The notes under the pieces were generated by a model that was not told where the DNA came from, searched no databases, and saw only the letters and a program-made list of their open reading frames with translations. From a virus (Duplodnaviria; Caudoviricetes): a stretch of DNA of 64,000 nucleotides. The position numbers and the translations under genes were made by a program. The DNA is taken from IMG/VR virus record IMGVR_UViG_3300021432_000002, positions 124 to 64,123 of that record; one strand, given 5' to 3'. Position 1 is the stretch's first letter. Every line of letters starts with the position of its first letter. Shown here piece after piece: positions 1-64,000 of the stretch.

Positions 1-55
1 ATTCGTGACCGAGATTCACCCATCGGATGCCTCCGAGGGATGATTCGACCGGGCG

Positions 56-113
56 GCCCGCGCAGACGACAGTTGGGACTTCCTCCTTCCTGTTCTCTGA
101 CGCGGGCTTTTTT
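56..113 (+). terminator. Long imperfect hairpin followed by a T6 tract (intrinsic terminator/attenuator) ahead of the head-gene operon
   Basis: GCCCGCG (56-62) pairs with CGCGGGC (101-107); inner CAGA/TCTG and ACAG/CTGT pairings; followed by TTTTTT. Confidence 0.65.
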
Positions 114-140
114 ATTTCTACCTTACGAAAGGAGATGCCA

Positions 141-203
141 ATGAACAGCAACTCTCGCTTCGACGCCAACCGCAAGCGCCACAAGAAAGGCGGGCACAAG
201 TAG
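141..203 (+). CDS. 20-aa basic peptide MNSNSRFDANRKRHKKGGHK
   Basis: Hand translation; strong RBS GAAAGGAG upstream; below the ORF-track cutoff. Confidence 0.55.
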   Translation: MNSNSRFDANRKRHKKGGHK

Positions 204-315
204 CAATCCCTCGCCTGGAAACGAGTCCCCTTAGCAGGGATTCCCCAGACGGGTCAACCGAGGCGAGGGCGGCCCACTACCAACCGCCCTCACCAATTCC
301 GAAGGAGGAAATCAG

Positions 316-480
316 ATGGCAGGCTACGGTCGTAAATCCAAGCGCGGCGGATTCGTCGGCAACCTAGCGAAGCTCGGCGGCTCGCGCCACAAGCTCCAGC
401 TCGCCGGCGATATGCGCCCCGAGAACACCGTTCATCCCCACTATAAAAAGGGCGTCAAGCAAGCGCACAAGAAAGTTTAG
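316..480 (+). CDS. 54-aa K/R/H/G-rich basic protein (MAGYGRKSKRGG...KQAHKKV)
   Basis: Hand translation; RBS GAAGGAGG; stop just before the next gene. Confidence 0.7.
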   Translation: MAGYGRKSKRGGFVGNLAKLGGSRHKLQLAGDMRPENTVHPHYKKGVKQAHKKV

Positions 481-485
481 AATGA

Positions 486-776
486 ATGGCTTCTCCCTCC
501 AACGCGCTTACTCCCCCGCCCTCGCCGGACGGCCAGCCCCAGCAGTCTCCCACTGCTCCGGCTTCGGCTTCGCCCGCGCCTCCTCAGCCTTCGCCGCAGA
601 TGCAGCAAGGCACGCAGGACGTAATCGAAATCGTCCAAAAGCTGCGCGGACTCGCCAAGGCGCACCCGAAGGTCGCGCCGTCGATAGCCAAAATCAACGA
701 TTTGATGCGGGAAGTGCTTGCGGGAATGATGGAGTCGCAGACTCCGGCGGAACCGCAGGCTCCGCCGAACGCATGA
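486..776 (+). CDS. Pro/Gln-rich hypothetical head-region protein
   Basis: Fits operon spacing ahead of the scaffold gene; helical C-terminal half; N-terminal LTPPPSP. Confidence 0.7.
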   Translation: MASPSNALTPPPSPDGQPQQSPTAPASASPAPPQPSPQMQQGTQDVIEIVQKLRGLAKAHPKVAPSIAKINDLMREVLAGMMESQTPAEPQAPPNA

Positions 777-787
777 AGGAGTAAGCG

Positions 788-1633
788 ATGCAAACTTACG
801 CGGAATATCTACAGTCTCTTGGGGCCAGCGCGGAGGACGTCAAATTGATGGATACTCCTGTAGCGCGCCGAGCATACGACGCGCTCCAGAAGCAGGCCGC
901 TGATGCGCTTGCGGAAGCCGAACGACAGAAGGCCGGAGCGGATGCCTATCATGTCAAGGTGGATGACTGGTTCAAGACTCACGACGCCGAATTCAAGACG
1001 GTCGAGCAGCAACTCATCGCCGCTCGCGCGAAAGCCGCTTCCTTCGAGTCCGCTCTCCGCACCATCAACGACCGGGGCATCATCGACGTGACGAAAGACC
1101 TCGGGCTGAATCTCGACGCTCCCGCCCCCGCAGCCAAAAAGGATGAACCCGTGGCCATCGACACCTCCAAGTTCGTGACCACCGATGCTGTCCTCCAGCT
1201 CGCCGAGCGCGAGGCCGAATCCATCGCCATGATGTCGGACATTGCCGCCGAGCACGTCTACCTTTTCGGCGCTCCTCTTCGCAACGCGCGGGAACTCCGC
1301 AAGGAAGCCACCACTCGCAAGGTGTCCCTCGAACAGGTGTGGATGGAGAAGTACAAGGTGCCGGAGGCGCGCACCGCGAAGGAAGCCGCGACCGCGAAGG
1401 CGGCAGAGGATACCCTCCGCGCTAAAATCACCGAGGAAGTCACCGCGAAACTCGCGTCGCAGTACGGCAACCCGGACCTCCGCCCCCTCGAACCTTCCCG
1501 CTCCTTCCTCATCCCCAACAAGGACCGCGGGCGCGACAAGGCTCCGTGGGAGCTGGGCACGGACGGCGACAGCGGATCGAATGACAGGGTGCGGCGGGCC
1601 ACCGCGAACGCAATGAAGGCGGGAGTTCACTAG
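788..1633 (+). CDS. Putative capsid scaffolding protein
   Basis: Ala/Glu/Lys-rich coiled-coil protein directly upstream of the capsid gene; RBS GAAGGAG. Confidence 0.65.
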   Translation: MQTYAEYLQSLGASAEDVKLMDTPVARRAYDALQKQAADALAEAERQKAGADAYHVKVDDWFKTHDAEFKTVEQQLIAARAKAASFESALRTINDRGIIDVTKDLGLNLDAPAPAAKKDEPVAIDTSKFVTTDAVLQLAEREAESIAMMSDIAAEHVYLFGAPLRNARELRKEATTRKVSLEQVWMEKYKVPEARTAKEAATAKAAEDTLRAKITEEVTAKLASQYGNPDLRPLEPSRSFLIPNKDRGRDKAPWELGTDGDSGSNDRVRRATANAMKAGVH

Positions 1634-1670
1634 AGTTTGAGTTCTTGATTTCGTAGTGAGGAGACGCTAG

Positions 1671-2819
1671 ATGGCAGACCCACTTTTTGACCAGCTCTCA
1701 TCGACGACGCTGGCGGACCTCAGGGAAGATGTGCTTTACGACAATTTTTTCGTCGATTCGGCCTGGCTCCGCAAGCTCCGGGTGAGCGGCGCGCTGGATG
1801 AGTTCTTGGGCGGCACCATCATGCAGACGCCGTTCCAGTACAACCGCGTGAACGGCGGCGCCATCGCCCCTGGCTCGGACATCTCGGTCCTCCAGAATCA
1901 AATCCTCGCCTCGACCGCCTTCGTGCCGAAGGAGTACATCGAGCAGATTCCGCTCAACCTCTTCCGCACGAACGTCATCCAGGGTTCCGGCCCAGCCGTC
2001 AAAATTAAAGAAGTCGATGCCTACATGACCAACGCGGTCCAGGCGCTCAACACGGACATCGCCATCGACTTCTACCGCCACGGGCAATCCATCACCGGCT
2101 CGAATCGCCTCATCTTCATCAACGGCATTTCCGAGGCCCTGAACGACGGCATCAATCCATCCTGGGACGGCAACACCTTCACCACTTACGGCGGCCAGCT
2201 CCGGAACGGCGTCATCGGCAACGTGCTGAACAGCGTCCCCATCTGGGCAGGCTCCGCGACCGGCGCGACGGGCCAAATCACCTACAAGGTGCTGGTCGAA
2301 GCCTACCTGAATTGCGTGCAGCGTCCGGACATTGGACTCTGCAACAAGGCCCTCTTCGCCTACCTGCTCGAACGGCAGGAGCCGAAGCAGCGGTTCGAGA
2401 CGCAAACCGATGTCTCCATCGGGCTGTCCGGACTCAAGCTGCTGGACGCGATGATTTTCGAGGACAAGCTGGCGCCATCGACGAAATACGGCACCATCCT
2501 GCCGTCCGGACTCTCGCAGACGACCTCCATCAAGCCGTCCACTTTCACCCTTGCGAACCTGACCGCCGCGCAGACTGCCATATCGAACTTCCCGACCGGC
2601 GGCGGGCAGACCATCAATCCCGGCGAGCCGTTCTTCTGGCTGCGCGCGAAGGGCTGGAAACTCCGCCCCTCGTCCGACCCGGAGTATAACTTTAACTTTA
2701 CCCCTCCGATAAGGTCGCAAACGAATGCTGACCTTATTGTCATGTTCCTGAAAGCCGCCCTGAACTGTTATAGTACGTCACCAAGAGATAATAGTCAGAT
2801 AATCGGCGCGGGGTTCTGA
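1671..2819 (+). CDS. Major capsid protein
   Basis: 382 aa; N-terminal TTL..DNFF...LRKL...GG.I..P.Y pattern of a phage MCP family; follows the scaffold; strongly biased codon use. Confidence 0.8.
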   Translation: MADPLFDQLSSTTLADLREDVLYDNFFVDSAWLRKLRVSGALDEFLGGTIMQTPFQYNRVNGGAIAPGSDISVLQNQILASTAFVPKEYIEQIPLNLFRTNVIQGSGPAVKIKEVDAYMTNAVQALNTDIAIDFYRHGQSITGSNRLIFINGISEALNDGINPSWDGNTFTTYGGQLRNGVIGNVLNSVPIWAGSATGATGQITYKVLVEAYLNCVQRPDIGLCNKALFAYLLERQEPKQRFETQTDVSIGLSGLKLLDAMIFEDKLAPSTKYGTILPSGLSQTTSIKPSTFTLANLTAAQTAISNFPTGGGQTINPGEPFFWLRAKGWKLRPSSDPEYNFNFTPPIRSQTNADLIVMFLKAALNCYSTSPRDNSQIIGAGF

Positions 2820-2852
2820 AGCGTAGTACAATCGAGCCAGAGGTGGCTCAGG

Positions 2853-3488
2853 ATGCGAGACGCAAAACACGCAGCGTTCACGGGGAGGGCGGGAGAATTG
2901 ACCGTCGCGGCGCAACTTCTCTTGCGCGACATATCTGTTTTCTTTCCACATGTGGATACCGGCTGTGACCTGATGACTGAATCCGGTTGTCGGCTGCAAG
3001 TAAAATGCGCTCATCTTTACAGCCACAAGAATGGACCGCGCTACTCCTTTCCGTTGCCCAAGACGCGCAGGATTCCCAACTCAGACAAGACGACGAAGTT
3101 AATTACCAGAAAGTCTTTCGCTGAGGTCTGTCACTTCGTGGTCTTTTGGGGCATTGAGCAGAATCGTTTCTGGGTTGTCCCCGCTAATTTGTGTGACGAA
3201 GTAACGGGGGTTGAACTAGGGCTAGAAAACAATTATAAAAGGTTCGCTGGCAGTCTCGCGGACATGCGTGAGATGAAGAGGCTCGGATATTCCGTTGGGA
3301 AGATTGCCAAGCACTACGACATGCAGCGTACTAGTGTCCAGCAATTTTTGGACTCCGATAAGGAGTTCATTGACGAGACTGCGGTTTCTCAGATGCGAGC
3401 CTGCGAAGGTCGCTGGGACTTCATCCTGAATTTCACTCCATCCGCCGTTGCTCAAGAGGCTCCGGCGAACGAGCAGAAGGAGCAATAA
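2853..3488 (+). CDS. Free-standing PD-(D/E)XK homing endonuclease (PDDEXK_5-like) with possible C-terminal HTH
   Basis: G.AGE..V...L....I.V..P..D.GCDL.....RLQVK motif; lower GC than flanking genes. Confidence 0.75.
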   Translation: MRDAKHAAFTGRAGELTVAAQLLLRDISVFFPHVDTGCDLMTESGCRLQVKCAHLYSHKNGPRYSFPLPKTRRIPNSDKTTKLITRKSFAEVCHFVVFWGIEQNRFWVVPANLCDEVTGVELGLENNYKRFAGSLADMREMKRLGYSVGKIAKHYDMQRTSVQQFLDSDKEFIDETAVSQMRACEGRWDFILNFTPSAVAQEAPANEQKEQ

Positions 3489-3489
3489 T

Positions 3490-4155
3490 ATGGCCGGTGG
3501 AATGCTCACAAAACAAGCCGATTTCCTGACCGCGAAGTTCCTCAATCAGGTGAACGACACCGCTGCTGGGGGCGTCATCGTCTCGCTTCCCGCCGGCGCG
3601 CCTTCGCCCGCCGTGTCGCAAACCCTCCCCGGCGACCGCATCGTCCTCGACGACGCCACGGCCCTCGCGCTCTCTGGCATCCCAACCGGCTTGTCCACCG
3701 TGCAAAATCTCTACGGCGGCGTCTACATGTACGTCCAGACGCTCTCCTCCTCGACCGCTGCGCCTGCTTTGGGGGCGATTGCCTTCTGGCGTACTACTGA
3801 CCTCGGCTCCGGAGCCACGCCTCAATATCAATGCTCGGCAGACGCTTTGCCGACGACCGCCATTCCGGTCTACATCGCCGGCATCTTCATCAACGCCATC
3901 ACCAAGGGCAACTTCGGCTGGATTCAGGTCGCGGGCCTTGCAACCGTGCTGCCAGATTCCGCGCTGACCGCCACGACCGCTGGCGCATGGGCTTCCGCGA
4001 AAGTCTCCGCAGCCGTGGCCTCGACCGCCGACGCGGGCGCGGTCATCGGCGTCGTGACTCTTCCCGCGCAGCTTGGCGTGTGGATTGGCACACCGGCGGC
4101 CTCCACGCTCAATCCATGCTTGCTTACCCGCGGATTGTTTGGCGGGCGCGTTTAG
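3490..4155 (+). CDS. Putative capsid decoration/minor head protein
   Basis: Ala/Gly/Thr-rich with YMYVQ and FGWIQVAG motifs; first structural gene after the MCP. Confidence 0.55.
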   Translation: MAGGMLTKQADFLTAKFLNQVNDTAAGGVIVSLPAGAPSPAVSQTLPGDRIVLDDATALALSGIPTGLSTVQNLYGGVYMYVQTLSSSTAAPALGAIAFWRTTDLGSGATPQYQCSADALPTTAIPVYIAGIFINAITKGNFGWIQVAGLATVLPDSALTATTAGAWASAKVSAAVASTADAGAVIGVVTLPAQLGVWIGTPAASTLNPCLLTRGLFGGRV

Positions 4156-4164
4156 GAGAGACTG

Positions 4165-4572
4165 ATGGGACTTCACCCGCTTCCTGGCTATCCGTGCCCC
4201 AATGAAAAGGGCGGTTATGATTGGGTTGGGGACGTGGACGGCCCAACTAGCTATGTCAACAGCGGAACCTTTGGCACGTCCGGCCAGCAACTCAACGCAC
4301 AGGACTTCGGCTTCGGGGGATTCGAGATCGTGGATGCGCCCGCTCTCAGCAGCGACGGTGTGAACGACATCGTGCTGGTGATGGGCGCGACCACCGGAGG
4401 AGCGACGGCTTTGTCGCCTTCACCTGGGGCGGGCCAGTCCGGTCCCGCTGTCCAGACCGCGGTGCTGCATTGGTTCACGGCCATCCGCGGCGTGGGAGCC
4501 AACCCGACCGAGGTAGCGAACGCCACGAATCTCAGCGCGAAAATGGTCCGCTTGCGTATTGCGGGAGTCTAA
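4165..4572 (+). CDS. Virion structural protein
   Basis: GP.SY...G...A..FG and EVANATNLSA motifs typical of small head-region phage proteins. Confidence 0.6.
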   Translation: MGLHPLPGYPCPNEKGGYDWVGDVDGPTSYVNSGTFGTSGQQLNAQDFGFGGFEIVDAPALSSDGVNDIVLVMGATTGGATALSPSPGAGQSGPAVQTAVLHWFTAIRGVGANPTEVANATNLSAKMVRLRIAGV

Positions 4573-4584
4573 GGAGGCATCATC

Positions 4585-4755
4585 ATGCACGGAGTCTGGG
4601 CCGGAATGGGCCACGAAAAGGAACCGAAGCAGCCGCATGGCCCGAAGGAGCGCGGCAAGACGGTCATTCACTCGCACTCGCACCGCCCGAAGCGCCGCAT
4701 CAAAGGCGCGGCTATGCGCCCCAAGGTTCACGGCAAGCGCGAATCCAAACGCTAG
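4585..4755 (+). CDS. 56-aa His/Lys/Arg-rich basic protein (MHGVWAGMGHEK...HGKRESKR)
   Basis: Hand translation; RBS AAGGAGG. Confidence 0.65.
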   Translation: MHGVWAGMGHEKEPKQPHGPKERGKTVIHSHSHRPKRRIKGAAMRPKVHGKRESKR

Positions 4756-4767
4756 GAGCCTGCGTGT

Positions 4768-4905
4768 GTGGCCTACAAGACTAAACTTTCTCTCCCCAAA
4801 CCCACTACCGCGTCCAGCGCGTACCCGCGCACGATAACCTTCTCCGGCCCCAAGTCCAAGCGCAGCCTGAAAATCAAATCCGCTCCCAAGAGGGGGAGGC
4901 TCTGA
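4768..4905 (+). CDS. 45-aa Lys-rich basic protein (MAYKTKLSLPKP...KRGRL)
   Basis: GTG start after AGGAG; TGA overlaps the ATG of the next gene (TGATG). Confidence 0.55.
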   Translation: MAYKTKLSLPKPTTASSAYPRTITFSGPKSKRSLKIKSAPKRGRL

Positions 4906-5882
4906 TGTCCTTCCTCACCATGTATTCAGAGCTGCGCGGAGCCGTGCCCAAAATCCCCATCGACTTCTGCAAGACGCTCATCAACCGCGCCTACCGTGAC
5001 GTGCGCGAGTCGAATCTGTGGTCCTTCAATCTCTTCGAGTCCTCTTGGATAACGCCTCCGCTCATCAACTCCGGAACGGTGACGGCGACTCAAGGTTCCG
5101 CCGCCCTCCTGTTCGACGCTACCGCGCTTGCGGCCCTGAACGCGGGCACCACGGCCTACTCGTTCATCACGCAGCGCCAGTTCCGTATCGGCGTCGGGGG
5201 CATCTACTCCCTCATCACTTTCAATTCTGGCACGGGAGCCGCAACCCTCGACCGCCCGTTCGCGGACCCCGGTGGCGCGGGACTCTCCTACCAAGTCTAC
5301 CAGCTCTACTACGCCGCTCCGTTCCTCGACCATCGCGTGTGGCTGTCCGTCCGCAATCCGCAGATGTTCATCGACCTCGACCTCACCAAGACTCGCGCAT
5401 GGGTGGACGCTTCCGACCCGCAGCGGTCGTGGTATCAGTTCCCGACAGTCGTCGTTCCCTACGCGCATGACACCCGCCCTGGCTCGTCCACACTCGGCTA
5501 TCCCCTATTCGAGCTATGGGGCCAGCCTGTCGCTCCCTTCACCTATCAGTGCTACGGCCTTCGCAACGGGATCGACCTAGCCCTTCCCGGCGACACCCTT
5601 CCGCAGCCGCTCGACGAGGATCTCATCCTCTCCCGCGCGAAGCGCCTCGCCTACGAGTGGTCCGAGGCCAACAAGGACATCACTCCGCGCTCCTCCGGCC
5701 CAGACTTCCGCTTCCTCATCGGGGACGCGGACAAGAAGTTCCGTGAGTTGAAGGTTCAATATCGCAAGCAGGACAGGGAGTTCGTGCTGAATTTCTTCGC
5801 GGCGCACCGACCACTGGATACGAGTCGGATTGGTTTTTATAACACATTGGCCGGATTTGGTGGCCCTACAGCCCAGATCTAA
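4905..5882 (+). CDS. Head-tail adaptor-like protein with inserted beta domain
   Basis: N-terminal helix ...LINRAYRDV....LWSF, central GTVTATQGS domain, C-terminal P.P.DEDLIL helix. Confidence 0.55.
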   Translation: MSFLTMYSELRGAVPKIPIDFCKTLINRAYRDVRESNLWSFNLFESSWITPPLINSGTVTATQGSAALLFDATALAALNAGTTAYSFITQRQFRIGVGGIYSLITFNSGTGAATLDRPFADPGGAGLSYQVYQLYYAAPFLDHRVWLSVRNPQMFIDLDLTKTRAWVDASDPQRSWYQFPTVVVPYAHDTRPGSSTLGYPLFELWGQPVAPFTYQCYGLRNGIDLALPGDTLPQPLDEDLILSRAKRLAYEWSEANKDITPRSSGPDFRFLIGDADKKFRELKVQYRKQDREFVLNFFAAHRPLDTSRIGFYNTLAGFGGPTAQI

Positions 5883-6342
5883 CTATATGAGGACGCCTTT
5901 TATCTCTGAACAGAGTCCAACAAGCGCGACATTCGCGGTTGCCCTCTTTGTCTATATGTGTGTTCTCCTTGGTGTATTCGTGTCCATGAGGACAATGCGT
6001 TCTACTCGCATTGATAGCTGCGATGGTTTCTCCCTTGAGTATGTTCTCCCTGTGCGTGATTGTCTCCAAATGGCTTGGATTTACACAGTAAGGTATATTA
6101 CACAGGTGATTAACCTCCAATCCTTTGGGAATTTCTCCAATAAAGTGTTGGTAGGCGAACCTGTGTGCTGCGACGAAGCGAGTGCGGCCCTTGTCCTTGT
6201 GACTGAAGAGAATTCCGTAGCCAATTCCTTCGTGGTATCTAGTGCCCGCTCGGGTGCCTGTCCATTCCCAGCATCCAGTAACCAAGTTCACCTTGAATTT
6301 CTCAAGAAAGCGTTCAAGTATGGGACGCCGTTTTGGAGGCAT
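5866..6342 (-). CDS. HNH homing endonuclease
   Basis: CWEWTG, AHRFAY, HLCNIPYCVNPSHL..TH.EN, HCPHGHEY...C..C; AT-rich; opposite strand to the operon. Confidence 0.9.
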   Translation of the reverse strand: MPPKRRPILERFLEKFKVNLVTGCWEWTGTRAGTRYHEGIGYGILFSHKDKGRTRFVAAHRFAYQHFIGEIPKGLEVNHLCNIPYCVNPSHLETITHRENILKGETIAAINASRTHCPHGHEYTKENTHIDKEGNRECRACWTLFRDKRRPHIVRSGL

Positions 6343-6350
6343 AGAGCGCT

Positions 6351-9300
6351 ATGGTATCACGCATAACCATTAAAAATATACTATTTTTATTCGCTCTTGT
6401 GCTGCTCGCGCCGCTTGCGCGAGGCAACCAAAACGCTCAGGGTTGGTGCGAGGTCGGTGCCACGCCAGTCGTCACTTCCGGCCTGACCTCGACCACGACT
6501 GTCCAAGCCAGCTATCCCGCCTGTACCGTGACCGTGTTCGTCCACGGTGCGGGCCTTGCGACCATCTTCTCGGACAACAATGGCACTCCCCTCTCGAATC
6601 CCTTCACCGCGCAGGCCAACGGGCGATGGCAATTCTACAGCGCAAATGGGCGCTACGATGTCCAGCTTTCCGGAGCCGGATTCCCCACTCCGGTAACCTA
6701 TTCCGATGTGGTTCTACAAGACGCCGCCAACCAGCAGGCCGCCCTGCCCAACACCACTCTAACCTTCTCCGCGACTCCCGTCCTCAACGTCACGAACAAC
6801 GTCTCCTACACCATGACGCTCACGGGCAACGTGACCTCCTCCACCACTACAGGTACGCCCGCGAACGGCAACATCCTCTCCCTGACGCTCGTCGAGGATG
6901 GCGTTGGAGGCCGCACCTTCGCCTTCCCCGCCAATTTCATCATCCCCCTCGGCTACACTCTCGACACCGTGCCCCTGCACACGAACGCCATTACCTTCAA
7001 GTTCGATGGCACGAACTGGAACGTCATCTCCAACTCCGGCACCAGCGGCGGCGGAGGCTCGGCGGCACAGGGCGTCGTCGGCACGGTACAGACCTCGAAC
7101 GGCGCCGGCGTTCTCGCTGCCTCCGGCGAAGTGGACACCGGAACCGCCTTCAACGTGAGCCGCGACGCTCACTTCAAAGGGCCGAATCCAGTCGTCGATG
7201 TCACTCAGTACGGAGTGCGATCGGCGTGTGCGAGTGCGGCGCCCTGCGCTCCTGGCATCACCGCCACCACCACCAGCGGCCTGCCGACGATAACACTGTC
7301 CTCCGCGAGCACTTTCCAGAACGGCGACGGCGTGACCATCTATGGCGCGGGTGCGGCGCATTCCATGACCACGCCTACCGCTCCGACCGTGACGCCTTCC
7401 CTCTCCGCAGGGCCGGCGGTCACAGGACCGGTGGTCAATGGTCCATCCGGCTCGACCACCTACAACTATAAAGTGATGGCGCGGAACACCGCGCAAGGGC
7501 TGACCGCTGCCAGCGCGACCGGTTCTACCACGACAGGCGTGTCAACTCTAGGCTACAGCACGGTCGGCATTACCTCGCAATCCCGCTCTGGCACGGTCAC
7601 TACCGTCACCACGTCCTCGGCGCATGGCCTCGCGGTCGGAGTGAAGGTGAATATCTTCCAAGCCACGGACGGGCCGGAGTTCAGCGGGTGGTTCATTGTG
7701 GCTACCGTCCCCGACACCACTCACTTCACCTATACGAACGGTATCGACGCTGCTGGTATCATCACCAGTACAACCTCCACGGGCGGAACAGTCAGTTGGG
7801 AGGAGTGCAACCACCTCACTTGGCCTGCCGTCACCGGAGCATCTCAATACGTCATTTACAGTGACCGCGCCAATCCCGGCACCTTCGCGCCCATCGGTAT
7901 CTCGGAGCCGAACGTAACGTCGTGGGACGACTATGGCTCACCCATGATGGACGGCCTACTACTACCTTACTTTATCCCATCCACTCCTCCAGTCGCAGCG
8001 ACCTCAAATAGCCTCACCACGACCATCCTATCTGGCGCGGGGACGACCTCACTCACCCTGAACGCGAACGCCGGAACGTCAGTGAGCGGCGCGACGATCC
8101 TCTTCGACAATGCGCCCAACTTTGTAACGGCAGTCGCCGCAGGCGGAACCACCTACTTTCCGGCAGGCGGGACTTACGTTTTCAACTCTTACGTCACGAC
8201 TAACGCTAGCGTCTCCATCGGCGGGCAACTCTGGCTGAACGACACGATGCAGGTGCAGGGGAAGTGGACTGGCAGCCTCACGCCCACGAACACTAACGCA
8301 CCTCAATTTAGCTTTGAGGCCGAGAATATCGTCAACGTCAATCGCGCCAACCCCGGCCTCTACAGTGCAGCGTTCAATAGCAGCACGCTCAGAGGTTTGA
8401 CATTTTCCCCACAAGGCAAGTCAGGCCGCGCGATTCTCATGCAGGGGAGCATCCAAGGGAACTATGAGTGGCTCAACTGTGCCCTGCTTTCCGCCGACTA
8501 CACGGGCATCTGCCTCGAACTCCACGGCGTGACCGCTGATGTGTTCTTCAACACGTTCAGGAATATCGCCTTCACCTCGCCGCAAGGATTGAATACGAGT
8601 GCTCCGCTGCTCGCGTTATCCGGCGTGGGCGTAGCTCATGGCGTTGGCATCACCCAAATGGAGAACTTCTCCCTGAGCGGCAGAGGAATCCACTCGGACG
8701 CCAGCGAGTTCTACGTTCGTGGAGGAAGATGCCAAGCGTGCTCGGCTCCGATATTCACCTACGTGGCGTCCGCTCAGAGCCGCATCGAGAACATCGACCA
8801 AGACACGATGACACCTTCCCTCATCGCTAACTTTGGCGCTCAGTCGAGCCTCTACATCAAGAACTCCGGCTCGCCGTCCTTCGACGGCGTGAGTTCGCAG
8901 CCGGTAATTACAGGCAAACCTTTTGGCAGCGTCGCAGGAGACGGCGTAAGCGGTCAGAACACTAACCAAGGCAACTTCGGCTTCACTTCCGGCTGGTCAG
9001 GAACGAAGATTTCCAGCGGAACGGCAGTCGCAAACTTCGGCCAAGGCTCGTCCGCGTCCATCGGCTACCAAATGACCACCGGCACGCCAACCGTAAGCAT
9101 CAGCGGCGCGACAGGTCCAGCGGCAGGAACCTACTATTACAGCCTTGAAGCTGTGGATGCGCTCGGTAACGCTACGGCTCCAGGGAATCCATCGACCTCA
9201 ATCACCGTCAATGGTAGCCAAGGCGTCTTGATTACCTTTCCAACCCGCGCCTCCGGTCAGGTATTTTGGAACGTCTGTCGCTCCCTTACCACTCCGAGTA

Positions 9301-12300
9301 ACATCGTCTGCGCTCAGGGTGGCACTCCAGGTACCAATGGGTTCCAGGTTTCCGCCTCCCTAGCGTCCATTGTGGACAATGGCTTTGGCCCTAGTAACTC
9401 AGCCAATAACTCCAATAATGCCGCGACTTCCTTCCTTGCCAGCACCAGCTTAGGCGCTCAGAACATCGTGACCGTTGGCGGAGGCTTCACTTCAACCGCT
9501 TCCGGTACCTTCACCGCCAACCGCACCGTCACCGAGCCTGACTTCAGCTACACCCGCGCCGGCACCAACATCGCTCAGACCTTCACCGCCAATCAATCCA
9601 TCGCCAACGGCTCCGCGCTCCGGTTCTTCGCTCCCAACGGAACCACCTTCACCGGACTAACCGGTCCCGCGACGAATGGCACAACCGTCACCTTCCAGCT
9701 TCCATCCTCTGATTCCTCCGGCGTCCAGTGCATCTCATCGAACGGCTCCGGCGTCCTAGCCTTCTCGAACTGTTCCGCCGGCACGGGCACCCCTGGCGGC
9801 GCGAACAAGAATTTTCAATACAACAACGCATCCAGCTTCGGCGGCACGTCGAACGGCAACTACACCTCCGCGACCGGAGTGTTCGACTTCGCGCAGCTCG
9901 CCAACTCCAACAACACCATCACCGGTCACCGCTTCACCGATACCTCCCCCACGGGCAACTGGCTGACCTTCCAGAACGCCGCTCTCAACTCCACTCTCTT
10001 CAACGTGGACGTGGCGGGGAACCTGACCGCCAACTCCGCGACGCTCACTACTCCACTCGCGTTCGCAAACGGGGGCACGAACAGCGCGGCGGGATTCACC
10101 AACAATCAACTCGTCGTCGCATCCTCTGGCGCGCTCGCCTCCCTCACAGGTACCCTCACCGGAACCAATCCCGTGCTGACCCTGACCTCCGCCGCGATCG
10201 GAAATGTGCCGTTCGCGCTCAACACTCCCGCCTCCCCGACCGCCGACCTGTTCGACCTGAACATCAACGCAGTCAAGACTTCATGGTTCGACAACACCGG
10301 AGTCGTCCACGCGCCGTCCTTCACCGCGACTGGCTCCGGCCCTCTGGTCCTGAGCGGCACGGAAGGCGCGTGTCCCTCGCCCGCAGCGGGCATAGACATC
10401 CTCTGTCTCGGCAACTCCTCTACCCACACTATTCAGAGCAGTCTCAACGGCACGACCTTCAAGGATAATTCCCAGTGGACCAACAGCAATCCCATCGCGC
10501 ATGGCGTGGCTCTCGTTGGCGTAACCTTTCCACAGGTTGCCTCCACGGGTGCCGGAACTAGCGGCCAGCCGCTTATTTCCGGCGGCGCGTCCGCAGATCC
10601 GGCTTACGGGACTCTAGGCGCGGTCGGAGGCGGCACGGGTAACGCGACAAACACCGCGCATGGCGTCCTGGTCGGAGAGGGCACTTCCCCCGTGGCGCTC
10701 GTCGGGCCGGACGCTACCTCCAATCAGCCTCTACTGTCCGCAGGGGCCTCCGCTGATCCTGTATTCGGCGCACTCCCCCTTGGCAACGCGAGCGCGGTTT
10801 CTGGAGTCCTCCCCACCGCGAATGGCGGGACCGGAGCGTCCTCTCTCTCCGGCGCGAACATCGCCACGGTCACCGGAGCCATTACCATCGGAGATTGTAC
10901 CAAATGGAGTTCTAGCACAGTTATCACCGACTCCGGCTCCCCTTGTGGCGGCGGTTCGGCTCCGGCACGGCTCGACCAAATCACCCCCGCGACCGCCTCG
11001 AACACCATCAACTCGACCGTCAATCCGCAAATCTGGAACTGGGCGCTCACTGGCTCCACGACCGCCTTCAAGTTCGGCGAGAACACCGCTGCTACCGGAA
11101 GCAATAACGTTCTCCTCCAATCGTCTACTCTCAACACCTCGACGGCGGTTCCCTTTCAAGCCGACAGCAACGGCAACGGCTATCAGCTTTCAAGCGCCGG
11201 ATTGCTCAAGCCGATAGGCACCGGGGCCTTCGCCACCCCCGGTGCCGCGCACAACCTCGTCGTGAGCCAAGCGGGTTCCACGTCCGTGACCTACATCCCT
11301 CCGGTAACCGCCGGAAAGGTGCTCATTGATAACGGACCAGGGAACGACCCTTCCTTCCAAGACCCAATCGTCTCTCAAGCCTTCGTGAACCTCTGGACCG
11401 CGCAGGACATCACCGTGACGCGCACCAGCGCGAACGTCCGCAACCCGATTTTCAGTCAAACCGGCACGTTCCAAATCACCTTCGCGTCCATCACTGGCTC
11501 GCCTTCTGGCTGCACCCTGCAAGTCCGAGGCGTGGACTCCCAGGCGAACGTGCTCAACAATGGCTCGACCTTGAGCGTCACCCCGTCGAACGGCACGACC
11601 TCGCAGACCTTCACCGCTTCCGCGACGCTCCAGACAGCGGCGCAGATTTCCGTCGTCTATGCCTGCTCGACCTACCCGACCGCCGGAACCCTCACCCTCG
11701 ACTTCACTCCTATCCCGAATGTGAACGTGACGAACACGGTGACGGTGAGCGGTACCGTGACCACTACACCGCCCGCGAACGCCTCCACCAACGTTACGCA
11801 ATTCGGCGGGAACGCCGTAGCCACTGGCACAGGCGCGGGCGGCGTCGGCATCCCGCGAGTCACCATCTCGAACGATTCCTCCCTCGCCGCGAATCAATCG
11901 GTCAACGTCGCGCAGGTGGCGGGGACGGCCACTGACACCAACAGCGGCACCAAGTCGGCAGGCACGCAGAGGATAGTCATTGCCACGGACCAGCCGCAAC
12001 TCACGAACGCCTTGAAGGTGGATGGCTCGGCGGTCACGCAGCCCGTCAGTGGCACGGTCACGGCCAACGCGGGGACCGGAAACTTCAATGCCATCGGCAC
12101 CTTGTCCAGCAACGGTGCCGCAGCCGCGACGAATCGCGTCGGCGTGCTTGAAGGAATCGCGCAGACCGATTATAACAACGGCACCGCAGCCACTCAGGGA
12201 AGAGACGTTGCCCCGAACGTTGGGACGGATGGCCTATTGTGGACGGCTAATCTCCCAGCGATGCGCCCCGCAAGCTATGTGGCGTCGAAGAAGTTCGCGG

Positions 12301-12755
12301 CTAGTTCCACCACCGATGTCGCCGTCTTGCCGGGGAATGCAACTAACACAGTGCTCGTAACCCGCGTCCTGCTCTCCTGCACCCAAACGACCGCAGGCAA
12401 CGTGAACGTGGAGATGATTGTCCGCTCGACCGCCGACACCAGCGGAACGTCCGCAGCCATGACGGTCGTGCCGGATGACTCTAACTACGCGGCGGGATCG
12501 AGCGCCCCTCTCTCCTACACCGGCACCGGTCCTACAGTCGGCACGGCGGTAGGCGACGTGGACAACTATCAACTCGGCTGCATGGCATCCGGAACAGCCA
12601 CTCCGAATGACATTTACGTCCTGAACCGCCGCCAGAAGCCCATCGTCCTTCGCGGCACGGCGCAGCAGTTAGCCATCAACCTCGGCGGAGCGGTCACTGG
12701 CGGGAACATCACCGTGACCTTCGAGTGGCTTGAGGTCAAGACCATAACGCCATGA
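6351..12755 (+). CDS. 2134-aa tail fibre/tailspike with N-terminal Sec signal peptide
   Basis: Signal peptide MVSRITIKNILFLFALVLLAPLARG; virion-attachment-like ATIFSD..GTPL.NPF.A..NG...FY...GRYDV; split pectate-lyase-type entry (VVDVTQYG...DNAPNF..A.....YFP.G.TY); LPTANGGTG fibre motifs; about 21 Cys, mostly paired. Confidence 0.8.
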   Translation: MVSRITIKNILFLFALVLLAPLARGNQNAQGWCEVGATPVVTSGLTSTTTVQASYPACTVTVFVHGAGLATIFSDNNGTPLSNPFTAQANGRWQFYSANGRYDVQLSGAGFPTPVTYSDVVLQDAANQQAALPNTTLTFSATPVLNVTNNVSYTMTLTGNVTSSTTTGTPANGNILSLTLVEDGVGGRTFAFPANFIIPLGYTLDTVPLHTNAITFKFDGTNWNVISNSGTSGGGGSAAQGVVGTVQTSNGAGVLAASGEVDTGTAFNVSRDAHFKGPNPVVDVTQYGVRSACASAAPCAPGITATTTSGLPTITLSSASTFQNGDGVTIYGAGAAHSMTTPTAPTVTPSLSAGPAVTGPVVNGPSGSTTYNYKVMARNTAQGLTAASATGSTTTGVSTLGYSTVGITSQSRSGTVTTVTTSSAHGLAVGVKVNIFQATDGPEFSGWFIVATVPDTTHFTYTNGIDAAGIITSTTSTGGTVSWEECNHLTWPAVTGASQYVIYSDRANPGTFAPIGISEPNVTSWDDYGSPMMDGLLLPYFIPSTPPVAATSNSLTTTILSGAGTTSLTLNANAGTSVSGATILFDNAPNFVTAVAAGGTTYFPAGGTYVFNSYVTTNASVSIGGQLWLNDTMQVQGKWTGSLTPTNTNAPQFSFEAENIVNVNRANPGLYSAAFNSSTLRGLTFSPQGKSGRAILMQGSIQGNYEWLNCALLSADYTGICLELHGVTADVFFNTFRNIAFTSPQGLNTSAPLLALSGVGVAHGVGITQMENFSLSGRGIHSDASEFYVRGGRCQACSAPIFTYVASAQSRIENIDQDTMTPSLIANFGAQSSLYIKNSGSPSFDGVSSQPVITGKPFGSVAGDGVSGQNTNQGNFGFTSGWSGTKISSGTAVANFGQGSSASIGYQMTTGTPTVSISGATGPAAGTYYYSLEAVDALGNATAPGNPSTSITVNGSQGVLITFPTRASGQVFWNVCRSLTTPSNIVCAQGGTPGTNGFQVSASLASIVDNGFGPSNSANNSNNAATSFLASTSLGAQNIVTVGGGFTSTASGTFTANRTVTEPDFSYTRAGTNIAQTFTANQSIANGSALRFFAPNGTTFTGLTGPATNGTTVTFQLPSSDSSGVQCISSNGSGVLAFSNCSAGTGTPGGANKNFQYNNASSFGGTSNGNYTSATGVFDFAQLANSNNTITGHRFTDTSPTGNWLTFQNAALNSTLFNVDVAGNLTANSATLTTPLAFANGGTNSAAGFTNNQLVVASSGALASLTGTLTGTNPVLTLTSAAIGNVPFALNTPASPTADLFDLNINAVKTSWFDNTGVVHAPSFTATGSGPLVLSGTEGACPSPAAGIDILCLGNSSTHTIQSSLNGTTFKDNSQWTNSNPIAHGVALVGVTFPQVASTGAGTSGQPLISGGASADPAYGTLGAVGGGTGNATNTAHGVLVGEGTSPVALVGPDATSNQPLLSAGASADPVFGALPLGNASAVSGVLPTANGGTGASSLSGANIATVTGAITIGDCTKWSSSTVITDSGSPCGGGSAPARLDQITPATASNTINSTVNPQIWNWALTGSTTAFKFGENTAATGSNNVLLQSSTLNTSTAVPFQADSNGNGYQLSSAGLLKPIGTGAFATPGAAHNLVVSQAGSTSVTYIPPVTAGKVLIDNGPGNDPSFQDPIVSQAFVNLWTAQDITVTRTSANVRNPIFSQTGTFQITFASITGSPSGCTLQVRGVDSQANVLNNGSTLSVTPSNGTTSQTFTASATLQTAAQISVVYACSTYPTAGTLTLDFTPIPNVNVTNTVTVSGTVTTTPPANASTNVTQFGGNAVATGTGAGGVGIPRVTISNDSSLAANQSVNVAQVAGTATDTNSGTKSAGTQRIVIATDQPQLTNALKVDGSAVTQPVSGTVTANAGTGNFNAIGTLSSNGAAAATNRVGVLEGIAQTDYNNGTAATQGRDVAPNVGTDGLLWTANLPAMRPASYVASKKFAASSTTDVAVLPGNATNTVLVTRVLLSCTQTTAGNVNVEMIVRSTADTSGTSAAMTVVPDDSNYAAGSSAPLSYTGTGPTVGTAVGDVDNYQLGCMASGTATPNDIYVLNRRQKPIVLRGTAQQLAINLGGAVTGGNITVTFEWLEVKTITP

Positions 12756-13513
12756 CTATGATAAAAAGGCTGGCCTTATATATCCTGCTGTCTCTGCTCC
12801 CGTCTCCCTTGATGGCGACGCTTGCCGTGGTCCAAGCCGCCAACAATCTATCCACCGCAGCCACCGCCACGACGATTACCGTGACGACCACTTCTGGCAA
12901 TCTGTTGGTCATTCTCGCCGCCGAGGGCGCGAACAATACCGCGACCGTGACCATCTCCGACAGCGCATCGCAGACTTGGACGCAGGTTGGCGGCTATATC
13001 AGTCCGAATACGTCCAGCCGCACATCCATGTGGTATATCCCAAACTCAGCGAGTGTGACGAGCATCACCGCGACATGGAGCAACAATCCTGGCTCACTGA
13101 GCACAACCGTCCGCGCGGTCATGTATGAAATCTCCGGTGCGGCGACAGCCTCTCCGCTCGAAACCTCCAATACCTCCAGCAGCGCGAGCGTCGCGACGAC
13201 CCTGACTACCGGAGCCATCACAACCTCGAATGCCAACGACATTCTCATCGACGGAACCAACGTGGGCGCCAATCAAGGCACCACTTGGTCCACTGGCGCT
13301 GGCTTCACCTTGCCGTCAAATTCCACGAACGATCGCGTGGCGATGTCCTATCAAGTCGTCTCGGCTACGCAGTCCAGCATAGCGACCTCGATAAGCTGGA
13401 CGAGCACCGCGACTTCCTGTGTCAGCATTTTCGCCGCGTTCAAGGCGTCGTCCGGCGGAGCCGCGAGTGCTGGAGCGAACACTCAAAGGAAGCGGGAGCG
13501 GATAGATGACTAG
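12752..13513 (+). CDS. Secreted Ser/Thr-rich beta-sandwich protein (fibre accessory or tip?)
   Basis: Signal peptide ending LMA; GNLLVI..A and YEISGA motifs; ATGA coupling to the fibre gene. Confidence 0.7.
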   Translation: MTMIKRLALYILLSLLPSPLMATLAVVQAANNLSTAATATTITVTTTSGNLLVILAAEGANNTATVTISDSASQTWTQVGGYISPNTSSRTSMWYIPNSASVTSITATWSNNPGSLSTTVRAVMYEISGAATASPLETSNTSSSASVATTLTTGAITTSNANDILIDGTNVGANQGTTWSTGAGFTLPSNSTNDRVAMSYQVVSATQSSIATSISWTSTATSCVSIFAAFKASSGGAASAGANTQRKRERIDD

Positions 13514-16500
13514 AAACCTTCTAATCCTGCTGCTCATCTTGCTACTCGTCCCCGCAGCCACCTTGAGTCAAGCCGTCGTGAATCACTATCTCTATGTGTT
13601 CGTGCCCGGCAGCATCTACGTCTACGACATGGACAACAATATGGCTCTGGTAAAACAGAAGCCATTCGCGCCCACCGCGACCCTAAGCGCGGTCCACATA
13701 CGCGGCGCGGTTTCCAGTGCCGTCACGGGAATGCTGTATATCAGCTACGGGAGCTACGGACCTGGAGGCGGCGGCCAACTCAGCAAATACAACGTGGCGA
13801 CCGATACAATCGTGTGGTCGCAGACCTACGCCAGTTTCTCGATCGACAATATGTCGATCTCTCCCGATGGCACGAAGATTTACATGCCTGATGGAGAAAC
13901 TTCCGGCAACGGCAACGTAATGGTCATCGACGCGGGAACGGGCAACCTCCTGACGACGTACACGACCGCCGGCACTGGTCCTCACAATACCTGGATCAAT
14001 CCAGCAGGCACGCATCTATACGTCGGGCCGCGCGTTAGCAACCAAGCGTTCGAGTTGAATGCCGCGACCGGAGCGACCATCCAGACATTCGCATCGGTCG
14101 GGACCAACTTCGGCAACGGTGTCCGACCATTCACTCCAGACCCCACGGAGACATACTTCTTCGTGACGACATCGGGGATCGTGGAGTTCTTCACGCAGAG
14201 TGTCGCCACGGGAGCCACGCTATTCACCAGCGTCCCGCCCGGATTCGCGCATACCGGTTCGTTCCCGCTGAACGGCAACAATATCAGCGGCACGGTGCAT
14301 GGCATCGAAGTCTCCGCAGACGGCAAGTATGTATGGATGATCGACCTTCCGGGTAATGCCGTTCACAAATTCGACGTGACCGGGCTCCCCACGTTCGCGC
14401 CCGTGGATGTCGCGGACATACATCTAAGCTGCACGATGACGGACGAAGGCTGGCTGACGCGCAGTTTTGACGGCAGGTTCATCTTCGTCGGGGATTGCGG
14501 TGATGTCATTTCCACCAGCACGAACGCCATCGTCGCCAATGCCGCGCAGATGCTCAACACACGCATCTACACGGAGATAGACCTACAAAGCAATACCGTC
14601 GTAGCCGGGGCTCTGACCAAGAATGGGACGTGGAACGTTCCCGGTCCCGGCGTCGCGTCGGCCAATCCAGCCTCCTACGCCTTTGGAAATGTATCGACCG
14701 GGAGCAGTCCAAAGGAAGTCATCACCATCACCAACACGGGCGGCGTAGCCTTCTCGATGTCTGCGGCGACGGTGACCGGAACCAACGCCTCGGACTTCAC
14801 CATAGACGCCGGAACCACGACCTGCGGCACTTCCGTGACTACGATGCTGGTGGGAGGCACCTGCACGGTGGGGGTCATTTTCACTCCGTCCGCGATTCAG
14901 TCGGAATCCGCCACCCTGAACCTGAACGACACCGCGCTCAACTTTCCGCAAACGGTGAACTTTACCGGAGCGGGCGTAGCCAGCACCGCGCTCACGACCT
15001 GCGGCACGCTGGGCACGGCCAATGCGACGTACCAGTTACAGAACAATGTCTCATCGGCAGGCACCTGCTTCACGATTACCGCGAATAACGTCACACTCGA
15101 TTTGAAAGGATTCACCGTCACTTACGACACGGGAGCCACGGCATCGGTGAATGGCCTCTCCGCCGCTGGCTCCGTGACCGGAATCCATCTCACCTCGTCC
15201 GTCGCTGGAGGAACGATAGCCGAAAGCACGGCATGTAAGACGAACGTGCAGACGACTTCGGGTGGATTATGCCAATCGGCGGATGTCATAGCCGTTGGAG
15301 CCCATGCGGAAATTGACCATCTCACATTAGTCGATTATGGCTTGGATAACCGGGCAATCTTCGTCGGCAGCAGCGGGAATAGTCTCTCCATCCACGACAA
15401 CACGCTCTGCCCGTACCACACCAAGAGCACCCTCACCCACTTTGCCGTGTTCGGGGAAATTCACGTATTGAGCTTCGCGGGCGTCGGCAGCATCACCAAC
15501 AACACCATCGGCACGGCCTGCTCCAGCATCACTGGTCAACCGAATGGATTCGGCTACGTCGGTATCTACATGGGCGCTCCTGGCACGCAGACGAGCACGC
15601 TTGAAATTACCCATAACACGATTTCGATGGCCGCCCCCGTCCGCGACGGATACGCGATAGAGTTCGGCTGCTCGGCCAACACGGACATCAACTTCGAGGT
15701 GGCTTTCAATACCATCACGCAGGTAAGCGGACGCGGCATCCTAGCCGCTGGCTTCATAGACCAGAACAGTCCCGGCTGCAACGACGGGACAATCCACGAT
15801 AATGTCGTCTCCACTAAGGAAGCCGCCAACGAAGGATTCAGCCAAGGCGACCCTCTCGGCATTCAGTTACGCTTTGGCGCGCACAACATTCGCATCTTCA
15901 ACAACACCATCTCAAACTTCTCCGGCCCCGGCGTATGTCCGGCGCAGTTCTTTACGGACACCGGCTCCGATTGCGTTTCGCAAGCAGCCATCAAGTTGAT
16001 GGGCGGCTCCAGTGCAGTAAATAATCAAGCCTCCAACAATACGATCAACTCGGTGACTACCTCGGCGACCTTCCCCGTGAGCGGCCTCTATGGTGACTTC
16101 ATCCCGCCCGACAGTATCTCAGGCTTCTTCAACAACACGGTGACGAGCAACGGCATCCTCACGGACATGAGCCAAGCGGACGGCTGCGGCAGCGGGTGGA
16201 ACATCAAGGGCAATACCTTTATCGCGGGCGCGAACCCTCTCAACTTCCTGACCTATCACCCGTGGTGGTTCTGCGTCTCTCCCGCCACGACCGACAACAA
16301 CATCTTCACGGATAATCTCTATCAAGGCGCGGGCAACAATCCGGACAATATCAACGGCCCTCCGTCCGGCGGAGGCAATCACTTTAGCTACTTCGTCAAG
16401 TGGTCGTATCACGTCCTGGTGCGGGATAGCGTGACCGCAGCTCCCATCTCCGGAGCCACGGTGACCGCAGTCGCCACTGGCGGCGGTTCCGAGACAGTGA

Positions 16501-17081
16501 CGGGGACGACGGACGCCACCGGCAACGCCACCTTGGTGTTGACGGACCACTCCGCCTCGGGGACCAGCCCGTCCTCGCCAACCAGAGTCAACTATACTCC
16601 GCACAGCATTACGGTGAGCGCGCCAGCTTACACCTCCATTAACTACAACACTACCGTTACAGGAAAGCTGACGGAGGTTCACTCCCTAGTCGCTTCCGGA
16701 CAAAGCCCAGCGGCCACCTTTAGCCCTGCGTCCTTGGACTTCGGCGGGATCAAGATAGGACTCTCGTCCGTCTCGCAATCCATCGTGCTGACGAACACGG
16801 GGACATCGGTAATGAACATAGCGTCAGTGGGGATTGCGGGAACGACTCCAGGGGATTACAGCTTTACCACCACCTGCGGCTCCACGCTGGCCGTGAGTGC
16901 TAACTGCTCGGTGACCATAACGTTCACGCCCATAGCCATCGGCAGACGAAACGCCAGCGTTAGCGTAAGTAGTAATACCTCGACCAGTCCAGATACGGTA
17001 CCATTGAGCGGGGTGGGATTCTTCCCCATAAGCGGGACGGGGAGCGTGAGCGGAACGGGAACGGTTGTGGTTCAGCCCTAA
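13506..17081 (+). CDS. Secreted multidomain protein: YncE/YVTN beta-propeller, ASH/choice-of-anchor D Ig, right-handed beta-helix, carboxypeptidase-regulatory-like domain, second ASH Ig
   Basis: Signal peptide; SISPDGTKIY-type blades; two P.S..FG...V.TNTG...C....GTC.V...F.P Ig repeats; IHDN/ITHN/IFNN helix turns; PISGATVTA...TTDATG. Confidence 0.8.
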   Translation: MTRNLLILLLILLLVPAATLSQAVVNHYLYVFVPGSIYVYDMDNNMALVKQKPFAPTATLSAVHIRGAVSSAVTGMLYISYGSYGPGGGGQLSKYNVATDTIVWSQTYASFSIDNMSISPDGTKIYMPDGETSGNGNVMVIDAGTGNLLTTYTTAGTGPHNTWINPAGTHLYVGPRVSNQAFELNAATGATIQTFASVGTNFGNGVRPFTPDPTETYFFVTTSGIVEFFTQSVATGATLFTSVPPGFAHTGSFPLNGNNISGTVHGIEVSADGKYVWMIDLPGNAVHKFDVTGLPTFAPVDVADIHLSCTMTDEGWLTRSFDGRFIFVGDCGDVISTSTNAIVANAAQMLNTRIYTEIDLQSNTVVAGALTKNGTWNVPGPGVASANPASYAFGNVSTGSSPKEVITITNTGGVAFSMSAATVTGTNASDFTIDAGTTTCGTSVTTMLVGGTCTVGVIFTPSAIQSESATLNLNDTALNFPQTVNFTGAGVASTALTTCGTLGTANATYQLQNNVSSAGTCFTITANNVTLDLKGFTVTYDTGATASVNGLSAAGSVTGIHLTSSVAGGTIAESTACKTNVQTTSGGLCQSADVIAVGAHAEIDHLTLVDYGLDNRAIFVGSSGNSLSIHDNTLCPYHTKSTLTHFAVFGEIHVLSFAGVGSITNNTIGTACSSITGQPNGFGYVGIYMGAPGTQTSTLEITHNTISMAAPVRDGYAIEFGCSANTDINFEVAFNTITQVSGRGILAAGFIDQNSPGCNDGTIHDNVVSTKEAANEGFSQGDPLGIQLRFGAHNIRIFNNTISNFSGPGVCPAQFFTDTGSDCVSQAAIKLMGGSSAVNNQASNNTINSVTTSATFPVSGLYGDFIPPDSISGFFNNTVTSNGILTDMSQADGCGSGWNIKGNTFIAGANPLNFLTYHPWWFCVSPATTDNNIFTDNLYQGAGNNPDNINGPPSGGGNHFSYFVKWSYHVLVRDSVTAAPISGATVTAVATGGGSETVTGTTDATGNATLVLTDHSASGTSPSSPTRVNYTPHSITVSAPAYTSINYNTTVTGKLTEVHSLVASGQSPAATFSPASLDFGGIKIGLSSVSQSIVLTNTGTSVMNIASVGIAGTTPGDYSFTTTCGSTLAVSANCSVTITFTPIAIGRRNASVSVSSNTSTSPDTVPLSGVGFFPISGTGSVSGTGTVVVQP

Positions 17082-17091
17082 AGGAGGGGAC

Positions 17092-17472
17092 ATGGCGGCG
17101 AGGAGAATGTTACTGGGAGTGAGTTTGGTCTTGGCGTTTATCTTGGGAGCCTTGGTGAAGGAGCGGAGCGTCAAGGCTCAAAGCATCAGCGTTCTGCAAG
17201 TGAGCGGAAGCTACGCCTCACACGCCGCTTGCGTGGTCGTACCAGCGCAGACGACCGCGTGCCTGGCTAGTGACGGCGTGTGGGTGTCGCTGAACGGCGC
17301 GGCGTTTGCTCAGGTGGGCGCGGGTACGACTGGAGTGACTTCCTTCAATGGCCGCACCGGAGCGGTGGTTCCGGTCGCGTCCGATTATCCGGATGCGGTG
17401 ACGAGCGTGAACGGCAAGACGGGAGCGGTGGTCATCTCGGCCACTACTTCTGCGACTACGACGTTGCAGTAA
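17092..17472 (+). CDS. Small secreted protein with phage tail-fibre repeats
   Basis: RBS AAGGAGG; signal peptide ending VKA/Q; one Cys pair; GVTSFNGRTGAV and AVTSVNGKTGAV repeats. Confidence 0.75.
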   Translation: MAARRMLLGVSLVLAFILGALVKERSVKAQSISVLQVSGSYASHAACVVVPAQTTACLASDGVWVSLNGAAFAQVGAGTTGVTSFNGRTGAVVPVASDYPDAVTSVNGKTGAVVISATTSATTTLQ

Positions 17473-17482
17473 GGGGGCGAGA

Positions 17483-17812
17483 ATGAAGCTCAACTGGGAA
17501 GGCTGGCTCTACGGGCTTGGCTCGGGATTCATTGGCGGCGGGGCCGGAGCCGTGGGCGCGGCTATCGCGGAAGTTTATGTCAGCCGTGGACAAGTCGTGG
17601 ACCTCCATCACCTGCTTGCGCTCGCTGGAACAGCTTTCATTGTAACGGGGATAATTTCTGCTGCTGCCTACTTAGCGAAGTCCCCACTTCCACCTATTGA
17701 GCCTACGATTACAACTGTTTCGACAACTAGCGGACCAAGTGATACTTCTCATACGACGACGACGACGGTACAGAGTGGCGGGACCGCTCCAGTGCAGGAC
17801 CCACCAAAGTGA
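17483..17812 (+). CDS. Two-TM membrane protein, holin candidate
   Basis: Two hydrophobic segments followed by AYL.KSPLP. Confidence 0.55.
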   Translation: MKLNWEGWLYGLGSGFIGGGAGAVGAAIAEVYVSRGQVVDLHHLLALAGTAFIVTGIISAAAYLAKSPLPPIEPTITTVSTTSGPSDTSHTTTTTVQSGGTAPVQDPPK

Positions 17813-17815
17813 GAT

Positions 17816-18166
17816 ATGGAGACATGGGCCTTACTACTCAAGGAAGGCGGGGCTATCGCGGCGCTCATCGTTGTGTTGTTTATCGTCAAGGCGTTGCGGA
17901 ATGGCGGGAAGCGGAACGGGAAGCGTTCGGGGGAGATGGACCCTGACGTATGGAAATCATTCATCCGCCAAATCGTGCAGGAGGAGAATGAGCGACAAAT
18001 GGGGGACTTGCGAATGCTGCTAGAAGTCCGGACGGGAACGCTCGTAAAGGAAATCAAGGAACCGATGATGAAGAACCTCGACGATACGCGGCACGACCTA
18101 CGGAATGCGATGCAGACGGCGATTTCCAGCGCGCATCAATTAGGAAAGTTGGAACGCAAGGATTAG
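17816..18166 (+). CDS. Single-pass membrane protein with helical soluble domain
   Basis: N-terminal TM followed by basic residues. Confidence 0.65.
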   Translation: METWALLLKEGGAIAALIVVLFIVKALRNGGKRNGKRSGEMDPDVWKSFIRQIVQEENERQMGDLRMLLEVRTGTLVKEIKEPMMKNLDDTRHDLRNAMQTAISSAHQLGKLERKD

Positions 18167-18182
18167 AACTCGGAGATGATGC

Positions 18183-18434
18183 GTGAGTCCTGCAACGGCG
18201 TTGCTTCTTGGCCTATGTCTCTCCGTCCTGCAATTCCTTGCGTCCATGCTCTATTTCTCCTACAAGATAGGCGTGTACAAGAACAAGGTGGACAGTATTC
18301 CGGAGGTGGACAAAAAGGTATCGGCCCTGCACCTGCGCTTCGATGAGTTCTGGAAGGCCATGATGTCGTATGAAAACAGGCTGGGCCGTGCGGAGGGCGA
18401 GTTGAAACGAGTCAATGGAAAGGGGGGACACTGA
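18183..18434 (+). CDS. Single-pass membrane coiled-coil protein
   Basis: N-terminal TM; C-terminal RLGRAEG coiled coil. Confidence 0.65.
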   Translation: MSPATALLLGLCLSVLQFLASMLYFSYKIGVYKNKVDSIPEVDKKVSALHLRFDEFWKAMMSYENRLGRAEGELKRVNGKGGH

Positions 18435-18679
18435 TGGGATCACCAAGACCGGGGAAGTTTCCCGCAACGATTGATTCTGTGACCGGGAGCATCGGCAAGC
18501 AGGCTCAGGCTACCTTCGGGGCCGACCCCAAGGATGCCGCTTACCTGCTCTCTCAAGTAGGGCAAAGTGGAACACTTGAATGGACGCCCAATCCTGCTGC
18601 TGGCGGCGCTCCTATGGGCGCTGATTCTGGCGCTGCGGGCGAGGCTCCGGGGACCACTCCTCCTGTACCTGGGAGCTGA
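18434..18679 (+). CDS. Hypothetical protein
   Basis: TGATG coupling and RBS; low-complexity tail overlaps the next ORF. Confidence 0.55.
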   Translation: MGSPRPGKFPATIDSVTGSIGKQAQATFGADPKDAAYLLSQVGQSGTLEWTPNPAAGGAPMGADSGAAGEAPGTTPPVPGS

Positions 18680-19181
18680 GTTCGTAACCACAGCGGCGCT
18701 CGAATACGTCAACTGGCGGGACGGCTGGCGGTCGGAGGCGTACACTCGCGCTTATCTATGGGCGCGTCCGCTGGAACTGGCTATGGCGCTCAATCTCAGT
18801 CATCCCAAGGCGGTCGGGGGGATTATTGCCTTGCTATCAGCGTGGTGTGTGTATCTGACCGTTGGCACGGACCTGACCTTCAACGGTTCCATTGCTCTTG
18901 TGGAAGGATGCTTCTTCACGCTGGCCGGAGTATCTCTGGGATTTGAAGTCCCCTTTCGCGCGCAGAAGCTAATCTATGGACCGCTGGCCGTGATGTGGAT
19001 GCTGCTCGGCCTCTTCGACTATGGCTACGCGATGAACGAGAGCCTCCCCGCATGGGCCAGCCTAAATGAGTGGTGGCCGACGGCGCTCTGCGTGGTAGTA
19101 TTCGTCTGGATGGGATGGCGGTTCACGAAGGAGGATGGACATGGCCTACAAGGTAAATCCGTATGGCAACATTCGGGATAA
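18567..19181 (+). CDS. Polytopic (about 6-7 TM) membrane protein
   Basis: Successive hydrophobic segments along the whole length; start codon uncertain. Confidence 0.65.
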   Translation: MEHLNGRPILLLAALLWALILALRARLRGPLLLYLGAEFVTTAALEYVNWRDGWRSEAYTRAYLWARPLELAMALNLSHPKAVGGIIALLSAWCVYLTVGTDLTFNGSIALVEGCFFTLAGVSLGFEVPFRAQKLIYGPLAVMWMLLGLFDYGYAMNESLPAWASLNEWWPTALCVVVFVWMGWRFTKEDGHGLQGKSVWQHSG

Positions 19182-19440
19182 GACATACCCGAGCGAAATC
19201 GCCGCGCAGCGTCCCGCCTGCGCGACACGCATCCACTGTGCCGAGGATCCAAGTGATATGCAATCGGATTCGCTAACCGGACGGCGGGCGAAGTCCGAGG
19301 AGGAACTCGCTATGGAGCGTGAGGATCGTATCCGCATGGACGAGCGCGAGCCTTCCATCCGCGGCACCCGTGCGGACAATCGTTGCGAGGAGTTCAATCG
19401 GCAGTTGCGGGGAGGGCACTCTCAGGAGGAGCGGGACTGA
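19141..19440 (+). CDS. Hypothetical charged protein
   Basis: RBS GGAGGA; TGATG coupling to the next gene. Confidence 0.6.
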   Translation: MAYKVNPYGNIRDKTYPSEIAAQRPACATRIHCAEDPSDMQSDSLTGRRAKSEEELAMEREDRIRMDEREPSIRGTRADNRCEEFNRQLRGGHSQEERD

Positions 19441-19670
19441 TGGCGCTCGACGCAGGCGGACTAAAAAGTGCGGCAAGTGGTGCTCTCAAGGCTGGGGGTG
19501 GCGGTGCGGATTCCCTTGAGTACGATGTGTCCGACACGCAGCACAGGTTTAAGTCCTACCATCGTGGAGGCAAGGTCCGCAAGTCCGGTCCCGCGCGGTT
19601 GAAAAAGGGCGAGCGCGTTCTCACCAAGAAGCAGGCCCGGAAGTACGACAAGAAGCGCGGGAGCAAGTGA
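19440..19670 (+). CDS. Small basic protein (YHRGGKVRKSG...LKKGERVL...)
   Basis: Coupled start; Lys/Arg-rich C-terminal half. Confidence 0.65.
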   Translation: MALDAGGLKSAASGALKAGGGGADSLEYDVSDTQHRFKSYHRGGKVRKSGPARLKKGERVLTKKQARKYDKKRGSK

Positions 19671-19865
19671 GTGTACGTCGTCCCCATCGCCGCTCCGCAG
19701 CCTCCCGCCCTCCCGCTCGTCGGGGGCACCATCATCCTCCTGCCCAGCCCTCTCATCGCCATTCCGTATGACATTGGGCAGGAATTCCCCACGGACCCCT
19801 TGCGGCTCCTGATGGCTTGGTCGAGCGGGTATTGGCAGGTGACGGGCATTTACAACGGGAAGTGA
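19671..19865 (+). CDS. Hypothetical protein
   Basis: Fills the gap between neighbouring genes exactly. Confidence 0.5.
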   Translation: MYVVPIAAPQPPALPLVGGTIILLPSPLIAIPYDIGQEFPTDPLRLLMAWSSGYWQVTGIYNGK

Positions 19866-19866
19866 C

Positions 19867-21201
19867 ATGGCGGATATCTATAGTTACATTACCTACGCAA
19901 CGTTCCGTCAGGAATTGGCGAACCGCCTGTACGACCCGAACAAGACCTTCTGGAGCGACACGGAACTTCAGGCGATAACGAAGGAGTGCCTGAGAACCTG
20001 GAACGCCTTCACCTCCTTCTGGCGCGCCGATTTCACCTTCCCCTCCGCGCAGGGCGTCACCTACTACGACCTCACCGATACCTCGAACCTTCCGAACACT
20101 CTCCGTCCACTAACGCTCAGGGACGTGGACATCTACACGGATTGCCAGTTTGCCCTGCTCGAACCCGCTGTGGGCATTAATCCTTGGACGGGCGTGTCAT
20201 CTCAATTCTCCGCCGATGACCTGCTGAACGCGGTGTCGCGTCGGCGGGACGAAATCCTCTCGGTGACCGGCTGCACCACGACTCGCCGGCTGGTCGGCGC
20301 CGTCGCGGGGCGCATTCCCCTCGCGGATACGGTTATCGACGTGCGCCGCATGGCCTACCTGCCGGCCATCGGCTCTGCGTCAACAATGTGGCCGGAGGAC
20401 ACTTGGTCCGAACAGTCGTTCGCGTCGTCCTACCTCCAGAATCCTGCGGGAACTCCTTCCACCTACCTGCTGTCCACGCAGCCTCCCATCTCCTTTGATA
20501 CCGACCGTGCCCCCGGCGCGGCGGGACAGTATGAGTTGCTGACCGTCGAAGCCGGACCCGCACTCTCCGTCCCGACGCCCACTCCGCTCATCGTGCCCGA
20601 CGACTGGGCATGGCTCATTAAGTGGAGCGCGCTTGCGGACCTGCTGTCGCGCGAGTCGAACGCCCGCGACATCCCCCGCGCGACCTACGCGGAGCAGCGG
20701 TATCGCATGGGGCTGGCGCTACTCTCGAATGCCTCCGCCTTGCTCGCGTTGCGAATCGCCAACACCGTGATGCAGATTGATTCCATCCGCAACGCGGACC
20801 TATTCCGCCCCGGATGGCAGGCGGAATCGCAAAAGCAACCGGACACCGCTTACCACTCCGGCCTCAATCTCCTCGCCCTCGCCTCCGTTCCAGACGCAGG
20901 ACCATACTCCCTGACCGCGACGGTCGTCCAGAACGCTCCCATCCCCACGAACGACGCTGCAAACATCCAGATTGCGCGCGAGGATCTGGACGCCATCCTA
21001 GACCTCGCCGTCCACACGGCTTCGTTCAAGCAGGGCGGCTCGGCGCTCATGTCCACCATGCCCTTGTTCGAGAGGTTTATGAAAGTCGCGCAGGTCTACA
21101 ACGCGAAACTCTCGGAGACGGGCGAGTACACTTCCGTGCTCTACGCGCTGTCGCAGAAGCAGGAGCAGACCGCGCCGCGACTGGAGGCTCAAGCTGGGTG
21201 A
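19867..21201 (+). CDS. Tail adaptor/tubular-like virion protein
   Basis: R.EL..RL.DP...FWSDTEL N-terminus typical of adaptors; immediately upstream of the nozzle gene. Confidence 0.6.
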   Translation: MADIYSYITYATFRQELANRLYDPNKTFWSDTELQAITKECLRTWNAFTSFWRADFTFPSAQGVTYYDLTDTSNLPNTLRPLTLRDVDIYTDCQFALLEPAVGINPWTGVSSQFSADDLLNAVSRRRDEILSVTGCTTTRRLVGAVAGRIPLADTVIDVRRMAYLPAIGSASTMWPEDTWSEQSFASSYLQNPAGTPSTYLLSTQPPISFDTDRAPGAAGQYELLTVEAGPALSVPTPTPLIVPDDWAWLIKWSALADLLSRESNARDIPRATYAEQRYRMGLALLSNASALLALRIANTVMQIDSIRNADLFRPGWQAESQKQPDTAYHSGLNLLALASVPDAGPYSLTATVVQNAPIPTNDAANIQIAREDLDAILDLAVHTASFKQGGSALMSTMPLFERFMKVAQVYNAKLSETGEYTSVLYALSQKQEQTAPRLEAQAG

Positions 21202-24200
21202 TTTCACTAGAGAACGCAAGGGCGAGACGTTCGAGTTCCTCGGCATGAAGCTGAACAGCCGACCCGATACCCTTCCTCCGGGGAAGTATCCAATGGCCGT
21301 CAACGTGCGCTCCTACACGGGTTCGAGCGTCCGCACCCGCCCCGGCCTTACGCAGTATGGCTTCGTGACTGGAGTCTCTAACAAGTGGGCGACGGACATG
21401 CGCGCCTACGTGCAGCTCCTCAGCGACAACAAGCCGCGGCTGCTGACGCGCAACGCCGACGACACCATATGGCTTCCGGATAACGCATCGCAGGTAGGCG
21501 TTCTCGCTGGCGGCGGCGCGTCGCTCGGCGCGTCGATGATTCCCTTCCGCCCGAACCAGTCGCCGAACCCGTGGATGTACATCGCCAACGGCTCGGACTA
21601 CCAAAAGTTCTCCGCTCCGGCTACGGCTAGCGTGGTGACACAGCAAAAGGTTGGAATCGCGGAACCGCAATCAGCGCCGGATGCGGTCATTGACAACTAC
21701 CTTGCGGTAGGACAGTTCACGGCGGCGGTTAGCTGGATTGCGGGAGGCACGACGGCGGCGTCCGCCAACGGTGTACGCGTGGCCGATACCGCTGGCGTGG
21801 TGATTGTGGACCCCACGCCCGGATCGACCACATGCAGCATCCAAGTCGCCAACACCGCAGGCTATCAGCGGGGAATGTTCCTCATCATCAACAATGTGAC
21901 GCAGTTCCTCGTACAAGACGTGTTCCCCCCGTTCGCCGCCGCCTTCGCCATCTCTAGCCTCTACTACTTCTCCGGCACCGCGGGACATTGCGTGCTCGTT
22001 CCCGCAGGACTCGGCAGCGGACCTGGCAACGCCGACTCATCCATCTATCTCCAGAACTTTCTTTCCAGCGTGCGCCGCGGAGCGCTCATCAAAATAGGAA
22101 CCGAAGTATGCCTCGTCTGGAGCGTCGCCACGGGGCCGGACGGCACGGTAGCCATCGAAACGTCCACGGTCAACGCGCATGTGGCGGCGGATGGCATCAC
22201 AAGCGTTCCGGCGATTCAGGTTCGCGGCAACGGCGCGGCTCCGACCATTCCGGTCGTAGGGCAGAGTATATCGTCCTTAGATGTCACTTACGCGGTGACT
22301 GCGGGCATTGGAACGCAGACCGCGACGCTGGCCGCCAACCCCTTCCTGTTCGGCGGCTCGGTCCTGCAATTCGATGATTACATCTCCATCGGTATCCGCA
22401 CCGATGTCCCCACGAACCTGACGGAGATGAAGTTTCTCATCGACGTGGACGACGGCACGTTCACCAAGAACTTTTATTACTACACGGTCCGCGCCTCGGA
22501 CCTCGCGTCCGCCATAGCGAATGCCATCTCGCAAATCGCCGCCGCACAGACGGTCGCACAGCGCGCCATCGTGGACGAGGAAAACGCCATCGCGTCGGGG
22601 AATCAAGGCGTCACGTACTCCGGGGCGCAGGACGTGACCGGCGCGAATCAGTGGGCGCAGATTGTATTTTCCATCAACGAAATGACCCGTGTGGGGAACG
22701 ACCAGACGAAATCCCTCCAGACCGCGACGAAGATTCAATTCCTATGGAACGCCAACGGAAGCCTGAATGTGGCGCACGACCAAGCCTTCCTCGCGTTCGG
22801 CACGGGTCAGCCAGATGTCGGCGCGGTCGGCGCTCCTTACCTTTATCGCGTCCGTCCGCGTTCCAGCGTCACGGGCGTTCGCGGGAACCCATCTCCTCCG
22901 ACGCGGTACGGAGTGAATCCACGCCGCCAGCAGGTGCGGGTTTCGCTCCCGAGCGCGGCTTATGACCCGCAGATTGACACCTGGGACATCGAACGATATG
23001 GCGGGACTGTGACTTCATGGCGATTCGTTGGCTCTATTCCCACCACCCTCTCCACGTTCATAGACAATTTCAGCGATGAAGCCGTGGGCGCGGGGGAGGA
23101 ATTGGATTTCGACAACTTCGAGCCGTGGCCCTCCATTGACCTGCCCCTCGTCGCGGTAGCGAACAGCGTCACCGGAACGACGGCCTTGGTTGTCATCGCG
23201 GCTCCCATCGCCGCGCACGTCCTGAACTTCCTTCCTGGTAATCTGGTGAAAATCGGAGGGCAGAACGTTTACACGCTGTACAAGCGTCCCGTGCTTATCT
23301 CCGGCACCACTTACCGTTTTGAGTTCGTGGAGAACGCAGGCAGCGCGGTTGGCCCGGTCCTCATAAACATCTACGAGCCGGAGTTCGCCAATCAATCGCT
23401 TCCGTATATGTGGGGACCGGACGTTTCCGGCACGGTGTTCGCGGTCGGCGATCCGCTCCGCCCCGGGACGCTCTACTTCGCCAAGCCCAACAATCCGGAT
23501 TCTGCGCCGGACTCGTTCAATATCGAAATCACTCCGCCATCCGAGCCTCTGCTGGGGGGCGAGGTCATGGATGGCTTGTCCTTCGTCGGCTCAACGGAGC
23601 GCTGGTGGGCCTTGTATCCGCAGCCGGACAATCCAACTCAACGGTATAACTTCGTCCAGCAGCCGTTCCCGCGCGGAATCGCAGCACCGTTCGGGCATTG
23701 CAACGATGGACAATCGCTCTACTGGTGGGCCAAAGATGGCATCCAATCATCCTCCAAGGGTTCACTCACGGACGATGACCTCTATAATCTCTTCCCGCAT
23801 GAGGGCGTCGTTGGTCAGCAGGTGACTTATAACGGAACTATAGTTCAAGCACCTGATTATACGCGTGCCCCCACGTTCCGGCTATCATATTCCAATGGTT
23901 ACCTCTACGCGACTTATCAGGACTTGGGAGGTACATTCCGGCAGCTCACCCTCAATCTCCGGACAATGGCTTGGGTTGCGGACGTCTACCCGACCCAAGT
24001 GAGCAATATCTATCACGTCGAGCAGCAAGCGGAATCCTCCGCCGTGCTCAATCCTGTGACGCTCGTCGCTGGCCGTGCGGCTATCGGCGGAACGCAGGGA
24101 GCCATCTTCAAGCAGTCCGATTTGACGAACGACGGCACGACTCCCATTGCTTGCACACTCGCGGTACGTGAATTCGATGGCGGTGACGCCCGCGCCCCGA

Positions 24201-24823
24201 AGCAATGGGGCGATTTCTTCCTCGACCTCCTGCCTGCAGCGGTCGCAGGCGTCGTAGCCACGCCGATGTCGCTCGGCGCTCAGGTGGTTGCGCCCACGAC
24301 TATCCCGACTGGCGCCGCCCGCGCCCGCCTGCCCGTGAGCATGGGAGGCTCGCCTGTCGTCTCGGACTTCATGGGCCTCATGCTCCAGTGGACCGACGAC
24401 TTCACCACGCAGACCAAGCCGACGCAATTATTCCTGTGGCAGCCGAGCTACGACATCCAGCCGGCGCGGACTATCGGCTGGCTCACCTTCGGGACTTCTT
24501 TTGGATTAAAAGGATTCATGCACATCCCGCAAATATCAATCGCCTGGGTAAGCACGGCTCCCATCACGCTCACGATCACGACGGTCGATGGGCAGTCGCC
24601 GCAGGTCATTACCATCCCGTCGTCGGGGGGCGTCTACCAGAAGGCTCTGTTCCGAGTGAGCGCGAACAAGGGACAACTGTACGTGTTCGCGGCATCCTCG
24701 TCCGCGCCGTTTCAAATCTTCGAGGATGACATCGAGATTTTAGTGGGCCAGTGGGGGCGCGACGGCGACTATCTAATCGCCAAGAGTTTCGGAGGTTCCG
24801 CAAGTGCCCAAAGCCCAATCTGA
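21194..24823 (+). CDS. Tail nozzle/stabilisation protein (P22 gp10/T7 gp12-like position)
   Basis: About 1200 aa, beta-rich; RTRPG near the N-terminus and LYFAKP..PDS; between adaptor and ejection genes; probable CTG start at 21194 (first ATG at 21245). Confidence 0.6.
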   Translation: MGDFTRERKGETFEFLGMKLNSRPDTLPPGKYPMAVNVRSYTGSSVRTRPGLTQYGFVTGVSNKWATDMRAYVQLLSDNKPRLLTRNADDTIWLPDNASQVGVLAGGGASLGASMIPFRPNQSPNPWMYIANGSDYQKFSAPATASVVTQQKVGIAEPQSAPDAVIDNYLAVGQFTAAVSWIAGGTTAASANGVRVADTAGVVIVDPTPGSTTCSIQVANTAGYQRGMFLIINNVTQFLVQDVFPPFAAAFAISSLYYFSGTAGHCVLVPAGLGSGPGNADSSIYLQNFLSSVRRGALIKIGTEVCLVWSVATGPDGTVAIETSTVNAHVAADGITSVPAIQVRGNGAAPTIPVVGQSISSLDVTYAVTAGIGTQTATLAANPFLFGGSVLQFDDYISIGIRTDVPTNLTEMKFLIDVDDGTFTKNFYYYTVRASDLASAIANAISQIAAAQTVAQRAIVDEENAIASGNQGVTYSGAQDVTGANQWAQIVFSINEMTRVGNDQTKSLQTATKIQFLWNANGSLNVAHDQAFLAFGTGQPDVGAVGAPYLYRVRPRSSVTGVRGNPSPPTRYGVNPRRQQVRVSLPSAAYDPQIDTWDIERYGGTVTSWRFVGSIPTTLSTFIDNFSDEAVGAGEELDFDNFEPWPSIDLPLVAVANSVTGTTALVVIAAPIAAHVLNFLPGNLVKIGGQNVYTLYKRPVLISGTTYRFEFVENAGSAVGPVLINIYEPEFANQSLPYMWGPDVSGTVFAVGDPLRPGTLYFAKPNNPDSAPDSFNIEITPPSEPLLGGEVMDGLSFVGSTERWWALYPQPDNPTQRYNFVQQPFPRGIAAPFGHCNDGQSLYWWAKDGIQSSSKGSLTDDDLYNLFPHEGVVGQQVTYNGTIVQAPDYTRAPTFRLSYSNGYLYATYQDLGGTFRQLTLNLRTMAWVADVYPTQVSNIYHVEQQAESSAVLNPVTLVAGRAAIGGTQGAIFKQSDLTNDGTTPIACTLAVREFDGGDARAPKQWGDFFLDLLPAAVAGVVATPMSLGAQVVAPTTIPTGAARARLPVSMGGSPVVSDFMGLMLQWTDDFTTQTKPTQLFLWQPSYDIQPARTIGWLTFGTSFGLKGFMHIPQISIAWVSTAPITLTITTVDGQSPQVITIPSSGGVYQKALFRVSANKGQLYVFAASSSAPFQIFEDDIEILVGQWGRDGDYLIAKSFGGSASAQSPI

Positions 24824-25112
24824 CATCCAGCGTTGGTATCCTTCGCGCGAGCAGTTGAAAGACCCAGCTACACTGGAGAAATCGTTCCGGCAACTTCTCA
24901 CGCAGCACTACGACTTGCAGGACCGCTTCAATGAGTTGCACGCGAAGGTGAACGCTCCGACGCAGGGGAAGCCAAGCGGCCCGCCGCCAGGGAGCGGTCC
25001 CACGGACACACAGTTGTTGGGGCTGCGTGTGTCCCCGGTCGATACCGCGACGCTTGCGGACGGCGCGACCCTGAAGTACTCGAAAAAGAACGGGAACTTT
25101 TCATTCAGTTGA
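24804..25112 (+). CDS. Hypothetical tail protein (coiled coil plus LLGLRV...DGATLKY fibre-like motif)
   Basis: GTG start with GGAGG RBS. Confidence 0.6.
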   Translation: MPKAQSDIQRWYPSREQLKDPATLEKSFRQLLTQHYDLQDRFNELHAKVNAPTQGKPSGPPPGSGPTDTQLLGLRVSPVDTATLADGATLKYSKKNGNFSFS

Positions 25113-25126
25113 GGTAGACTCACGGC

Positions 25127-25666
25127 ATGAAGCAGCGCCTTCAAAACGTAACCATTATCCTGACGCTACTGCTCGGCGCGCTCGTACTGGCTATCCCTCT
25201 GCGCCCCCAGTCCGGTGTCGGCGGCGGAGCGCAATCCGGCGTGGGCGGCGGCATCCCAACCATCCTCGGAGCCATCACCTCCTACAATGGAATCACTACC
25301 TCCGGTCAAGGTATCCCGCCCATCGTCGCGTTCCAAGCCTCCACGCCCACGACGCCTGTTGGCTCGACGAACATCCTCGCGTCCGCCCCCGCAGGCGTCT
25401 ACCGCGTCAGCGTCTACTACGTCGTAACCACGGCGGGCACGGTCGGCACGTCCATCACCGTCAATCTCACCTACACCGACGCGCAGCAGGCCCAGACTAT
25501 TTCGACGCTCAACTCTTCCGGCCTGACGCTGGGACAGTTCGTAACCGGAGCCTTCGTCATCCAGCAGCAGGCCACGGGGAACATCTCTTACACGATTACC
25601 GAGGGTGGGGCGTTCACTGTTCATCCAGTGCTGGCGTTGAAGATTGTCTTGGAGAGATTGAGTTGA
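25127..25666 (+). CDS. Secreted beta-sandwich protein in the tail module
   Basis: Signal peptide MKQRLQNVTIILTLLLGALVLA; AGVYRVSVY strand. Confidence 0.7.
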   Translation: MKQRLQNVTIILTLLLGALVLAIPLRPQSGVGGGAQSGVGGGIPTILGAITSYNGITTSGQGIPPIVAFQASTPTTPVGSTNILASAPAGVYRVSVYYVVTTAGTVGTSITVNLTYTDAQQAQTISTLNSSGLTLGQFVTGAFVIQQQATGNISYTITEGGAFTVHPVLALKIVLERLS

Positions 25667-25797
25667 GAAAGCTCCTGTTCACCGATGTCAACGGAAATTA
25701 CGAACCGGGGAATTGCCGATGGACTACTGAGGTAATTCAGGCCAGAAATACGCGCGAGTTTATTGCCAAGCATGGCTTGGAGGCCGTCTATGGCTAA
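25663..25797 (+). pseudogene. Internally deleted HNH homing endonuclease remnant (44 aa)
   Basis: Translates MRKLLFTDVNGNYEPGNCRWTTEVIQARNTR...; carries only the C-terminal HNH motif; coupled to both neighbours. Confidence 0.75.
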
Positions 25798-26233
25798 TTC
25801 TGTATTCCGAGATAAGCAAGGACCAGATTTCCCGTTGGGACTCATCGTCGTCCCCACGCCCGGCACCCCCGCTGAACTCATGTCCCTTGTGGACGCGACG
25901 GATGCGAACGAGCCGGAGTCCGCGACCTCCACGACTTCCGACGAGTACACCATCCGGGCGCAGCAAATCATCTTCCAGGCGTACAAGGCTGGAGCCGCGC
26001 ATGGCCTTGTACCTAACACCGGGAATATCTACATCGTGCGGGAGGCAGGGACGGCTGGAGGCGGCTCCGCCAACCGTGACGACTACGGCGCTATCGTCGC
26101 GGTCCTGACGCCGGGGCAGACCTTCACGCTCGGTTCCGCCGCGCTGAACCGGAACGTCTACTCCCCTTATCGTTATCGCATCGACGCGGACAACGCAGGG
26201 GATTCCTGCAATGTGACGCTGATAATTCAATGA
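25790..26233 (+). CDS. Virion/tail protein
   Basis: RBS GGAGG; NTGNIYIV...G...LTPG motif seen in small phage tail proteins. Confidence 0.6.
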   Translation: MANSVFRDKQGPDFPLGLIVVPTPGTPAELMSLVDATDANEPESATSTTSDEYTIRAQQIIFQAYKAGAAHGLVPNTGNIYIVREAGTAGGGSANRDDYGAIVAVLTPGQTFTLGSAALNRNVYSPYRYRIDADNAGDSCNVTLIIQ

Positions 26234-26622
26234 GCGAAATCACCTATCGCTGGATTGACGGGCACTCCGCGACGCAGGAGGAGTGGGATGCCATTGACCT
26301 CAAGCTGGCGGCTCGCGGCTGGATGAGCCTGAACCGGGAATTGACGCGCATTCGGGTCGCGGAGCACGACGGGAAAATCGTCGCCATGTTCGTCCTCCAG
26401 CACATCCCGCACATCGAGCCGTTGCTGGTGGACCGGAGGTATCAAGGCACGGGAGTCACGGACCAGCTCATCAACGATATGCAGGATTTTCTAGCGGAAG
26501 TGAAGGCGCGGGGATTTATGGCCGTGTGCGAATCGCCCATCGCCAAGAAATTCTGTGAGGACCGTGGCATGGTGCAAGTTCCCCATCCGGTATATGTCTC
26601 GGTTCCGGAAGAGGTGAAGTGA
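26230..26622 (+). CDS. GNAT-fold acetyltransferase-like protein
   Basis: VAEHDGKIV...LLVDRRYQGTGV acetyl-CoA motif; usual podophage position before ejection proteins. Confidence 0.7.
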   Translation: MSEITYRWIDGHSATQEEWDAIDLKLAARGWMSLNRELTRIRVAEHDGKIVAMFVLQHIPHIEPLLVDRRYQGTGVTDQLINDMQDFLAEVKARGFMAVCESPIAKKFCEDRGMVQVPHPVYVSVPEEVK

Positions 26623-27191
26623 TGGGAGGCTTCCTCGGGATCGGCGGGAGCAGCGCAAAGACCGACCGCAAGACGCAACTCGGGGCGTTCGGGAAAATGG
26701 AGAACATTTTTAACTACGCCATCCCGCAGGGCGAGTCCCAGCAGGCGAAGGGCAACGAATCGCTCGACAAGGCGGGGGATTATTGGTCGAAGATATTGTC
26801 CGGCAACCGCGCCGCCGTGAGCGCCGCCGTCGCTCCAGAGACGAACGCCGTCCGTTCCGGCGCGGACGCACGGAAGCGCCAGCTCGCTACGTCGGGGACC
26901 GCGCGTGGCGGCGGGACGAGCGCGACCAGCCAGACGCTTGACACCGAGACGCAAGCGAAAACGGATAACGCGATATTCGCGGCGAGGCCGGAGGCCGCCA
27001 AGGAAACCGCGAGCATTGGCAAGACGCAGTTGGAGGACGCTGCGCGATTACTTGGGTTAGGAAGTGAAACCGCGACCAACCTCGCGGACATCTCCGGCAA
27101 GGCCAGGGTGAACGATTATAAAATCAATCAGGACATGGTGGGCAAGGTGTCGAGCGCGATTGACAACGCCCTGACCGCCATCTTTGCGTGA
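26622..27191 (+). CDS. Internal virion/ejection protein (small)
   Basis: MGGFLGIGGSS N-terminus; Ala/Gln-rich helical sequence. Confidence 0.6.
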   Translation: MGGFLGIGGSSAKTDRKTQLGAFGKMENIFNYAIPQGESQQAKGNESLDKAGDYWSKILSGNRAAVSAAVAPETNAVRSGADARKRQLATSGTARGGGTSATSQTLDTETQAKTDNAIFAARPEAAKETASIGKTQLEDAARLLGLGSETATNLADISGKARVNDYKINQDMVGKVSSAIDNALTAIFA

Positions 27192-28993
27192 CCTTAATGC
27201 CCACGACTCCTCCTCCATCCCCGGATGACGCCGCCGTCGAGCAGGCCGTGCCTAAGTCGGGAAAGGAACGCGCGCTCGGAGCTATCGGCGGCGTGTTGGC
27301 CGCTGGTGGCGGCAGGGAATCCTCTCCGCTTGCGGATGCGATGGAGAAGCACCACCGCCAGCGCATCGACCTCGCACAGAAGCATTACAAGGATTTCCAG
27401 CTTTACACTTCCATCCTCGCAACCGGAGTGGACCCGGACACCGGAGCGCCGCTGAAGGCGGAGGACGCGGAGAAGTATTACAACCTGCGCGAAGCCGCAG
27501 GCGCGGAACTGGACAAGACCGCTGGCGTCAACAAGGACGTGAAGGGCAAGCTACAACGGTTGCGGATGCTGACCGACCATATCATCAAGATGCACCCGAA
27601 GGCCGGGGCGCAGGGAGGAGGTGGCGCTGGAACAGGAACGCAGGAAGCTGACGCAGGGGGCGGAAGCAGGATGACCCCTCCGCCCTCACCGACTGATTCG
27701 CTCAAGCAGAACGCGGACGCGGACAGGCTGCGGCAGGAGGTCGCGGACCAGCGGGAATTCAACCAGTGGAAGAAGCAGCAGGAGACGCTCAAGGATTACA
27801 AAATTCAGGAAACGGATGCCGCTACCAAAGCCAAAGCCGCGAATCCTAACACGCGGGCGGTCATGGGTCCGGCGATTAGCGTTTCCAACGCGAGGCTGCT
27901 CGCACGCGAAGGGAAATCGTTCAACGACATCGACGGCAACCCGATTGACCTTACGTCACTACCGGACTCGATGGGCTTGAAGAACGTCATTCACGGCGGC
28001 AAGTCCTACTACGAGCCCTTCTCGCCGAACTCGAAGGTCATCACGGTCGGGAACGAGACGTACGCGGTCAGCCCAATGGATGTGGAAGCTCTCGGTGGTG
28101 GTGCTGGAACCGACTTGGGTCAGCATCGCACGGCCACAGGCTCAACTGCCGTCAAGGGTGTCAATGAAGGCGGGCTGGACGTGACGCAGCGCACGTCCAC
28201 GCCGACCACGCCAGGAGTGAAGTCACGCACCGCTCCACCGCCTGCGCCGAGTGGTGCCACAAAGCCTACCGCTGGTGCAGGAGGCGGCACAGGCAACCTC
28301 CTGCCCACGCCTCAGAACGCTGGCCGTATCGGGCCAGTGCGCGAGGCCATGACCCAAGTGCTCGGCGACCCGACGCAGCCAGACTTCAAAGCTCTGGGCG
28401 ACTATATGGCCCTTGCGGACGACTCAGTGGTCACGAAGCATGTCGGCGCGGCGCTGGAGCGCGTGCTCACTGGCATGGAGCAGGAAGAGAAGAAGGCTGG
28501 TTCATTCATTACCTTGCTAGAGAATTATGGCGGCGTGCCGCAGGCCCTCGTCAAGTCGCAGGTTAGCATCAACAAGGAATTGATTGGCTCACTGACACCA
28601 AAGGAAGCGGAACTATTCAACGCCAGCATTTCTGCGCTCTCTACGTTCATCGGTATGCGTTCCCTCACTAAAGCGTCAGCCGCTCAAGCCAGCGTCAAGG
28701 CGCTCGAACGCGACCTGCCGCTCGTCGGGAGGAACGTGTTCGACTCGAAGGCGTTCCGGAACAAGATGGGCCGCGCCGCCGAGTCTGTCTACACTGGCTC
28801 ACGGGCTATAGGAGGATTGACGCCCCTTGAACGGAAGCATATCGACGAGTCAGTCAAGAAGTGGAATGCCGCACCAAGCGCGAATGCCAAGTCACGCACG
28901 ACTCCTCCACCAAAGCCTTCCGACGGCGCCACGCACCCGCTGGACGACGAGATAAAGAAGGCCGTCGCGGACGCGAAAAAGAAAGCCGCCTGA
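27188..28993 (+). CDS. Internal virion/ejection protein (601 aa)
   Basis: Ala/Gly/Lys-rich helical sequence; GAIGGVLAAG amphipathic stretch; position in module. Confidence 0.6.
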   Translation: MTLMPTTPPPSPDDAAVEQAVPKSGKERALGAIGGVLAAGGGRESSPLADAMEKHHRQRIDLAQKHYKDFQLYTSILATGVDPDTGAPLKAEDAEKYYNLREAAGAELDKTAGVNKDVKGKLQRLRMLTDHIIKMHPKAGAQGGGGAGTGTQEADAGGGSRMTPPPSPTDSLKQNADADRLRQEVADQREFNQWKKQQETLKDYKIQETDAATKAKAANPNTRAVMGPAISVSNARLLAREGKSFNDIDGNPIDLTSLPDSMGLKNVIHGGKSYYEPFSPNSKVITVGNETYAVSPMDVEALGGGAGTDLGQHRTATGSTAVKGVNEGGLDVTQRTSTPTTPGVKSRTAPPPAPSGATKPTAGAGGGTGNLLPTPQNAGRIGPVREAMTQVLGDPTQPDFKALGDYMALADDSVVTKHVGAALERVLTGMEQEEKKAGSFITLLENYGGVPQALVKSQVSINKELIGSLTPKEAELFNASISALSTFIGMRSLTKASAAQASVKALERDLPLVGRNVFDSKAFRNKMGRAAESVYTGSRAIGGLTPLERKHIDESVKKWNAAPSANAKSRTTPPPKPSDGATHPLDDEIKKAVADAKKKAA

Positions 28994-30462
28994 TGCCCCA
29001 GCAAGCTCAAACTAGTCCCGCGCAGGCCAGCGAGGATTCCGTTAAGGCGTTCATGGAATTGGACGAAGGTGGACAGTCGCGCGCGCTCGCGGGGATGTCC
29101 CCGGATGCGAAGCGATGGCTCCTGCTGGGTGTGAAGGCTCTCAGGAGCACGGAGCCCGCTTCCACACCACAAAAGGAGGACCGTGGCATCCTAGCCGGAG
29201 TCACTGAGAATATCGTTGGCACCGCCAAGGGCATCAAGGGGCTATTTGCGCCGGCGACGGAGGATGACCCTCCGACTGGCGAGAAGATACGAGAAACCTA
29301 CCGTCAGGGCGGCAGGCAGGCTAAGGAACAGTTTCAATCCGGCGTGAAGGCCATCCGCGCGGGATCTCCGGTCGAGGGCGGATTGCAAGTCACCCGCGCT
29401 GGCGTCACCGCTGCGTCGCTCGCGGACCCGTTCGCCGCAGGGAGCGTCGTTAATCTGAATCAAATGCAGGACGAAGGCAGGTATAGAGAGGCCCTTGGCA
29501 CGGCAGCGTTCGATGTGCTGACGCTTTGGGCCGGGAAGAAAGTAGGAGGCAAGCCCTCGACCGCCACGAAAATCAACAAGCTGACGAGCGCCATCGGCGA
29601 AACCGGAGAGACGGTCAAGAACCTGGAGCGCGTCCTGCCAGAGATTGAGCAGACCGCGAAGAGGATGGGCAAGCCAGGGACCATTGGCGCGTTTGCGGAC
29701 AATGTGCGGTCATCGCTGTCACGCCTGCAATCGGAGTTCGATGCGGCGTTTAACCAAGTGAAGTCCCGCCGTGCCTACACTCCAGTCATCAAGAACCACA
29801 TCGACCGCATCGTCCGTGAGAATCCCAATCTAATGCAGACTCCAGAAGGCCGCGCGGAGGTCGCCTCCCTGCGGCGTATCCAGCGGCAGTACGACAGGCC
29901 ATGGACGCTAGAGGACATGAATCTGGAACGATCACGGCTAAGGAAGCAAATCCGGTCGCTGTACGACGCGAAGCCTACGGACGCCGCCGCCAAGATGAAG
30001 CTGGACGCGGAACTCCGCGCGAAAAAGGTCGTCGCAGATTCGTTCTCCGAGACGGTGAACGACCATCTCGCGCATGTTACCGGAAAGGACCGCTTCTACT
30101 GGGACGTGCTGCGCCAGAAGCAGGAGTCGTTCATGGACCTGAACGACCATCTGGACTCGCAGGTCGAGAAGCTCCGCGACAAGCAGGCCGCAAAAGCGGG
30201 AAAGACTATCGGCGAGCGGCTCAAGCCTCACGCCTATGCTTCCGCCGGAGGTCCGCGAGTCCACGTGCCATTCGGGGAAGCGGTTCCGAGCGAGGGAGCG
30301 TCGGACCTCGCTAATCGCAAGGTCCGTCAGGCGTTCGGGCCTACGAAGGCGGGACGGGCCACCCGCGCAGCCATTCTCGCCCTACCCTTGTCCCACCTAA
30401 CAACCGCTGGCGAGGATGTCAAGCAGTCACGGATGACTCCGCCCCCCGCACCTGAAGAGTAA
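28993..30462 (+). CDS. Internal virion/ejection protein (489 aa)
   Basis: TGATG coupling; helical with hydrophobic Gly/Ala segments. Confidence 0.6.
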   Translation: MPQQAQTSPAQASEDSVKAFMELDEGGQSRALAGMSPDAKRWLLLGVKALRSTEPASTPQKEDRGILAGVTENIVGTAKGIKGLFAPATEDDPPTGEKIRETYRQGGRQAKEQFQSGVKAIRAGSPVEGGLQVTRAGVTAASLADPFAAGSVVNLNQMQDEGRYREALGTAAFDVLTLWAGKKVGGKPSTATKINKLTSAIGETGETVKNLERVLPEIEQTAKRMGKPGTIGAFADNVRSSLSRLQSEFDAAFNQVKSRRAYTPVIKNHIDRIVRENPNLMQTPEGRAEVASLRRIQRQYDRPWTLEDMNLERSRLRKQIRSLYDAKPTDAAAKMKLDAELRAKKVVADSFSETVNDHLAHVTGKDRFYWDVLRQKQESFMDLNDHLDSQVEKLRDKQAAKAGKTIGERLKPHAYASAGGPRVHVPFGEAVPSEGASDLANRKVRQAFGPTKAGRATRAAILALPLSHLTTAGEDVKQSRMTPPPAPEE

Positions 30463-31490
30463 TGGTACTGGACGCCCACGCGATCGGGGATTATCAGGCG
30501 TGTCATCGCAAAGGAGTCCTCAGCCGCGACTGGCGCCCTCAAAAATGGCCTCCCAAGCGCCTCTGGGACGCTTGTTTCCGGTCAGCGGTCATATCCATCG
30601 TCCAGCAGGCCGTTCCCCCTGCTCAAGCTGCGGCTGACGCGAGGGCTAGGTTCCTACAGGCCGCCGCCAATCCCGGCCTCGACATCACCACCAATCCCTT
30701 CCTCGCCGCGAAGGACTGGTGTGCTATGCTGGATACAACGTTACGCTCGATGGCTCGGGCGGAACTCCCTCCCCAACTAAGAGAGGTTCCGCCCGTGCGC
30801 CTCAATTCCGGCGTGGAATGGCTCCCGCTGGCGCAATCCGATGGCCAATCCCTACATCGCTTCATTTCGGTGGACCGTTGGGACGACGCCGCACGGTACC
30901 GCGAACTCCACTCCTGGCGCGTCATGGGGGATGTGGCGGTCACGGGGCTGCCCATGGTCCTGCACATCGTCGAAATCGGTCAGATGCGTTCCGGTCGCCG
31001 CGCATCCTTGTGGGCGCGGGCTTGGAAGCATCCCACCATGCCGTCGCTATCCATGCGATTCAAGGGGAAGCTACCTGGAGCCTTCAAGGGATGGAAGCCT
31101 CTGTACCTGTCCGATTCGCATGTGTCGGCGGACGACTGGGTGGAGCAGATGTGGAAGGAGGGCGCAGCTCAAGACCTTCTGCATCAGGTTCAAGTGAAAG
31201 TTCCTCAAGAACATCAGCGAGCAGCCGTCGTAAGGGATGTCTTACAGGAAGCGATAGCCATTCGAGAGCTAACCGAGGATGAAGCAGCATGGTCAGACCT
31301 CCCGATGAGCCGGAACGCCTGCGACGGCATCGTTCCGTGCGAATTTCAGAGTGTGTGCTATTCGGACGGCTTGATTGAAATCGAGAAGCTAGGATTCCGG
31401 CCTAGACTTGAGTCGCCTCGTCCACGCCCATCACCGGAGCTTCCGGCGCGGGAGCCGCAGGGGGAGCCTCAGGCGCAACAGGCTCGCTAG
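30462..31490 (+). CDS. Cas4/RecB-like Fe-S-type nuclease homologue, apparently degenerate
   Basis: N-terminal YQAC.RK and C-terminal ACDGIVPCEFQSVC (1+3 Cys); no clear D/ExK motif. Confidence 0.55.
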   Translation: MVLDAHAIGDYQACHRKGVLSRDWRPQKWPPKRLWDACFRSAVISIVQQAVPPAQAAADARARFLQAAANPGLDITTNPFLAAKDWCAMLDTTLRSMARAELPPQLREVPPVRLNSGVEWLPLAQSDGQSLHRFISVDRWDDAARYRELHSWRVMGDVAVTGLPMVLHIVEIGQMRSGRRASLWARAWKHPTMPSLSMRFKGKLPGAFKGWKPLYLSDSHVSADDWVEQMWKEGAAQDLLHQVQVKVPQEHQRAAVVRDVLQEAIAIRELTEDEAAWSDLPMSRNACDGIVPCEFQSVCYSDGLIEIEKLGFRPRLESPRPRPSPELPAREPQGEPQAQQAR

Positions 31491-31977
31491 TCGCGGCGGC
31501 GGGGGGATTCGCCGCCCACCATTCCGCATACTCGTCGTAAATCGCAGTCACCTTCTGTGCCCGCTCCGGGTCGGAACTCCAACTCTGCGAAACCTGCTTC
31601 ACGTACTCAAACTCATCCTGAGCCGCAAGCGCCGCCGCATAGTGGGGATACTTGGAGGCCAGCCTGCCGAGCGTGTGCATCCGGTCGAGAAAGCAGGCGT
31701 GGAAGTCCGGGTAGCTGACCCATGCCGCGCCCACGACCTTCCACTCACCGTCCAAGAATTCCTTCGTGGGGAGCGAAAGCGTCCCATACTCAGGGTGCTG
31801 GTGCTGCTTCATGCCAAAGAGATTCTTGGCGTCCCGCGCCAGCACGGAAGCGCCAAACACTCCGGCATGCGCGGATTCAAGCGCCGCTTCTGCGGCGGCC
31901 ATAAGAGGATAGATGTGCGAGCCTTGCGTCGCAGCCTGCTCCGTGTCCTGAATCCACTTGGCGTTCTCGGGAGTCAC
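31402..31977 (-). CDS. Endolysin, GH73 glucosaminidase/FlgJ-like
   Basis: AEAALES, AKNLFGMK, PTKEF, WSSDP (YATDP equivalent). Confidence 0.85.
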   Translation of the reverse strand: MTPENAKWIQDTEQAATQGSHIYPLMAAAEAALESAHAGVFGASVLARDAKNLFGMKQHQHPEYGTLSLPTKEFLDGEWKVVGAAWVSYPDFHACFLDRMHTLGRLASKYPHYAAALAAQDEFEYVKQVSQSWSSDPERAQKVTAIYDEYAEWWAANPPAAATSEPVAPEAPPAAPAPEAPVMGVDEATQV

Positions 31978-32201
31978 GGCAAAAGCGCTTCCTGCGGGAT
32001 CTTGCTCAAATCAATCGGCTGGCCTACTTCTGCCTGCCATGCTGCCAGCGCATTGGTCAGAATCTTCTGGAGCGCTTGCTCAATGGCGATGGGGACCGCT
32101 GCTCCAGGTATGGCGGAGAGTGCCTGAAGCGCCAGATTGATAATGAGCAGGATACTTTGCAGCTTGCTTCCCGCTGGAGCGGGTGTTGGTGTGGTAGCCA
32201 T
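31974..32201 (-). CDS. Small amphipathic/hydrophobic lysis-cassette protein
   Basis: Hydrophobic helix ILLIINLALQAL; coupled to the endolysin gene. Confidence 0.6.
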   Translation of the reverse strand: MATTPTPAPAGSKLQSILLIINLALQALSAIPGAAVPIAIEQALQKILTNALAAWQAEVGQPIDLSKIPQEALLP

Positions 32202-32587
32202 TATTTGCCTGCCTTCGCCGCCGCGAGTGCGGCTGTTTGTGCGTTCACATCGTTGAGCTTGTTCTGCAAGTCCGTGGATTGCGCGGTCGTGGCTGCTCCA
32301 GCCATCGCTGCTGTGTGGTAGACCGTATAGCTGGCTTGTGCCGCATCATAGGCGCGAATCAGGCCGTTGAGCGTATCGTGGATTTTTGATGTCCAACTTG
32401 CCGGGAACGCATTCCCAGCCAGGTCTGCCTTAGTGGATTCGATGACGCTATGTGCCACGATCAGCGTATCGTAACTCCCGCCATCAAAAGTATTGGCCTG
32501 GTTCGGATGCGGGTGGTTCTTCAGCGCACCACAGCCCCCCGCCGCCAAGAGCATCACCAGCCCCAGTACTACGCAGAATCGCTTCAT
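32201..32587 (-). CDS. Lipoprotein (spanin-like)
   Basis: MKRFCVVLGLVMLLAAGGC lipobox; helical body; RBS AGGAGG. Confidence 0.7.
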   Translation of the reverse strand: MKRFCVVLGLVMLLAAGGCGALKNHPHPNQANTFDGGSYDTLIVAHSVIESTKADLAGNAFPASWTSKIHDTLNGLIRAYDAAQASYTVYHTAAMAGAATTAQSTDLQNKLNDVNAQTAALAAAKAGK

Positions 32588-32650
32588 CGTTCGCCTCCTG
32601 TCAGAGTCTACCTGCTTTGGCCCGCACTGCAAGTTCTTTTTTATCGTGTG

Positions 32651-33220
32651 CTATTTCCGTTTAGGCTCCTCGTCTCGCGGCGGGAGTGCGGGGGCTTGCC
32701 TTGCTATGCGCTCTGCGTCTGCGAAATTCGCTTCCAGCCACTTCACGCAATCTTCGTGAGATTCGTATGTGTCAATCAAATCCATGAATGCTTTGGCTCT
32801 GTCGCGCGGCGACTGATAGTTCTGCCCCGCTCCCGTCAAACTTTCCCGCTTGGGGGCAGGGGCCTCCATCGTAACGCTCAATGAGGCTTTCATCGGGTCG
32901 TAGGGGCAAGTTAGATGGACTTCTGAACCAGGGCCCCAGCAAGTCCGTGTTCGCTGCTCTACCGGAATATCGCCCCGATTAGCTTGTCCCGCTTGCTCGT
33001 TCGCTGGCGAGGGGGAGGCGAGGGCATCAAGAACCTTCTCCAAAAAGGATACTTCGTCCCCATGAAAATTAGCTGTCGCGTTAGACGTTTCTATGGTTAC
33101 AGATTCGCCGCGACTAAGCCGCTCATTGATGTCCCGCCATTTTTCTTGATTAGCTTTCAAATGCGCTAGGCGCGACTCAATAGCTTCTCGCAGCCCCGCC
33201 CGTTGCTCTTTGCCGCTCAT
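32651..33220 (-). CDS. Hypothetical protein
   Basis: ORF with RBS in the chain of overlapping small genes. Confidence 0.55.
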   Translation of the reverse strand: MSGKEQRAGLREAIESRLAHLKANQEKWRDINERLSRGESVTIETSNATANFHGDEVSFLEKVLDALASPSPANEQAGQANRGDIPVEQRTRTCWGPGSEVHLTCPYDPMKASLSVTMEAPAPKRESLTGAGQNYQSPRDRAKAFMDLIDTYESHEDCVKWLEANFADAERIARQAPALPPRDEEPKRK

Positions 33221-33420
33221 GGCTGCTCTCCTTTGCGCTCGCGGTCGAGCTTTTCGCGGATAGCTTGCTCGATGAAATTGCGCCGCGCTGTCCAAGCATC
33301 AAATAGTTCTCGTAATGTCGGTTCAAACATAGGCTTCTCACTAGCGACGATTACTTGGAAATTGTCGCAGTCATTATTCCACATTCGCAGCACGATGAAC
33401 TTTTCAAACGGTCCGCTCAT
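33217..33420 (-). CDS. Hypothetical protein
   Basis: ATGA coupling on both sides. Confidence 0.55.
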   Translation of the reverse strand: MSGPFEKFIVLRMWNNDCDNFQVIVASEKPMFEPTLRELFDAWTARRNFIEQAIREKLDRERKGEQP

Positions 33421-33665
33421 TTCTCTTCCTTCTTCGCCCGGCGCAGTAGCTCGACGGTCACGCGCCACTCTCCCGATAAGTCAAATTCATGCCAGCGTGC
33501 GGCGGCAATATGATTCTTTAGTTGGTCCGTAACGATGTATTCTCGCGCCGGGCTAAGGATGAATGTCTCACGAGCTAGAACGCGCTGCCTCGAAACCTGC
33601 TCGCCATGCCTTCGCGCTCGCGGCCTGCTCAGCTTTCTGGATTTTACTTTTAATGCTTCTTTCAA
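33417..33665 (-). CDS. Hypothetical protein (start uncertain)
   Basis: Stop coupled to the next gene. Confidence 0.4.
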   Translation of the reverse strand: MKEALKVKSRKLSRPRARRHGEQVSRQRVLARETFILSPAREYIVTDQLKNHIAAARWHEFDLSGEWRVTVELLRRAKKEEK

Positions 33666-33798
33666 GGCTTTTCCTCCTTACTGCTTCGACTTCCGGGCAT
33701 GTGCATTCGCTCATCAGCTTCATACAGCCATCGTGCAAAACTATTCCGCACACTCGTTTCCGCTTGGCTTTGCCGCTCTCCAGCTTCCCGGTGGTCAT
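33568..33798 (-). CDS. Hypothetical Cys-containing protein
   Basis: ATGA coupling with the upstream gene. Confidence 0.45.
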   Translation of the reverse strand: MTTGKLESGKAKRKRVCGIVLHDGCMKLMSECTCPEVEAVRRKSLERSIKSKIQKAEQAASAKAWRAGFEAARSSS

Positions 33799-34034
33799 TG
33801 GCCAGCCTCCCGCTTCGTGAGTGGACGCAGTTCATCCGGCGTCGTGGCAAAGGTGCTCGCATCGTTGCCGCGCTGAACTACCACGAAACCAATCGGCGTG
33901 ATCTGAGTGATTCGCAAAAGTTCTCTCCGATAGGCCCGCACAACTGTTCCAGAGCTATTCGTCAGCTTGGCGCGAGCGGCCACCACTTGTCCTACCTCAA
34001 ACCCCTTGCGCTTCCCGGTGGAGCGGGTCGTCAT
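33795..34034 (-). CDS. Hypothetical SH3/KOW-like protein
   Basis: FEVGQVV...ELRPLTKRE; coupled starts and stops. Confidence 0.55.
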   Translation of the reverse strand: MTTRSTGKRKGFEVGQVVAARAKLTNSSGTVVRAYRRELLRITQITPIGFVVVQRGNDASTFATTPDELRPLTKREAGQ

Positions 34035-34258
34035 GGGCGCACCGCTCTCAACTTGTCTTGCACGGCGTATTCTGCGAACCACAGATCGGCCCAAACGTAG
34101 GCTTCGTAGGTGTGAATTCCGCCTAGAACTTTACTCCATCGGCCTTCGCCAACGACATAATCCCGTGCATGGCGCACCATTCTCAAAATCCTTCTAAGTT
34201 TCCTTTCGTTCACCGCTCCCTCTCTTTCTTGCCCTCGCGCCCGGCTCAAGTACCCCAA
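34031..34258 (-). CDS. Hypothetical protein
   Basis: Stop coupled to the next gene; start probably an internal GTG. Confidence 0.45.
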   Translation of the reverse strand: MGYLSRARGQEREGAVNERKLRRILRMVRHARDYVVGEGRWSKVLGGIHTYEAYVWADLWFAEYAVQDKLRAVRP

Positions 34259-34533
34259 CCCGATCCTACAGTCTTGGGCAGGACATCTTCCGCTCGTTTG
34301 TTCTCGACGCTTCGCTGCAAAATATCTTTCACGTTGACTAGAACGTTGAGCGCCGCGAGCGATAGCATCGCTTTCATCTGTGGACTTGTGTACTCAAGCC
34401 CTACTTCTTCGCAAGCGCGAATGACTTGCCGATTAGCGACAAGCCACAATCCGCCAAGCTTCGCGCCTTCGTTATGGGCCTTGTCGAAGATTTTCAGCAT
34501 CCTGACGTTATCCACTTTTCGTTTAGCGCTCAT
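34246..34533 (-). CDS. Hypothetical protein
   Basis: RBS GAGGGA; ATG at 34533. Confidence 0.55.
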   Translation of the reverse strand: MSAKRKVDNVRMLKIFDKAHNEGAKLGGLWLVANRQVIRACEEVGLEYTSPQMKAMLSLAALNVLVNVKDILQRSVENKRAEDVLPKTVGSGWGT

Positions 34534-34564
34534 CGTCCCTCTTCCCTTCCCTCTCTGCGCCTGC

Positions 34565-34927
34565 TCAGTGACACTTTCCTTCGCAGCCGATATGTCCGCA
34601 CTTGCCGCATGTCGGCGCTTCCTCGATAAGTCCTTCTGGTCTCTCCCAAACTCTCCCATGTCGCCGCGCTGCTCTACACTCGAACCAGCCTATTGCGTTC
34701 CGCAAGTGCTCTATCGCTTGCTCCGTCTCCTCGCATGGAATCTGACTGTTGACGTATTTGGAGCGGTCAATCAGCGCCCGTAAAACTTCCTGCATCGTCG
34801 TGCCTTCGCACGTTCCTACGTTGCCGGGGTAGCCTTCGCCCTCGCGCTTCACGAACTGCAAGATTTCCTCGCCATCGCCGTCAAGGTGTCGCAGCGCATA
34901 GCGATGTCCAGCATCAAGAACTCTCAA
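34565..34927 (-). CDS. Tad1/Acb2-like anti-defence sponge candidate with C-terminal Cys/His cluster
   Basis: GTT..EVL.ALIDR..Y.N...PC.E...AI.HL..A..W.E.R...R..R resembles the Tad1/Acb2 helical motif; TTG start with AAGGAG. Confidence 0.5.
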   Translation of the reverse strand: MRVLDAGHRYALRHLDGDGEEILQFVKREGEGYPGNVGTCEGTTMQEVLRALIDRSKYVNSQIPCEETEQAIEHLRNAIGWFECRAARRHGRVWERPEGLIEEAPTCGKCGHIGCEGKCH

Positions 34928-34940
34928 TCTAGCTCCTTGC

Positions 34941-35423
34941 TTAAACCTTTGCCTCCAGCACGAAACAGGCCACATGCCTACCAGTTCCCTTGCCAGCAGA
35001 TCCGTCCTCCGTCGCGGTCCAGCGCACATCCCCAAGATTCGTAACTTTCGCACCTGCCGCCAAGAGCATCAGCACCCATTTGTCAATCGGATAGACGAGC
35101 ACGACGCGCTTCCCTTTCGCGTTCTCTAAAATCGCCTTCCTCGCCCATGCGGTCGGCCCCTTCTTTTTACCCTGATGCATCACGGATCCAAACGGCGGAT
35201 TGACGTAATTCGATTGGCCCCATTCACAGGTGAGCCCGTCGAATCCGTCCGGCTGAGGATACGGGCATGGGTCAAAGTCGAATGAATACTGCGCGTCAAG
35301 TCGAGCGTAGAGATCCGCTGGCGTAAGCCAATAATGTTTCCCGTCAGCAGAATTGCCACTGTGGAACTTGTTATCGCCTACCCATCCCCTAAATTTGCGC
35401 GTGCTCTTCAACCGCTCTCCCAT
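34941..35423 (-). CDS. Phage Dam-family DNA N6-adenine methyltransferase
   Basis: WLTP..LY..LD...FDFDPC and YVNPPF motifs. Confidence 0.8.
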   Translation of the reverse strand: MGERLKSTRKFRGWVGDNKFHSGNSADGKHYWLTPADLYARLDAQYSFDFDPCPYPQPDGFDGLTCEWGQSNYVNPPFGSVMHQGKKKGPTAWARKAILENAKGKRVVLVYPIDKWVLMLLAAGAKVTNLGDVRWTATEDGSAGKGTGRHVACFVLEAKV

Positions 35424-35429
35424 GCCCCT

Positions 35430-35627
35430 TCACCTTCCCTCAACTTTGCGGCGCTGCTCCGACTCTTTGGCAGGACTCAGCAGCAAGAGATTCAGTGCTT
35501 CTGCGAATTTGTACCAGAACTCATCTGATTGATGTGGCGGTTCTATCGCAGAAATCCGCATCCAGGTTTCATAGACCTGCCGCTCAGTGAGCAACACGAC
35601 AAATCTCTTCCCTACCTGTTTTCTCAT
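35430..35627 (-). CDS. Hypothetical protein
   Basis: ATGA coupling. Confidence 0.5.
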   Translation of the reverse strand: MRKQVGKRFVVLLTERQVYETWMRISAIEPPHQSDEFWYKFAEALNLLLLSPAKESEQRRKVEGR

Positions 35628-35869
35628 GCGTCTTTCCATTCGCCGCGCACCAAGAAGCCATGCTTTTGTGTTCGCTGACCTTTGTCGTGTCCCTCAACGA
35701 GAATGGACGGATGTACAGTGATAGTGCCATCTTCGTGTTCTTCAACTTTGTGATTCGCCAAGTTGCCGACACCGCAGCCGGGCAAGTACATCAGCCAAAT
35801 CCCGTCAGCCTTCCAATAGCAAATCTGCGTGTCATCTAATTGCTCAAATCGCTCAATCCGTTTCGCCAT
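35624..35869 (-). CDS. DUF6527-like small protein
   Basis: PGCG...ITVHPSIL...HGFLVRGEW. Confidence 0.55.
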   Translation of the reverse strand: MAKRIERFEQLDDTQICYWKADGIWLMYLPGCGVGNLANHKVEEHEDGTITVHPSILVEGHDKGQRTQKHGFLVRGEWKDA

Positions 35870-35917
35870 CGTTCATCACTCCTTTGCGCCGTGTCTCCCT
35901 GCGGAGCGCGGCGCGGG

Positions 35918-38911
35918 TCATGCGCCCGCACTCACTCTCGCACCAGCCTTCAACTCAATCTCCCGCATTGCATCCCATGAGCGGCCCCAAGAGCCCTCGA
36001 CGCCGATCACCAAGCCTTCGGGGGCGATGGTGGGATGCTTCAGCACCTTTGACGGCGCGGACAGCACCGCATTGACTTCCTCCGCGTGTTCCGCCAGCAA
36101 CCGTTCAGGGAATCTAAACTGGAGACTGTCGTGGATTTGATTGAACATTTTATACTTGTGAGCCAGTCCCAACTTGTCGAGTTCCTTCATCCTCGCCCGC
36201 ATCTCGCAGTGCGCGATGTTCGTATGCCGATAGCTGACCGCCTCCTCTGATTGGTCCCCAGGGGGCGGCTCGTCCTCTGGCGAACGCTGCCAGCGCTTCG
36301 AGAAGTTATAGACTTCGTAGAATCGCCGCGCGAATCCCCAGTGCTTGCTGTAGTATCCTCGGTCGCCCGCGTCGTGCGCCGCTCGCCGCTCGGCTCGTTG
36401 ATAAGCGAATATCTTGGGAGCCAGCTTGCGGATCGCGGCCATGATTTCGTAGATGGTCCTCAAACCGGAGACGAATCCGACTCCCTTACAGTTCGGGCAA
36501 ATCTTCAATCCTCTGACTCCCTGAACCTTCTTGCCCCCAGAACACTCCTTGCAGGTCTGAGGCGGGAAATCCTCCATGTACCTCTCCCACATCCCTTTCT
36601 CTTGCAGACCATTCCCGATCCCAAGAGTACATCGCTTGAACTGGCCGTCACGTTTGTTCTTCCATTCGGGATTAGACTTCAGCCATTTGAAGCGGGCCAT
36701 TAGTTGCTCGTCGGACTCCTTGAGGATTTCAAATCCGTTCCATAGATTAAGAACGTGGCCGGCGAAAAAGGAGTGCATGTCCAGCCGCGCGAGACGCATC
36801 CATACGGGATCTTCGGCGAGGAAGCCGAGAGTGAGAACATGGAATGATTTATAATCCCATTCCGCCAGAATTTCCCCTTCGGGCGCCCTGACCATCGCAC
36901 GCATGGCCTTTGCAATCTCTGGCGTCGGCTTCAACTTCGGAAAATTTTGTGAGTCGGGATTTTTAGAAGTGAGCTGGCCCATGCTCGTACCAAATCCAAA
37001 CGTAGGATGGACGCAGCCGTCCGGCCCAGGCTTGAAGCCTTCGATATAAGTTCCACGCATTTTGGTGTAGCCACGATACTCGATGACCTTCAGGTAGAAC
37101 GAGTCTCCCGTCTTGTTGGCGAGGCGCCGGAGTTCCTTCTCGCCGGTGGTATCCTTCTGATTCCCCTCGTCATCCTCCTCCTTCGATTTGGGGATGGGAT
37201 GCTTCTTGGCCTTCATGTACTCAATAACCTGATTGCGCGAGTTGGGGTTGAAATCGTAGACGCGGCACCATCTCCCGACCTTAACTATCTTCAAGTTGTC
37301 GTCTGGAATGTCGAAGGCACGATGCTCGTAGTGGTACCACTCTGGGTCGTCTCCAGAATCATGGAAGCGTTCCTTCATTTGGAGCGGCATTAACTCGCCC
37401 CACGCTTCCAAGTTATTATCCACTCGCCACTTCTTTACTTCTGGAGGCTCCCCTTTATAACCCTCTTTGGGATGCACCCTACAGCACTCCCTCGGTGCCA
37501 GCCCGCTCAACTCCTTCCCTAGCGCCCCCTGCGCCAGCTTGAACTCCACATCCAGCGCCAGCCGCGCCGAGTCGTCAATCGGCACCCCGCGATCCTCCAT
37601 CGCCGCGAGCACCGGGCGGACCTCCATCACCTGCCCGACGTAGCCGATGTCGTGGTCGCCCCACAACTGGTCGCGGCGGAGCGTCTTTTCCAGCATCGTG
37701 TAGAGGCGTAACGTGGCGTCCACGTCGCAGCAGCCGTAGAATTCGATGTCGCTCGCCGCCAGATGCTTCCACGGGAACGGGAACTGCACGAAGGACGCCG
37801 CGAATTGCAGGTGCGCGGGGAGGTCCGGCTGCCAGTGGTGGAACATTTGCAGGGTGTCATGGATGACTCCACGCGGATTGAGGTCTAGCCCTTCGCGCTC
37901 CCCTGCGGCCCGGAGGACTTTGTTGTCGAAAAGCCAGACGTTGTGGCCGCATTTCACATTGGGGGTGTGGAGTACTCGGCGAGCGACTTCTCGATACTCT
38001 CCTTCCCACGATAGAGCAATCGCCATCCCTCCTCCAACTGAGAATTGAATGAGCCGGATGTTGGTATCTGTAAATCCTTCTCTAGCATCTTCGTCAAGGT
38101 TTGTAGACTCTGAAGTCTCAATGTCGTACGAAACAACAAGTCCACTATTCCCCTCAACTCGTGAAGCAAAATCTCGCGCTTCGTCAACGCTAGGATGTAC
38201 CTGATATCTGAGCTGTCCATTCCAAGTCTCCTCTTGCTCCGGGTCCACTCCCCACAGCCATCCTCCCGCACTACCATTAGGGAGCCAAATATCTGTTCCT
38301 TTGGCAATGTTCATCGCCCGCTGGAGGATGCGCGCGAACACGCCCTGGTGGGAAGCCTTGCCGCGACGCAAGAACGCAGGATGGAAGTCTCCTATGACCG
38401 GAATCTCTGGATGAAGGGAAGTAACCGTACCGATATTCCCGCCATACGAGATGCGACTCTGAAGGGGGAGGACATATCCCGCCAGATGCGAGATGCCCTG
38501 CGCGTCCCCCGCCATGCCCGTCAATTCCCTGAGTGCGACCCCACCGAGCGCCACGATACACCTCGGCCTGCGCTCGGCTATCGCGGCGTCGAGGTTCGGG
38601 CGGCAGTGATTAATCATAGAGTACTCATGCGGAGCGCCTTCGAGCCAGTTCCGGCGAGGACGGCAGCGGACCACGTTAGTCACTGAGAGGGTTTGGCGGT
38701 CAATCCCCATTCTCCGTAGCACTCGTTCAAAAACGGAACCCGCAGGCGCGTAGGGGCGCAGCGGTAGCTGGTCACGCGCTTCCATCTCCCCGCTTGCTTC
38801 CGCGACAACCAGCACGCCGGATGAGCCCGTACCTTCTATCTGCGAGAAGTCCGTGCCCATATCGCGGCCTACGCAGCCGTTACAGGAATTAGGTTTTGCT
38901 CTTTGACTCAC
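35918..38911 (-). CDS. Family A DNA polymerase with N-terminal family-4 uracil-DNA glycosylase domain, 3'-5' exonuclease and Zn-finger insertion
   Basis: UDG: CxxC, VAEASG, TNVVRCRP, FHPAF; exonuclease: YDIET, GHN..FD, YG..D; polymerase: WDYKSFH, KRCTLGIGNG, QIHDS. Confidence 0.9.
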   Translation of the reverse strand: MSQRAKPNSCNGCVGRDMGTDFSQIEGTGSSGVLVVAEASGEMEARDQLPLRPYAPAGSVFERVLRRMGIDRQTLSVTNVVRCRPRRNWLEGAPHEYSMINHCRPNLDAAIAERRPRCIVALGGVALRELTGMAGDAQGISHLAGYVLPLQSRISYGGNIGTVTSLHPEIPVIGDFHPAFLRRGKASHQGVFARILQRAMNIAKGTDIWLPNGSAGGWLWGVDPEQEETWNGQLRYQVHPSVDEARDFASRVEGNSGLVVSYDIETSESTNLDEDAREGFTDTNIRLIQFSVGGGMAIALSWEGEYREVARRVLHTPNVKCGHNVWLFDNKVLRAAGEREGLDLNPRGVIHDTLQMFHHWQPDLPAHLQFAASFVQFPFPWKHLAASDIEFYGCCDVDATLRLYTMLEKTLRRDQLWGDHDIGYVGQVMEVRPVLAAMEDRGVPIDDSARLALDVEFKLAQGALGKELSGLAPRECCRVHPKEGYKGEPPEVKKWRVDNNLEAWGELMPLQMKERFHDSGDDPEWYHYEHRAFDIPDDNLKIVKVGRWCRVYDFNPNSRNQVIEYMKAKKHPIPKSKEEDDEGNQKDTTGEKELRRLANKTGDSFYLKVIEYRGYTKMRGTYIEGFKPGPDGCVHPTFGFGTSMGQLTSKNPDSQNFPKLKPTPEIAKAMRAMVRAPEGEILAEWDYKSFHVLTLGFLAEDPVWMRLARLDMHSFFAGHVLNLWNGFEILKESDEQLMARFKWLKSNPEWKNKRDGQFKRCTLGIGNGLQEKGMWERYMEDFPPQTCKECSGGKKVQGVRGLKICPNCKGVGFVSGLRTIYEIMAAIRKLAPKIFAYQRAERRAAHDAGDRGYYSKHWGFARRFYEVYNFSKRWQRSPEDEPPPGDQSEEAVSYRHTNIAHCEMRARMKELDKLGLAHKYKMFNQIHDSLQFRFPERLLAEHAEEVNAVLSAPSKVLKHPTIAPEGLVIGVEGSWGRSWDAMREIELKAGARVSAGA

Positions 38912-39083
38912 TGAGCCTCCGAAAACTCATTGAGCGAACAAGTTTGAGCGGGACACTTCCGGCATTGCGTAGAGCTACTCCTCCGCTATAGTGATACTCG
39001 AAAATGTCGTCCAACTTTCTGCCGTCGCGCAGGATGAGAAAAACGTGCGCGCCCTTGCGATAGTGAGTATGTGGCGTCCTCAC
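38889..39083 (-). CDS. Hypothetical protein
   Basis: GTGA coupling. Confidence 0.5.
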   Translation of the reverse strand: MRTPHTHYRKGAHVFLILRDGRKLDDIFEYHYSGGVALRNAGSVPLKLVRSMSFRRLSESKSKT

Positions 39084-39364
39084 GATGGCTTCCCGCCCTT
39101 CGTGTTCGACAGCGCATCCAGCAGCTCCTCACTCTCGGGATTCCTGAGACACAGGAAATCCTCCAAGTAGGCTTCCGGCCTCTCCGTGTTCACGGGAATC
39201 AGCACGCTCAGTTGAATGACCGGAGGCGTCTTGCCGGAGGGAGTCTCGATCCCGCCGTCCGTCACGCGCACGACTTGGAACACTATCTTCTTTTGTACCT
39301 CAGGGGGAATGTCCCAGCGCACGATGTCGTTTTCCTTGATGACGTTGCCGATGCGGTCGCGCAT
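39080..39364 (-). CDS. Hypothetical protein (YopX-like DxxGxxIxEnDIV start)
   Basis: RBS GGAGGA; MRDRIGNVIKENDIV. Confidence 0.6.
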   Translation of the reverse strand: MRDRIGNVIKENDIVRWDIPPEVQKKIVFQVVRVTDGGIETPSGKTPPVIQLSVLIPVNTERPEAYLEDFLCLRNPESEELLDALSNTKGGKPS

Positions 39365-39367
39365 GTT

Positions 39368-39628
39368 CTAGTCCTCCGAGTAGGCTTCAGGATAACGACG
39401 TCGCGCTTCCGCTAATCCCTTCGCCGCCGAGCCGAGCTGCTTCGCTAGCAGCGTCTCCACGCGATGCTTGATTTCATCGCTGGCCCTCATGTTGAGCGCG
39501 GCCTGCAACCGCGCGGCCTCCGCGACTGGCCCCCACTCCGTCATAATGACCGGCTTCGCGTCCTTGTGGCCGAGGAGGAAGGAGCGGATGCGGGAGCGAA
39601 ATCCTTTGAGGTTCATTTCTGCCTCCAT
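39368..39628 (-). CDS. Hypothetical protein
   Basis: Fits operon spacing. Confidence 0.55.
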   Translation of the reverse strand: MEAEMNLKGFRSRIRSFLLGHKDAKPVIMTEWGPVAEAARLQAALNMRASDEIKHRVETLLAKQLGSAAKGLAEARRRYPEAYSED

Positions 39629-39849
39629 GCATTAGTCTGAGTCTCGCAGAAATCAGCAATGACACGTAGACATCCAGGATCGTAGAGAGTCTCCTGAGAT
39701 GGAAAGAAGCAATACTTGCGCCACGCTCCATGAAACTTTACTTGTCCGAGCACACTTCCACCTGTAGAGGGAGCCACATACCACGTATCAGTCTTTCGGT
39801 CAGGCGGACGAGTAAGTAATTGAAATTGTATAAATGCGCTCATAACCAT
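39613..39849 (-). CDS. Conserved small phage protein
   Basis: LG.V.F...WRKYCFFP...T.Y...CL..I..F pattern. Confidence 0.6.
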   Translation of the reverse strand: MVMSAFIQFQLLTRPPDRKTDTWYVAPSTGGSVLGQVKFHGAWRKYCFFPSQETLYDPGCLRVIADFCETQTNAWRQK

Positions 39850-41174
39850 CTCCTGACTCTCTCATCCATCTTGACCTGCCTGACGAACGAATCCTTGTTG
39901 ATGACCACTCGCAGGCCCTCCAACGTGCGGCATCGGCTGAGGGCGACGTAGGCCATGGCGTTCCCTGAGAAGAACCTGTCGCGCATATCGACTTGCACGC
40001 GGTCCAAGCTGAGTCCTTGGCTCTTATGCACGGTACTCGCGTACGCGAGCCGCATCGGGAAGTATCTGACCTGCCCCGTCACATACCGCTTGTCCTTCGG
40101 GCGATAGTGTGGCCGCGGAAGCCAGCCCTCCCCGGCCAGCTCGCTTACCTCGTCGCCATGCCAGCCGGAAGGCTCGTCGTCCTGTGCCACTTCGCGGATT
40201 ATCCTGCCGACCGTCACGACCTTGCCCGTGCGAACGAGTTCGATGTCGAAGGTCTGCGCTTCGGCGTTCCATTGCCGGACGTAGCCGCAGTCCCCGTTCA
40301 CCATGCTGAAGTCCCGTGTGTTGGAGAGAATCATCACGTACGCGCCGATCTTCATCTCCATGCTTGGCGGTATGCCCCACTCGTGCGTCCGCTTGTTCTC
40401 GCCCCACTCGGATCGCTGCTGGCCCCAGCGCTCGCTCGTCACCTTGAACGACTGGCCGAGCACTCCCTTCAATACCTCGGCGTTGTGCCGCGATACCATG
40501 TCATTCTTGGGGAGGATGGTCGTCCCGTCGAACTCCACCACGCGAGCGGAATTCCATTTCATCCCCGCCGCGGTGAGCACTTCCGCGCACGCGCCGCCGT
40601 CGCCCATGCGCGCGTGATTGAGCGCGTCTAGGAATGGGCCTTCGCCCTGGCGCCACACCTTGTCCATTCGCACCGTATTGGAAGCGAACTCCGGCCAGCA
40701 CGCGGCAGTGAAGGCCCATTCGCCCTTCACGGGAGGGAGCTGCGCGAAGTCGCCGACGAGCAGGATGCCCATCGGCTGCTTGATGTCCGAGTAGCGGTTG
40801 GCCTCCTGCGTCGCGCGGTACAGGTAATCCAACTGAGGCTCCTCTAGCATGCTGGCTTCCTCGACGAGGAACCATTTCTTTTTGAGGGCAATTTTGTGGA
40901 GCGCGCGGGTGAGATGGCCGGAGAGGAACGCGTCGCGCATGCTCAAGGTGTCGAAGTAGCGGAGTGTGCTGTTCAGAGTCACGGCTCCGAGATTCACGCT
41001 TGCAATTCCAGTCGTGGCGGTGACGCAAGCCCACGACTCGTCCTTCTGGGCCTGCTCCATGACCCAGAAGGACTTCCCCGTGCCTGCGCGTCCGGTCCTG
41101 AACGCACAGGGGACCGGACGCTCCTCACTTAGCTCTTGGACTTCGTTGGAGACGAGTTGGGTGTCGTCGGACAT
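39840..41174 (-). CDS. Pif1/RecD-like SF1B DNA helicase
   Basis: GRAGTGKS, EEASM, GDFAQLPPV, VNGD.G, LAYASTVHKSQG, YVALSR. Confidence 0.9.
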   Translation of the reverse strand: MSDDTQLVSNEVQELSEERPVPCAFRTGRAGTGKSFWVMEQAQKDESWACVTATTGIASVNLGAVTLNSTLRYFDTLSMRDAFLSGHLTRALHKIALKKKWFLVEEASMLEEPQLDYLYRATQEANRYSDIKQPMGILLVGDFAQLPPVKGEWAFTAACWPEFASNTVRMDKVWRQGEGPFLDALNHARMGDGGACAEVLTAAGMKWNSARVVEFDGTTILPKNDMVSRHNAEVLKGVLGQSFKVTSERWGQQRSEWGENKRTHEWGIPPSMEMKIGAYVMILSNTRDFSMVNGDCGYVRQWNAEAQTFDIELVRTGKVVTVGRIIREVAQDDEPSGWHGDEVSELAGEGWLPRPHYRPKDKRYVTGQVRYFPMRLAYASTVHKSQGLSLDRVQVDMRDRFFSGNAMAYVALSRCRTLEGLRVVINKDSFVRQVKMDERVRRWL

Positions 41175-41377
41175 TCTAGTTGTATTGCCCTCGCGTTGTT
41201 CCAATCCCAAATAATCTCGGTAACTGCATCTAGCATTATTCCTCGATACATCCGTGTCAGAAGTGCGGCCTGCTCCGCGTACTTGGGGTTGTTAGCTTCG
41301 TACTTCGCGCTGAGCACTTTACTGACGATATTATCCGCAAGGGAATGAACATCGTCAGCGGTTAGCAAGTGCTTCAT
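41129..41377 (-). CDS. Hypothetical protein
   Basis: ATGA coupling. Confidence 0.5.
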   Translation of the reverse strand: MKHLLTADDVHSLADNIVSKVLSAKYEANNPKYAEQAALLTRMYRGIMLDAVTEIIWDWNNARAIQLECPTTPNSSPTKSKS

Positions 41378-41652
41378 GCCTGCGCCAGCGAGCCCCCCGC
41401 CGCCGGAACAGCTACCGCCGAGCCTGTGCTAGCCGTCTTCGCCGCGTTGTCCGCCGCAATCTGCTGCCTCGTCCTTCGCTTCTTCCTCGGCGTGGCCGCC
41501 GCGCGGTTCTGACTCTTCGTCGCCGCCTCGTACTCCTCCATCCTCTTCTGCATCACTTCCTCGACCAACTGGAACGTCACTCGCGCTTCGTCCAGTTGGG
41601 CTTCGCGGAAGAACGTCACTACCCGCTGCAATGCCGAACCCCTCGTCGCCAT
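41374..41652 (-). CDS. Hypothetical protein with basic PRKKRRTR patch
   Basis: RBS GGAGAGG. Confidence 0.6.
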   Translation of the reverse strand: MATRGSALQRVVTFFREAQLDEARVTFQLVEEVMQKRMEEYEAATKSQNRAAATPRKKRRTRQQIAADNAAKTASTGSAVAVPAAGGSLAQA

Positions 41653-41777
41653 GATACACCTCTCCTTCATGTGATTTGACTTCGGAAGATTTCGCCGAAT
41701 CCCACCTCCGCTCGGCTAACACGGTCCTAGCCCTACTGGTGGTGGACAGCGTTTGCCCAAACGCCGCCGTTCCGCGT

Positions 41778-42587
41778 CTACTTCAACTCATGCAGGTGCA
41801 GGAATCGCGTCACGATGGCCCGCGCGCGCGAGTACCCGTGCGCCGGATTGACCGCACATTTCAACTCCGGCGAGAACAACTGCCCCGCCTTGCGCTTCGC
41901 GGAGTCCTGCTCCTGCGGGAAGTGGTGCATCCCAGTCGTGCGGGTCGGGTAGCCGTCCTTGTAGTCGTTGGCCTTGGCAATCTCGCCGCATTTCCCGCAG
42001 GACGCCTCCCATTGCAACTCGCCGCCGATTTCCGGCTCGGTCGCTAGCACCTTGATGAGCAGGTCCATCCAGCCCTTCTGGTCGAGCTTCACGCCCTCGG
42101 CGTAGGACTTCTGGCCGTCCGGCTTTTTAATCCGGTGCAGGATGGTCGTGACCTGCGTGCTCTTGTCCCTTTGTAACCGAGTGTTGGCGCCGCCGCCGAA
42201 CGCCGGGTACACGACAATTCCGTCGTACTTGCCCGTAGGGTCGATGATGGAGCAGGAGATCCCGGTCTGGTAGTACGGGCTTCCGCCCTTCTTGCCCGGA
42301 ACCGTCTTGTACGGCTTCCGCTCGTCCGTCCCGTCCTGTTTCACCCCCTCATGCTTCAACTTGAGGCGATACTTCCCGTCCAGCGGCGGTGCCGGCTGCG
42401 CGTAAGCATCTCCTTCCACATTGGCTTCGAGCGTCTCGGAGATGAGCCTGGGGTCGTTCTCGTCCACCACGTCCTGAACGTCTGTCGAAGGCGCTGCCGT
42501 GGTCTGACCGTTCGGCTTCGCTTCCTCCGGTGCTGCGGTTCCTGAACTGCCTGCTCCCTGCGTGGGAGCCCAAGGTGCGTTTCCCAT
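41778..42587 (-). CDS. Putative ssDNA-binding/recombination protein
   Basis: PPLDGKYRLKL motif; directly downstream of the Sak4-like ATPase; RBS AGGAGG. Confidence 0.45.
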   Translation of the reverse strand: MGNAPWAPTQGAGSSGTAAPEEAKPNGQTTAAPSTDVQDVVDENDPRLISETLEANVEGDAYAQPAPPLDGKYRLKLKHEGVKQDGTDERKPYKTVPGKKGGSPYYQTGISCSIIDPTGKYDGIVVYPAFGGGANTRLQRDKSTQVTTILHRIKKPDGQKSYAEGVKLDQKGWMDLLIKVLATEPEIGGELQWEASCGKCGEIAKANDYKDGYPTRTTGMHHFPQEQDSAKRKAGQLFSPELKCAVNPAHGYSRARAIVTRFLHLHELK

Positions 42588-42634
42588 GATGATTTACTTC
42601 CTCCTTTTGATTTGTGATGCTTCCTTCTGTCTGA

Positions 42635-43678
42635 CTACTTGGAACTCGTTGCGGCCCTGCCGAGCTTGGCGTCCATGCGCTCGCGCCACCCTTTGAGTTG
42701 GTCCCCCTGCCGCGCGCCCAACTCGTCCACCACATCGAGGAACGTGCCGAAGCCTTCCAGCACTTCCTCGCCCTTGATGACTGGCTCGAAGTAGCCTCCT
42801 GGGAACCTTTTCAGGAGGGCGCCGACCTGCTCCGGCGTCACTCTGGCCTTCGCCGGGAACGGTATCCCCGACGATGGATCGAGATGCTTCTTGAAGTAGA
42901 ACCGGACGGTGACATCCACCACGTCCTGCTCAATCGTTTTCGATGGGTCAGACGGGTCGGGAACCTGCTCCTTCTTGACCACCGGATAATCCTGCCCGTG
43001 GATGAGGTCCCCGACCCATGCGCCACAGTCCCGTGTCCCCTTCTTGCCCGCGATCGCGGGGCCGAAGGTCGTGGAGCGGTCGTCGTCCTCGGTCTTGCTT
43101 TCGAGCGCCGTGTAGAGGACGTACTCGACCGGGAGGGAGTTGAAATTCATCACCAAGCCATAGAGAAAGTTCTGAACGAAGCCATAATCGCCGCGGGTGT
43201 TCGAGCCGAACGACTGCGCCTGCCACTCGCCCATCACCTTGACTGCGGCACTGAAGGCCATGTTCGAGCCAGGCTTCTTCCTGTCCTCTCCGCCAACGCT
43301 AATCCCTTGATCGGGCAGGTAGCGCATGACCACTTGGGAGATGGAGGACCAGCCCTCGACCGCGATGCCGCCGATGAGGTTGTAGTCCATCGGCGTGAGA
43401 CTGATTTCGGCGGGGTCCGTTTCGAGCGGATTCTCCGGCCAGTAGCCTTGCGATATCTTCCTTAGCAGGACGAGCGGCAGATTGGCAACCTCACACCGAT
43501 ACGGGAGTATCATCCCCGCGTTCACCTCGGGAACGCAGGGGTCCCATCCGCCGCCGTCGGTCGAGAGCAGGAGCGTGGCCTTGCCAGTCTTGCGCGCGAT
43601 GTAGCGGGCGAAGTCCTTCACTTGGGAAGTTTTTCGGTTGCCGGTTGGTGTATAAATGCACCCGCTCCTAGCCATCAA
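42635..43678 (-). CDS. Sak4/AAA_24-like P-loop ATPase (annealase)
   Basis: IYTPTGNRKTS Walker A variant, IAVEGWSSI, DYG, VLYTALE, GPAIAGKK. Confidence 0.65.
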   Translation of the reverse strand: MMARSGCIYTPTGNRKTSQVKDFARYIARKTGKATLLLSTDGGGWDPCVPEVNAGMILPYRCEVANLPLVLLRKISQGYWPENPLETDPAEISLTPMDYNLIGGIAVEGWSSISQVVMRYLPDQGISVGGEDRKKPGSNMAFSAAVKVMGEWQAQSFGSNTRGDYGFVQNFLYGLVMNFNSLPVEYVLYTALESKTEDDDRSTTFGPAIAGKKGTRDCGAWVGDLIHGQDYPVVKKEQVPDPSDPSKTIEQDVVDVTVRFYFKKHLDPSSGIPFPAKARVTPEQVGALLKRFPGGYFEPVIKGEEVLEGFGTFLDVVDELGARQGDQLKGWRERMDAKLGRAATSSK

Positions 43679-43889
43679 TCGTCTCCATTTCCGTCAGATA
43701 CTCAGTTATCACCTTGTCAGGAATGGGAACCTCGACCTGCGGACGGGGTTCATAAGGCAGGTGCTCAGGACTACGGAACGTCAGGACGTTCCGGCCCTTG
43801 ACGAAACGGTTCTCACTCTCGCTGGAGAGCCGGACCCATTCCTCTGGCCCCTCGTAGATGAGCACCCGGACTCGGCGCACTCTAGCCAC
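43668..43889 (-). CDS. Hypothetical protein
   Basis: VLIYEGPEEWV motif; overlapping starts and stops. Confidence 0.55.
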   Translation of the reverse strand: MARVRRVRVLIYEGPEEWVRLSSESENRFVKGRNVLTFRSPEHLPYEPRPQVEVPIPDKVITEYLTEMETIDG

Positions 43890-44085
43890 GCGCCACCTTC
43901 GCCTTCGGGACGACGATTAGGCTCATCTCCAACTCATCGTCCAGCTTGAGCGCGTCCACGTTCGGCACCGTGAAGTCCGAATACATCGGCGCGGTGGACT
44001 CGTTTATTTTGATGGTCACGCGCTCCAGACCATCCGTGTAGGACTTCCCTGACTCCAACTTCGTCACTCTGCCTGTCAGCTTCAT
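43882..44085 (-). CDS. Small OB-like hypothetical protein
   Basis: RBS AGGAGG; MKLTGRVTKL. Confidence 0.6.
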   Translation of the reverse strand: MKLTGRVTKLESGKSYTDGLERVTIKINESTAPMYSDFTVPNVDALKLDDELEMSLIVVPKAKVARG

Positions 44086-44104
44086 GGCTGGCCTCCTCCT
44101 TCAA

Positions 44105-44641
44105 TCAATCCGCCTGCGCGCCCATCGCACCATACTGTTCGGCAACAAATTCAGAATTATCCTTGTAAGGACACAACTCCATTATTTCGACCAATTCCCA
44201 CATCCACCGGAGCAGGGACTCCCAGTGTTGCTGCTGTTTCTCCTGGTTCCATGTAGAAGGAATCACCAGTGACGGCTTCTTATACCAGTGCGTTACCACC
44301 ATCCCGGTCCATTCCTTCCAGTTAGAGTTTTGCATCTTAGGCCCACGTCCGAGATGATTATGCCTCATCGCATGATGCCGCACACAAAGCCATATCACCT
44401 CCAAAGGCTTTTTATAATCATCGTGATGCGCTTCTGCTCTTGGGTTCCCACATACTTCGCAAGGCTTCTTTGTGAGTTCACCTTTTCGCAGCGCTCTTGA
44501 TACCAAATACGCAGCCTTCCGTCTACGCTCCAAGTGACTTTTTCTTTTTGTTGGCACGCTCTTTGCTCCAGTACGGGCTTCGGCAGTTTGCACAGCGTAC
44601 TGGCGCAGCCCCATCCTTGCGGGGAGTCCACTCATGTCCAC
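44105..44641 (-). CDS. Zn-finger HNH-like protein fused to a C-terminal hypothetical domain
   Basis: CEVCG....EAHHDDYKKPLEVIWLC..HH...H. Confidence 0.65.
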   Translation of the reverse strand: MDMSGLPARMGLRQYAVQTAEARTGAKSVPTKRKSHLERRRKAAYLVSRALRKGELTKKPCEVCGNPRAEAHHDDYKKPLEVIWLCVRHHAMRHNHLGRGPKMQNSNWKEWTGMVVTHWYKKPSLVIPSTWNQEKQQQHWESLLRWMWELVEIMELCPYKDNSEFVAEQYGAMGAQAD

Positions 44642-44721
44642 ACCTCCGGCACCTCAGCTTTGGTAGCCTTACAGTTGCGGTCGCCATTTAGGGTATCCAC
44701 ATAAGTAAGTCAGCGTTGCGA

Positions 44722-44750
44722 ATCCTCTCACGGAGCGTAAAACTTGTCAA
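44722..44750 (-). promoter_or_regulatory. Sigma70-type promoter
   Basis: TTGACA-17-GAGGAT with extended TG; A-rich upstream. Confidence 0.55.
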
Positions 44751-44837
44751 GCCTTATTTTCAACTTTCTTCAAAAACCTCCGCCACCAGAAACACCTGAC
44801 CGTGAGCGTCCCTATCGCCTCCCCAGCGACCACCAGA

Positions 44838-45062
44838 TTAATGACCTGCCGCTTGAGGTACTTCTTTCTCGGCTTTCGCATGGGCCACTCTCGGGAAGAG
44901 TACTTGGGCAATCTCGTACTTCATGGCCTCCATGAAATGCTCGACGCGGCGACAGTCCTCGGGCGACGTACCCAAATCATTTACGCCTAGTTCCGGAAGC
45001 AGCCTCGCTGCTCTGCCCGCCTCCATGAATCGCGTGACGAACGCTCCCTTGAGACGAATCAT
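44838..45062 (-). CDS. Hypothetical protein
   Basis: ATGA coupling; RBS GGAAGG. Confidence 0.55.
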   Translation of the reverse strand: MIRLKGAFVTRFMEAGRAARLLPELGVNDLGTSPEDCRRVEHFMEAMKYEIAQVLFPRVAHAKAEKEVPQAAGH

Positions 45063-46630
45063 GCGGCACCTTCCTTTTCCGGCTGATGGTGCGGCTCCCT
45101 CTTCTTGTACTCCCCCGAGCCGAGCGGATCGCGGCGAATCTCTTCTCCACCATAGCAAATTTTTACGCAAGAACAAGTAGTGGGATATTCGCAGGCGCGC
45201 CTCGTCATTGGGAACAGCACGTTTAACAGATGCCGCTTCTCCCCCTCGTCGCTCGCCGCGGCCACTCGCGCCACGCCCTCCGCCACTCTCACTTCCTGGG
45301 ATTCCACCTGCTCGATCCAGTCCCGCAGCTCGTCGTCGTTGCGGTACACGATAATGGGAGGAATGAAGATGGCGTCGAGCGGGTGCTCCTCCAAGTATCC
45401 TGTCACCTGGGCCTTGCTCGACCACCCACGTTCGGTCGTGCCGTCCTCGCCCATCGTCATCACCGATTCGTCGAGCATGGTAATCCAGTCCTTGACTGGA
45501 ATGTGCTCGAACACGGGCGCCGACTTCCAATTCTTATAATACAACTTGGAAGGCTCCCCGGTTTCCTTCACATAGTCCCAGGCGACGTTGAACTGGTCGT
45601 CGCCGGCCATCATGCCCGGATTGTGATACGCCCTCACCAATGGCGACCGCTGGCTCCTGACTTCGACGCCCAGCTTCGCACTCAATTCCTTGTCCGTCCA
45701 CCTGTCCCCCTTGAGGAGGTATTCGTAGCGGATACCCATGATGCGGGGCGGGGCCACGCAGGAGCGCAGGAACTTCCACATCTCCGCTGAAGGCGACTCC
45801 TTGCCCCATTGCCACGGCTCCAGCGGTTGCGTCTGTGCGCCTGCCCACCACTCGTTCAGACGTTTCTCGACCTCTACTCCCTCACTCAATCCCTGCATAT
45901 CCCGCTTGGCATCCTCGGCCTTCCGGCGGTCCCACTTCGCCGCCGTCTTGAAGGAGAGGATATAGAGTTGATTGGACTCGCGCTCGCGGAGGAGGGCGTC
46001 GGGGCGGGACATGAACCAAATCTGTTCCTCAATGTCCACGCGCGTTTCCATGTCGCGGTAAGACTTCTCGGCGAGGCACCATGAGCCTTCCCGCTCCACC
46101 TCCAGCACCTCGTACTGCTCCAGCAACGGCCTCAGCCTCCTCCTGGCGTACGCCCTCACTAGCCCTTCCACTAGAGCGCTCTGTTCCGCGTACAGATACT
46201 GGTCGAACTCACTCCTGGCCCGCGTGATGGTTTCCGCCGCGACGCCCGCTAGTTCCGAATCCTTCGTGGCGAGGGCGTCATTCAACTGTTGGGTCATTTC
46301 CTGTGATTCCTCGCCGATGTCGAGGGCGAGCTGGAACTGGGCGAAGTCCGCGAGTGCGGCGTTGACCGCTCGCTGCTCGATGTCCTCCATGATGGCGTCG
46401 GAGCCTAGAATCCTGTCCGGCTTGGCAGCGAATGGTCCCTGCATATCTATATTGCTAGCGCTAGTCAAAAGAGAGGCGAGCCCAACGTGAACGGAACCCC
46501 CCACCGCCAATGGCAGAGGCTTACGCCTCCCCGTTATTCCCGTCCCCGCTTCGTGATACTCCAGCCACCGGAGCCGATTGCACCGCTGGAACGCTTCCGT
46601 CCTCGACCTGTCCGTCCACACTCGCTGCAT
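45059..46630 (-). CDS. Cas4/RecB-like PD-(D/E)XK exonuclease
   Basis: FQRC.R, GGSVH..L, EVE, SRPDALL, ILSFKT, C-terminal ACEYPTTCSCVKIC. Confidence 0.75.
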   Translation of the reverse strand: MQRVWTDRSRTEAFQRCNRLRWLEYHEAGTGITGRRKPLPLAVGGSVHVGLASLLTSASNIDMQGPFAAKPDRILGSDAIMEDIEQRAVNAALADFAQFQLALDIGEESQEMTQQLNDALATKDSELAGVAAETITRARSEFDQYLYAEQSALVEGLVRAYARRRLRPLLEQYEVLEVEREGSWCLAEKSYRDMETRVDIEEQIWFMSRPDALLRERESNQLYILSFKTAAKWDRRKAEDAKRDMQGLSEGVEVEKRLNEWWAGAQTQPLEPWQWGKESPSAEMWKFLRSCVAPPRIMGIRYEYLLKGDRWTDKELSAKLGVEVRSQRSPLVRAYHNPGMMAGDDQFNVAWDYVKETGEPSKLYYKNWKSAPVFEHIPVKDWITMLDESVMTMGEDGTTERGWSSKAQVTGYLEEHPLDAIFIPPIIVYRNDDELRDWIEQVESQEVRVAEGVARVAAASDEGEKRHLLNVLFPMTRRACEYPTTCSCVKICYGGEEIRRDPLGSGEYKKREPHHQPEKEGAA

Positions 46631-48131
46631 CGTCTTTCTCCTTTGCGAACCGCAATCCCTCGCTCGAAATGTACCTGAGTTCCCGCTTGGCCCGTGTCGC
46701 CGCAACGTAGGATAAGTTTGATTCTTGCTGCCGCTCCCACGCCTGCCTCGCCCACTTCGACGGCATGTAGAGGTCCGCGTCCAATATAAAGACGCGCTCG
46801 AATTCTAGTCCCTTGCTCTTGTGCACCGTCGAGCACGTCACCATGCCCCTCATGTCCTGTGACTCCCCGAACAGGCTGTTGATATTCTGTATGAGCGTCC
46901 CGACCCCGGCGTGCGGCCCGGCCTCGTCCATGAACACCCGGATGGTGGCGAGCTTGTCGTCCAGCGAGGCAATCTTGCTCGCGTTCCCCTTCGCCCGCTT
47001 CACCTCGCGCTCGCGGTACAGCTTCAACCTGTCGTCAAGGTCCGCGATGCCGCGAGCCTTCATCTTCTCGACCAGTTTCACAAGCCCTTGGCCGATGTCG
47101 CGCCCGACGACCTTCGCCGCAATCTTGTTCCTGATGAGCAGGAACGCAATGGCGATGACCGGAGCCGAGTTCCGGCACAGGATAGCATCGCCCGGCTGGA
47201 AGCTATTGACTAGCCAGTCCTGCGCGCACTCGACAAGGCCGTCCGGAGCCGCGTCGTGATGCAGGATGTGACTAACCCAGCGCCGCGCTTCCTTCACGAC
47301 GGCTTTGGGGCAGCGGTAGGAGACAGAGAGGGGAAGCCTGTGGCAGTTGAATCGCTCCTGTAAGAGTTCCATAGAGTCGTGCATCGCGCCGCGAAAGCCA
47401 TAGATGGACTGGTTGGGGTCGCCCACGACGACCACGCGCGTCTTATCGTGTCGCATCCGGCTCACAATCTCGGCCTGAATCCCATTCACATCCTGCGCCT
47501 CATCGACGAACACCACATCGGCCTTCTCGAACTCCACTCCCGCGATGATCGGCATGTAGAGCATGTCGTCGAAGTCAATCACGTCCTTGGCCCTGGCGAT
47601 GCTGGCGACCAGAACCTTCCGCACAAGGTCGAGATCCACCTCATCCGGATCAATATCATAGCGGTCGAACGCCTCCTCCCAGTTATCGAGCGTGTCCTGG
47701 GCGAGTCCGTGATACTGACCCTCCAATCCCTTCGGTACGAGCCCTCCCCCTTTGGCCAGCCCGACCAGCTTTGACATGGCCTGCGTCCACTCGCCCCAGC
47801 CCAATTCCATCTCATCCACGATGCCCCGGACCTTCTTGCCGTCCACTTCCATGTCGTTCGAGACTTCCCAGTTCGCTCTCTTCCAAGCACTCAACCCCAA
47901 TGAGTGCAACGTCTTGCAGGATGCGTTCGGCGCGGTGACCCGCCGCTTCAACTCGTCCGCGATGCTCTTGTTGAACGCGAGGAACACGACCGACTTATCC
48001 CGTGGGACGTGATTGATGGCCTCGACGATCGTGGTGGTCTTGCCGGAGCCGGCGACCGCTTCGATGATGAGGGAGTCCTCGGTGGATTCAATGGCCGAGA
48101 AAATATCCTTTTGGTACTGGGACCACTCCAT
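46521..48131 (-). CDS. UvrD/Rep SF1A helicase
   Basis: AVAGSGKTT, LAFNK, DFDDM, VDEAQD, VGDPNQSIYGFRG, SYRCP, STVHKSKGLE, YVAATRA. Confidence 0.92.
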   Translation of the reverse strand: MEWSQYQKDIFSAIESTEDSLIIEAVAGSGKTTTIVEAINHVPRDKSVVFLAFNKSIADELKRRVTAPNASCKTLHSLGLSAWKRANWEVSNDMEVDGKKVRGIVDEMELGWGEWTQAMSKLVGLAKGGGLVPKGLEGQYHGLAQDTLDNWEEAFDRYDIDPDEVDLDLVRKVLVASIARAKDVIDFDDMLYMPIIAGVEFEKADVVFVDEAQDVNGIQAEIVSRMRHDKTRVVVVGDPNQSIYGFRGAMHDSMELLQERFNCHRLPLSVSYRCPKAVVKEARRWVSHILHHDAAPDGLVECAQDWLVNSFQPGDAILCRNSAPVIAIAFLLIRNKIAAKVVGRDIGQGLVKLVEKMKARGIADLDDRLKLYREREVKRAKGNASKIASLDDKLATIRVFMDEAGPHAGVGTLIQNINSLFGESQDMRGMVTCSTVHKSKGLEFERVFILDADLYMPSKWARQAWERQQESNLSYVAATRAKRELRYISSEGLRFAKEKDDAASVDGQVEDGSVPAVQSAPVAGVSRSGDGNNGEA

Positions 48132-48159
48132 TTTGAACCTCCTGCGACTCACCGAGTCG

Positions 48160-48189
48160 GTTTTATCATAGCATGGGAATCCTTGTCAA
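48160..48189 (-). promoter_or_regulatory. Sigma70-type promoter for the helicase operon
   Basis: TTGACA-18-TAAAAC with extended TG. Confidence 0.55.
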
Positions 48190-48283
48190 GCTTTTTCTTG
48201 CATTATTTTACATGACTTGCTGTTATCGGTCCATGACTGGTGGTAAGTCGTTGAAAATAATTCGCTTGGCTATACGATTTCGC

Positions 48284-48312
48284 TTGACAGCCTACCCCCA
48301 CTATGAGGCATT
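48284..48312 (+). promoter_or_regulatory. Divergent promoter for the isolated + strand gene
   Basis: TTGACA-17-GGCATT with TG; AT-rich upstream region. Confidence 0.4.
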
Positions 48313-48410
48313 CTGCGCCTGCGAAGGTCGTGAAAGGACTCCGCCTGAGCAGCGGTTCTCGGAGTGAATCGCTGCTCGGGTCTCCTTCTCGGCCAGAAGG
48401 AGCCACTTTC

Positions 48411-49334
48411 ATGTGTACTAGCACATTTGTACCTGAATCACTTCCCCCCGCAATCCTCGCCTACCTCGAAACCCCTTACGAAGCCGACCACGCCCCCGGC
48501 CTGCCTCCAGAGTGTTTCCGCACCACCTACTCCCGCCAGCTCGCCCGCCACGATCTCCAAGACAAAGCCACCCGCGCGGACAATGAAACTTCCTACTTCC
48601 ACTGGTACCGCGACGCTGATCTCGCCACCTGGCGTCAGCACGCCGCGAACTCCATGCTCCGGACTATGCCCTATCACGCGAAGAAGCTCGCGGAGCAGCA
48701 GTACGTCAAGCACCTGCCGCTCGCTGACTTCCTCGGGGACACTCTCTCGCGTGTCACCTTTACCCTCCCCACGTGGGACGTGGAATCCTCCCAGCATCTC
48801 CTCAAGGTACTATTCGCCCTGACGAACCGCCTCCTGCCCAAGTCGCTCTCCAAAATTGCCTCGGCCAGAGAACTCCCCGCGATCAAGATCCTCCACACCC
48901 GCCCCATGACCCTAGACCTAGCCCGCAAGATACAGTCCGCCCTACCCCCAGGAGTGAAGTTCCAATACTCCAACCATCCCGCCACCGCCGTCCGCCAAGA
49001 ACTCCGGGCCACCACCGCCGCAGACCTGCCTTCCTCAGACACCCACCGCGCGGACCTCGAAGCCATCCTCGGCAACTCCCACCAAGTCCGGCTCCACAAG
49101 TTCTCAAAGGCGGAACGTCAGAAATTTGTATATGGAGGGGATGGTACCTATACAAATTTCCAAGAGGGTGATCCTCCGCCTGAATCCCCTTCCAAGGGCA
49201 AACGCAAGGGAAAAGTGGTCCCCAAGAACCCTGCGACGGGCAAGCCGGCGATCTGGCGGAGCAAAATGGTGGATGAGAACGTCCGAGGGGACGGCATCCC
49301 TGAGCAGGATTGGGTGCTAATCGGCTCGGATTGA
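48411..49334 (+). CDS. Isolated + strand hypothetical protein (possibly degenerate Rep/IS91-like)
   Basis: RBS AGAAGGAG; C-rich codon use; RVTFTLP motif. Confidence 0.65.
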   Translation: MCTSTFVPESLPPAILAYLETPYEADHAPGLPPECFRTTYSRQLARHDLQDKATRADNETSYFHWYRDADLATWRQHAANSMLRTMPYHAKKLAEQQYVKHLPLADFLGDTLSRVTFTLPTWDVESSQHLLKVLFALTNRLLPKSLSKIASARELPAIKILHTRPMTLDLARKIQSALPPGVKFQYSNHPATAVRQELRATTAADLPSSDTHRADLEAILGNSHQVRLHKFSKAERQKFVYGGDGTYTNFQEGDPPPESPSKGKRKGKVVPKNPATGKPAIWRSKMVDENVRGDGIPEQDWVLIGSD

Positions 49335-49406
49335 CCCTCCGAGACGCTCAAAACAACTCACATAAGGCCAGCAGGATCAAGATAAGGATGAACCATGCCC
49401 GTTTGC

Positions 49407-50312
49407 TCATCCCCTCCTCACCAACTCCTCGACCTCATCGAACCGCTCGGCAATCGCGGCCAGCGTCTCTCTGTGCTTTCGCTGGTTCGCGTTGGCCTCT
49501 TCCATCAAATCCTCGTCGACGATGCCCTCAATGGCCTTCCTGACCAGGGCCTCCAGCACACTCGGCTCCAGTGCGTCCAGTTCCCAACTCTCCCCTCCAA
49601 ATTCCTGAATGTAGGCCGTCGCCCGTGAGTCGGTAATCTTAGCCGGGTTGGGCGGAGGGTTGTACTTCTCTACCTGATCCATGTTCAGCGCCAGCCGCTC
49701 GAACTTCATGGCTCCGCGCGTGAACATTTCCAGACGGTCTAAAATATCCCGTGACATATCCTTGCCACTAGGGTCGTGGTCCCCGAAGTGGAACACGATA
49801 GGCGTCTGCTTTTTGCGCTTGTTCCTGAGCATTCTCTGAGCCGCACCCCACATCTCGCTCTGGCTTGTGTAACCGCGGCAGGACAAAAGAGGCACGTCCA
49901 ACTCTTCACAGACGCGCTCGAATACCCCCACTAAGGCATCCTTCTCAATCCAGACCTCCGGTCGATAAGTCTGGCCTTCCCACCTATCGATGTTGAACTG
50001 CTCGGACGTGGCGCGCACAATCTCCTCCGGCCCGGAGAAATGACTGAGCGTCCTGACCTCCCGCGTCCGGTCCACGATGGTCTCCCAGTCGATCATCCCC
50101 GCGAGCCGCGCGTCGTTCACAATGCTCCCCAAGTTTTTGTAATCCTTCTGCGTGTTGGGAATCAGGTCGCGGGAGACGAACTGGTAGTATAACTGCCGGA
50201 GCGTCAGGTCAAATCCCTGTCCCGCGTACTCCGCGATAATCTCGTTCGCTTTGGCTATCATGCCGAGCGTCGCTGGACGAAAGTTGAAATCCTTGTACTT
50301 GATCTTAGGCAT
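49407..50312 (-). CDS. Topoisomerase VI-A/Spo11-like WHD-TOPRIM protein
   Basis: TLRQLYY, ARL.G.I.W..I.D, EVWIEKDAL, RGY.S, GDHDPSG, ELDAL. Confidence 0.8.
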   Translation of the reverse strand: MPKIKYKDFNFRPATLGMIAKANEIIAEYAGQGFDLTLRQLYYQFVSRDLIPNTQKDYKNLGSIVNDARLAGMIDWETIVDRTREVRTLSHFSGPEEIVRATSEQFNIDRWEGQTYRPEVWIEKDALVGVFERVCEELDVPLLSCRGYTSQSEMWGAAQRMLRNKRKKQTPIVFHFGDHDPSGKDMSRDILDRLEMFTRGAMKFERLALNMDQVEKYNPPPNPAKITDSRATAYIQEFGGESWELDALEPSVLEALVRKAIEGIVDEDLMEEANANQRKHRETLAAIAERFDEVEELVRRG

Positions 50313-50575
50313 TAGCTTCTCTCCAATCCTTCCATCCTCAATAACTCCGTCTGAATCCGATAGCACGCTAGACAGTACAACTCCCGCCTCTTCCCACTGG
50401 CCCGGTCTACCTGCCTCCTATCCTTGCACACGCACACAATCTCATCCTCACAGGCCGAACACTGATGCGTGTGGACCTCCTGCCCGCGGTTCAACTTCTG
50501 ATACGTCTCTTCCAATAGGGATTGCAGGGCGTCGGACTCCCCTTCCTGGCGGAACGGCTGCCATTGGCCGCTCAT
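50312..50575 (-). CDS. Cys-rich hypothetical protein
   Basis: HQCSAC...CVC...CLAC; coupled to neighbours. Confidence 0.55.
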   Translation of the reverse strand: MSGQWQPFRQEGESDALQSLLEETYQKLNRGQEVHTHQCSACEDEIVCVCKDRRQVDRASGKRRELYCLACYRIQTELLRMEGLERS

Positions 50576-50694
50576 GGTGCCACCGGAAGGCTTAGCCAGA
50601 ACAAGAGGATGGCCCACAGCACGACCGCCGCCAAAAATACTTGGATAATGAAGAGGAGGGCGTTGCGGGCCAGCCGTTGCGAACGGGTGAGCAT
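50572..50694 (-). CDS. 40-aa single-TM peptide
   Basis: MLTRSQRLARNALLFIIQVFLAAVVLWAILLFW; TGATG coupling. Confidence 0.55.
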   Translation of the reverse strand: MLTRSQRLARNALLFIIQVFLAAVVLWAILLFWLSLPVAP

Positions 50695-50798
50695 CACAGC
50701 CACCCCCTCAGCCACACCGCCCACCTGACCGCCTGCCACCACCCCCAGTGATGATGCTCGCGGAGGATGCGGAACCATTCGCGGAGAGTGAGGTTCAT
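50694..50798 (-). CDS. 34-aa Trp/Arg-rich peptide MNLTLREWFRILREHHHWGWWQAVRWAVWLRGWL
   Basis: Hand translation; RBS GAAAGGAAGGTG; stop overlaps the next ATG. Confidence 0.6.
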   Translation of the reverse strand: MNLTLREWFRILREHHHWGWWQAVRWAVWLRGWL

Positions 50799-50958
50799 GG
50801 CGTCACCTTCCTTTCAAAAAGTCGGCCAGTGTGTACCCATGCGGGTTGAGAGCCATGTCACCTTTGTTGGGGCTACTATCCTGCCCATTTACGGAATGGC
50901 GTTCCTCAACACACTGGCCTAGTCACAGGGACTCCCTAGCTAGGTTCCCTGTGAATCT

Positions 50959-51741
50959 CTATACCCATGCAGGCGTCAGATCCGCATCTGGCAACGCCTC
51001 AATGAATTTGATTACATCGGCAGGCACGTCCTCTTTGCGCCATGCGGAGCCGTACTTGTACCCGCAGACCGAGCACGCGCGGCAAAGCAGACCGTCCGGG
51101 TGTTCTTCTGGGTAAAGCCATCCTAGCGCCTTAACCTCTGTCGCTCCGTGACTGTCTCCCTTGTAAAGTGATGTGCGCGGCTCATAATGCGCCGCGACGC
51201 CTTCCGGCAGTTCCGCACGGTGCCATTTGACCTCATAGGGCAGGAGCAGGTACTTTACGTCTGCGGGTTTCGGCTCGAATGTCTCCCCGCGTTCAGCGGC
51301 ATGTAGAGACGCCTTCTTTACCGCGTCCTGTCGTTTCCTTGTACTTTCCGTCAGGCGGAAAAAGTACAGCGTCGCCTTTTGCTCACTGAGTTTTCCCCAC
51401 CCTTGCTCGCGTTGATGCTCGCACATTGGGGATATATCGTTGAGGTGCCAGCGGTGCCACACGTCCAACAGGTCAAGCCACCTTTCACGATCCCAACCCG
51501 GCGCGAACTCAATCTGTTCCGGCGTCAGCGGTTTGTCGTACCTGTCATCATTATCCTCCGGGTTGCGGTGTGCGAACTCCATGCTAATCTGACCGCACCC
51601 ACCGACCGCATCCCCGTTACTCTTTGGACCAATGACGCCAGTCAGAGACAGCCGACCGTCTTTGTATTCGGCCTCAATGAACAGGCCAACCGGACGCCCG
51701 CCATACGGCGACACGTTCCCAACTCTCATAACTTTGTTCAT
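50959..51741 (-). CDS. Conserved early phage protein
   Basis: GGCGQI, WHRWHLND, C..CGYKYGSAW. Confidence 0.7.
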   Translation of the reverse strand: MNKVMRVGNVSPYGGRPVGLFIEAEYKDGRLSLTGVIGPKSNGDAVGGCGQISMEFAHRNPEDNDDRYDKPLTPEQIEFAPGWDRERWLDLLDVWHRWHLNDISPMCEHQREQGWGKLSEQKATLYFFRLTESTRKRQDAVKKASLHAAERGETFEPKPADVKYLLLPYEVKWHRAELPEGVAAHYEPRTSLYKGDSHGATEVKALGWLYPEEHPDGLLCRACSVCGYKYGSAWRKEDVPADVIKFIEALPDADLTPAWV

Positions 51742-51786
51742 GTGCTACACCTTTCGCGTGTGTGGCCGCCGTTTCCCAGTCGCGGC

Positions 51787-52128
51787 CTACTGTCCCACCT
51801 CAAATTGAAACCTTGCCTGCCCTACATACTGGTCCCACTGCGACCGATACAGCGTCGCAATCCTTCTATCCTGATTCGTCTTGATCGCCACCTGGTCAAT
51901 CCCCGGCTGCCTCAAGGCGTCCAATGCCGCGCGCCTTGCGACTCCCAGGCCGAACCAATAGAAGGATCCGAACCCCGGCCTGCCTGCACGCTCGCTAGTC
52001 TCCTGGTCAGGGTTCCACAAGTCATACCCGAATCCCTGACGGATGGTCTTGGCACGCTTGCCCTTGCCCTTGACTACCTCAGACGTGCCAAACACTGAGA
52101 TACGGAACGGATGTATTGAGGTATCCAT
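51787..52128 (-). CDS. Early hypothetical protein
   Basis: Operon spacing. Confidence 0.6.
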   Translation of the reverse strand: MDTSIHPFRISVFGTSEVVKGKGKRAKTIRQGFGYDLWNPDQETSERAGRPGFGSFYWFGLGVARRAALDALRQPGIDQVAIKTNQDRRIATLYRSQWDQYVGQARFQFEVGQ

Positions 52129-52129
52129 G

Positions 52130-52399
52130 TTACGCCTTGACCATTCTCGAATCGTCGTAGGTGACTAATTGCTTCGCGCCGTCCTCGACTGGCTCAGTGG
52201 AGCAGATTACGCCAATGAGACGGTCCTCAAGTGCCGTTTCGACGTTCCTGGGCAGGTAGCGCCAATGGTCATAGGCAATGTCAAAGTCGCGGGAGACTAA
52301 CACAACATTCCCCTCGACCGTGACAAAGTACAGGTTAGGTTTCTGACCGTCTCCAATGACTTGTGAAGCTAATCCCTCCAATAGTTCGATTCGTTGCAT
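52130..52399 (-). CDS. Early hypothetical protein
   Basis: RBS GGAGGG. Confidence 0.6.
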   Translation of the reverse strand: MQRIELLEGLASQVIGDGQKPNLYFVTVEGNVVLVSRDFDIAYDHWRYLPRNVETALEDRLIGVICSTEPVEDGAKQLVTYDDSRMVKA

Positions 52400-52468
52400 C
52401 GCATCCCTCCATTGTGGGAGTGTCTCCCATTCCGGCCACTATCCTCTAATGGCCGGCCAGCGAAACAC

Positions 52469-52735
52469 TCACCTCCGCGCGCGTTCTAGGTCACTCTCTC
52501 CTGACATAACCGTGCTGTACGTGTCCAGTACCGCGTCAAGGTGGGAAGCATAATCCGCGAATGGTCCCACTGGATAACCCTTTTCCGCCGTAGCTTCCAG
52601 CGCGTCTAACTGGCTCTCAATCTCGACCGCATCATCCCCTTGCAGGTAGACGCTAGCTCTGTCCTTCAATCGGGTAATTAGCGCATTGCCGAATCTGTCC
52701 GTTTGTACTCGGTAGATGTATCCTGTTCGCATCAT
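52469..52735 (-). CDS. Early hypothetical protein
   Basis: SVYLQGDDA motif; RBS GGAGGG; ATGA coupling. Confidence 0.6.
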   Translation of the reverse strand: MMRTGYIYRVQTDRFGNALITRLKDRASVYLQGDDAVEIESQLDALEATAEKGYPVGPFADYASHLDAVLDTYSTVMSGESDLERARR

Positions 52736-53262
52736 ATTCCCTCCGACACAAATTGCTTGCATTCACACTTCGGTGCACCGTCCCCCGTAAACGCATGGCA
52801 TCCCTCTGGGGGACTGTCTAACCCTCCGGTCAAGCTAGAATGACTGTACGCGGTATGACCACACTGGCAGGCACTAAGCATTGGAATGTACGCTTTGGGG
52901 GAATTGAGAGGGTACGCGGGATTAGGAACAAATGGAGACCATTTCCCCTCAGGCGATCGAAACATCACTGGCGCATCCCGCAACACTTCAAATGACTGCC
53001 ATCCCTCTCCGTCCAGTGACTTGTCATTTCCCTCTAGGACGTTCAGATAATCAAGAACAACATTCTCGCCATAGCAGGGGAATATCGCATAGATGGGACG
53101 CGGAGAGCCATACTCAGATGGATTGCTGTACTCGACGTGTACCCTCGACCGCGATACCTTGCTGACTCGGTACGTGTGGCAGTGACCGGAGACTTGCTGA
53201 CACATTGCTTCTAGGTTGCTGAGACTAACGACTCTAATCTTGCTGTCAGATTGCGTTTGCAT
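52732..53262 (-). CDS. First early gene, hypothetical, with C-terminal Cys/His cluster
   Basis: RBS AAGGGAG; CQCGH...H...C.....CECKQF. Confidence 0.6.
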   Translation of the reverse strand: MQTQSDSKIRVVSLSNLEAMCQQVSGHCHTYRVSKVSRSRVHVEYSNPSEYGSPRPIYAIFPCYGENVVLDYLNVLEGNDKSLDGEGWQSFEVLRDAPVMFRSPEGKWSPFVPNPAYPLNSPKAYIPMLSACQCGHTAYSHSSLTGGLDSPPEGCHAFTGDGAPKCECKQFVSEGI

Positions 53263-53307
53263 GGCGCATTCTCCCTTGTGTGTCTCGGGTATCCCGAGCA
53301 CTCTGCG

Positions 53308-53337
53308 AGTGTCTCACACTCCCCATTCACTTGTCAA
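53308..53337 (-). promoter_or_regulatory. Early-arm promoter
   Basis: TTGACA-18-GACACT with extended TG. Confidence 0.55.
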
Positions 53338-53394
53338 GAGAAAAGACAGTATCTACCAAAAATAGATTGAACTCGGCGTGCTCAGATGGGTAAT

Positions 53395-53715
53395 AATGTT
53401 ACAGAGTGTCGGGCAATCACGACAGATGTAACAAAAGGTTACGAAATGAATATGCAGAGGAATATGCAGGATGGGTGATTTCGTAACAAACTGTCGTCCT
53501 TAGCCGACAGTGACAAAAAACGTCACAATAATGACCGTAAGTGTCACTATGACTATTCCCGTCAGTACCAGACGAGAAGTGTCAGCGAGTACGGCTAGTA
53601 CTACTCTGTCCGCCATTGTCCGGAACCATTGTCCCGGCCATGAGGATGTAACGCGCCGTAACAATGTTACCGGACGTGACAGTAACGTTACTCCCTCCTG
53701 TAACAATGTGACATC
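53395..53715. repeat. Non-coding GTNAC array (origin/pac/terminus candidate)
   Basis: 15 GTNAC pentamers counted by hand in about 315 bp; direct repeats GAATATGCAG x2, CCATTGTCC x2, GTAACAATGT x2. Confidence 0.7.
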
Positions 53716-53921
53716 CCGCCCGCCGGCCAGGTCGATCGTCCCCGCGATGGTCATAGGCCGGGTGGCGCGAGTTGTCTGATAATGGAGGGGAGGATGACGG
53801 GTCCGTGATTTGGAGTCCCGTTCCCTCTCATCACGCCATTTTCATCATTTTTTATTTTCTTTGTATTCATGGGCTTACGACGATTTCCACTATTCCCGCG
53901 AGCCTGAGTGCAATTTTCCTC

Positions 53922-53950
53922 TTGACATGCTATCCGCGACGTGGGACAGT
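53922..53950 (+). promoter_or_regulatory. Promoter of the packaging arm
   Basis: TTGACA-17-GACAGT with extended TG. Confidence 0.55.
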
Positions 53951-54028
53951 GGATGGCAACTCGAATAGCAATGCCCCACAGGGGGAGGCGGCTTCTACTC
54001 TTAGGGAGAGCCGGACCCGCCTCCTCCA

Positions 54029-54766
54029 TTGAAAAGGATGGTTATTGAAACGACTGTGACCACCACTCCCACCCTCCCGCAGACCGTCGTCGTCGAAGGC
54101 CAGCTCCTCGAACTCATCAACGAGCTTCACCGCCTGCGCGCGGAGCGGGACCGCCTCGACGAACTCATCCAGTTCAAAAAGAGTCTCCTCCCGAAGGGGA
54201 TGGATATTCGCCCCGTGTGGGGGCCATGCACCCGCTGTGGCCGCACTTGGCGAGGGCATCGGCCCGACCGTCCGCCGCGGGGATGCCCTCAGTGTGGCTC
54301 GACGGGATGGCGCATACCGCCGACGACCGGGAACGCTCGCAGGCCGACGGATCCGCCCAATCCGAAGTGGCGGAGGAATCGCAAGACGGGATTGCCTTTC
54401 GATCCTGAGAATGTGCTAGGGCGCAAGACTGTCCGACGCAGGACGCGCATGGTGGAGGTCGAAGTGACGGCGCCCATGACGATTGAGAGGCCGAGGGATT
54501 CGGTGCGCGTGCGCGGCCTGACGCCCCCGCCGAGGCCGGAGGATGTGATGCCTCGGCCAGCGACGATACCTACGCCGTCAGTGAGATTCGCGGAGGACGC
54601 GGCCAAGGAATTCTATACGCCGGAAAAGGTGGAGCAGATTATCGGTGAACCGGACGACGGCGTTCCCGTCCGCATTAACGAGGACGGCAGTATAACCGAG
54701 TTGATAGAAGCGCCGGAGGGCGACGGCATCTGGCGCGGCGATGAGGAGGATTCCAATGGCAACTAG
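54029..54766 (+). CDS. Zn-ribbon protein (possible regulator)
   Basis: Coiled coil then CTRCG..W.......P..CPQCGS..W. Confidence 0.65.
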   Translation: MKRMVIETTVTTTPTLPQTVVVEGQLLELINELHRLRAERDRLDELIQFKKSLLPKGMDIRPVWGPCTRCGRTWRGHRPDRPPRGCPQCGSTGWRIPPTTGNARRPTDPPNPKWRRNRKTGLPFDPENVLGRKTVRRRTRMVEVEVTAPMTIERPRDSVRVRGLTPPPRPEDVMPRPATIPTPSVRFAEDAAKEFYTPEKVEQIIGEPDDGVPVRINEDGSITELIEAPEGDGIWRGDEEDSNGN

Positions 54767-55118
54767 CCTCGGGGACACTTACTTGGGCCTAGCCCACACC
54801 GCCGCCGTCCCCATCATCTCCGCCAAGCAGTCCCGTTGGCTCGACCAGCGCTGGCGCGAGTGGGAGCCCTTCATGGTGATGGCCGCGCGCCGCGAGTCCT
54901 CCGACCCCGCCAATCGGCTCTATCAATTCCGCGCCCTGCACCGCCAGCGCATCATCAAGCTCTTGCGTTCGGGCATCCGGCTAGGCATCATCAAGAAGCA
55001 TCGGCTGGATGATCCCACGAATGGCGACAATCGGTTCGAGTTCCTGCTCGCGGCGGCGATGGAACGCCGGCGCACGCGGATGGGAAGAGTCAAGGGAATC
55101 AAAAGGAGCAGAGTATGA
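54756..55118 (+). CDS. Hypothetical basic protein
   Basis: RBS GAGGAGGA. Confidence 0.55.
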   Translation: MATSLGDTYLGLAHTAAVPIISAKQSRWLDQRWREWEPFMVMAARRESSDPANRLYQFRALHRQRIIKLLRSGIRLGIIKKHRLDDPTNGDNRFEFLLAAAMERRRTRMGRVKGIKRSRV

Positions 55119-55645
55119 GTCCGACTGGACGTGAAACAGTGGTGAACAAGGCTCTCAGTGGCGGAGAGTTGAAGAAAATAATTCTTGCTGATTGCCAGAG
55201 ACTAGTCGATGCCGAGGGGCTTCTGAGCGAGCACATAGCGTTCGGTCGCGTGGCCTACTCCATCACCCTCCGCCTCCAGATCGATAATCCGTATGCGGCG
55301 AAGGACGGCGTGACCATCGTCTCGGTGCCGAAGCGCGACTCGTCCGGGCAACTCGGCGTCGTCGAATCCTTGCCGCTCGCGTCTCCCTCCCCGGCGACCG
55401 AGCTGGGCGCGATGACCCTCGACCGCAAGATTGACTCCCCCAACGCCGAGCGCCTCCGCGAGGGCCTGCCCGTGCCGGTTGTCGTCAAGGGACAGGATGG
55501 CACCACGCAGACCGAATCCATCAAGTATCCGCCGGATGCGTTCCCCGAATTGGGACCAGGGGAAGTCATCATCGCGGACGTGTCGGCGCAGGAGCGCGCG
55601 AGATTCGGGCTGGTGGAGCCGGAGACGCAACCCACAGCGAAATGA
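55115..55645 (+). CDS. Hypothetical protein
   Basis: ATGA coupling. Confidence 0.65.
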   Translation: MSPTGRETVVNKALSGGELKKIILADCQRLVDAEGLLSEHIAFGRVAYSITLRLQIDNPYAAKDGVTIVSVPKRDSSGQLGVVESLPLASPSPATELGAMTLDRKIDSPNAERLREGLPVPVVVKGQDGTTQTESIKYPPDAFPELGPGEVIIADVSAQERARFGLVEPETQPTAK

Positions 55646-55884
55646 ACTGGTTCACTAATCTCCGGTTGCTCGCGTTCATAAGGAGAGGTGTGGTGGCTCT
55701 CGAATCCCTCGCGGACTCGCAGCGCACCATCGCTAAGTTGGCGCAGGACCAATGGGAGAAGGAGAACGCCCCCATCCGCCGCCAGCCCGCCGTGTTCGGA
55801 ACGCTGGACCAGTCGGCCATCGACAAGCGACGCAAGGCGCAGCGCGAGGCACAGGGCGTACTGGTGGCGGAGGGCGACGAGTGA
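55642..55884 (+). CDS. Hypothetical protein
   Basis: ATGA/GTGA coupling. Confidence 0.55.
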   Translation: MNWFTNLRLLAFIRRGVVALESLADSQRTIAKLAQDQWEKENAPIRRQPAVFGTLDQSAIDKRRKAQREAQGVLVAEGDE

Positions 55885-56684
55885 CGCGCAATCCCTTCAA
55901 TCTGGCCGCCGCCTACGAGCGCCTCGGCGTCTCGCAGTCCGACGTGGAGCGCGGAATACAAATCACGCCCCAGTTGAAAGCCATCGCGTCCGTCATCCGG
56001 CGCGCGGGGCAGCCTCCGGTGACGAGGCGCATCGTATCCGGTAACGCAACCGCCGACATCGTGGAGGACACGAAGCACATCCCTCCCTACGGTCCCGGCT
56101 CCGACGTCCACCGCTCCTGGCCTTGGTACCTCCAGACTTCCTCCGACCCCGACGCGCGCAAGGTATTGGACGCCTACCACTCCATCATCAAATCCTTCCG
56201 CGTCTCGCTCCCGATCGAAGCCTTCTGCTTCGCCGCGTCCGTCTCGCCCCTACGCATTCTCGAAATCATCACCGCGACCTGCGTGCGTCTCGGCGCGCAG
56301 GCATCCTCCATCGTCGCCGCCGTCAATCACCCGCGCGTCGTCGAAAAGACGGTGGAGATGGCCCTCACGGACGGAGGCCATGAGGACCGCGCCGACTTGC
56401 ACAAGGCCGTCGGATTCCTGCCCACCGCGAAAGGCTCTCAGACCGTCATCCAGGTGACGCAGAACGCGCAGACCTCCGCGACTGCGCAGGCCGCGTCGGT
56501 CCCGGCGCCACCTGCCGAGCAGACCATCCGCCGGCTGGTCAATCGCTTTAATGAGCGCCCCAGCCCAGTGCTAGTGGAGGACACGGGGAGCGTCAGGGTG
56601 CCGGATGTGATGCCCCATGAGCAGGTGGAGGAGGCGGAACTCGTCTCGTCGGAGTCAGAAGAAGAAGAAGAGGAAAATCTGTAA
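55881..56684 (+). CDS. Terminase small subunit candidate
   Basis: Helical; ...QTVIQVTQN tail and acidic end; near TerL; positional call. Confidence 0.4.
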   Translation: MTRNPFNLAAAYERLGVSQSDVERGIQITPQLKAIASVIRRAGQPPVTRRIVSGNATADIVEDTKHIPPYGPGSDVHRSWPWYLQTSSDPDARKVLDAYHSIIKSFRVSLPIEAFCFAASVSPLRILEIITATCVRLGAQASSIVAAVNHPRVVEKTVEMALTDGGHEDRADLHKAVGFLPTAKGSQTVIQVTQNAQTSATAQAASVPAPPAEQTIRRLVNRFNERPSPVLVEDTGSVRVPDVMPHEQVEEAELVSSESEEEEEENL

Positions 56685-57677
56685 GTGAGTGACGAAATTA
56701 AAGGTGTGGTGCGCTACGGCGACTGCTGCGAAATCATGCGTCGCTGGATTGCGTCCGGCATCAAGGTCAATATGTGCGTGACCTCTCCGCCGTACTGGGG
56801 CTTGCGCGACTATGGCGTCAAGGGCCAGTTTGGGCTAGAGAAAACTCCTGACGAGTACGTGGCGAAGATGGTCGAAGTGTTCCGGCTGGTGCGGGAGATG
56901 TTGCAGGAGGATGGGACGCTGTGGTTAAACGTAGGGGACTCTTATAGTTCAAATGGTAAGGGTGGGCGTGACGCCGAAGTTCGCTCGCGTGGAAAAAATA
57001 TTCCGCGTGGGTCGTCTAGATGGGGAGGCGGAAACAACGAAGTCGCAGGACTGAAGTGTAAGGACTTAGTGGGCGTGCCGTGGATGTTGGCCTTCGCTCT
57101 GCGTGCCGATGGCTGGTATCTGCGGAGCGATATTATTTGGCATAAGCCTAATGCTATGCCTGAGAGCGTAAAGGATAGGCCAACGAAGGCCCATGAGTAT
57201 ATATTTTTATTAAGTAAGAACGAACGTTACTACTACGACGCAGATGCCGTCGCAGAGCCTTTTGTATTCCCAGAACGTCGCTACCGTAAGTTCACGGAAA
57301 ATCATAAGACTGGCCAACTAGCCTTACAGGGAAACCGTAGTACAACAGGGTTACATGATGGTCGAAGTCAGTATGGCGACCCTGAGATTGGCAAAAATAG
57401 ACGTACAGTTTGGAAGGTGCCCACAAAGCCTTTTTCCGGTGCCCACTTCGCAACCTTCCCTCCCGACCTCATTGCTCCCTGTATTCTCGCAGGCTCCCCT
57501 CCGCAGGGTATCGTCCTCGACCCATTCATGGGCTCCGGCACGACCGCACAGGTCGTGCTCCAACTCAATCGCCGCTATCTCGGATGCGAATTGAATCCCG
57601 CCTACGAGCCGCTCATCAACGCCCGCATCGCCAAAGTTTCACCTAAAGAGGAAGAGAAACCGATGGCCGCTGACTAG
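56685..57677 (+). CDS. Beta-class DNA amino-methyltransferase (N4-C/N6-A)
   Basis: VTSPPYW, IIWHKPN, HEYIFLL, HFATFP, VLDPFMGSGTT. Confidence 0.92.
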   Translation: MSDEIKGVVRYGDCCEIMRRWIASGIKVNMCVTSPPYWGLRDYGVKGQFGLEKTPDEYVAKMVEVFRLVREMLQEDGTLWLNVGDSYSSNGKGGRDAEVRSRGKNIPRGSSRWGGGNNEVAGLKCKDLVGVPWMLAFALRADGWYLRSDIIWHKPNAMPESVKDRPTKAHEYIFLLSKNERYYYDADAVAEPFVFPERRYRKFTENHKTGQLALQGNRSTTGLHDGRSQYGDPEIGKNRRTVWKVPTKPFSGAHFATFPPDLIAPCILAGSPPQGIVLDPFMGSGTTAQVVLQLNRRYLGCELNPAYEPLINARIAKVSPKEEEKPMAAD

Positions 57678-59914
57678 TGTACTCAGAAAAAATCGTCGCC
57701 GAGCGCCTCGCCCTCGCCCAAGCCGAGTTCGGCTTCCCTCTCGACTACAAGTCCATCGAGGAAGTCGAGGCGTTCGAGTCTCGTCTCATCCGCGAAGGCA
57801 AATACATCTATGATGAGGCTGGCCGACCAAAAGCCACGCAGAATCTCTCTGTATCCGACGCTCGGTGGATGCAAAACGAGCAAGCCCTCATTCTTTGCGA
57901 CGCAGCCTATGCGCTCACTCGCTACTGCTGGGTTAAGAATGAGAAGGGAGTCATTGAGAGATTTCACTTCCGCGTCCCGCAGCGCATCCTGTTTGAAATC
58001 ATCTGCGACATGGAGGAACGCGGAGCACCCATAGAAATAATGATTCTTAAAGCCCGGCAGCTAGGTATGTCTACGCTAGTCGAGTTGCTCGTTGCGCTCC
58101 GCATCATCTTCTCCTATGGCGTCAACGCAGTCATTGCCTCCGCCGACCAAACCAAGACTTCCGAAATGGCCAAGATGTTGTTCTTGTGTTACGACCTTCT
58201 CCCGTGCTGGATGCGTCCGGAGCCAACCTCCCGTGTGGAGTCTGAGCGCGGCAAGCTCCTCTTCGGGCAAAACGCTTCCGGTGTCAATTTTCAGCACGGC
58301 TCTCAGAAGTTCGGTATCGGCACGGGCACTACCCCCACCATCTACCACCTTTCAGAAGTGGCCCTCTATGGCGATTCCGCGATCATGCTCATCGACGAAG
58401 GCTTGTGGAAAGCGGTTCACGCCTCTCCTTCCATCTTCGGGATGCTCGAATCCACTGGCCGCGGCAACACTGGTTGGTGGGCCAAAACTTGGTATTACTC
58501 AAAAAAGGAATGGCCTTCCTGCCGGATGCGTCCCGTGTTCCTTCCTTGGTACTGCGGCGTGGAAATTTATCCCATGCCTTCCGATATGCAGACGCATCCG
58601 ATCCCGCACAACTGGTCCCCCGACAAGGAAACTCACGCCCATGCTGCGATGGCGGCGCTCTACGTGAAGTCCAATCCACTTCTGGAACGGCATCTCATCG
58701 CCGACCAGCAGCGTCGTGGCGTCTATACGGGCGAGTCTTGGCAACTCCCGCGGAACCAGCAATGGTTCTGGGAATGGAATCACCGGGAGGCCAAGTTCAA
58801 GGGCACGGAAGCATCCTTTTATCAGGAAATGGCCGGCAATGATGAAGAAGCCCTGCAACGCTCCACTGAGTCCGCGTTCGGCCATGCGACCATTCAGGAG
58901 ATCGACACCCGTCGCAAGCGTGAGTACGAGTGCTTTACGCTCACGGGCCAGTCTATCGAAGAGTCGCATGAAATTGCGCCGGAATACTTCGACCGCGTGA
59001 AGGAGAGGATTCCCGTCCGCTATGTATCATCTAAAGATACCTATCGTTGGGAATTGGTTCCGCTCAAACCCACTGAGCTGGACGAGGAAGATCCCGAGGA
59101 TGCCGATGGCGTGCTTATCATATTCCATCACCCGCGTCCGGGCGTCTCTTACTCCATTGGCGTTGATACCTCCGAGGGCAAGGGGCAGGATTCCACCTCT
59201 ATTTCCGTATGGACGACCGGACAGCGCGGAGAGCCGGATGTGCAGTGCGCGGAATTCTCCTCCTCGCACGTTAATCACGTCGAAGCCTTCGCCTTTATCC
59301 TCGCTATTGCCGCCTACTATAAAACGCACATGGCTCAGGGCATCACTCGCTGGAAGGAGCCTTATGTTTCCATTGAACAGGTCCAAGCGGTTGGGGACAC
59401 CGCACAGCTACAAATGGCGCGCATGGGTTACTCAAACTTTCACAAGATGCCGCGCTACGATGGCTCCCCAATGCGCATCCGACGCCAGAAGCGCGGCCCG
59501 ACCGCGAAGCGTGGCTGGTACACGTTCTCGTATACTCGTGCCATTCTCACGGGGAATTTTGTGCATTCCGCGCAAAACGGCTGGGCAGAGATCAATTCCC
59601 CTTGGCTCATTGAAGAGATGAAGCATTGGGAAGTGAAGATTACCGCCTCCGGTAAGGAGAAGTTAGAGCACGAAGAGGATTACCATGATGATCGTATCTT
59701 CGCGGCGGCGATGGCCATCTTCTGCCCGCACGACCTCGACGTGCTCGCGGACCGTTCCAAGAAGCGATTCGTGGAGCAGACGGCCCTGCCGCCCGTGGAT
59801 GTGACGCCCTATCGCGGTCAGGTTATCAACTCGGCGGACCTTCATGCGCGAAATACCTTGACTCTCGACGATGTTATCTATCAGGATTCCAGACTGGAGC
59901 GACTCAGCCGATGA
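57677..59914 (+). CDS. Terminase large subunit
   Basis: ILKARQLGMST Walker A, HLSEVA Walker B, ESTGRG, IGVDTSEG nuclease, HDDRIFA. Confidence 0.92.
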   Translation: MYSEKIVAERLALAQAEFGFPLDYKSIEEVEAFESRLIREGKYIYDEAGRPKATQNLSVSDARWMQNEQALILCDAAYALTRYCWVKNEKGVIERFHFRVPQRILFEIICDMEERGAPIEIMILKARQLGMSTLVELLVALRIIFSYGVNAVIASADQTKTSEMAKMLFLCYDLLPCWMRPEPTSRVESERGKLLFGQNASGVNFQHGSQKFGIGTGTTPTIYHLSEVALYGDSAIMLIDEGLWKAVHASPSIFGMLESTGRGNTGWWAKTWYYSKKEWPSCRMRPVFLPWYCGVEIYPMPSDMQTHPIPHNWSPDKETHAHAAMAALYVKSNPLLERHLIADQQRRGVYTGESWQLPRNQQWFWEWNHREAKFKGTEASFYQEMAGNDEEALQRSTESAFGHATIQEIDTRRKREYECFTLTGQSIEESHEIAPEYFDRVKERIPVRYVSSKDTYRWELVPLKPTELDEEDPEDADGVLIIFHHPRPGVSYSIGVDTSEGKGQDSTSISVWTTGQRGEPDVQCAEFSSSHVNHVEAFAFILAIAAYYKTHMAQGITRWKEPYVSIEQVQAVGDTAQLQMARMGYSNFHKMPRYDGSPMRIRRQKRGPTAKRGWYTFSYTRAILTGNFVHSAQNGWAEINSPWLIEEMKHWEVKITASGKEKLEHEEDYHDDRIFAAAMAIFCPHDLDVLADRSKKRFVEQTALPPVDVTPYRGQVINSADLHARNTLTLDDVIYQDSRLERLSR

Positions 59915-60159
59915 GGTATTTCATTGGACAAAAGGATATTGACTGGAGTGATGACCGTTGGCTTCGTAAAGGCGGTCGCGGCGAGGCTCCTGAGCGTCGT
60001 GATGGATACATCGGATTATTTGACCGCAACATTGGGGATTTCATCTGGTTCAAAATAGTTGAGCAGTGCGTTACTCGTTACGGGTATATCGTCGAGCGCG
60101 ACGAACCTGTTACCGGATATTGGGAGAAGGTGATTCTCCCCGAGGAAGTTCATGCGTAA
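59911..60159 (+). CDS. Hypothetical protein (AT-richer insertion)
   Basis: ATGA coupling. Confidence 0.5.
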   Translation: MRYFIGQKDIDWSDDRWLRKGGRGEAPERRDGYIGLFDRNIGDFIWFKIVEQCVTRYGYIVERDEPVTGYWEKVILPEEVHA

Positions 60160-60598
60160 GCCAGGGTGCATCGAACCCGTCATCTACTTCCGCTATCCCG
60201 ACGGCCATCTCGTCCTCGCTCCCTACTCGGATTTTCCCACGCCCCCCGACGCCATCCGCGAGGAAGCGGAAACGCTCATGCAGGTGGACGCGCTCGAACG
60301 CCGACTACAACAACAGGAACGCGACAACTGGGAACGTGAGTCTGTCCGCGACGCCAACCTTATCGACGCACGCAAACAATCCGTGCGTGACCGCATGATG
60401 TCGCGTCTCATGTCGGGGGCGACCTCCGAGTACGAAAAGGATTTCATCCGTGCGTGGTTCCAGTTGCGCGCGGACCACCCGCGCAAGAAGTATTACGCGG
60501 AGCAGTTCCAGTGCTACCTGACGGCGCGGCATTTTGACTTGGGCAACCGCCGCGCGGACACCGAAGAGTTTAATCCTGACCGTATTGTGGTGAAATAA
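60152..60598 (+). CDS. Hypothetical protein
   Basis: Lies between TerL and portal. Confidence 0.65.
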   Translation: MRKPGCIEPVIYFRYPDGHLVLAPYSDFPTPPDAIREEAETLMQVDALERRLQQQERDNWERESVRDANLIDARKQSVRDRMMSRLMSGATSEYEKDFIRAWFQLRADHPRKKYYAEQFQCYLTARHFDLGNRRADTEEFNPDRIVVK

Positions 60599-62629
60599 GT
60601 GGCCGATGACCAAGACAAAGCGAGGGAGTGGCAAGCGCCGAGTTCTGCTATGCCTGAGTCGAAGCGGCTCGGCTGGATAAATGAAAGTAGTGAAGAGGGA
60701 ATTTCTTGGATAAAGAATCAAAGAGGTAGCCGGGACTTCCGCCGCGCCCTCGACACCATCGCGGGCCTCGACACGGCCTCCGAGCGTATCGCCGAGTACC
60801 GCTCCAAAGTGAACCCGAATCGCCTCAAGCGCAACATGCGCGAGGTCATCGGCGCACTCTCGAAGCTCCGCCCGATGTGGGGCTACCACTCCGATAATAC
60901 CTCCTACGGCGAGCAAGCGGAGATGATGAACCGCGTCACCCGCGCATGGTACTTGGAAGCCTTCGCCGACCGCGCGGTCAAGGAAGCCTTACAATACGCG
61001 GCCTGCTCCAATCGCGGCTGGATTCATCCCATCTACCGCCGCGACCTCGCAGGCACGGGCAAGGGCGACATCAAACTCCTCACCTTCGGCGCGCCGTCCA
61101 TCGTCCCTAACCAACTCCCATCCTCTGGCGACTGGCAGGCCGCTTACGTCGTCCATATCCTCGACGAGTGGCCAGTCTACCTCGCGCACGGCATGTTCCC
61201 CGAGAAGCAACATCTCCTTCGCCCTACCGCCTCCCGCTACTGGTATTCCTCGGACATGATTCACCGCGCGGCTCAAGGGAACTGGTTGCAGCGCGCGTTC
61301 GGGAAGATCCGCGCGGGACGCGAATCCCCTCTCGCGGACCTTCTCGTCCCCATTCGCAAGTCCTATATCATCGACCTCACCGTGAACCGCACGGGCCGCG
61401 AACTCCCGATGGGCGAGGGCTCCTGGGCCTACCGCGTCCCATTCGTGGGCCAGCTTCTCCCCTCCGGCCAGAAGGCCAACGAAACGGACGCGCGGCTCTA
61501 CCCCTACCGCCGCCTCATCATCTCCTCGGACAACTGCATCACCTACGACGGCCCAGCGTTCGACTGGCATGGCATGTTCCCCGGCGTCTCCTTCTGCGTG
61601 GACGAGTGGCCTTGGGAGCCGCTCGGCTTCTCGCTCGCGCACGATGGCTACGAAATAAACGACGCCATCAAGAAAATCGCCCGCGGCAACATGGACAAGG
61701 TGTCTCAACAAATGAAGCCGTCGATGGCTTTCGACACCAACGCGACTTCCCTGAATGAGATGCGCGCCTTCGACCCGTGGGAGCCCAACGGTCGCTTCGG
61801 CTACGACGGCCAGGGCTCCGAAGGCCCTCCGGTGCAGCCAGCGCTTCCCGAGCACCTCACCAAGGTGATGCCCGAATCGATGGCGATGATTGACAAGTTC
61901 GAGGAGATGCTCGACAACCAGCTCGGCGTGCGCGACGCGATGGCCCTTGCTCGCGTGCGGGCTTCCGGCTCGATGGACGACATGGAGAAGGTGCTCGAAG
62001 CCTTCGGACCCATCATCGAGGACATTTCGCGCTCGATGGAGCCTCCGATGCGCGACCTCGGCGTGATGGTGAAATACCTAATCCTGCAATACTACACGAC
62101 GCCGCGCATCATGCAGATTGTGGGGCCGGACGGCGTGACGCCGCAGGTGTTCGATTACGACCCCGCGAAACTTGTCCCGTCGCACATGCCGGGCGAGTCC
62201 CCGGAAGGGCCGTCGAAGGAGAACGCCATCCGCCGCGCTCGCACCTTCGCCGACAATCTGCGCTTCTTCATCATGCCCAACTCCCTCCATGAAATCAGCC
62301 AGATGTCGCAGAAGCTCCTGATGCTCCAATTCAAAAAGGCCGGCGGTAAGATTGATTCGCAGACCATTGCCGAGGCGTGCAACTTCCCGTCCTACGGGCG
62401 CATCCCCGGCAACACCATCATCGAGAGGTGGAAGGCGGAACAGGAGATGGACCTCGAATTCGCCGCGCGACTCGCGGAAATAAAAGCTACCATTGCGCCC
62501 GATGCCGGAGGTGGTGCCTCTGGTCAGCCCCCAAAAAAGCAGGAGGGTAGGCCCCCGACGGGTCAAGCGAGCCCTGAATTAAAATCTAAGGAGGGGGGCC
62601 TCAGAAGCACAATAACTGAGTCCAAATAA
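60599..62629 (+). CDS. Portal protein
   Basis: 676 aa, after TerL; helical P22-portal-like layout (N.LK....E.I..L, G.SL......IN, ILQYYTTPR...I.G). Confidence 0.75.
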   Translation: MADDQDKAREWQAPSSAMPESKRLGWINESSEEGISWIKNQRGSRDFRRALDTIAGLDTASERIAEYRSKVNPNRLKRNMREVIGALSKLRPMWGYHSDNTSYGEQAEMMNRVTRAWYLEAFADRAVKEALQYAACSNRGWIHPIYRRDLAGTGKGDIKLLTFGAPSIVPNQLPSSGDWQAAYVVHILDEWPVYLAHGMFPEKQHLLRPTASRYWYSSDMIHRAAQGNWLQRAFGKIRAGRESPLADLLVPIRKSYIIDLTVNRTGRELPMGEGSWAYRVPFVGQLLPSGQKANETDARLYPYRRLIISSDNCITYDGPAFDWHGMFPGVSFCVDEWPWEPLGFSLAHDGYEINDAIKKIARGNMDKVSQQMKPSMAFDTNATSLNEMRAFDPWEPNGRFGYDGQGSEGPPVQPALPEHLTKVMPESMAMIDKFEEMLDNQLGVRDAMALARVRASGSMDDMEKVLEAFGPIIEDISRSMEPPMRDLGVMVKYLILQYYTTPRIMQIVGPDGVTPQVFDYDPAKLVPSHMPGESPEGPSKENAIRRARTFADNLRFFIMPNSLHEISQMSQKLLMLQFKKAGGKIDSQTIAEACNFPSYGRIPGNTIIERWKAEQEMDLEFAARLAEIKATIAPDAGGGASGQPPKKQEGRPPTGQASPELKSKEGGLRSTITESK

Positions 62630-62631
62630 AA

Positions 62632-63126
62632 ATGGCGAGGAGTGGAACCACTGAGCAGCTTAGGGCTAGAGCGACTAAGCATGGTCTTAAATATCATCGT
62701 CTGTATCAGATTTACTTGGATATGATGAACCGCTGTTATAACCCCAAGGTGAACGGATTTAAGTATTATGGTGCGCGGGGTATAAAAGTTTGTGATGCTT
62801 GGCGGCAAGATAGGACCATATTTTTCTCTTGGGCGCTTGTTGGCTGGAGGCGTGGCCTGACGTTAGACAGGCGCGAGAACGATGGAAACTACTCTCCTGA
62901 GAATTGTCATTGGGTAACGACTAGAAGGAACAATAGGAATCGCAGGTCCATCAAATTAAATCTTGCTGATGCTGCGGCGATTAAGGACCTTTTTGGTATT
63001 GGAGTGGGCTTATCGTTCTTGGCTGCGTTGTACGGAATTAAGTACCATACTGTCTATGCCGTTGCTCACGGAACTAATTGGCCCGATGCTGAACAATATA
63101 AGTGGACAGGCCGAGGATTTGAATGA
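62632..63126 (+). CDS. HNH homing endonuclease
   Basis: KHGL...RLY.I...M..RCYNP....YYGARGIKVC..W, LTLDRRENDGNYSPENCHW; AT-rich. Confidence 0.88.
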   Translation: MARSGTTEQLRARATKHGLKYHRLYQIYLDMMNRCYNPKVNGFKYYGARGIKVCDAWRQDRTIFFSWALVGWRRGLTLDRRENDGNYSPENCHWVTTRRNNRNRRSIKLNLADAAAIKDLFGIGVGLSFLAALYGIKYHTVYAVAHGTNWPDAEQYKWTGRGFE

Positions 63127-63335
63127 GCGTCCTTCAGTCACTCCCGCCGGAAGCAGCGCCGACCCACACGAACGAGACGCATCGTCTCGTCCGCGAGCGC
63201 TGCTTCCTTCCCTCCGAACTCGAGCGCGTCCTCCTGCTCGTCCACGAAGAACGCTTCACGGGTACGGTGACGCTTGATTGCTCGCAGGGTAGCCTGAATA
63301 TGATTCGGATGAACGAGCAGCAGAAGTTGAAGTAA
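63123..63335 (+). CDS. Small hypothetical protein (FTG.V.L...QG motif)
   Basis: ATGA coupling. Confidence 0.55.
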   Translation: MSVLQSLPPEAAPTHTNETHRLVRERCFLPSELERVLLLVHEERFTGTVTLDCSQGSLNMIRMNEQQKLK

Positions 63336-63395
63336 GGTATTTTCCCTAATTGACAAATCCCCGCATCGGCACTCACCCTTTGACGGAGGACCACA

Positions 63396-63797
63396 ATGCG
63401 AAAATTTCTTATCCTGACAACCGTCGTGTTTCTAGCGGCGCTACTCCTCCACGGACAGGCCGCCGCAGGCACGGGGCCAACGGCGTCGCTCAGTTTCCCA
63501 GTGCTTCCTTCACTCCCCTTGAACCTCCGCACGACGCCGACGCAATTCCTGTGGGACTACGACTTCACGCAGCCGAACTCCCGTGCCTGCATCAACACAA
63601 TCACAACGGGCTGCGTCAACGGCTTCACCGTTCAAGTCGTCAATCAGACAACCAACGCGGTCGTCTCCGGCCCGACCACCGTGGGCTTGATCGTCGCCGT
63701 GAGCACGACCGGACCTACCATAGGCTTTAGCGTTCCGTTCACCGCGCCTGCGACGCTCGGCAGCTACGCGATACAGGTGACGGTGAACTGGCAATAG
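63396..63797 (+). CDS. Secreted FN3/Ig-like protein
   Basis: RBS GGAGGA; signal peptide MRKFLILTTVVFLAALLLHG; Cys pair; GSYAIQVTV strand. Confidence 0.7.
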   Translation: MRKFLILTTVVFLAALLLHGQAAAGTGPTASLSFPVLPSLPLNLRTTPTQFLWDYDFTQPNSRACINTITTGCVNGFTVQVVNQTTNAVVSGPTTVGLIVAVSTTGPTIGFSVPFTAPATLGSYAIQVTVNWQ

Positions 63798-63813
63798 GGA
63801 GGTCGTAGAGACT

Positions 63814-63930
63814 ATGAATCCACAATCCGTGTTTCACCCCGGTGCCGCCGGACACCGCCTGCTAACGGGACTTGCGCTTATGATGGTTTACTTCGCGCCA
63901 GTCAGGGCAGTCGCGGGCTATCAGGTCTAA
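63814..63930 (+). CDS. 38-aa hydrophobic peptide or truncated gene
   Basis: Hand translation MNPQSVFHPGAAGHRLLTGLALMMVYFAPVRAVAGYQV; GGGAGG upstream. Confidence 0.35.
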   Translation: MNPQSVFHPGAAGHRLLTGLALMMVYFAPVRAVAGYQV

Positions 63931-63932
63931 GG

Positions 63933-63984
63933 GAACAATTTTATAATTTTGTTCTTGACAAGCCTTCCCGCTTCCTGTTTCACT
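63933..63984 (+). promoter_or_regulatory. Promoter for the head operon with abutting palindromic operator-like site
   Basis: GAACAATTTTATAATTTTGTTC near-palindrome directly before TTGACA-18-TTCACT (TG extended). Confidence 0.5.
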
Positions 63985-64000
63985 CTCATTCGTAGGATTC

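Follow-up and report, generated by a model that had tools for sequence, protein, structure and literature searches.

A phage uracil-DNA glycosylase–family A DNA polymerase fusion has glutamine and histidine at the TGR arginine and steric-gate positions

Introduction

Phage proteins that join a uracil-DNA glycosylase (UDG) to a family A DNA polymerase (PolA) include the SPO1/SP-10-like enzymes of Bacillus phages, in which a family-4 UDG with its catalytic residues is followed by an exonuclease and PolA (PMC10201439), and the SP15-like enzymes of phiLo and YerA41. The UDG of the phiLo polymerase carries the motifs LLVGE (E53) and LNHP (H178); E53 and H178 are described as the conserved catalytic residues and the enzyme as UDG-active (PMC13697223). 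On the polymerase side, R668, E710 and Y766 are central in models of how sugars are discriminated, how the fingers close and how fidelity is achieved. The TGR motif is described as conserved across Klenow-fold polymerases (PMC10201439), and E710 and Y766 as hydrogen-bonding partners that are 'universally conserved' in family A (PMC3715850).

Here we describe a 997-residue UDG-exonuclease-PolA fusion from a phage with a complete genome of 64,123 bp. Coordinates refer to the window, the 64,000-nucleotide stretch of this genome that was analysed (positions 124 to 64,123 of IMG/VR record IMGVR_UViG_3300021432_000002), and canonical residues follow the E. coli numbering of K-12 polA (D705, E710, K758, F762, Y766 and R668).

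Results

Domain architecture and fold of the fusion protein

The open reading frame starts with GTG, and its product scored above the Pfam cut-offs for UDG (54.6 bits against a cut-off of 24.3; residues 30-185) and DNA_pol_A (PF00476; 64.2 bits against 34.3; residues 553-722). The above-cut-off PF00476 match spans profile positions 29-196 of 381 only, and a second match, over motif C at profile positions 308-379, is sub-threshold. An AlphaFold2 model (pLDDT 83.3, pTM 0.79, with a block of pLDDT 90-95 across motif A and the O helix) was compared with known structures using Foldseek. The top match was Klenow (1kfs; E = 1e-22, target TM 0.73), which spans both the exonuclease and the polymerase, and Taq and Bst gave target TM values of 0.73-0.78. 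The PF00476 match, the Klenow-like fold, the catalytic Asp of motif A, the His-Asp of motif C and the O-helix Arg and Lys place the protein in family A.

The UDG domain has the motifs LVVAE (E38) and DFHP (H177) and cysteines at positions 10, 13, 83 and 103, and PDB family-4 UDGs matched the profile with E = 2.8e-19. Across 41 sequences, H177, C83 and C103 show no variation, and conservation of E38 is at least 90%. E38 and H177 correspond to phiLo E53 and H178, and retention of the catalytic Glu and His suggests that the N-terminal family-4 UDG is probably active. The exonuclease residues D263, E265, D329, Y392 and D396 are invariant in 41/41 sequences. Relatives with split genes have a polymerase part that opens with MTxRGY at about residue 420, the same boundary as in the fusion.

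Table 1. Features of the fusion gene in window coordinates.
Feature	Position	Strand	Basis
997-aa fusion gene, UDG - 3'-5' exonuclease - family A DNA polymerase	35918..38911	-	ORF list and translation
Family-4 uracil-DNA glycosylase domain, ~residues 5-205	38297..38899	-	Pfam; PDB family-4 UDG match
3'-5' proofreading exonuclease domain, ~residues 255-415	37667..38149	-	DIET, HNVWLFD, FYGCCDVD
Polymerase domain, ~residues 420-985	35957..37654	-	Pfam; hhalign to canonical PolA, Prob 100
TGR-motif equivalent SMGQ: Q646 at the Klenow R668 site	36974..36985	-	hhalign posterior 9
Motif A, DYKSFH: catalytic D686, H691 at the steric-gate Glu (E710) site	36839..36856	-	phmmer, profile, hhalign
Motif B / O helix, RDGQFKRCTLGIGNG: R754, K759, L763 (F762 site), N767 (Y766 site)	36608..36652	-	hhalign; AlphaFold2 helix; conservation
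Four-Cys (CxxC...CxxC) insert, fingers, after helix O1	36488..36553	-	conservation; model; hhalign
Motif C, QIHDS: H927, catalytic D928, Ser at the Klenow E883 site	36125..36139	-	aligned to QVHDE, hmmsearch and hhalign

Histidine at the steric-gate position

DYKSFH was aligned to Taq DYSQIE by phmmer and by the family profile, and the local hhalign posterior for the H691 = E710 register was 8-9. H691 and D686 each occur in 121/121 rows of an alignment that counts the 997-residue protein twice (P0001 and P0002), and the same rows all contain H927-D928. The E710 site was also scored in 266 aligned rows, where it is His in 258 and Glu in none, the remaining 8 being 5 gaps and 3 other residues. 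The equivalents of motif 6 (N845/Q849) were not placeable, with an hhalign posterior of about 2.

Motif B and the O helix

Searched with an HMM built from just the O-helix segment, neither E. coli PolA nor T7 gp5 gave a match, and the family profile run against the single T7 sequence returned a spurious match with Prob 1.8. Alignment of the family profile to a 6-sequence canonical PolA alignment by hhalign gave Prob 100 in global and 99.9 in local mode. The register was identical in both modes (R754=R754, K758=K759, F762=L763, Y766=N767 and G767=G768), and the O helix has one added residue, D755, right after R754. The hhalign posterior across motif B is moderate, only about 6-7. The AlphaFold2 helix at residues 748-766 stops just short of N767; the canonical O helix stops at Y766.

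R754 and K759 are invariant in 41/41 sequences. L763 is found in 121/121 rows and N767 in 119/121, with Phe in the remaining 2. Among the best 150 of 605 more widely sampled representatives, the Y766 site is Phe in 83, Asn in 24, Leu in 16, Asp in 4 and Tyr in 3. Its identity tracks position 896 in the next helix, with Phe accompanied by Pro in 80/83 (raw counts, phylogeny uncontrolled). An apparent intein sits exactly within motif B in 8/150 representatives; inteins are typically found in essential active sites.

The TGR-motif glutamine and a four-cysteine insert

Of 266 aligned rows, 251 carry Gln at the R668 site and 2 carry Arg; TGR is present in E. coli, SP-10 and SSP002. In the fingers, the cysteines C787, C790, C805 and C808 each reach at least 90% conservation across 41 sequences, and 112/120 tips of the Asn subclade have all four. 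This stretch is without a counterpart in the canonical PolA template used for hhalign, and AlphaFold2 predicts short strands at residues 795-797 and 802-804 within it. The insert is probably a zinc ribbon. The initial annotation of this DNA had missed the residue that changes along with the His, the TGR arginine (R668→Q in 135/150 representatives), and likewise the four-Cys insert and the group-wide spread of the substitutions.

Breadth of the group

A library of 1.84 billion proteins contained 605 representatives at 50% identity with E ≤ 1e-30, and 2,724 hits when the threshold was E ≤ 1e-10. The best 150 of these have His at the E710 site in 142, Gln at the R668 site in 135 and Leu at the F762 site in 109. 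In these alignments the Gln-His combination marks the entire group, and Asn together with the Cys insert marks one subclade. As judged from sequence, the substitutions are not peculiar to the 64-kb phage and are common to a large, so far undescribed subfamily of uncultivated phages.

The 997-residue protein and a distant member (P0268) were used in tblastn searches of 50,697 phage records, and no record covers at least 80% of the query; no isolated phage among them carries an enzyme of this type. All matches are below 60% identity, and identity is at most 33% among the matches listed. The 3 loci present in GTDB genomes lie on MAG contigs that measure 1.0, 1.6 and 11.1 kb, so no host is called. 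ESM Atlas matches were generic viral PolA clusters only. Canonical PolA outgroups cover 7-31% of the family HMM and scatter over the tree, which could not be rooted, and therefore no direction is given for the change between Phe and Asn. A literature search found no E710H-type mutant and no paper with His at the family A steric gate, although the Figure 3 logos or supplements of PMC10201439 might include a cluster with such a residue. The terms 710, 766, histidine, uracil and steric are absent from Nasko 2018 (PMC6302109) and from Keown 2022 (PMC9069017).

The initial annotation had read the motifs as WDYKSFHVL, KRCTLGIGNG and QIHDS, and all three strings were located, at residues 685-693, 759-768 and 925-929. 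The substitutions it proposed, E710→H, F762→L and Y766→N, are upheld by sequence, profile-profile and model evidence as H691, L763 and N767. The catalytic aspartates and exonuclease motifs are intact as claimed (D686 and D928 in 121/121 rows, the exonuclease residues in 41/41), and its statement that E710 works with Y766 and that both are near-invariant is backed by the account in PMC3715850. The suggestion that His and Asn are a paired, compensatory change fails; the two do not co-vary, His being present in 142/150 representatives while the Y766 site varies and is Asn in only 24/150.

Genome and neighbourhood

The complete 64,123-bp genome was searched with Pfam in six frames, and with the positive controls working there was no match to PolB, ThyA, ThyX or dUTPase (PF00303, PF02511 and PF00692 for the last three). 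The fusion is the sole recognisable DNA polymerase of the 64-kb phage. Neither a Prim-Pol nor a Toprim primase was recognised in the complete genome, and the picture of the replisome is incomplete for this reason. Judged by the Pfam labels of its homologues, a 548-residue neighbour is of the PD-(D/E)XK type and is no primase.

The polymerase gene lies in a conserved replication module, as judged from 38 related viral loci. A PIF1-like helicase adjoins the polymerase gene in 32/38, and a 269-residue protein and a Sak4-like ATPase each occur in 30/38. Neither the window nor the 38 loci, taken to 10 kb from the polymerase, yielded a ThyA homologue. Related contigs that carry the polymerase gene are mostly 54-66 kb, and most neighbour genes are unnamed by Pfam, PHROGs and NCBIfam.

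Discussion

A probable remodelling of the nucleotide pocket

These data are probably best explained by a working replicative, proofreading family A polymerase that has a remodelled, charge-neutral nucleotide pocket with His as its sugar gate. We infer a working, proofreading polymerase because D686, D928, H927, K759, R754 and the DxE, D and YxxxD residues of the exonuclease are kept. The network that R668, E710 and Y766 form around the incoming sugar would be rebuilt, with Gln and His at the first two sites, one of Asn, Phe and Leu at the third, and Leu in place of F762. The Bst counterparts of R668 and E710 are described as lying close together in electrostatic interaction (PMC10520511). The combined R→Q and E→H changes are therefore charge-neutral, and an uncharged Gln-His pair would take the place of the Arg-Glu ion pair. 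In the mechanism we propose, the His ring would lie beneath C2' of the dNTP that enters and would still shut out a 2'-OH, and N767 may shut the pocket where the O helix ends. Tyr or Phe gates exclude the 2'-OH in other polymerase families. The UDG would read the template ahead of the polymerase site, by analogy with what has been shown for phiLo and YerA41. Klenow E710A, E710Q and Y766A are reported as mutators whose fingers fail to close (PMC3715850); the substituted sites are thus known to matter, and this counts against the explanation. The moderate posterior of the O-helix register, the motif 6 equivalents that could not be placed and the lack of a recognised primase weigh on the same side.

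A Gln/His/Asn pocket might instead alter sugar selectivity, so that ribonucleotides or 2'-modified nucleotides are tolerated or used far better than by canonical PolA, for example through rNMP insertion or efficient extension of RNA primers in a replisome without a recognisable primase. Three residues for sugar handling or pocket shape are all changed together, Klenow E710A is described as easing rNTP binding (PMC3715850), and Y766 and F762 as shaping the pocket (PMC3715850, PMC10520511). The lack of a recognised Prim-Pol or Toprim primase in the complete genome points the same way, although a missing Pfam match is weak evidence; it is also the sole pointer to self-priming, which the initial annotation had raised. 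However, a bulky His could still block the 2'-OH, the intact proofreading exonuclease and the DNA-specific UDG suggest an ordinary DNA product, and this huge family supplies the only polymerase in dsDNA phage genomes of about 60 kb. Altered sugar selectivity is therefore an unlikely reading.

A pocket suited to dNTPs with a modified base, 5-hydroxymethyl-dUTP for example, or to the exclusion of dUTP, would resemble the UDG-polymerases of thymidine-modified phages. The other PolA groups with an active UDG (SPO1/SP-10-like and SP15-like) are reported from phages with modified thymidine (PMC10201439, PMC13697223), and genes resembling thymidylate synthase adjoin the polymerase in SP-10 and in the metagenomic phage MW202455. 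Residues of the E710, F762 and Y766 type touch the sugar and the floor of the pocket rather than the C5 position of the base, and it is these residues that are changed. E710 is retained in the E-type relatives that copy modified DNA, and so is Y766 wherever the pattern matched. The genome evidence also speaks against the use of modified nucleotides that the initial annotation had raised, because ThyA, ThyX and dUTPase are absent from the complete genome, and the 38 related loci are without a ThyA homologue; the idea is improbable. It is very improbable that the polymerase site is degenerate and the protein mainly a UDG/exonuclease or a scaffold, with a host polymerase copying the genome. Three 'universal' residues are lost and PF00476 rises above threshold over less than its full profile, but D686, D928, H927, K759 and R754 are near-invariant, the replacing Gln, His and Leu are themselves strongly conserved over hundreds of clusters, and the apparent inteins in motif B point to an essential active site.

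Implications

The steric-gate Glu is missing in at least 142 representatives at 50% identity, and probably in hundreds more. Three active-site residues that are regarded as universal in family A, E710 and Y766 among them (PMC3715850), are replaced in the lone polymerases of complete phage genomes. If the Gln-His polymerases copy DNA accurately, the textbook network is one of several solutions, and the family offers natural starting points for the study or engineering of nucleotide selectivity. The UDG-polymerase theme is widened to phages with no sign of thymidine modification. A more far-reaching and unlikely proposal is that a very large lineage of uncultivated phage PolA gave up the Arg-Glu-Tyr sugar-sensing network, common to every characterised family A polymerase, for a Gln-His-(Asn/Phe) pocket with relaxed or re-tuned sugar selectivity; such enzymes would be natural counterparts of engineered steric-gate mutants.

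Comparison with known systems

The SP15-like enzymes, known from cryo-EM, have an active-type UDG with LLVGE/LNHP, compared with LVVAE/DFHP in the 997-residue protein (PMC13697223). Their scheme, with the UDG contacting the 5' template strand before the polymerase reaches it, likely applies here as a working model by analogy. They are described with two large inserts, Insert 1 and Insert 2, and at the C terminus a domain of about 80 residues, YerA41 reaching 1306 residues, and the text on them has an O-helix Phe acting with an E710-type steric gate, a position that is His in the present protein. SP15-like phages are described with T-modification, PolX and ligase genes (PMC13697223), whereas the thymidine-replacement genes searched for (ThyA, ThyX and dUTPase) were not found in the 64-kb phage. 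YerA41 and phiLo were compared by description, and SP-15-group phages are not among the tblastn matches listed.

The SPO1/SP-10-like enzymes have the same domain order as the 997-residue protein and share motif C HDS with it, but identity is only about 25% over residues 380-720. SP-10 keeps the canonical TGR, DYSQLE and KAVGFGLLYG, is without the four-Cys fingers insert, and has a thymidylate synthase gene beside its polymerase, unlike the 64-kb phage. The N4-like UDG-PolA (cluster 17 of Czernecki et al. 2023) has the same UDG-exonuclease-PolA architecture, and the best structural matches in BFVD include polymerases of N4-like and Vibrio phages, at identities of at most 19%. N4-like enzymes are described as having lost the UDG catalytic residues and as having Phe at the F762 site (PMC10201439); the 997-residue protein keeps the UDG residues and the site is Leu in 121/121 rows.

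Three features described for the phiVC8-like DpoZ (PDB 7PBK), a Leu at the F762 site, a motif C Ser and an O-helix insertion (PMC8599892), recur in the 997-residue protein. The Phe of DpoZ at the Y766 site is the commonest state in the wider His family and contrasts with the Asn seen here (PMC8599892). The departures of DpoZ from the classical motifs that are listed in PMC8599892 include none at the E710 or R668 sites, DpoZ is without a UDG domain, and the 997-residue protein scored 27.6 bits against the cut-off of 500 for NCBIfam phage_DpoZ_1. The four-Cys fingers insert is missing from Klenow, Taq and T7. Compared with Klenow, Taq and Bst Pol I, the phage protein has R668→Q, E710→H, F762→L, Y766→N and E883→S, an extra O-helix residue, the four-Cys insert and an added UDG; it has in common with them the exonuclease and polymerase fold, the catalytic Asp pair and the Arg and Lys of the O helix.

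Results

The initial annotation proposed a paired, compensatory change of His and Asn in the polymerase pocket, and its motif A, B and C strings are present at residues 685-693, 759-768 and 925-929 of the UDG/exonuclease/PolA fusion. DYKSFH aligned with Taq DYSQIE by phmmer and by the family profile, and local hhalign gave the motif A register a posterior of 8-9. The D and E of DYSQIE are D705 and E710 when read off the E. coli polA sequence, and these alignments together with this numbering place H691 at the steric-gate position. The agreement of the three methods makes E710→H secure. A segment-only HMM of motif B had no match in E. coli PolA or T7 gp5, and alignment of the family profile to the lone T7 sequence was unsuccessful. 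A canonical PolA template was made by MAFFT alignment of E. coli, T7, SP-10, SSP002, MW202455 and MW202554 (n = 6), and the family profile matched it with Prob 100 (global) and 99.9 (local). The motif B register was identical in both modes (E. coli = window: R754=R754, one extra residue, K758=K759, F762=L763, Y766=N767, G767=G768; posterior ~6-7), and the 748-766 helix in the AlphaFold2 model stops directly ahead of N767. This evidence bears out F762→L and Y766→N with moderate, not high, certainty. The TGR Arg (R668 in the E. coli sequence) is Gln in the window enzyme (SMGQ, Q646; alignment posterior 9), and motif C is HDS versus HDE. The canonical template has no counterpart of the CxxC...CxxC segment at 787-808, which is probably a zinc ribbon. 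The TGR Gln, the HDS motif C, this fingers insert and the family-wide spread of the pocket were all overlooked in the initial annotation.

The remaining anatomy is that of a family A polymerase fusion. Pfam placed a UDG-superfamily domain (54.6 bits) at residues 30-185 and DNA_pol_A (64.2 bits; cut-off 34.3) at residues 553-722, with a further match below threshold at the motif C end. An AlphaFold2 model built from 41 homologues (pTM 0.79, mean pLDDT 83.3) was closest to the solved structures of Klenow, Taq, Bst and Pol theta (E down to 1e-22, target TM 0.73-0.78). The exonuclease motifs are intact, as annotated, with D263, E265, D329, Y392 and D396 invariant in 41/41 sequences. Solved family-4 UDGs align with the UDG part (E 2.8e-19), which retains both LVVAE (E38) and DFHP (H177).

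A word-indexed search scored 8000 candidates and returned 287 proteins at E ≤ 0.001. Among the 120 matches listed (48-100% identity), aligned in 121 rows that count the window protein twice, H691 and L763 were found in 121/121 rows and N767 in 119/121, the remaining two being F. When 1.84 billion representatives (50% identity) were searched with the profile, 12,019 matched at E ≤ 0.001, of which 2,724 reached E ≤ 1e-10 and 605 reached E ≤ 1e-30. In the best 150 of these 12,019 (all E ≤ 1e-84), the steric-gate (E710) site was H in 142, with 5 gaps and 3 others; the TGR Arg (R668) site was Q in 135, S in 5, R in 2 and A in 1 (7 gaps); the F762 site was L in 109, H in 11 and A in 10 (13 gaps, 7 others); and the Y766 site was F in 83, N in 24, L in 16, D in 4 and Y in 3 (17 gaps, 3 others). 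The residue changes are not private to the window phage.

Of 271 rows, 224 reached 75% coverage, and FastTree was run on these together with 6 forced-in outgroups (230 rows). Sequences with Asn and four Cys formed one 120-tip clade (local support 0.879) of 118 Q-H-L-N and 2 Q-H-L-F pockets (R668, E710, F762 and Y766 sites in order), and 112/120 of its tips keep all four Cys. The other 104 family tips were mostly Q-H-L-F. Because of the poor alignment of the outgroups the tree is unrooted, and no direction of residue change is given. Residue 767 varied with position 896, which lies on the next long helix (mutual information 0.91 bits, phylogeny not controlled): F was paired with P in 80/83, N with either L or H, and L with V. 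This co-variation suggests that the two side chains pack together. The proposed co-variation of H with N was not found: Q and H (with L) are the mark of the family, and N is that of a subclade. The paired H/N framing gives way to a Q/H/L pocket shared across the family, in which the Y766 site varies; the steric-gate finding itself is real, and it is broader and stronger than first claimed.

Eight of the 150 representatives (P0125, P0130, P0135, P0138, P0217, P0241, P0244 and P0255; 965-1717 aa) are interrupted in motif B right after the O-helix Lys by Cys-Ile-Ala(-Glu-Gly...), which looks like an intein within the nucleotide-binding helix. Pfam labels one close relative PF14890 and another PF07591. 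Polymerase-domain-only homologues of 549-597 aa made up 24 of the 120 listed matches and begin with MTxRGY at the exonuclease/polymerase boundary in the family alignment (A2); examples are P0018, P0052, P0071, P0116 and the related locus L036. Since some are found on 62-272 kb contigs, these homologues are putative split genes rather than truncations, resembling the exonuclease/polymerase split of T7-like phages noted in excerpts of PMC10201439.

The window protein and one distant member were used as tblastn queries against 50,697 phage records. The nearest CHARACTERISED relatives were in 59 and 71 records, respectively; no record reached 80% query coverage and every match was below 60% identity with both queries. 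The top matches were UDG-PolAs or PolAs of two metagenomic Manatee Spring phages, SP-10 and Vibrio SSP002-like phages, and BFVD matches agreed (identity ≤19%). By motif pattern, 4/4 examined phage relatives have the steric-gate Glu instead of His, SP-10 and SSP002 have TGR instead of SMGQ, and SP-10 and MW202455 have a Tyr-type motif B instead of N767. GTDB genomes yielded only 3 loci (MAG contigs of 1.0, 1.6 and 11.1 kb). IMG/VR yielded 38 related loci, mostly on 54-66 kb contigs, and the His-type motif A pattern was found in 29/30 parsed loci and failed in one.

The source record is complete (64,123 bp with direct terminal repeats), and the window is the record minus its first 123 bases. The polymerase sits within a minus-strand replication block. 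Among the 38 related loci, 32 have the PIF1/RecD-like helicase, 30 a 269-aa protein, 30 the Sak4-like protein and 19 the PD-(D/E)XK protein. The longest PD-(D/E)XK-type ORF shares 185 bases with the UvrD-like helicase gene; its true start is probably further downstream, since the recorded protein for this genome (P0269) has only 461 aa. The two proteins resemble a helicase-nuclease pair.

Features of the polymerase and its genome in window coordinates
Feature	Position	Strand	Comment
UDG/exonuclease/PolA ORF	35918..38911	-	997 aa
CxxC...CxxC segment	36488-36553	-	22 residues (787-808), inserted in fingers after helix O1
Co-varying positions 767 and 896	~36611-36613 and ~36224-36226	-	
PIF1/RecD-like helicase	39840-41210	-	replication block
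Sak4-like ATPase	42635-43678	-	replication block
Endonuclease	44105-44641	-	replication block
PD-(D/E)XK-type protein	45059-46705	-	replication block, longest ORF
UvrD-like helicase	46521-48152	-	replication block
Topoisomerase-like protein	49407-50366	-	replication block
Large ORF, 2134 aa	6351-12755	+	structural half; no PHROG match
Large ORF, 1191 aa	13506-17081	+	structural half; only PHROG match a C-terminal hydrolase family
Large ORF, 1192 aa	21245-24823	+	structural half; no PHROG match
N6/N4 DNA methylase	56685-57677	+	Pfam E 2.2e-51
Dam-like match	34941-35423	-	weak, sub-threshold (21.3 bits; cut-off 28.1)
HNH endonuclease	62632-63126	+	directly follows portal gene

Six-frame Pfam searches with a positive control for each family found no PolB, Prim-Pol, Toprim_2, ThyA, ThyX or dUTPase in the whole genome, and no second DNA polymerase or Prim-Pol/Toprim-type primase was recognisable in the complete genome. 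No ThyA homologue was seen in the window, nor in the 38 related loci at a distance of 10 kb or less from the polymerase, whereas thymidylate-synthase-like genes adjoin the polymerase in SP-10 and MW202455.

Discussion

The most likely reading, and a probable one, is an active replicative DNA polymerase with a charge-neutral, rebuilt nucleotide pocket. We infer pocket geometry and selectivity, as distinct from the observed anatomy and conservation. A dead polymerase site is very improbable and is contradicted by the conservation pattern. Adaptation of the pocket to base-modified dNTPs is improbable, being weakened by the missing pathway genes, and a changed sugar selectivity is unlikely, if less so than either of these. 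In an active replicative enzyme, a Gln-His pair would replace the Arg-Glu pair without change of charge, His may take the role of steric gate, and the O-helix end and position 896 could adapt around it. The four-Cys insert may contact DNA at the fingers tip.

The excerpted literature provides the comparison. The Bst counterparts of Q849, R668, E710 and D882 are in close electrostatic interaction (PMC10520511, in part). The portion of PMC10201439 covered sorts PolAs into 19 clusters, gives the F762 site as the most variable conserved position, calls Phe at the Y766 site unique to two DpoZ clusters and notes even Thr-to-Ala in TGR as exceptional. The DpoZ departures given in the covered part of PMC8599892 are L455, F459 and S583, with none named at Glu or Arg. 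Neither a His steric gate nor a TGR Gln is described for a family A polymerase in the literature text covered (for PMC10201439, abstract and passages). The UDG is dead in N4-like UDG-PolAs and live in the SPO1 type (PMC10201439, same portion). Excerpts of PMC13697223 define SP15-like UDG-PolAs, with a UDG active on template dU, and tie them to T-modified genomes. In the UDG-active phiLo polymerase described there, LLVGE (E53) and LNHP (H178) are the counterparts of LVVAE and DFHP in the window enzyme, whose UDG, if live, would clear template uracil in front of synthesis by analogy with phiLo and YerA41.
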